A DNA stretch of 25,684 nucleotides. Source: a virus. Taxonomy: Duplodnaviria > Caudoviricetes. Where the stretch lies: positions 1 to 25,684 of the IMG/VR virus record IMGVR_UViG_3300031997_000058. One strand, written 5' to 3'. Every line of letters begins with the position of its first letter. The stretch's first letter is position 1. A model generated the notes under the pieces. The model was not told where the DNA came from and ran no database searches. It worked only from the letters and a program-made list of their open reading frames with translations. Shown here piece by piece: positions 1-25,684 of the stretch. Position numbers and translations under genes: made by a program.

Positions 1-690
1 AGCCCTATTCAAAGCCTGTTCTGCGCGAGCGTTGGCCAAGGTAGCAAGCGTCCTTACAGTAGAAATCTCTTTAGTCATACCTTCCTGAGCCGTATCCAAA
101 GAAGCTAACCGAGTCTCTACGATACGGATAGACTGATCAATCTTTTGTCCCCGCTCTTCCAACATATTGGGGAAGGCTTCTGTGGCAGCCAGTGCTTTAC
201 TAGCATCGGTATTAGCTGTTGTAATATCGCTAACCAGGGCGTCGACCTGCTTCTGTGTATCGGCCAGCCCCGTCTCCAGGGTATCCACCTTATCGCCCTG
301 ACTGGCTGTTCTAATTATAATATCATTTAGTTCAGTATCAAAGGTTGCGAGGGTCTCTGTTAGCGCAGTAATAGCTTCTGTATTTTGAGTAACCGTAGTG
401 CTGACTGTGGAAACTTCAACGGTCGCCTTATCCACTGTCGACGTTAAAGTGGTTACACTATCATCTAGAGAAGCAACTCGCGCTATAACACTTTGTATTT
501 CTACAGGGTCAGGCACCTTAGCTTCCAAAGCAGTAACCTGTGTAGTTAGAGCATCGGTGGTTTGCTTACTCTCTGCTACCGCGGCATCTACTTTCTCAAA
601 TAGTATTTTATCTCTTATTCCTCCGGGCTGAACTTGAGTTTCTACCTCGGTTAACTTAAGTCTTATATCCGCTACCTCTGCTCCTACGCC
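1..690 (-). other. C-terminal heptad coiled-coil region of the TMP
   Basis: Thr/Ala-rich heptad-like sequence, e.g. VASLDDSVTTLTSTVDKATVEVSTVSTTVTQNTEAITALTETLATFDTELND and KVDTLETGLADTQKQVDALVSDI. Confidence 0.6.
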
Positions 691-3600
691 ACTTAGTCCG
701 GACAAAGCCCCCGTTACCTCACTTAAGTTACTCACAGAGACAGTGAGGCTGGGATTGGTTACTTCAACTTTTAGATTCTTATCAAATGCCGTGGACATAG
801 CCTCGCCTACGGAGGTTATACTTTGTGTAAGAGTCTCTGGTATCTTAACTCCCTGAGAAGTTAAGGTTGATAGCAAACCACTTATCTGTGCCAGGGCCTG
901 CGTTAACGCTTGAGTATCTGGGGCTACGGCCGTCGGAGTGGTTGTAGGCGCATTCAAAGTTGCATCGGCCTGTCTGGTAGACCCCGCGGCATTTAGTTGC
1001 CCACCAGCATCCTTTGTAGTTACAATGGACGAGGGAGAAGCTGTTGCGTTTCCAAAAGTAGCTCTAGCCTCCGCTTCCTTAGCCAGGTTCATGTTAGTTC
1101 TACTTGCCGTTTGAGGTTTCCAAATTTGCATATCTTCCATGTTGGGAGCAGAAGGCATAGCGGTCATATTAGGAGGAGTCTTACCAAACCCGGAAGATAT
1201 GGCGTCTAGTTGAGCGCGGGTAAGCGGAGTAGAGGTAGTTGGAGAAGGCGTGGGGGTAGAGATCGCTGAGGTAGAAGGCCCCCGGTCGCTAAAGGTAGGA
1301 TTACCGTTCGCGTCAACGCCCCGTACCATTCGACTAGTACCTAAAATACTACCTGTCTCCGTACCGATGCCCCCCTGGCTTGAGGACCCAGGACCTGCAG
1401 GTCCTGCGGCAGCTGCGGCAGAGGCTGCGGATGCCGCAGATGCGGCTGTATTAGTAGAAATCTGTGATAGCCAATCGTTAGTAACATCCCCGACACTATT
1501 CAAAACCCCACCAATACCAGCAACTAGGGGGTTAACCAGGTTATCTCTAGCTTTAGTTGTCTCAACTTTACTAGCTTTTTCCTCAGCAATACCTTTCAAT
1601 TTAGTAGCTAGTCGCTGAGCGTCCTCTAAAGCCGGAATTCCTTGGAACTTAAGTTCTCCCCCAACGTTAGTCGCTTTTTCAGACGTAACCAGCTGATTAC
1701 CCAGAGTTTCAGCAAAGTCTTTTGCTAATTTTGCCTCGTCTGTTCCTGCCCCCAGATTCCCGCTAGCAAGCATATCTTTCATCATACTTCTCAGTTGTTC
1801 AGCTTGCCCCTGTTGGTCCTTTAACTTAGAAGTTTGTATAGCTTGCTTTTCTGTTATCTTAGCTTCTTCTTCATCAAAGTCTATCTGCTTTTTGGCTTTC
1901 TCGTGGGCATCCATATCAGCTTTAGAATGTGGACGACCCGTATCATATTCTTTATCGAGATCTAAACGCTTATTTTCGAATTGGGTTCTAAAACCAGGCT
2001 GACCTACACGCGCGAACGGACCTTCTAAATCAGAGAAATGTTCGCCGGCCTTTAAAATACTCTCTTTTAATGTGTTAGGATCTAGTTCCTGTGCCTGTTT
2101 AAAAGCATCAATAGTCTCTTGAATCTTAGTTGAGAACTCCTGTATAGCCGCCCCTAATCGCAAAGATTCTGCTACTCGCGTCATCTCCGCGGTACCTTCT
2201 TGCATACCACCCGTCAACTCTTTGTGAGCGTCAAGGTATGCTTTCAAAATCTTTATACCCTGCTCCTTAGCTATCTTAGCATTTTCTACCGCAGTTTCTT
2301 GCTCTGTATCTTTTTTATTTTTTGCAAATTCAGGAGTAGAAACCTTTGTGGCCACCTCTTTTCTGGCAGCGGCCGCTATAGAAGGTTGTCCAAGCAGTTC
2401 TTGTTGAATAGCTAATTCTTTTGGTTGTAGCATAGCTCGACCCGATGCTATCATCGAACTGCTTCCAGGTAACGTACTGCTAGCCTCTAGGGACAGCTGG
2501 CTTTGCACCGCAGCCAACTCTTTCTTAAGTCTATCAATAGTTTTTTGTTCTGCTTCCGGAACACCAGGTGTGGCTACCGAAGTTGGCGCACTAAATTTAA
2601 GATAGTCGTTCTGACCCCAACCCCCTTCCTTTTTCTCACTGGTTATTCCAAACAAACTTTGCAACGTACTCTCAAGATTTTTCGGACCTTCTGCTTTTCC
2701 TAATGCAGACATAAGTTCCGAACCACTTTTCTTAGCAAGACCACCCTCGACAATAGCTTTTTTTTCTTCCGGAGATTTGGCAGCCAATACTTCTTTAATC
2801 AAACCTAACTCTGCTAATATATTGTCTTGCACAGACGTTTGCTTCTGCATTTCCTCAAGAGGCATCTTAGCGGAATCTTCTATGGCCTTAACTAAAGTCT
2901 GTTGCTCCTTAGATAGCATCCCCTTTCCGGCCTGAATGCTCGCCGTTTCTTTATTAAGTCTTTCATTTCCTTTGGAAAGATCCCTTACCATCTCGGTTAT
3001 AGAACGTTTTGTTTTTTCTAAATCTACAAGCCCTGTACTTTGAATCTCCCGCTGCTTCTCCCTAACAGCTAGGTTGCTCACCCCTTGAGAAAACTTAGGA
3101 CCTAGAGCCTTCTGTAACCGCTCCATGCCAGTAAGTTCTTTTTCAGACTTGCCCAAGGTTACGTTGGGCATCTGTGACAACCCGGATAAAGCCCCGCTCG
3201 TATGGGTAAGAGTCTTAAAGCGAACCTCCTCTTCTAAAGCGGCGTCCTTGACGGCATCCGATGTCTTTTCCATAACAGTCTGCAATTCGTACATCGCTTG
3301 CGTAAGATGCGCTATATAAGATAGTTGAAAGCCTTCTTTCATAAGTTTAACCATGCTTTCTCTATCAGCATCTAACATAATAGTTAACTGTTGACTGCCT
3401 TTTCCAAAGCCGGCCATGGCCTCGGCAGGGTTTGAATCATCTAAATCTTCATTAAATTTCTTAGCAGCTTCGGCCCACTCCGCCTGCACTCTAGAAAGTC
3501 TTTCTACCTGTGCCGATATACCGGGGTCTGTAAGCATTCTTTGTTCTGGAGCTACGTCGCGCATTCTAGCAGGACCTATATTAACTGCGGCCTGAGGAAT

Positions 3601-6600
3601 ATGGAACCCTGCTAATACCCCTGTAAATTGAGTAGTAAGTAATTTCTTGGTCTTCTCAGATTCTTCTATAATTTTTTCTTTCGGAAAAATAGCCATAAGA
3701 CCGTCGCTGACAGCAGATCCGGCGTCCGCAGATGCTTCTTGCCAAGATTTAGTAACAGAGTTAAAGAATCTAAATGTTAATGCTCCGGTTTCCTTATCTA
3801 ACTCCATAAAACCATTTCTGGCAGAACGAATACTCTCTTGCATTTCCCGAGGCTGTTTCTCAAAAGTTTCCATTTCTTTAGACAGGCCTAAAAGAGAAGC
3901 CGCTGCTTTATTTGTAAGTATTCCAATATCTCCAGATTTAAGAGGACCGGCCGTCTTCGGACTTTCGGGCAATACCCCTTTTGCGATCATAGCATTACTA
4001 ACAAGAGCCGGGTTGGTGCCCGTGGTATAATCAACAGTACCCCCTAGTCCATAAGACTTAGCCATTTCTTTAAACTCTACCGATCCTAAGGTGGCCCCCT
4101 TACCAAAAGCCCCTGTGGCCGCCCCCGCCCCTATACCGGTGGTCAACTCCGGATTACTAAGAAGGGCCGCCTGCGCCGAAGTATCCTTTAATACTGGCAT
4201 TTCTTCAAGTACCCGCTTCATCTGAAGACCAATAGCTAAAGCCTCCCCACGCAGCTGGACTTCCTCCGCTACCGCCTCGTTACTCTGCATCTGAAGCCCC
4301 AGAGAAGACTGGCCGCTATCCGCCAACTTCTTTCTAGCTTCTCCTATCGCTCTCAATCTATCTTGCGATGCTTTTAGATCACCGGCCAGCGAGTATTCCT
4401 TACCAATGCCTAGTACCTTAGACGGTAAACTCTTAAAAATATTCCAAGCCCCTTTTGCCTTAGTTAACTCATTAGAATACGCGGTTATTGTTTTTATTTG
4501 CAACGCCGCAGCGATAGAACGTTGTGCGTCCGCAGCAGAATTAGCTACGTTCTTAAATCCTTCATCTATGTGCATAATATAATCACCGGTCTCAGAAAGA
4601 CCTTCGATACTGCTAGGATCAAATACCGCCGTAGCCTCAGCAATTTTTTGGTAAGTTTTTTGATAGTCTTGCCCCGCCTTAGCGGGTCCTACATAAGTTC
4701 CAGATTCTAACTGCTCCCTTAGATTAGTGCCAGACGCTAAATTGGAAACTGACTTTTTATATCTATCATACGAGGCCGCTAGTGTGTTTACCTTAGATGC
4801 CTGGGAAGCATACTGACTAGCCAAATCTAAACTTTGACCAACTTGATCCTCAGAACCAGCCTCAACTTCTTTACCTGTTATATTAAGTTTATTATATGCA
4901 TGAATCAATAAACCTAGAGCCGCGACCACTACGCCTATACCCGTAGTGATCATTATAGTCTTACCAAAAGCCATCCAAGCTGCACTAGCAACCTCTAGTC
5001 CACGCGCCATCCCTGTCAAACTGTTTCCAAACTTCGCATTGACCGCTGCGGCCCCCTGAACATCCGCCATGAACGTACGAATACTTTTTGCTGGCTTATC
5101 CAATACCTGTGTTAGAAGACCCGCCCCCTGTAACCCCGCACCAACGTCCCCTACCTTACTTAGACCTCCAAATAATCCCCTACCTGCACTAACTGGGGCC
5201 ATAGCAACACTTTTCAACATAGAACTGAATTTACCAAGCTTGGGCCCTGCCTCAGAAGCAACTCCCCCAATATCCCTAAAAGTATTCATGGCTATCCAGC
5301 CAAGTTTATTTATTCCTATGAAAGCTGTCCCACCTACCGCTAATACCTGTAAGAATATCTCTGGAAGGGAACTAACCGCGTTAGCTATCCCGGATATAGT
5401 CTTTATAACCGCGGTACCGGCGGGCAACATCGATTTACCCACGGCTAATCCCAGCCCCGCAAAAGTTTGCTTTAACACCTCTATCTGCTTAGCCGCAGTT
5501 TGCATTGCTAGGGCATTCTTCTTCGCAGCAAAACCTTGAGCATTTTGTGAATCTGCAGACGCCTCAGTAACTTCAGAAAAGTTTTTCATAAGAACAATAA
5601 AATCATTATAATGTCTAGTGCCCGCCATAGCTTGCGCAATAGCTAACTGTTCTGAGCGATTTAATGTATCCCAACTACCCGCCAACTCAGCGAGCACGTC
5701 CATAGCTGGGCGTATATTTCCAACCATATCCTGAGTACTTACACCTTGGGCACCCAGCGCCTTTTGGGCCTTAACGCTACCGAACTGTTTAAACATGAAA
5801 CGCATGGCTGTACCCACTTCTGTACCAGTCTTTCGTGTAACTGATCCAATAGCTGTAACCATGCCCATAAAATCATTAAAACCGACACCTGCAGATTTGG
5901 CAGCCATACCGGTGCGACTCACGGCCTGAGCTAAGTCCTTCGCTGTAACCGCGTGTTTAGCAGCCACGGACCCCCATGAATCTACGAAAGTTTCGCTACT
6001 CTCTATCTCATCACCGAACTGTTTGGTGGCAGCAGTTAAAGCATTGGTAGCTTCTTCAGATGTAAGTGTGGTAACGTTTACAGCTAACATCGTAGCGCGA
6101 GTTCTGTCCATAATCTCAATAGATTTAAGCCCCTGTTGCGCATAGACTTCCATACCCTTAATGACTTCGGTTATAGGTGCCCCAAATTCTTTAGCCATCC
6201 CAACAGCGGCATCTTGCATCTTATCAAAGTTAGTTATAGTAGTATCCATAACCTTCTTGAGTTCAAACATTCCCGTCTGTACTTCAGTTATGGTTGTGAC
6301 TAAATTCTGGAAAACTCTAACTGCTCCGTAAACTATACCCGTAGCCATACCCCACTGACCTACACGCATTAGAGCATTTTTAAGTTTATTACCAAAATTA
6401 TCAGTAGCTATTCCGGCCTGGGTCATATGCGCCACAAAAGCACCGGAGGCCCTATCAAACTTAAAAGCGGCCTGTAGTTTCTGTAGAGTCTCACCTGTCT
6501 TAGGACTGATAATCTGACCGGAGATGGGTTCGAATTTAGTTTGCCCCGTAGCCTTATGAACCTGTGTTCGCTCTATAGCCGCCTCTTTTGCTCTTGCTTC

Positions 6601-9600
6601 AAAAGCCCGGCTTTGTTCTCTAAACGCAGCTATCGGGTCCTCAACTGTTTTAGCAGAAACTGCCCTAGTAGACTTAGTACTTGCTTTTAATGCCGCTATA
6701 TCTGCTGTGGACGTAACCGCACCGAACTTAGGAAGCTGTCGCCCTAGAACCGCAGCGGAGTCGGCAATGTTCTTAAAACCTACAGCAGTTCCCGAGGCCT
6801 CACCATCTAAAGTTTCTGCGAGCCCCGTAAGTTTACGCATGATTACCAGTACTTTTGCTAAATGGGTTGCAAACTGTTCTGGGTGTTTTTCTAATTCAGC
6901 CAGGATAATTCCCCACTGGGCCGTGGCGTCTTTTCCGGCAACCACTTCATTTACAACTTTCTCGAGCATACCCGCCATGCCCTTAAACTGTGCGCCTTCC
7001 GCCCCACGCCCACCAACTTCACTAATAATGGCCGAAGCCGACCCCGGTCTGGGTTGTACTCCAGCCGCCCGTGCCTCAACATTTGGAATACCTTTATTAG
7101 AGGCGATAATAGAATTTATTCTTCCCGTACCCTTACCAGACCTAGCTAAAGTGGAAGAAGCTTCTGAAATTATTTGATCAGTTTTAGCTTCTAATTCATT
7201 AATAGCAACCTGGAACTCCGTTGAACCAGTCTTTCCTTCTGACTGTAACGTCTGTATGGCTTTAACCAACACCCTTCGCTCATTCAATAAGTATGTTAAT
7301 CTGGCGGCCTGAAACTCTTTATCTAGTTTAGCTAATTCTAGATAAGGACTCACGCCCTGCGATTTTGGAAGCTGCTCGAGAGCCGCACTATAAACGCGTC
7401 GCTCTTTTGTCACTTGCTCTTTAAATGCAGAATACGTTCTAGGACTACCGTACGGACTCTTACCGGGCACAGCCCCTTGTGCTTGTTTCAAAAGGGCGAG
7501 CATCTGATCACCCCTATCTGCGCCCCGCACAAGTTGGGGTTCTTCCGTACCGAGTTTCCCTCCTTTAAGTTCACGTCCACGAGTCAGCCGGTGTTCTTCT
7601 CTACCCAGCGTCACCGCCCTTTCCATAGTGTTTCCACGCTCTAAAATCTCATCCAAACGCTCTTTACCTGGGTATTGCGGAGGAATAGCATGAACCATCC
7701 GTGCAGCGACCCTGGTCTGTGCAGCTTTTCTGGCCGCGGCCGGTGAAGCCCCCACAGAGGCGGTCAAACCTTGAAGAACAGAAGAACTTAGTTGGGTACC
7801 AAAATTATAAATTTCCTTTTCCGCTTCCGGAAGAAGACCTAGAAGCTCGGTCCCCATCCGGCGTATAGCATCTTGAAGTGCATCAGGTAAACCTTTTAAC
7901 AACTTATCAAGCTGTGGCTTTTGTGCTGCAGGAGCTAAAGCCTCCTGTGCCATACTATCTATATAGATGTCATTCAATTTCTTTAGAGCTTTAGCAGAAA
8001 CCTTAGTTTTGGCCTTACTCCCCGGTGTAAGCGCAACCGTTTCTTCCCCGGCCTGCAGGGCATCACGCATTAGCCCGACCCCCGCGGCCTTTGCTTTAAC
8101 AATACGTTTCTCATCTAACCTAGAGCGTAACTCCCTTACACCCGGCGTAGAACTATCTCTCAAAATTAATTTAAGTTCCTCGAGAGGCTCAATGGCACCC
8201 TTGTTCATCAAAGCATGAAGATTCTCGTGCGTAAGTGTTCCGGTAAGCTTCATAATAGCCGCAGACATCTCATTAAGTAATTCAGGTGTTGCTGCTAATT
8301 CTCCCCGTCCCATTTGCTCTAATTGAGCAAAAACCTTCTCTATCGGTGCCAGTATGCCTTCCGCCGACAAAGAAATAGCACCGCCCTGTTTAGTTTTTTT
8401 AGTTATACCCAGTGGGGCCGGACCCTGCCCAGCCATCTGGGGAAACTGCGCCTCAAAGTCTGCCAGAGTATGTACTCGTATTTTGTCTTTAAAAGAATTT
8501 ATATATTTAGTCAGACCGGCGTGTAAACTCTTAGCTATTTTACTAGCAGCGGCATCTCCACCCTCATCTGAGAACTGAAAAGTATCGTTAGGTAATCGTT
8601 CTACGGTCTTTCTAAGGCGTGCCTCTAACGGTAGCGCTTCTGAAGCCCTAACCCCACGTTTCCTTGTAGCATATACATCTGGGTGTAGAATAGACTCTGC
8701 CGCATTTAAATTTAAGCCCCTTGGCCCCGACATCTGTCGCCTAACTTCTTTTTCAGCGTCTGTCTGCGACATACTTTTGCCCCGCTGTAGGGCTTTTATT
8801 GATTCTTGAATTAATACTTCCTGTATTTTATGTAGAAAAGTAGGAAAAGACTCCTTCTGAACTTGCTTCTCTATCTCGGCTTTCCAATTTCCTCCTTTCC
8901 CTGTAGTAATTGGCTTACCCACAACTTTAGATAACTTTGCCGGATCCATAGACTCATAAAATTCTCGGCGCTTAGACATTAATGCATCATTTTCCTTTCC
9001 TAACTTCTCAAATTCTCCACCTTTACCCATACCTTTAATAATAGTTTCTACACCCCCCATCTTACCGAGATGCTCAAGAAATTTAAAAGCAGGCATATCC
9101 GAAAGTTTTATATCAGCTCCACCATGCTTTGTAGCTAGCGCCTGGTTTATATTAAGCATTATATGGGTTAGACCAGACGCAAAATGCTCACTCCCTCTCA
9201 GAGTTTTGGCAGTCAATGTCTCGAGCTGAACATAACTAGAGGTAGCTAACCCCGTAGATAGTTTAGGAGAAATCAGTTTTTGGGAAGCTTCGGCTTCTGC
9301 TGGGCCCTGACTCGGACGCAACGTAGTACCCAATTCTCCTGCCGCGTACTTTCTTCCTTTAGCCCCAGCAACTTCCTTCATCCGTACATCTAACTCTTTA
9401 GGACTTATAGAAACAATAGACTCTTCTAATTTATCTCTAAGTCTTCCTAAAATTCCCCCAATGCTATAAGAATCTTGTTGTAGTACTCGTCTAAGATTAG
9501 ACATCTCGGCAGATACTTCTTTAGTTAGCCCCGCGTGCAAAACTATAGCATCCCCATCCAAATCTAGATTCTGAGATGCGTGCGCAAAGTTCGAACGAAG

Positions 9601-12600
9601 ACCATCTAATGCTACTTCTAAATCACGTATATTCTTACGAACCTCCGGAGATGACGCTCCCCCTGCTCCGCGAACCTGGTTCAAAAGTCTTGCTTTTTCT
9701 GCTTCCAGAGGTGCACGCATCTTCTCCTCTTTCTCTTTAGAAAGAAGCGTGGGTACCGTAGGTACAGCAAATTTACCACGTAGACTCTCATCCTCGGTAG
9801 TCTTTATTCTGGCAGAAACGAAACTAGCAGACCCCGTAGTAGGATACCTATGAGTAGAAACATCTTCGGTAAGAAGACGCTTCATCTCTTCCGCTACCCC
9901 CCTCCCTGTTTCTTTAGACACCGACGTCGCCCAGGAACGCACATCCCCCGTGTGCATCCCGATCTCACCCCGCTTCATTGTTTTTTCAGGCTGTATAGCC
10001 CGAGCTTCTCCTATAAGAGATAAAGATTCCCCCACGTCTTGCCCGGCAGCACCTAATTTTTTTAACTCTGTTTCTGCCGCGGCCAGGCCTTCCATTCTTT
10101 CCGCAGGATAACTTACAACACTGCCGTAAGGGGAAATAGAAGTAGAACCCTGCTTAGCTGCCGAAAGACTTCTAGCATTACCCGTACCCGGTCCTTCTAC
10201 AGCTGTTTGAAGAAGCTTCTTAATATAACTCTCACGCGCTGCTTGTTGTGCTTTATAAGCAGCAGCAATCTTCTCTGTATCCCCGGATAATTCAACACCA
10301 AATAGTTTTAATGCTTTTTGAAGCCGTGCTACTCTATTTGGCGTCTCTGGATCAAAAAGTTGACCAGTAGAAGCCAGAGCTTGATAGCCACCAATAGGTT
10401 TGTCCTGCCCAGGACGCTTAACGAGAACATCCCGCAAACGAAGCATCCGATGCATAGGGTCTTCGTTTTTATTTATATAAGATTCTGCCGTCTTCTCCGG
10501 ATAGTTTGTAACTTTTCCCTTAAACTTGTATTGCAAAGAGGCTGTAGACCCCTCACCGTGTACTAAGGACATCATCTTTTCATTAAATACTTTCGCTTGT
10601 GTACCTGCCTCTGTGGGATTTGTTTGTGCTAGCTTTCTAATACTGGCAACCTGCGCGTTAACGGCTTGGTTTATCTGATGAGTGGCCTCATCTAAACTCT
10701 CCTTACTAGTTGTATCTAACCCATCTAACGTTAAAGATAGGTGAGCCGCCGCAACTCTAAGGTGTTCCAGTTCGCGTGTAAGTTTCCCAACCCCTATAGC
10801 CCCGGTAGTATCTTTTTCAAACTTGTCTCTACCCCCAGGTGTCCCTATAGCCGGGACCCTAAATTGCTCAGTGGTACCCGTTGGACTTCTAAGTGGCATT
10901 GTAAAAGCCTTCTTATACTTTTCAGCATCTAAAAGTGTACCAGCGTAGGCTTCTGGAGGCTGGGTACCGTGAGGAAGAGGGGCTATTTCCCCGGGCAGAA
11001 CTTCTTTTAACCCTTCTTTAGTTACATCTAAACTTCCGTCTAAAGCTCGTAACTCTGTAATTAAATCAGAATACGTCGCAATTAATTTCTTGTGCTGTGT
11101 ATCTAGTTGCCTAGCCATAGCCGATTCTGCGCCATAAGCAGTTACTAGGGAAGCACGATCCGAGGAGGATATAAACCTCTTCTCTTGCATCAGCATTCCC
11201 TTTTCCTTACCCTCACCAAGAGAGCCGATATGCACCCCGCCAACCATTATACTTCGACCCTCGGGGGCTCCCCTACCTAATACTCCGCCTTTAACTGTAG
11301 ACATCCCCGTAAAACCTTTAAGTCCTAGTTCCTTAGATACACTCTCTATTGCTTGACTAAGGCTCATACCTGCCTTTACCATAGCGTGTTCCATCATCTC
11401 AGCTACTTTAGCAGAAGAAACTTTAGCCGCATCAGCCATTTCATTAGTCATAGCCTCACTAAAATCTCGTATACTCTGCCGCTTCATCGCCCCCCGCTGC
11501 CCCAGCACTGCTTCTATAGGCCTACCCCTTTTGTCTTTACCCAGATTCTCTTCTAAACGTACTACACCCTTAATACCTCCCCGCGTATTAACTTTACTGC
11601 CCGTAGTCATTGGCATAGTCTGTTCCACGGTAACCGCTAAGACGTCTATCCCATCCTCGATACGCTTAGAAATACTTTTTACTTTGGCTGCGGTACCCTT
11701 TAAATCAAAGGCAACGTCCTCGTCCTTAAAACCCTTACCCATAAACTGCTTATGCGTAAGGGTCATACCTTCGACAACACCCTCAGTAACCTCTTTTAAG
11801 ACCAGTGTCTCTGTCTTTAAAATACTCATATTCTTAGCCGCAGACTTTAATATCAAAATCATATCTTCTGTAACATCCGGCATATCTACAAAGGCCGTAC
11901 GTAATTCTCTTCCTTGCTTAGAACTTATATTTCCAGACTCCATTAGAGAACGCTCTCGAGTACCCATGACTCTAGGGGCTGTTCCCTCGAGCATTTCCCT
12001 TACCTGTGTTGGTTGAAAAGATCTTGCGGGATTTATAGCCCCAGATCCAAGATGCCCTGCGCCTGCAAACGGTATAGTCTGAACAGGCAGTTCCGCCTTA
12101 TACTCACTAGCCTTCATCTCATCAGTTATTTTAGGAAACTTTGCCTTACCTACAGAACCCTCAGATAGTCCTACGAGAGTAGCCGTTTCTACCCCCAACT
12201 CTTTTAACTTTGAATTAAGTTCTCCTAGCCATCTGACCACCTGAATAATTTGTAGACGTTCTTCTTCTAATTTTTTAAGATGCTCAAACTGCTCTTCAGT
12301 AGGTTTAAAATGAACCGTTGCTTCTCCACTTTTCTCTGTAGAAGCCATACCCTTGTTTTCTTCATGCGCAGGTAACTCTGCAACTACAGTATTTATTACT
12401 TTCTGTAATTGAGAAACTGCCTGTGCTGGACGGAATACACCTCCTTCAGCGGCACGCTGCAGAACACTACGCTCATCTTTTCCGGGTTTAACTCTGTTTA
12501 GCTCAGTAAGTATACCCTCCAGTTTATTAGCTACTTTAACAACCTTTCCTCCAAAAACTTCAATATCTCTGGTGACCACCCGTACGATACCTGCACCGGA

Positions 12601-13791
12601 AGAAATACCGGGAGCCCCTCTAAGTCCTGGGTCTTCGGAGATAGCCGGCAAGTTAAGTTTATTATAAATACCCTTACCACTAACAGTAGAACCAAGAGCC
12701 GTCTTAAGTGCTGTTTTTATAGCCTCTATAGTACCAGCAATCTCCGTGTGGCTAGCTCCAAGAGAAGGAGGAAGCCTACCTCCCGGAGGAAGAGAACTGG
12801 GAATAGGAGGAATAGCTGCTCCGCGTCCCTGCGAAACATTTAAGTTTTTAATAGCCTGTGCCATCGAAGAGGTGGTGGAACTAGATGACTTACGTTTAAT
12901 CTCGTTCTCATAATTATAAACTACATCTCGTTGTTCGTTGGGGGCATATCTTTGAGGTTGCCTAGTACGTATGCCTTTGGCCCTATCTGCAAGCATCTTC
13001 CTAGTCTCAGCATATCCCGCAGGATCCTGAACTTCGGTAGGATACTTATAAACCTGAGTCGATTGGTTAGCGACGTCGTATTGGGGAGAAGGATACCTGG
13101 GTGCAGCAGGCTTAGGAGGAACTACGGCTTTGGGTGCGGGAGCAATAACCGCGGGAGCGGGTTTGGAAAGTGTACTCTTTATGACCGCTTGCTCAGCTTC
13201 TGCAGCAGCTATCCTATTACGCGCTACTTTAAGCTCTGCTTCAGCTGCTTTCTCACGCATCTCCCTAACATTCTTCTCCTTAGAAGTTTCTCTCTTAACA
13301 GGAGGAGAAAGAGGCGGCGTAGCCGCAACAGGAGGTGCAGGTCTAGAAGTAACAGGTACCGCAGCACCAGCTTGTCTAGCACGAAAATCTGCAAGTGTAG
13401 GTAAATTATAAAATGATTTTATAGGTGCAGCCGCCTGCACAGGGGCGGCAGCTTTCACTACTTTGGCAGTCTCCGCGGCTTTAGAACTATTCTTATCTAC
13501 CGCCGCTGCTAATTTTTGAATTGCCTGCGCAAGAGGGGACAGTTCTGCCTTCAGCGCGGCCGCAACTGCTTTAGCAACCTCGTTCCCAGAAACACCTGTA
13601 GCCACCGATGCGCTGCGCACCGTGGCTGGAGAAGGCAATGCCTGTGTTAAAGCCTGGCGAGACGGCTTAATCCCGCTGGCAGCTTGTGCTAAAGCAGTAT
13701 TTAATGCCTGCTTAAACTGTGTGGTAATACTTTCAAGGCTAGATTGCTCGACTTCGAGACTAATCCCAACCTTGAAGGACTCGTCTATCAA
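1..13791 (-). CDS. Giant tape measure protein fused to a two-barrel virion RNA polymerase and a zincin-like protease (>=4597 aa, 3'-partial)
   Basis: Manual translation found no stop from TTG (13789-13791, preceded by GGAGG-TAAAGGAAG) to position 1. It begins [30 protein letters not shown] and sits in the TMP position right after the tail tube and chaperone genes. It contains RNAP beta motifs ([21 protein letters not shown]), a beta' motif (NLDLDGD), HENLH and a TP901-type TMP core. It is absent from the ORF track, probably because its stop lies outside the window. Confidence 0.93.
   Translation of the reverse strand, partial: [4597 protein letters not shown]
4895..5370 (-). other. Predicted membrane-spanning segments of the TMP
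   Basis: Hydrophobic stretches [16 protein letters not shown] (~5310-5355) and [21 protein letters not shown] (~4897-4957) just C-terminal of the TP901 core, the usual arrangement in TMPs. Confidence 0.6.
5400..6400 (-). other. TP901-family tape measure core domain (PhageMin_Tail-like), about aa 2465-2800
   Basis: Typical signatures: ELKKVMD...[124 protein letters not shown]. Confidence 0.9.
7900..8480 (-). other. Zincin-like metallopeptidase domain within the giant protein
   Basis: [10 protein letters not shown] (HExxH at 8215-8229; H1855, E1856, H1859). It is preceded by the strand pattern [17 protein letters not shown] and followed by candidate third-ligand motifs GEETVA (~8032-8049) or AQEALA (~7933-7950). 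Confidence 0.68.
9110..10960 (-). other. RNA polymerase beta'-like region with catalytic double-psi beta-barrel
   Basis: Colinear matches to E. coli beta': [49 protein letters not shown] (R1315); [52 protein letters not shown]. The motif is at 9550-9570 (D1410, D1412, D1414). Confidence 0.9.
11020..12080 (-). other. RNA polymerase beta-like region (second double-psi beta-barrel through the beta C-terminus)
   Basis: Colinear matches to E. coli beta: TIPF/[99 protein letters not shown] (K733, K741, same 8-residue spacing); [67 protein letters not shown]. Confidence 0.9.
12730..13640 (-). other. Pro/Ala-rich, probably disordered linker near the N-terminus of the giant protein
   Basis: Segments such as [43 protein letters not shown] and [19 protein letters not shown]. 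Confidence 0.7.
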
Positions 13792-13815
13792 CTTCCTTTA
13801 CCTCCACCTTTATTC

Positions 13816-14874
13816 TTAAACTACCTTAAGCACGTTACTAGATTGTGTTCGAATAACCACATCCGAGCTCTCTGTGACTGTGTCTTTCAGACGTTCCTCT
13901 GAATACTGCAAGTCATGGTACGCTGGATGTGCGGGAGTTATAATTAACTCATCACCTCTGTCCCAAGCATCTAGTTTGGATTGAGAACCAACCCCTCGTT
14001 TAGAACTCTTGGAATCTTTCCTTTCCTCTTCCCTCTTTTTGAAATATAACTCCATGTGGGAGTCAAGAGCCTCATCATCCTTAATTACACTGTCATCTGG
14101 TTGATCATCGGGCATCATTTCATAAATAGATTGATAAAAATTACTCCAGTACAATAAAGATAGTTGGTCTGGCGTTAAGTCATCTAATCCCCTACAAAAT
14201 AAAGGGCCTCCCAACTTACTAGCAGAAACATATCTAATTCTCCACAAGTTGTGTCTAGCTAAAAAACGCAGCGTCGCTACAGGTAATCCTCGATTAAATT
14301 TAGAAAAGGACTTAATAATTTCATTTCTTAGAAATAAGTCAGTATCTTCTTGAAAAGCATGATAGGTTTTCCAATAACGTTCGGCGGCATCAGGTCTATA
14401 AGTTCCGGCCCAGGTTAGGTAAAGTAGTATTTCTTCATCCGCCTTACGCTCGCAGGACATATAATAATAGGTCTCTCGTTGCGATTTTATCTCAAAAACG
14501 TCCTTCTCATATCGCTTTATTACTTCTTCTATTGGGGCGCGTCTTCCCGGAATCTTAGTAATTTCCAGAAGTTTTCTCTGCGCTACAAGTTTACCCTCGG
14601 CAAAAGCAAGTTTCTCTCTTTCCTCGTCTGGAATAACACCCTTACCCAGTAGCATTGTATCTATATCTTGTATGGAGGGTAAGCCCTCTTTCTTTGCTTC
14701 GACAAGCGTTTTCTTATATAAGTAACGTCCCTCTATAACTTCCTGAGCGGCAGGAAAAGAAAAGATTACAAAGCTATCTTTATCCGCAACTACACTATGT
14801 TGAAGATACTTATTATGCGTGATGGAGTCTAGAAGTTCTTCCACTTCCTGGTAAGACAGTTCAGACGTAGACAT
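13816..14874 (-). CDS. Putative tail assembly chaperone, long form (GT-like), 352 aa
   Basis: Immediately upstream of the TMP gene. Its N-terminal ~200 aa are paralogous to the 288-aa neighbour, and it has an extra C-terminal domain (LFCRGLDDLTPDQLSLLYW). Confidence 0.62.
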   Translation of the reverse strand: MSTSELSYQEVEELLDSITHNKYLQHSVVADKDSFVIFSFPAAQEVIEGRYLYKKTLVEAKKEGLPSIQDIDTMLLGKGVIPDEEREKLAFAEGKLVAQRKLLEITKIPGRRAPIEEVIKRYEKDVFEIKSQRETYYYMSCERKADEEILLYLTWAGTYRPDAAERYWKTYHAFQEDTDLFLRNEIIKSFSKFNRGLPVATLRFLARHNLWRIRYVSASKLGGPLFCRGLDDLTPDQLSLLYWSNFYQSIYEMMPDDQPDDSVIKDDEALDSHMELYFKKREEERKDSKSSKRGVGSQSKLDAWDRGDELIITPAHPAYHDLQYSEERLKDTVTESSDVVIRTQSSNVLKVV

Positions 14875-14879
14875 ACGTG

Positions 14880-15746
14880 TTAAGCGCTAAGGTCTTTCTT
14901 AGGTCTACCCGCTTTCTTAACTTTAACTACAGTTGTCTTTTTATCCGCCGGCTCTGACTCTACAGGAGCAACAACGGGGAGCGCTTCTTCAACCTCTCCA
15001 ACCGCCTCAACCTTCTTACCCTTCGAGGAAGTCTTAGTTTTCTTAGCTTCTTCTAGAGCCTCTACTTCTTCATTTTCTTTTTTCTGCTCAGCAACTATGC
15101 GGTCTAAACGTGCCTGAGCTATTTGACGAAGAGCTACTTGCTCTGGGGTATTCTCTAAGAAGTTACTTTCCAAACCCTGCATCCACAACATAACCTCGAA
15201 CCGTGCCTTAACCGCAAGCGCGACATTGTCATCCTTCTGATAATCCTCGTAACTCTTCCAAAGCGGGGTTCGGTCTTTCTTCTGAATGATACGGCTAGTT
15301 AAAAACTCCACGCGTGTATCTTCTGCTATGTTCTCGCAGGTATTTCCCATTGGCCCATTAACCTTCTGATTAAGTCTGAATAGGTCATCTCGCAGGCGAG
15401 AAATTTCTAAGGCCAGTGCCTCTTTATCCTGCTCACTCCCGTCCATAAGAGAACTTTCTAACGTATAAAGTTTAGTTGCAAGTTGCATCCGCACACCTTC
15501 CACCTCGGAAGAATAAGCGTCGTCAACTATACCTTTATCCTTAAGAAAACCTGCCATCTGCGACTGTGTAAGAAAACCATCTACGATAGCCTGGTTATAA
15601 ATTTTTGCATACTGCCAATCCGCTTTTCTAAGATCTTCACCCGTAGGAGAAGCAATGTATGCCACTATGGGCTCTTGCCCCGGTATCTCGAAAGTAAACT
15701 CACGTCTTCCATCTAAAACTTTCTTCACATCTTCTGCTGTAGTCAT
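14880..15746 (-). CDS. Putative tail assembly chaperone, short form (G-like), 288 aa
   Basis: Lies between the tail tube and TMP genes. SD AAGGA upstream. Helical core with a Lys/Glu-rich low-complexity tail ending AGRPKK. Confidence 0.62.
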   Translation of the reverse strand: MTTAEDVKKVLDGRREFTFEIPGQEPIVAYIASPTGEDLRKADWQYAKIYNQAIVDGFLTQSQMAGFLKDKGIVDDAYSSEVEGVRMQLATKLYTLESSLMDGSEQDKEALALEISRLRDDLFRLNQKVNGPMGNTCENIAEDTRVEFLTSRIIQKKDRTPLWKSYEDYQKDDNVALAVKARFEVMLWMQGLESNFLENTPEQVALRQIAQARLDRIVAEQKKENEEVEALEEAKKTKTSSKGKKVEAVGEVEEALPVVAPVESEPADKKTTVVKVKKAGRPKKDLSA

Positions 15747-15766
15747 ATAGTTATCCTTTTCCTTAA

Positions 15767-16072
15767 TTAGTTATTTTTAGCGATTACTACGGGGGCCTGC
15801 GGCTGAACTATATCTTCCCTGTTAGGAATATAAACAACCTTATAGTTTAAATCCAACTGCTTTTTAACATCCCGTATAGCATCGTTTCCAGCCCTCAATA
15901 CTTTGGCTCTGAAAGGTTTATAGCGCTGAGCATCCCCGATAGCAACTTCTGCTATATCTAAAATATGATCTAAAGAACCTAAGACCGTACGCTCTATATC
16001 CCTTTTTAACTTTTCCATATCTCTCTGCGCGTGTACTCTATTTCTATCCGAATTCGGATCTTTTACATCCAT
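15767..16072 (-). CDS. Hypothetical helical protein in the tail module, 101 aa
   Basis: Strong SD (AAGGAGAGG), packed in the operon, function not recognised. Confidence 0.8.
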   Translation of the reverse strand: MDVKDPNSDRNRVHAQRDMEKLKRDIERTVLGSLDHILDIAEVAIGDAQRYKPFRAKVLRAGNDAIRDVKKQLDLNYKVVYIPNREDIVQPQAPVVIAKNN

Positions 16073-16130
16073 GTTTCCTCTCCTTTCCTTTACTTCTTTT
16101 AATCTCCGATGCTCCTAAACACCACCGGAG

Positions 16131-16171
16131 AAAAGAACTTGTTTCCTACCGCCACGGAGTGACGGTAGGAA
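16131..16171 (-). terminator. Terminator-like hairpin downstream of the tail tube gene
   Basis: Minus-strand RNA UUCCUACCGUCAC-UCC-GUGGCGGUAGGAA (13-bp stem, one G-U; 16143-16171), 6 nt after the stop. It is followed by an imperfect, offset U-tract ACAAGUUCUUUU. Confidence 0.55.
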
Positions 16172-16177
16172 TACTAA

Positions 16178-18052
16178 TTAGAAAATTCTATGTGCAGTTG
16201 GGTTAACTTGAATACCCGGATTAGCAACCAAGTCAGCTACCGGAACTTCACCAAGAACGGCGAAGATTTCGTTAGTGCCTCGGAAACCATAAGACTGGGT
16301 AGCATTAGAACCCATAGCTAGACTATATGCCTCATCTGTAATTCTAAGATTCTTGGCTATAACAGTCTTTAGAGGTCGCTCTCTGTGTGTATTCGTCTTG
16401 GAAGGCGAGGCCGGAATAGCTGAACCATAGTTGGTAAGCGTATCCGGATCAGAGGCGGTGTTGTCGTAATACAGGTAACGCACACCTCTCTGATAGTACT
16501 CGTCCCCAACCATTTCGCGCGTAACGACACGTCGGTTGGTACCAATACCACCAGCAACCTGGTCGGTTTGCTGGTAAATAAACACAACAAGATCAAGTCT
16601 CTTCTTGGCAGCCAGTAAGTCATAAATAGAAACGTCACCGGTTGTGCCAGCCTGAAAACCAGCTCTCTTAGAAGCAAATGTTGCATACTCTGTCATGTCG
16701 CTTGCAGTCGTTTCAACCTTCACAGTAAACGGAATCGGGAACGTAAGTGCACGATCGTAAGGCCGTAAATGCGAAAGTTCGAACAAAGGCGTACGCGTCA
16801 AATCAGAGGTGATAGTTACCGAAGTAACTCTCAAGGCTATCTGCGCATCAATCGACGCGTTCGGAGCTAGGTTGTTCTTATCGATCAGATAAATTTCAGT
16901 CTGACCTTGTCGAACAGCGCCTAACTCTTCCGGCTTAGCTGCCGAATCAACGGTGATCGGAGCAAAATACTCCGCGTCTCTTCGTGTAGCCATTTTCGAA
17001 GCCGCGACAGAGCCGCCTCTGGTTGCCTGCGCAGGCGCGCTTAGACCCGCATAAGCGTGCGCATAAGCGTTAGCTGCATACAGAACAAACAGAATGTCTC
17101 CGTTTCCAATACCCTCCGTAACCCCGAACTCCACGTTAGTGGTCAGGTCTGTCGGAAAATGCAACCTATTGGTGATGGAGTTATAAACAAAGGCGCCTAC
17201 GGTTGCGGCGGTACCTGTCTGTACCTTAATATCAACGGAACTCTTTAGAGAGGCGTTGAAATACCGAACAGCTGGATTACCAGCCGGGTCGAAACGAAGC
17301 GCGGCTATTTGTCCGGTAGAGCGTGTTGCAATAAGCTCTGGGACAGCGGCCCCCTCGTCAAGACCTAAGTTAACAAAGGTAGCACCAACATCGATGTTTA
17401 AACCTGTTCCACCTGTGATACCTATATTGTTACTTCCGCTACCTACGGCACCAAACACAAACTCTTCATTAGAAATGTATCGGCCAGAGTTTACGAACCA
17501 GAACTTAGCATCTGTTTCTCCACCGTAATTCTCAGTGGCGTTAGCACCAGAACTATAACTCCAAGCTATGGAGTTAATAAAGACACGAGGCAGGAACATA
17601 GACTGGTCAATGATGTCATTGTCCGTTCCAAGAGAGCACTCGGTCTGTACTGGAGCCCAAATCTCAACGCTAGATCCCGTTTCGCAACCCGATATACCGA
17701 AGTCGGATAAGGTGATACCGTGATAATACGATAAATTCACAGCCGCTCCACCCGTGCCGCTGACTACTGTCAAATGCCCGCTAACCGAGGTAGCGGAATG
17801 ATTTGCTACATCGTCAAACTCTAGGTTTGCAAGAGCGTACATGTTAGAAAGAGACCCAAATTCGTTGGTCTCAATCGTCACGGCGACTGTCGGAGAGTCG
17901 TCGACAACGTCGACGAGGTTGAGCTGGCCAAGCTCGAATACGTCCGTAGTGTTAAACGTGGTTGTAGAACCAAACGTCTGAACGCGGTAAAGGACGTTAC
18001 CGTTTGCCCAAACACTTTGGCTCGGGTAAATTATACGGTTTCTTCTTGCCAT
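16178..18052 (-). CDS. Major tail tube protein with two tandem tube domains, 624 aa
   Basis: Follows the tail terminator gene, has a strong SD (AAGGAGG) and is beta-rich. Internal repeats: RVQTF..FELGQL / RVTSV..FELSHL and GANATENYG / GSNATQSYG. Confidence 0.8.
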   Translation of the reverse strand: MARRNRIIYPSQSVWANGNVLYRVQTFGSTTTFNTTDVFELGQLNLVDVVDDSPTVAVTIETNEFGSLSNMYALANLEFDDVANHSATSVSGHLTVVSGTGGAAVNLSYYHGITLSDFGISGCETGSSVEIWAPVQTECSLGTDNDIIDQSMFLPRVFINSIAWSYSSGANATENYGGETDAKFWFVNSGRYISNEEFVFGAVGSGSNNIGITGGTGLNIDVGATFVNLGLDEGAAVPELIATRSTGQIAALRFDPAGNPAVRYFNASLKSSVDIKVQTGTAATVGAFVYNSITNRLHFPTDLTTNVEFGVTEGIGNGDILFVLYAANAYAHAYAGLSAPAQATRGGSVAASKMATRRDAEYFAPITVDSAAKPEELGAVRQGQTEIYLIDKNNLAPNASIDAQIALRVTSVTITSDLTRTPLFELSHLRPYDRALTFPIPFTVKVETTASDMTEYATFASKRAGFQAGTTGDVSIYDLLAAKKRLDLVVFIYQQTDQVAGGIGTNRRVVTREMVGDEYYQRGVRYLYYDNTASDPDTLTNYGSAIPASPSKTNTHRERPLKTVIAKNLRITDEAYSLAMGSNATQSYGFRGTNEIFAVLGEVPVADLVANPGIQVNPTAHRIF

Positions 18053-18188
18053 ATCAGGTTTTCCTCCTTGTATATTTGATAATCAGTCACGTATTGGGGG
18101 ATGTGTGACCAAAACCGCCAAAGTCGAGGCTTTCTTCCTTTGGAGGATTTCCTATTCCATACCGGGCGCTGTTGCGCCCCCTTAAATA

Positions 18189-19040
18189 CTATAAAATATT
18201 AAAATCAAGTCCATCTCTATAAGTAAACATATCGAACGTTACTGTAGATCGCCATCTATTTATGTCTGTAAAATTAGCACGCTTGTTAATTTCTTCAGCG
18301 CGTAAGTTATCGAAATATAACACAGAGTCATCATTATTATTAAGAATAAGCAAGTCTCCGGTAAAACTCTTGTTGTAAGTCCCATCATAATTCAAGGGCT
18401 CACCTTGTCTAAAATCAATAACAGGAATGTGCCGTAAATAAAGCGCATCAAAAATAAACGCCGTTAGATCGTCCCGCTCTGCACTAGATGTGGCAAATAT
18501 ATGTGCTGTACAACTCCGTACTGCTTTTCTTCCGGGGCCAATCTGATAAGGAAGCTTTTTGTGCATTCCTGTTTCTATAGCCACAATTGGAAGTGTGGGG
18601 GGTTGTGTTCCTGGCCAAGCGTCCAACACGGATACGTAGTGTTGCGTAAAATCTATAGTAGTCGGAACGCCTGAGATTGTAGTAGTTGGGTTTGTTCCGG
18701 AAGTAACGATAGCCCCCTCTAAATAGTTAACAATGTAGTTAGAGGCACCGATAACAGAACCCGTTTCATTATATACAGTAATTCTAGTTGTTTGTTCCGT
18801 ATTTGGAACTGAAGTAGCTACGCAGCTATTAGACCCTACCGGATCGAAATAAACCCACCCACGCCCTTCGGATAAGAAGTTGGGTAACCAGACAATTTGA
18901 GCCTCAAATCTCGCCTTCTCAGAGTTGTATACTAAAGGAACGTTAGTAACCTTTTCTACCCACTGCAAAGGGAGAAGAGCACCCTTGAGCCAGTGTTGTA
19001 AACTCATGTCTTCTAATCTGGCCAAGGACATTGTTGTCAT
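18189..19040 (-). CDS. Putative tail terminator/completion protein (gpU / SPP1 gp17-like), 283 aa
   Basis: Directly upstream of the tube gene. LPIVAIE...YQIG...AHIFATSSAERDDLTAFIFDAL fits this family's pattern. It has an inserted beta-domain (NYIVNYLEGAI). TAATG overlap with the upstream gene. Confidence 0.65.
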   Translation of the reverse strand: MTTMSLARLEDMSLQHWLKGALLPLQWVEKVTNVPLVYNSEKARFEAQIVWLPNFLSEGRGWVYFDPVGSNSCVATSVPNTEQTTRITVYNETGSVIGASNYIVNYLEGAIVTSGTNPTTTISGVPTTIDFTQHYVSVLDAWPGTQPPTLPIVAIETGMHKKLPYQIGPGRKAVRSCTAHIFATSSAERDDLTAFIFDALYLRHIPVIDFRQGEPLNYDGTYNKSFTGDLLILNNNDDSVLYFDNLRAEEINKRANFTDINRWRSTVTFDMFTYRDGLDFNIL

Positions 19041-19690
19041 TATAGCTCCGTTCCGCGAACTGCAGCATCTATGGCTTGCTTAATGAACGGTCTAAGATTG
19101 AATTCAGCTAAAGCCTCTCTAAAGATATCTACTGGAGAGTATTCAGAAAAAGGATGCCGTATCTGATTAAAAGATATACCGGTACGCGCTTGCCACTTCT
19201 CTTTCTCATAGGCTTCGCGACTTATCATGAACCCCTGCCCAAACCTACCATACTCTTTACCAGACATCTCGGTAGTGACGAATCCCCATTCCCCTGCTAG
19301 CCCTTCTAGATAGTAAACCAACCAGAGTAAGGGCTGAGAAGAATTTCTTTCCTCGATACCCTGGTCGTATCCCAAAAACTTTTTATCCCCCATCCTAACC
19401 CGAATATAAAGTTTGTTTCCTTCGGATAAAATCTCTATATTATCATACACGTCATCTTGAAGTCTAAGAAGAAAGTCTTCTCTCCAATTAGAGGGGTTAG
19501 TGGGATCGTCAGGTAATAACTCCGCACGTTCTCCCAGTCTATCAAAACCTACCATTATCAGATCTATGAGGTGGGGTATAGCATTAGTCAAAAAAGCCTG
19601 TTTAATGTTAGCCCGTATCAACGCCTGTTTTTTTTCAATTACTTTTTTCAGCCCCGCGCCATCTAATTTAATCTTTACTTTTACACCCAT
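19040..19690 (-). CDS. Putative neck/tail completion protein (HK97 gp10-like position), 216 aa
   Basis: Gene order between head closure and terminator. N-terminal VKVKIKLDGAGLKK and C-terminal LRPFIKQAIDA patterns. Confidence 0.5.
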   Translation of the reverse strand: MGVKVKIKLDGAGLKKVIEKKQALIRANIKQAFLTNAIPHLIDLIMVGFDRLGERAELLPDDPTNPSNWREDFLLRLQDDVYDNIEILSEGNKLYIRVRMGDKKFLGYDQGIEERNSSQPLLWLVYYLEGLAGEWGFVTTEMSGKEYGRFGQGFMISREAYEKEKWQARTGISFNQIRHPFSEYSPVDIFREALAEFNLRPFIKQAIDAAVRGTEL

Positions 19691-19691
19691 A

Positions 19692-20369
19692 CTACTTGCC
19701 CTTTACCAGGCCTCTGAGAATCTGAAGATCGGACGGGCCTTTAATTCTTCTTCTTGGATCGATATTCCGACCCTCGTGAGTATTAATATCCCCAGTTGCC
19801 GATTCACCTACCTCGGTGGTCTGCAACCACATTTCACAAACGGCCTGGTCACTTCCTAATCCTCTAACTAAGGGCGGCATTATTTTTTCAGTCTTAACGT
19901 TACCGTACACTACAAAAACAGAATTGGCTCTAAGAATCTCATAAAAACAATAAAGTGTTTTTATTTGAATAGCACTTTCACCTTCTTTACCTGCCGGATA
20001 ATCCAAATAACCCTTCTCTTTATCGCTGGACAAAACACGATAGTTAACAAGCGCAGGGATGCACAGTTCTGTAGCTGTAAATAATTGTCCCTCGCCAATA
20101 CACACGGGGCACCGTCCCAGAGAAAAGGTGGTAGGTGTAAGGGTTCTTTCCTGGTCGGTACCTTGAAAAATAGTAACCGGAGAAGTAAAGGAGGCATCAA
20201 AAACATTGGAAGATTTCTTATTGATAGAATCAAATACACAGTTGGGACAAACAACAAATATAGGATCTTCTTGTACAACCACCAGTGGCTGAGACATATC
20301 CTTTATGACCTGTTGTATAATTTGTTTATAGTCCCGCTGTATTTTCTTTGTTACAAGTTTCCTGGGCAT
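19692..20369 (-). CDS. Putative head closure (stopper) protein with a CxxC..CxxC zinc site, 225 aa
   Basis: Follows the adaptor gene, has CPNC and CPVCxGxG motifs, and a beta-rich body. Confidence 0.55.
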   Translation of the reverse strand: MPRKLVTKKIQRDYKQIIQQVIKDMSQPLVVVQEDPIFVVCPNCVFDSINKKSSNVFDASFTSPVTIFQGTDQERTLTPTTFSLGRCPVCIGEGQLFTATELCIPALVNYRVLSSDKEKGYLDYPAGKEGESAIQIKTLYCFYEILRANSVFVVYGNVKTEKIMPPLVRGLGSDQAVCEMWLQTTEVGESATGDINTHEGRNIDPRRRIKGPSDLQILRGLVKGK

Positions 20370-20370
20370 G

Positions 20371-21336
20371 TTATTCTAATCTCACGCCTGGTAGAGAAAG
20401 GGACAAATAGGCACGTGCACAGTCCAGTAGTTCCTTCATCTTACGCTTAAGGTCGTTCATGTCTTCTGTTCTAGCTTTAATAATACCTGTATTATCGTAT
20501 TCTGTGTCACCGTCCCTAACTTTAACGGCACTCTGAATATCTTCTCTAATTTCACCTTCTAGAAGTAGAATAGCAGCCTGCATTATTAACATTTCTCGCG
20601 TTATACTTTGTTTAGGTAATCCACATGAAACTAGTAGGTTATTAGCTCGATCATAAACCAGTAAAACTTCTCTATCAGAGAAACGGAAATGGTTATAATA
20701 AATGTTAAGAGTCCCCGTTACAACTGCAGCCGCCCCAGAAAAAGTTAAGTAACGATAACCTAAAACAAGTGGGTCCATAAGACTGGTCTTATCCACACCG
20801 TTGAGGGTGACTCTTTGTGGCCAACCTTTAAAATTTATAAGCTCCCATGTTTTCTGATCTGCAGAGATTTGATCAGCACAAGCATATGCCTTGGTCTTAT
20901 TACGAGAATCATAATAATCATTCTCTATGAAACCTAAATCCCCTACGGTGATACGAATAGCTTCTACAATTTCTCTGTCTGACCCAGACAACGCTATCTC
21001 AGGCGGGTAAGTCGCACTGCTTACAGGTAAAGAGTACTCTGTATACGTGGCCGTATCCTGCGCTAACTCAGAGAATGTACTGCTAATCATCGAACCAGAA
21101 TTATAGAACTGCGCTTTATAATAGTATATGGGAGAAGAAGTAAGATCCTGGAAAGTATAAGAACCAGCCCCGTCTAGTGCTACAGTAGCAATATTAGAAA
21201 AGGGACCACTAGAGTGCGAAACGGAGCGCCACAGCAGAAGCTGATCAAAAACAGATTGTACTGCTACTATATCATCTATAGAAACTGTTATAGTGCCGTT
21301 TATAAGAGATGGTATCTTAGGCTGTAGGACAGACAT
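20371..21336 (-). CDS. Putative head-tail adaptor with N-terminal FN3/Ig-like domain, 321 aa
   Basis: Adaptor-type motifs IRITVGD...FSDREV...AAILLL...VRDGDTEYD. N-terminal FN3-like pattern LLWRS..GPFSNI..YTFQD..YYYKAQFYN. SD GGAGG. Confidence 0.6.
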   Translation of the reverse strand: MSVLQPKIPSLINGTITVSIDDIVAVQSVFDQLLLWRSVSHSSGPFSNIATVALDGAGSYTFQDLTSSPIYYYKAQFYNSGSMISSTFSELAQDTATYTEYSLPVSSATYPPEIALSGSDREIVEAIRITVGDLGFIENDYYDSRNKTKAYACADQISADQKTWELINFKGWPQRVTLNGVDKTSLMDPLVLGYRYLTFSGAAAVVTGTLNIYYNHFRFSDREVLLVYDRANNLLVSCGLPKQSITREMLIMQAAILLLEGEIREDIQSAVKVRDGDTEYDNTGIIKARTEDMNDLKRKMKELLDCARAYLSLSLPGVRLE

Positions 21337-21353
21337 CTATTAGTAGACCCTCC

Positions 21354-21830
21354 TTAGTACACCTGATCGATTCTCTTAAGTATAGCACGCATATATTCTT
21401 CTTTCCCAGAGAAGTGCCTACTCAGAGTTAGGGCTTTTCTAAGCACAGCCCGCTCCTTACACTTCTCAATTAGAACTTTGGCCTGAGCGATAGGCTTACT
21501 TATTATGAGGTCGGCGGTTATTACTTCTCCCTTTGCGTCATAGTTAGTACGCTTAAAAATAGTACCTGCGCCTTTACCGGCAGTAACTACTGCGGCCTCT
21601 TTTCTCTTACCCAAGGGTATTGCGGTACCGTCCTCCTTATAAAAACCCCAGAAGGATTCTGGAAAATAAGTATCTCGCAGCCACTTTACAAAGCTAACGT
21701 CTTGCTTATGCCCCGAAACAGCTCCAACCAGTTTGTACGCGTAGTCTAAATCTACTACTCCGCCTTGAATTATATGTTTCTGAAGTTTAAACGCAACTTC
21801 CTCTCCCTCGTTCTTTATAAAACCTTTCAT
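21354..21830 (-). CDS. Hypothetical protein between head and neck genes, 158 aa
   Basis: Intact ORF with SD (AAAGGA). It ends in a small helical domain (LIEKCKERAVLRKAL...MRAILKRIDQ). Confidence 0.75.
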   Translation of the reverse strand: MKGFIKNEGEEVAFKLQKHIIQGGVVDLDYAYKLVGAVSGHKQDVSFVKWLRDTYFPESFWGFYKEDGTAIPLGKRKEAAVVTAGKGAGTIFKRTNYDAKGEVITADLIISKPIAQAKVLIEKCKERAVLRKALTLSRHFSGKEEYMRAILKRIDQVY

Positions 21831-21854
21831 AATCCTTTGCCCCCTTTACTTTTC

Positions 21855-22541
21855 CTAATTTAAAACTGCAAAGAATTCTTCTACAGTTTTACGATTCTTT
21901 CTAAGGTTACAGTGCTTACAACTTATACAAATATTACTTTTTGTATTGTTGCCGCCCCTACACAGGGGCGTCTTATGATCAACGTGGTAACCTTTATCTA
22001 ATCCTAATTTACAATAAAAACACAAATTATTCTGATCTTGTTTCAAATCTAGTATATCTTGAACTGTATAATTTTCACCAACCTCCAACCACGTTCTGCG
22101 CTCCGCACATTTCGCTCTCTTGTAATCGGCGGTCTGAGAAAGGCCGTGAGTGGTCATTTTATCCTGTCGTAAACATCCACAACTTTGCGTTAATCCCTTT
22201 CTTAAACTATAAGAAACTATACGTTTAATATTACCGCAATCACACAGACAATCGTAAAAAGTTCTACTTCCTATTTTTATAGGGGCACTAATTACACGCA
22301 GTCTACCAAACTTACGACACCTGTCTATCTTAATTAGACGTAAGTCTCTAAACTTTTCTCTATGTAAACAACCGCAGCTTTTAGTAAGCCCTCTAATAAG
22401 GTTGTTGGCAATCACTATCTTACTTTTACCACAAGTGCACATACATAAGCATTTAGTGCGTTCTGATTTATTAGGAGGAAAAACATCTACTATTGCCAGA
22501 CGCCCAAACTTCTTACCCCTTAACTGTAAAGTCTTACTCAT
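21855..22541 (-). CDS. Free-standing HNH (homing-type) endonuclease with two N-terminal Cys-rich repeats, 228 aa
   Basis: Two copies of KFGRL...CxCxCG...LxxGLTxSCGCL, then CFYC...YHVDHKTPLCRGGNNTKSNICISCKHCNLRK. Overlaps the upstream gene by 8 nt and looks more AT-rich than its neighbours. Confidence 0.9.
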   Translation of the reverse strand: MSKTLQLRGKKFGRLAIVDVFPPNKSERTKCLCMCTCGKSKIVIANNLIRGLTKSCGCLHREKFRDLRLIKIDRCRKFGRLRVISAPIKIGSRTFYDCLCDCGNIKRIVSYSLRKGLTQSCGCLRQDKMTTHGLSQTADYKRAKCAERRTWLEVGENYTVQDILDLKQDQNNLCFYCKLGLDKGYHVDHKTPLCRGGNNTKSNICISCKHCNLRKNRKTVEEFFAVLN

Positions 22542-22872
22542 CTAGTTTCGCACTGCTAACGCGTGAAACATTATAGTATTTATCTAACCAACAATCGACA
22601 AAGTTATGTAAGTAATTAGACAACCTATGCACTACTAAAAAGGTAACTCCAAAGTCTATGAACCAGTTACCGGTTAAAGTATAAGGCAGTCCCAACACAA
22701 GTACAACCGCTGCGGCCCCCCATACTGAAAAACAATATCCGCAAGAAAATAATTCTTTTAACCAGACAGACTTGCTGCCTAGAAAAGTTCGGAGCGGTTT
22801 AAAGAGCACCGACTTTATTACTAACTCTGTTAACGCTTCTACAAGAACTATCGCCATTAGAAAAGATAACAT
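22534..22872 (-). CDS. DUF1360-like membrane protein (possible holin), 112 aa
   Basis: Three hydrophobic segments and the ELFSCGYCFSVW motif typical of DUF1360. Confidence 0.65.
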   Translation of the reverse strand: MLSFLMAIVLVEALTELVIKSVLFKPLRTFLGSKSVWLKELFSCGYCFSVWGAAAVVLVLGLPYTLTGNWFIDFGVTFLVVHRLSNYLHNFVDCWLDKYYNVSRVSSAKLDE

Positions 22873-22889
22873 TCTCGCCTCTCTCTGGT

Positions 22890-22952
22890 GCTAAGGCTTG
22901 GCAGTTAGCGGGGAGACTAACTTCTTTGCCTAGGATTGAGCCAAGCCTTAGC
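22890..22952 (-). promoter_or_regulatory. Intergenic branched stem-loop
   Basis: Perfect 13-bp inverted repeat GCTAAGGCTTGGC (22890-22902) / GCCAAGCCTTAGC (22940-22952), enclosing an inner 6-bp hairpin AGTTAG (22903-22908) / CTAACT (22917-22922). Confidence 0.65.
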
Positions 22953-22957
22953 GTTAT

Positions 22958-23248
22958 TTACTTGTAAATTACAGTAACATCTGGATTACCAACAGTAACT
23001 ACTGTTAGCCCGCCAGAAAGAACTACCCCATAGTTTGCTTCTACGGCTGCGGTTGCGAGTATATTGGCTACGATCGCCCCACCCGGACCACCATTATGAA
23101 TCTTTATACCCGCTCCGGCAGCACCAGAATTAACCACTACCCTTCTAAACAAAGTTTCCTTTGTTCGGATAGTCGTAGTTCCAGCCGCCGTAATATGTAA
23201 GTAATTGTCTCTATTGTCGTATAACGTGCCTGTGTTTGAGTGGCCCAT
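22958..23248 (-). CDS. Small Gly/Ala/Thr-rich beta-sandwich protein, probable virion component, 96 aa
   Basis: Directly downstream of the MCP gene, SD AAGGGGG, beta-strand pattern ending VTVIYK. Confidence 0.65.
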   Translation of the reverse strand: MGHSNTGTLYDNRDNYLHITAAGTTTIRTKETLFRRVVVNSGAAGAGIKIHNGGPGGAIVANILATAAVEANYGVVLSGGLTVVTVGNPDVTVIYK

Positions 23249-23266
23249 TTTTTACCCCCTTCTTGC

Positions 23267-23305
23267 TCCTAAGGGAGGAGAACACTTGGTCCTCCTCCCA
23301 AAGGA
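23267..23305 (-). promoter_or_regulatory. Stable hairpin downstream of the major capsid gene
   Basis: Minus-strand GGGAGGAGGAC-CAAGU-GUUCUCCUCCC (23273-23299), extendable by UCCU/AGGA. There is no proper U-tract, so it may stabilise or process the mRNA rather than terminate it. Confidence 0.5.
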
Positions 23306-23336
23306 TTTAATACATTATATCGAAAACAGAATGTTC

Positions 23337-24401
23337 TTAGAATCGGTCAATGACGCCCATACCAACCATACGAGAGTCGAGCAACGCGAAACCAACTTCC
23401 TCCCAACCGAAGAAGCCTTGCTTCTGCTGTCGGAGAAGAGTCGGGTCATCGTGTGCTTCGAATTCCTTACGGACTGGCATAACGAGAGAGTCATTAACAG
23501 ATAGGTCGAAACCGTAAATCTGGGTTTCGCCGGCCTGTGTAACCGCACCGTTCGCGTTAACGTTGTTAACGTGAGTTGGGGTGTAGTTATTAAATGATCC
23601 ACCGCTAACCTGGAACACACCGTAAGCAGCACCGGACTGGTTGATGTTGAATCTACCAGTGGCGCCTAGCTGATAAACCTCATGAATGTTAATACCCCAA
23701 ACCTTACCAAGACCTGCCGCTTGGAAAATCTCGCGACGAGTAATTGGGTCGATCTGAGTCTCAGTCCATTCACGAATATCGGCAGCGTCTTCCGGAGAGA
23801 TATAAAGATCGGTCAAGGATCGGCGAAGATGCTTAAAGCCAACGAGCATAAGGTTTAGAAGTTCCTTAGAAAGGAATTTCTCGCCAGTAGAACCAGCAGC
23901 AACCTGATATACAGGGGCATTTCGCGCGCCGAGCAGACCCTGGCCAGAGAAGTTCGTGGTAGCACCAGGAACAATAACTCTCCATCCAGACTCTTCCTCG
24001 TATTCGGCAATGGCACGAGCCGCATTTCTAGCAGCACGCTCCGGGATGTCGATACGAGAATCTCTTGCGTAAGTCACTTTCCAATCGGCGGAAACGCTGA
24101 TAGAGAAGGTAGGAACATATACTTCTTCGCCAACGCCTTCGACGAAATTCTGAGCAATGTAACCAAGACCAGGAAGTACGAAAACCGGCACTTCGAAGTC
24201 ATCGGCTACGGGGTAAACCGCCTGTGCACCCGGCGCTAGTCGTTCAACAGAGAACAACTGACGCATAATAGACGCATCGCGGATTTCCTGTAGGATAGGA
24301 ATAGTCAAAGCCTGTGCAAAGGCTTTGTATGCTTCCATACCTTCAGGAGTATCGATTGCGGCTGTTGCCCTGAACAGTTCCGCAAGCTTCGTTCTATCCA
24401 T
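23337..24401 (-). CDS. Major capsid protein (HK97 fold), 354 aa
   Basis: True start is MDRTKL at 24401 with SD AAAGGAGG. Size, position after scaffold and decoration genes, and patterns (ARNAARAIAEYEE; LYISPEDAADIR; GFFGWEEVGFALLD) fit HK97-fold MCPs. Confidence 0.88.
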   Translation of the reverse strand: MDRTKLAELFRATAAIDTPEGMEAYKAFAQALTIPILQEIRDASIMRQLFSVERLAPGAQAVYPVADDFEVPVFVLPGLGYIAQNFVEGVGEEVYVPTFSISVSADWKVTYARDSRIDIPERAARNAARAIAEYEEESGWRVIVPGATTNFSGQGLLGARNAPVYQVAAGSTGEKFLSKELLNLMLVGFKHLRRSLTDLYISPEDAADIREWTETQIDPITRREIFQAAGLGKVWGINIHEVYQLGATGRFNINQSGAAYGVFQVSGGSFNNYTPTHVNNVNANGAVTQAGETQIYGFDLSVNDSLVMPVRKEFEAHDDPTLLRQQKQGFFGWEEVGFALLDSRMVGMGVIDRF

Positions 24402-24438
24402 ATTAATAGATCCTCCTTTTAGATTGGCCTTTGCTAGG

Positions 24439-24939
24439 CTATATGAGAAGCTTAATTCTAAGCTTCGCCCCAGCGGCAACGGCAGTCGCGTCTAGGGTAT
24501 TCTGTGCAATAGCAACAACGTTAGCTTCTGCAGAGTCTACACCGTTCTTGGAATCATAGTCAAGACTATTTACACCAAGAACAGTTAGCTTTCCAGTAGC
24601 CATAACGCCAAGCTTATCGCCAGCGGCAAACGTAGTTGAAGTATTGTAATTTGTAGTGTCGTAGATACCAAGATGTGCAACACCTACAGGGTCACCAGTG
24701 AACGCATCGGAAGAGCCTAAGTCGCCCGGAAGCCGGAAACCGGTCGGGTGAGCAGAGGATTCTGCCTTAACGTTCTGCATAAGGAACCCATAAGGTAATG
24801 TGTTGGTACCACTAACTACTTGAACAAGCTCATCGCCGGAAAGAGAAACAACAGCACCGGCAGTAGCGGTAGAGCCCTTAGTCGAATCATGAGTAAGAAA
24901 CTGATTCTGAACTACGGGGGCTCGGGGTATAAACACCAT
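24439..24939 (-). CDS. Capsid decoration/stabilising protein, 166 aa
   Basis: Lies between scaffold and MCP genes, SD AAGGAGG. Pattern AGAVV...PYGFL...GIYDT...FAAGDKL...GKLT...VVA is typical of head decoration proteins. Confidence 0.7.
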   Translation of the reverse strand: MVFIPRAPVVQNQFLTHDSTKGSTATAGAVVSLSGDELVQVVSGTNTLPYGFLMQNVKAESSAHPTGFRLPGDLGSSDAFTGDPVGVAHLGIYDTTNYNTSTTFAAGDKLGVMATGKLTVLGVNSLDYDSKNGVDSAEANVVAIAQNTLDATAVAAGAKLRIKLLI

Positions 24940-24962
24940 AGTAGATTACCTCCTTATCGGAT

Positions 24963-25684
24963 TTACTTTTTTTCACTTCGTTTAGATTCTATACGCTCTT
25001 CCCATGCTTGAGAAAGCTGCTCTTTAAGGCCCTTACTGACCCTAATTTCCTGATCGGTGGCCTTAGAAATGGCCTCGCCTAGAGAAAGTTTTCTTTCAGA
25101 AGCGACTTCTTTCGTCTCTTCAGAAGACTTCTCGCAATCAGCTTCTTTACCGCCCTTCTTTTCGTCTTTCTTCATGAAGAAGAAAGGAAACTTACCCTTC
25201 TTCGACTTGGACTTAGAAATCTCTGCCATTTTGACAGCGACCTCCTGAACAAGAGCGATGCAGTCAGATTCTTCTGGCTTACAACCAAGACTCTGAGCAA
25301 TTAAAGAGATTTCCTCGGCGGAAAGTTCCGCTGTTTCTACCTCTTCGGTTTCCTCTTCTGCGGAAGTGGTGGCATACTTAGACTTGAGAGCAGAGAGTTC
25401 GCTTATGTAAGAAGCAAATTCCTCGTCCGACATACCACGAACCTTAGAATACTGGGTTTCTGCGGCTTCGTCGTCAAGGGCTATCCCTACCTCTTCAAGT
25501 TCAGACATGCGCGTGGCGGCAGTCTCTTCACGAGCGATCGTCTCTAGGGCAGCTTCCGCTACTTCAGAACGACGATAAAGTTTTTCAACTTCTAGCTCGA
25601 GAGCTACTATTTTTTCGTTGGCCGCAACTTCTGCTGCGGACGGGGAGGTTTCAAGGCCAGCAAACATCTCTTCGTATTCAGCTA
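24963..25684 (-). CDS. Capsid scaffolding protein / prohead protease-scaffold C-terminal part (5'-partial)
   Basis: Highly acidic coiled-coil protein upstream of the decoration and MCP genes. The frame stays open past the ATG at 25667 to the window edge (AEYEE-MFAG). Confidence 0.7.
   Translation of the reverse strand, partial: AEYEEMFAGLETSPSAAEVAANEKIVALELEVEKLYRRSEVAEAALETIAREETAATRMSELEEVGIALDDEAAETQYSKVRGMSDEEFASYISELSALKSKYATTSAEEETEEVETAELSAEEISLIAQSLGCKPEESDCIALVQEVAVKMAEISKSKSKKGKFPFFFMKKDEKKGGKEADCEKSSEETKEVASERKLSLGEAISKATDQEIRVSKGLKEQLSQAWEERIESKRSEKK

Follow-up and report, generated by a model that had tools for sequence, protein, structure and literature searches.

Why does one giant protein from an uncultured jumbo phage hold a zinc-protease signature between an RNA polymerase (RNAP) and a tape measure core, and could such a protease cut the polymerase free? 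The window analyzed here is a whole virus record of 25,684 bases (~9% complete), and it carries a minus-strand structural module in the order major capsid protein, small genes, a 624-aa gene, 288- and 352-aa genes, and a giant open reading frame (ORF). This ORF (1..13791, minus strand) encodes 4,597 aa within the window and is open at its 3' end; if it ends as in the homologue P0001, with 6 residues more, the full-length protein would have about 4,603 aa. Its TTG start codon agrees with the N-termini of homologues and has GGAGG upstream, and the protein sequence recurs in a 48,405-bp contig (L002), where 4,307 of 4,307 aa are identical. Judging by position, the 288- and 352-aa genes and the 624-aa gene, which have no family match, likely encode tail tube and assembly chaperones; the 624-aa protein (16178-18052, minus strand; no Pfam or PHROGs match) is the likely major tail protein. 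An HNH endonuclease gene lies within the head-tail module (21855-22541, minus strand). The major capsid protein (23337-24479, minus strand) is 86 to 91% identical in the relatives G001, G003, and G005, compared to ~25 to 50% for the polymerase-zincin stretch of the relatives.

The giant protein starts with a conserved N-terminal cap (aa 1-110; 13462..13791, minus strand), which aligns across 16 homologues whose 5' ends are closed. We take this cap to resemble the N-termini of tape measure proteins, and it is likely one itself, in which case the RNAP-zincin cassette would sit inside the tape measure protein. A variable Pro/Ala/Ser-rich linker follows (aa 111-400; 12592..13461, minus strand; 37% P+A+S, 12% P), with low identity to P0003. 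The conserved tape-measure core (aa 2431-2830; 5302..6501, minus strand) starts at RVGQWG and matches PF10145 at aa 2533-2724 (Pfam E 9e-25) and the PHROGs tape measure family (E 2e-80). Between the zincin-like domain and this core lie one or more conserved domains of unassigned function (aa 1993-2430; 6502..7815, minus strand), a stretch of ~440 aa in which P2304 and Q2393 are invariant and an IIDP-x-TG motif is conserved. A hydropathy scan predicts a membrane segment at aa ~2941-2965 (4897..4971, minus strand), the single strongly hydrophobic segment of the protein, and each long homologue likewise has one. Tail length follows a rule of 0.15 nm per tape-measure residue. P0001 is identical to the window protein at aa 1-2508, 4242-4436, and 4492-4597 and mostly 26 to 61% identical per 100 aa over aa 3001-3900; this mosaic pattern of the tape-measure middle (1-6267, minus strand) suggests recombination between close relatives.

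The first-pass annotation of this DNA had proposed an RNAP fused to a tape measure, and both assignments hold: besides the Pfam and PHROGs matches of the core, a Foldseek search with a model of aa 601-1700 found beta/Rpb2 chains (best E 3.8e-9, ~320 columns). The polymerase part (aa ~601-1740; 8572..11991, minus strand) also gives a profile match to a stand-alone paralogue (E 2.8e-23), and its metal-binding motif, DLDGD (aa 1410-1414; 9550..9564, minus strand), keeps the three Asp and the Gly in 27 of 27 sequences. Model and sequence comparison support a single-chain two-barrel RNA polymerase with predicted activity. The paralogue in G001, itself a single-chain two-barrel RNAP, has 1,032 aa (G001:C1:26800-29898; L018:6800-9898, plus strand) and passes the Pfam cut-offs for Rpb2_6 and Rpb1_2; it has relatives in L055 and L056. 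All three stand-alone polymerases lack HExxH, and in the fusion the position that matches their C-termini is about aa 1740 (hhalign, probability 54%, E 1.3e-4). Since the stand-alone enzyme ends there and has no HExxH, the zincin-like domain begins where the polymerase stops.

This boundary coincides with an acidic loop (aa 1729-1750; 8542..8607, minus strand), with pLDDT below 50 in the model. The loop was first picked by eye, before acidity statistics; its D/E content is above the sequence average in 28 of 28 sequences (0.26 versus 0.13), and none of the other 1,147 overlapping 22-aa windows tested across aa 1330-2500, itself counted among them, is as acidic. The loop is a candidate hinge or site of cutting. 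In the family alignment, neither linker has a conspicuous conserved sequence for cleavage.

Is the HExxH motif more than a chance occurrence? TLTHENLHAL lies in the giant ORF at aa 1852-1861, and the earlier numbering of its glutamate as E1856 is correct. Its HENLH (aa 1855-1859, nt 8229-8215; 8215..8229, minus strand) is the sole HExxH in 4,597 aa, with 0.036 expected from composition. The motif had been placed about 300 aa after the RNAP core and about 600 aa before the tape-measure core. The second distance was accurate, with 621 aa to RVGQWG and 678 aa to the PF10145 match. The first is right when counted from conserved K1555 (300 aa; 445 aa from DLDGD at 1410), but the polymerase itself runs to about aa 1740, so that the domain adjoins it.

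A word search for homologues returned 3 proteins and an exhaustive search 10, of which 9 have HExxH; the tenth stops before that region. A search by the tape-measure core alone returned 35 locus rows. Among these, 25 rows extend 2,000 aa or more upstream (a count that takes in duplicates and the virus of the window itself), and DxDGD and HExxH are both present in every one; two further rows, cut by contig ends, show HExxH. The other eight are unscorable: six end too early, and two are short contigs with an in-frame stop 256 to 323 codons upstream of the tape-measure core (L041 near 399, L052 near 37), which may be a sequence error or a real split. With search patterns derived from RNAP-bearing members, no member with the RNAP and without the zincin, or the reverse, was found.

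The first-pass annotation had named conservation in homologues as a test of the motif, and HExxH with a downstream Glu is kept in all 29 non-redundant sequences (median pairwise identity 23%): H1855, E1856, H1859, and E1950 are invariant. This set excludes 8 near-duplicates, P0001 as identical, and P0010 as truncated. Entry needed an HExxH match, and no region-covering sequence was omitted for lacking one; E1950 was no entry criterion, and 15 of the 29 came in later by way of the tape-measure core instead of the motif. The tetrad makes up four of the five invariant columns among the 248 of aa 1745-1992, and invariant columns number 0 of 184 in aa 1561-1744 and 2 of 438 in aa 1993-2430. This conservation leads us to reject a chance motif. 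E1950 falls 64 to 125 aa after the first His. Of the two Glu ligands suggested earlier, QEALA, which contains E1950, stood, and EETVA (aa 1916-1920) was rejected as part of a gappy, unconserved insert.

Invariant columns and model secondary structure together outline a zincin-like (gluzincin/MPTase-type) HExxH...E domain at aa 1745-1992 (7816..8559, minus strand). Upstream of the HExxH helix lies a G-x-aromatic ... G-x-I strand pair (aa 1795-1809; 8365..8409, minus strand), with G1795 and G1804 each present in 27 of 29 sequences. HENLH is predicted to supply two metal ligands and the general base; in the pair Q1949-E1950 (7942..7947, minus strand), E1950 is the predicted third ligand and position 1949 a predicted second-shell residue. 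The window copy departs from the consensus at three positions, each shared by 27 of the 29: Q1949 (Glu), T1797 (Y/F/H, at G+2), and P1954 (Y/H/W).

FastTree phylogenies of the RNAP, zincin, and downstream regions (25 taxa, four partial rows excluded) have 15 to 16 of 22 splits in common, with 1 to 2 strong conflicts per pair. Compared with the RNAP tree, the zincin tree is 1.5-fold longer, with the tetrad still kept, and the zincin branch of the window is long (1.19 versus 0.47 for RNAP). Such largely congruent trees fit one acquisition followed by joint inheritance and stop short of showing functional coupling.

Does the domain have a zincin fold? A model of aa 1720-2040 (11 sequences, mean pLDDT 68) gives the order helix, strand, weak strand, strand, HExxH helix, insert, and Glu helix, plus an extra helical hairpin. 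The HExxH sits in the helix at aa 1836-1863 (pLDDT ~81 to 82 at the motif) and E1950 in the downstream helix at aa 1933-1956; a helix at 1746-1765 and strands at 1771-1774 and 1806-1809 precede them, and the middle stretch 1796-1803 has pLDDT below 50. As described for polyvalent proteins, the MPTase core consists of a helix with a three-stranded sheet, an HExxH helix, and a Glu helix (PMC5512222), and the element order of the model agrees with it apart from the hairpin and the weak middle strand. Searches with this model returned no zincin in Foldseek pdb at E<=0.001, nothing significant in the viral library (a polyvalent protein row with TM 0.34 and E 0.7 is a lead only), and helical bundles only in VIA-align (best Z 9.0, no zincin). 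The best hint of the Pfam scan, Tox-MPTase2, was below cut-off (E 0.1) in 4 of 23 members, and Atlas clusters gave leads only: LPD23, LPD1, ATLF, and "zincin-like" (0.84 to 0.86) for P0011 and LPD23 (0.93) for the window. Weak profile searches among proteins of 526 to 2,000 aa or 107 to 525 aa found no stand-alone or otherwise fused zincin relatives. Matches to coronavirus HR1 at profile positions ~110-170 and to T4 lysozyme at aa ~986-1078 (E 0.14) were dismissed as chance similarity between helices. As fold and profile searches gave no significant match, the basis of the zincin call is the H-E-H...E tetrad together with the ArdC-like EE pair and the predicted topology. On these grounds aa 1745-1992 very probably adopts a zincin fold, is fairly probably catalytically active, and is likely a metal-dependent zincin protease.

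All family members found are uncultured; no match was obtained in a phage collection, and the family was not found in prokaryote genome contigs. Two relatives, G001 (297,725 bp) and G006 (295,848 bp), are rated complete. Among sheath families, PF04984 was not found in G001, and PF17482 was not found in G001 or G006, which makes a non-contractile tail probable. In G001, two more very large tail-region ORFs, of 2,631 aa (L014:1565-9460) and 2,125 aa (L014:9846-16223) and with almost no Pfam matches, lie downstream of the tape measure gene.

How does this arrangement compare with known systems? One of the closest is gp96 of Thermus phage P23-45, described as a tape-measure-fused virion RNAP plus an M23 peptidase that is full-length in virions (PMC10770324). 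In both, an N-terminal two-barrel RNAP with DxDGD precedes the tape measure part of a tape measure protein of ~5,000 aa, the chain also contains a peptidase, and the genome encodes a second, stand-alone paralogous RNAP (the gp64/gp96 pair in P23-45, G001 here). In contrast, the M23 domain of gp96 lies at aa 3161-3251, past the membrane segments predicted in gp96, which lacks HExxH; no M23 match was found in the window protein, P0002, or P0003, and the P23-45 genome has 86 kb compared to ~296 to 298 kb here. The gp96 RNAP shows no sequence or profile match to that of the window family, indicating that the two fusions are likely independent.

Phage N4 offers a close parallel for the zincin. Its vRNAP (gp50) carries an HExxH domain (C1/MPTase) that starts directly after the injected polymerase and is reported to be packaged unprocessed (PMC5512222); the purified protein is described as free of degradation and is modeled as membrane-anchored (PMC13434306). 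N4 gp50 and the window family share HExxH, a long insert, and an x-E-hydrophobic-hydrophobic-A-aromatic pattern (NEFMAW in N4, EELLAY in the family). hhalign against gp50 aa 2124-2450 aligned 13 to 14 columns (probability 8%), above 60 shuffles and over the motif helix only. By published description gp50 differs in being a podovirus ejection protein with a T7-like polymerase and no tape measure, and in our model of the window family the HExxH helix is preceded by an additional helical hairpin. In phi14:2, a crAss-like phage, the zincin gp65 stands beside the two-barrel vRNAP gp66, or in a polyprotein with such an enzyme, and RNAP activation or wall digestion has been proposed for it (10.1101/2020.03.07.982082); compared by description only, these proteins differ in not being described there as tape-measure proteins. 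ArdC of plasmid R388 has HExxH and an EE pair (E228/E229), of which the second Glu binds metal and the first orients the second His, and E229A is reported without change in conjugation phenotype (PMC7213743). Again by description only, the EE pair recurs in 27 of 29 family members, whereas the window copy has QE and ArdC is a small plasmid ssDNA-binding protein.

What would a protease do at this position? We tentatively favor, at a confidence short of even, a self-cleavage after ejection that is gated by refolding and frees the virion RNA polymerase. Beyond the motif we infer each step of it; cytoplasmic delivery, the chain itself as substrate, the cut site, and the timing would be as follows. 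The tape measure protein is held extended inside the tail tube, so the zincin domain could not fold there and would have no activity as long as the protein remains stretched. After delivery, the domain would refold beside the boundary loop and cleave the chain to which it belongs, with the acidic loop just upstream as the most plausible site, and this cut would release the polymerase from the tape measure protein. H1855, H1859, and E1950 would be the metal ligands, with E1856 as the base, as in ArdC and the MPTases of polyvalent proteins. Self-processing has been proposed for the MPTase domains of polyvalent proteins (PMC5512222) and for crAss-like polyproteins (10.1101/2020.03.07.982082), and the T5 tape measure protein is reported to be cleaved during tail assembly. 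In favor of self-release are the tetrad kept in 29 of 29 sequences, a zincin adjoining the polymerase end, and stand-alone paralogues lacking HExxH in 3 of 3 cases. Against it are the reports of an N4 vRNAP that stays whole with HExxH in the same position, of a full-length gp96 modeled as pore-tethered, and of an ArdC E229A with unchanged phenotype, together with the atypical window copy and its long zincin branch. The closest studied cases, N4 vRNAP and P23-45 gp96, thus lean against self-release by analogy.

The same tethered models of the N4 and P23-45 polymerases favor a different use of the activity, in which the protease stays attached and cuts host proteins (defense factors, repressors, or envelope proteins) close to where the phage enters, a pioneer effector that arrives together with the polymerase. 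E1856 is strictly kept while the domain otherwise changes fast, as expected with a moving host target, and the option is named for related domains (PMC5512222). We nevertheless rate it as rather unlikely: genome contigs gave no match that would point to a host or target, and a fixed position with vertical inheritance would be unlike typical swappable effectors.

The domain may instead cut nothing, acting as a metal-binding structural or regulatory module of an uncut protein, such as a refolding nucleus, a DNA-handling surface, or a polymerase brake. The N4 C-terminal domain, with its HExxH subdomain, is described as packing on the polymerase and modestly inhibiting it; the mutational result for ArdC and the loss of nearby consensus residues in the window lineage point in the same direction. 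A purely structural site would hardly need the general-base Glu, yet it is kept in 29 of 29, and this reading is unlikely.

Improbable, in our estimate, is a cut during tail assembly that leaves separate polymerase and tape-measure pieces in virions. T5 and lambda tape measure proteins are reported to be cleaved in tail morphogenesis, and P1 DdrB, with an MPTase, is processed ahead of packaging (PMC5512222), but P23-45 and N4 are reported to package the uncut protein, and cleavage before assembly would detach the core from the conserved N-terminal cap. A role as peptidoglycan peptidase, breaching the cell wall to let the tape-measure channel through and suggested by a muralytic metallopeptidase motif reported in T5 pb2, the M23 of gp96, the wall role proposed for crAss gp65, and the absence of any Pfam muralytic domain from the giant ORF and 14 downstream tail-region G001 proteins, is very improbable for a domain that lies beside the polymerase, with ~950 aa between it and the predicted membrane segment on its C-terminal side, whereas the T5 and P23-45 peptidases are described C-terminal of theirs.

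How new is the arrangement? The first-pass annotation knew of no described triple fusion, a claim that needs narrowing. A polymerase-tape-measure fusion, with an M23 peptidase as the third part, is already published for P23-45 (PMC10770324), as are polymerase-zincin pairings for N4-like and crAss-like phages (PMC5512222; 10.1101/2020.03.07.982082). The order RNAP, zincin, and tape measure, with a zincin-type domain adjacent to the polymerase, was not found described in the literature searched, mostly outside subscription papers. As judged from sequence, the finding is a new ordering of known parts that includes a zinc-protease signature under strict conservation, and self-release is a plausible, testable proposal built on it.

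The family represents a second, apparently independent polymerase-tape-measure fusion. By published description of the other two, three unrelated phage groups now combine an injected RNA polymerase with a neighboring zincin-type domain. The family offers a clean test of the role of this domain, with a defined polymerase end, a conserved acidic boundary loop, four invariant residues, and a zincin-free paralogue as control. If self-release is true, it would explain how an enzyme threaded through the tail within a membrane-inserting ruler becomes a free polymerase. It is somewhat unlikely that these ~300-kb, probably long-tailed phages independently built an RNAP into the tape measure together with a self-cleaving release zincin triggered by refolding; if so, the injected polymerase with its zincin in N4-like phages, crAss-like phages, and the phages described here would be one convergent release or activation switch.
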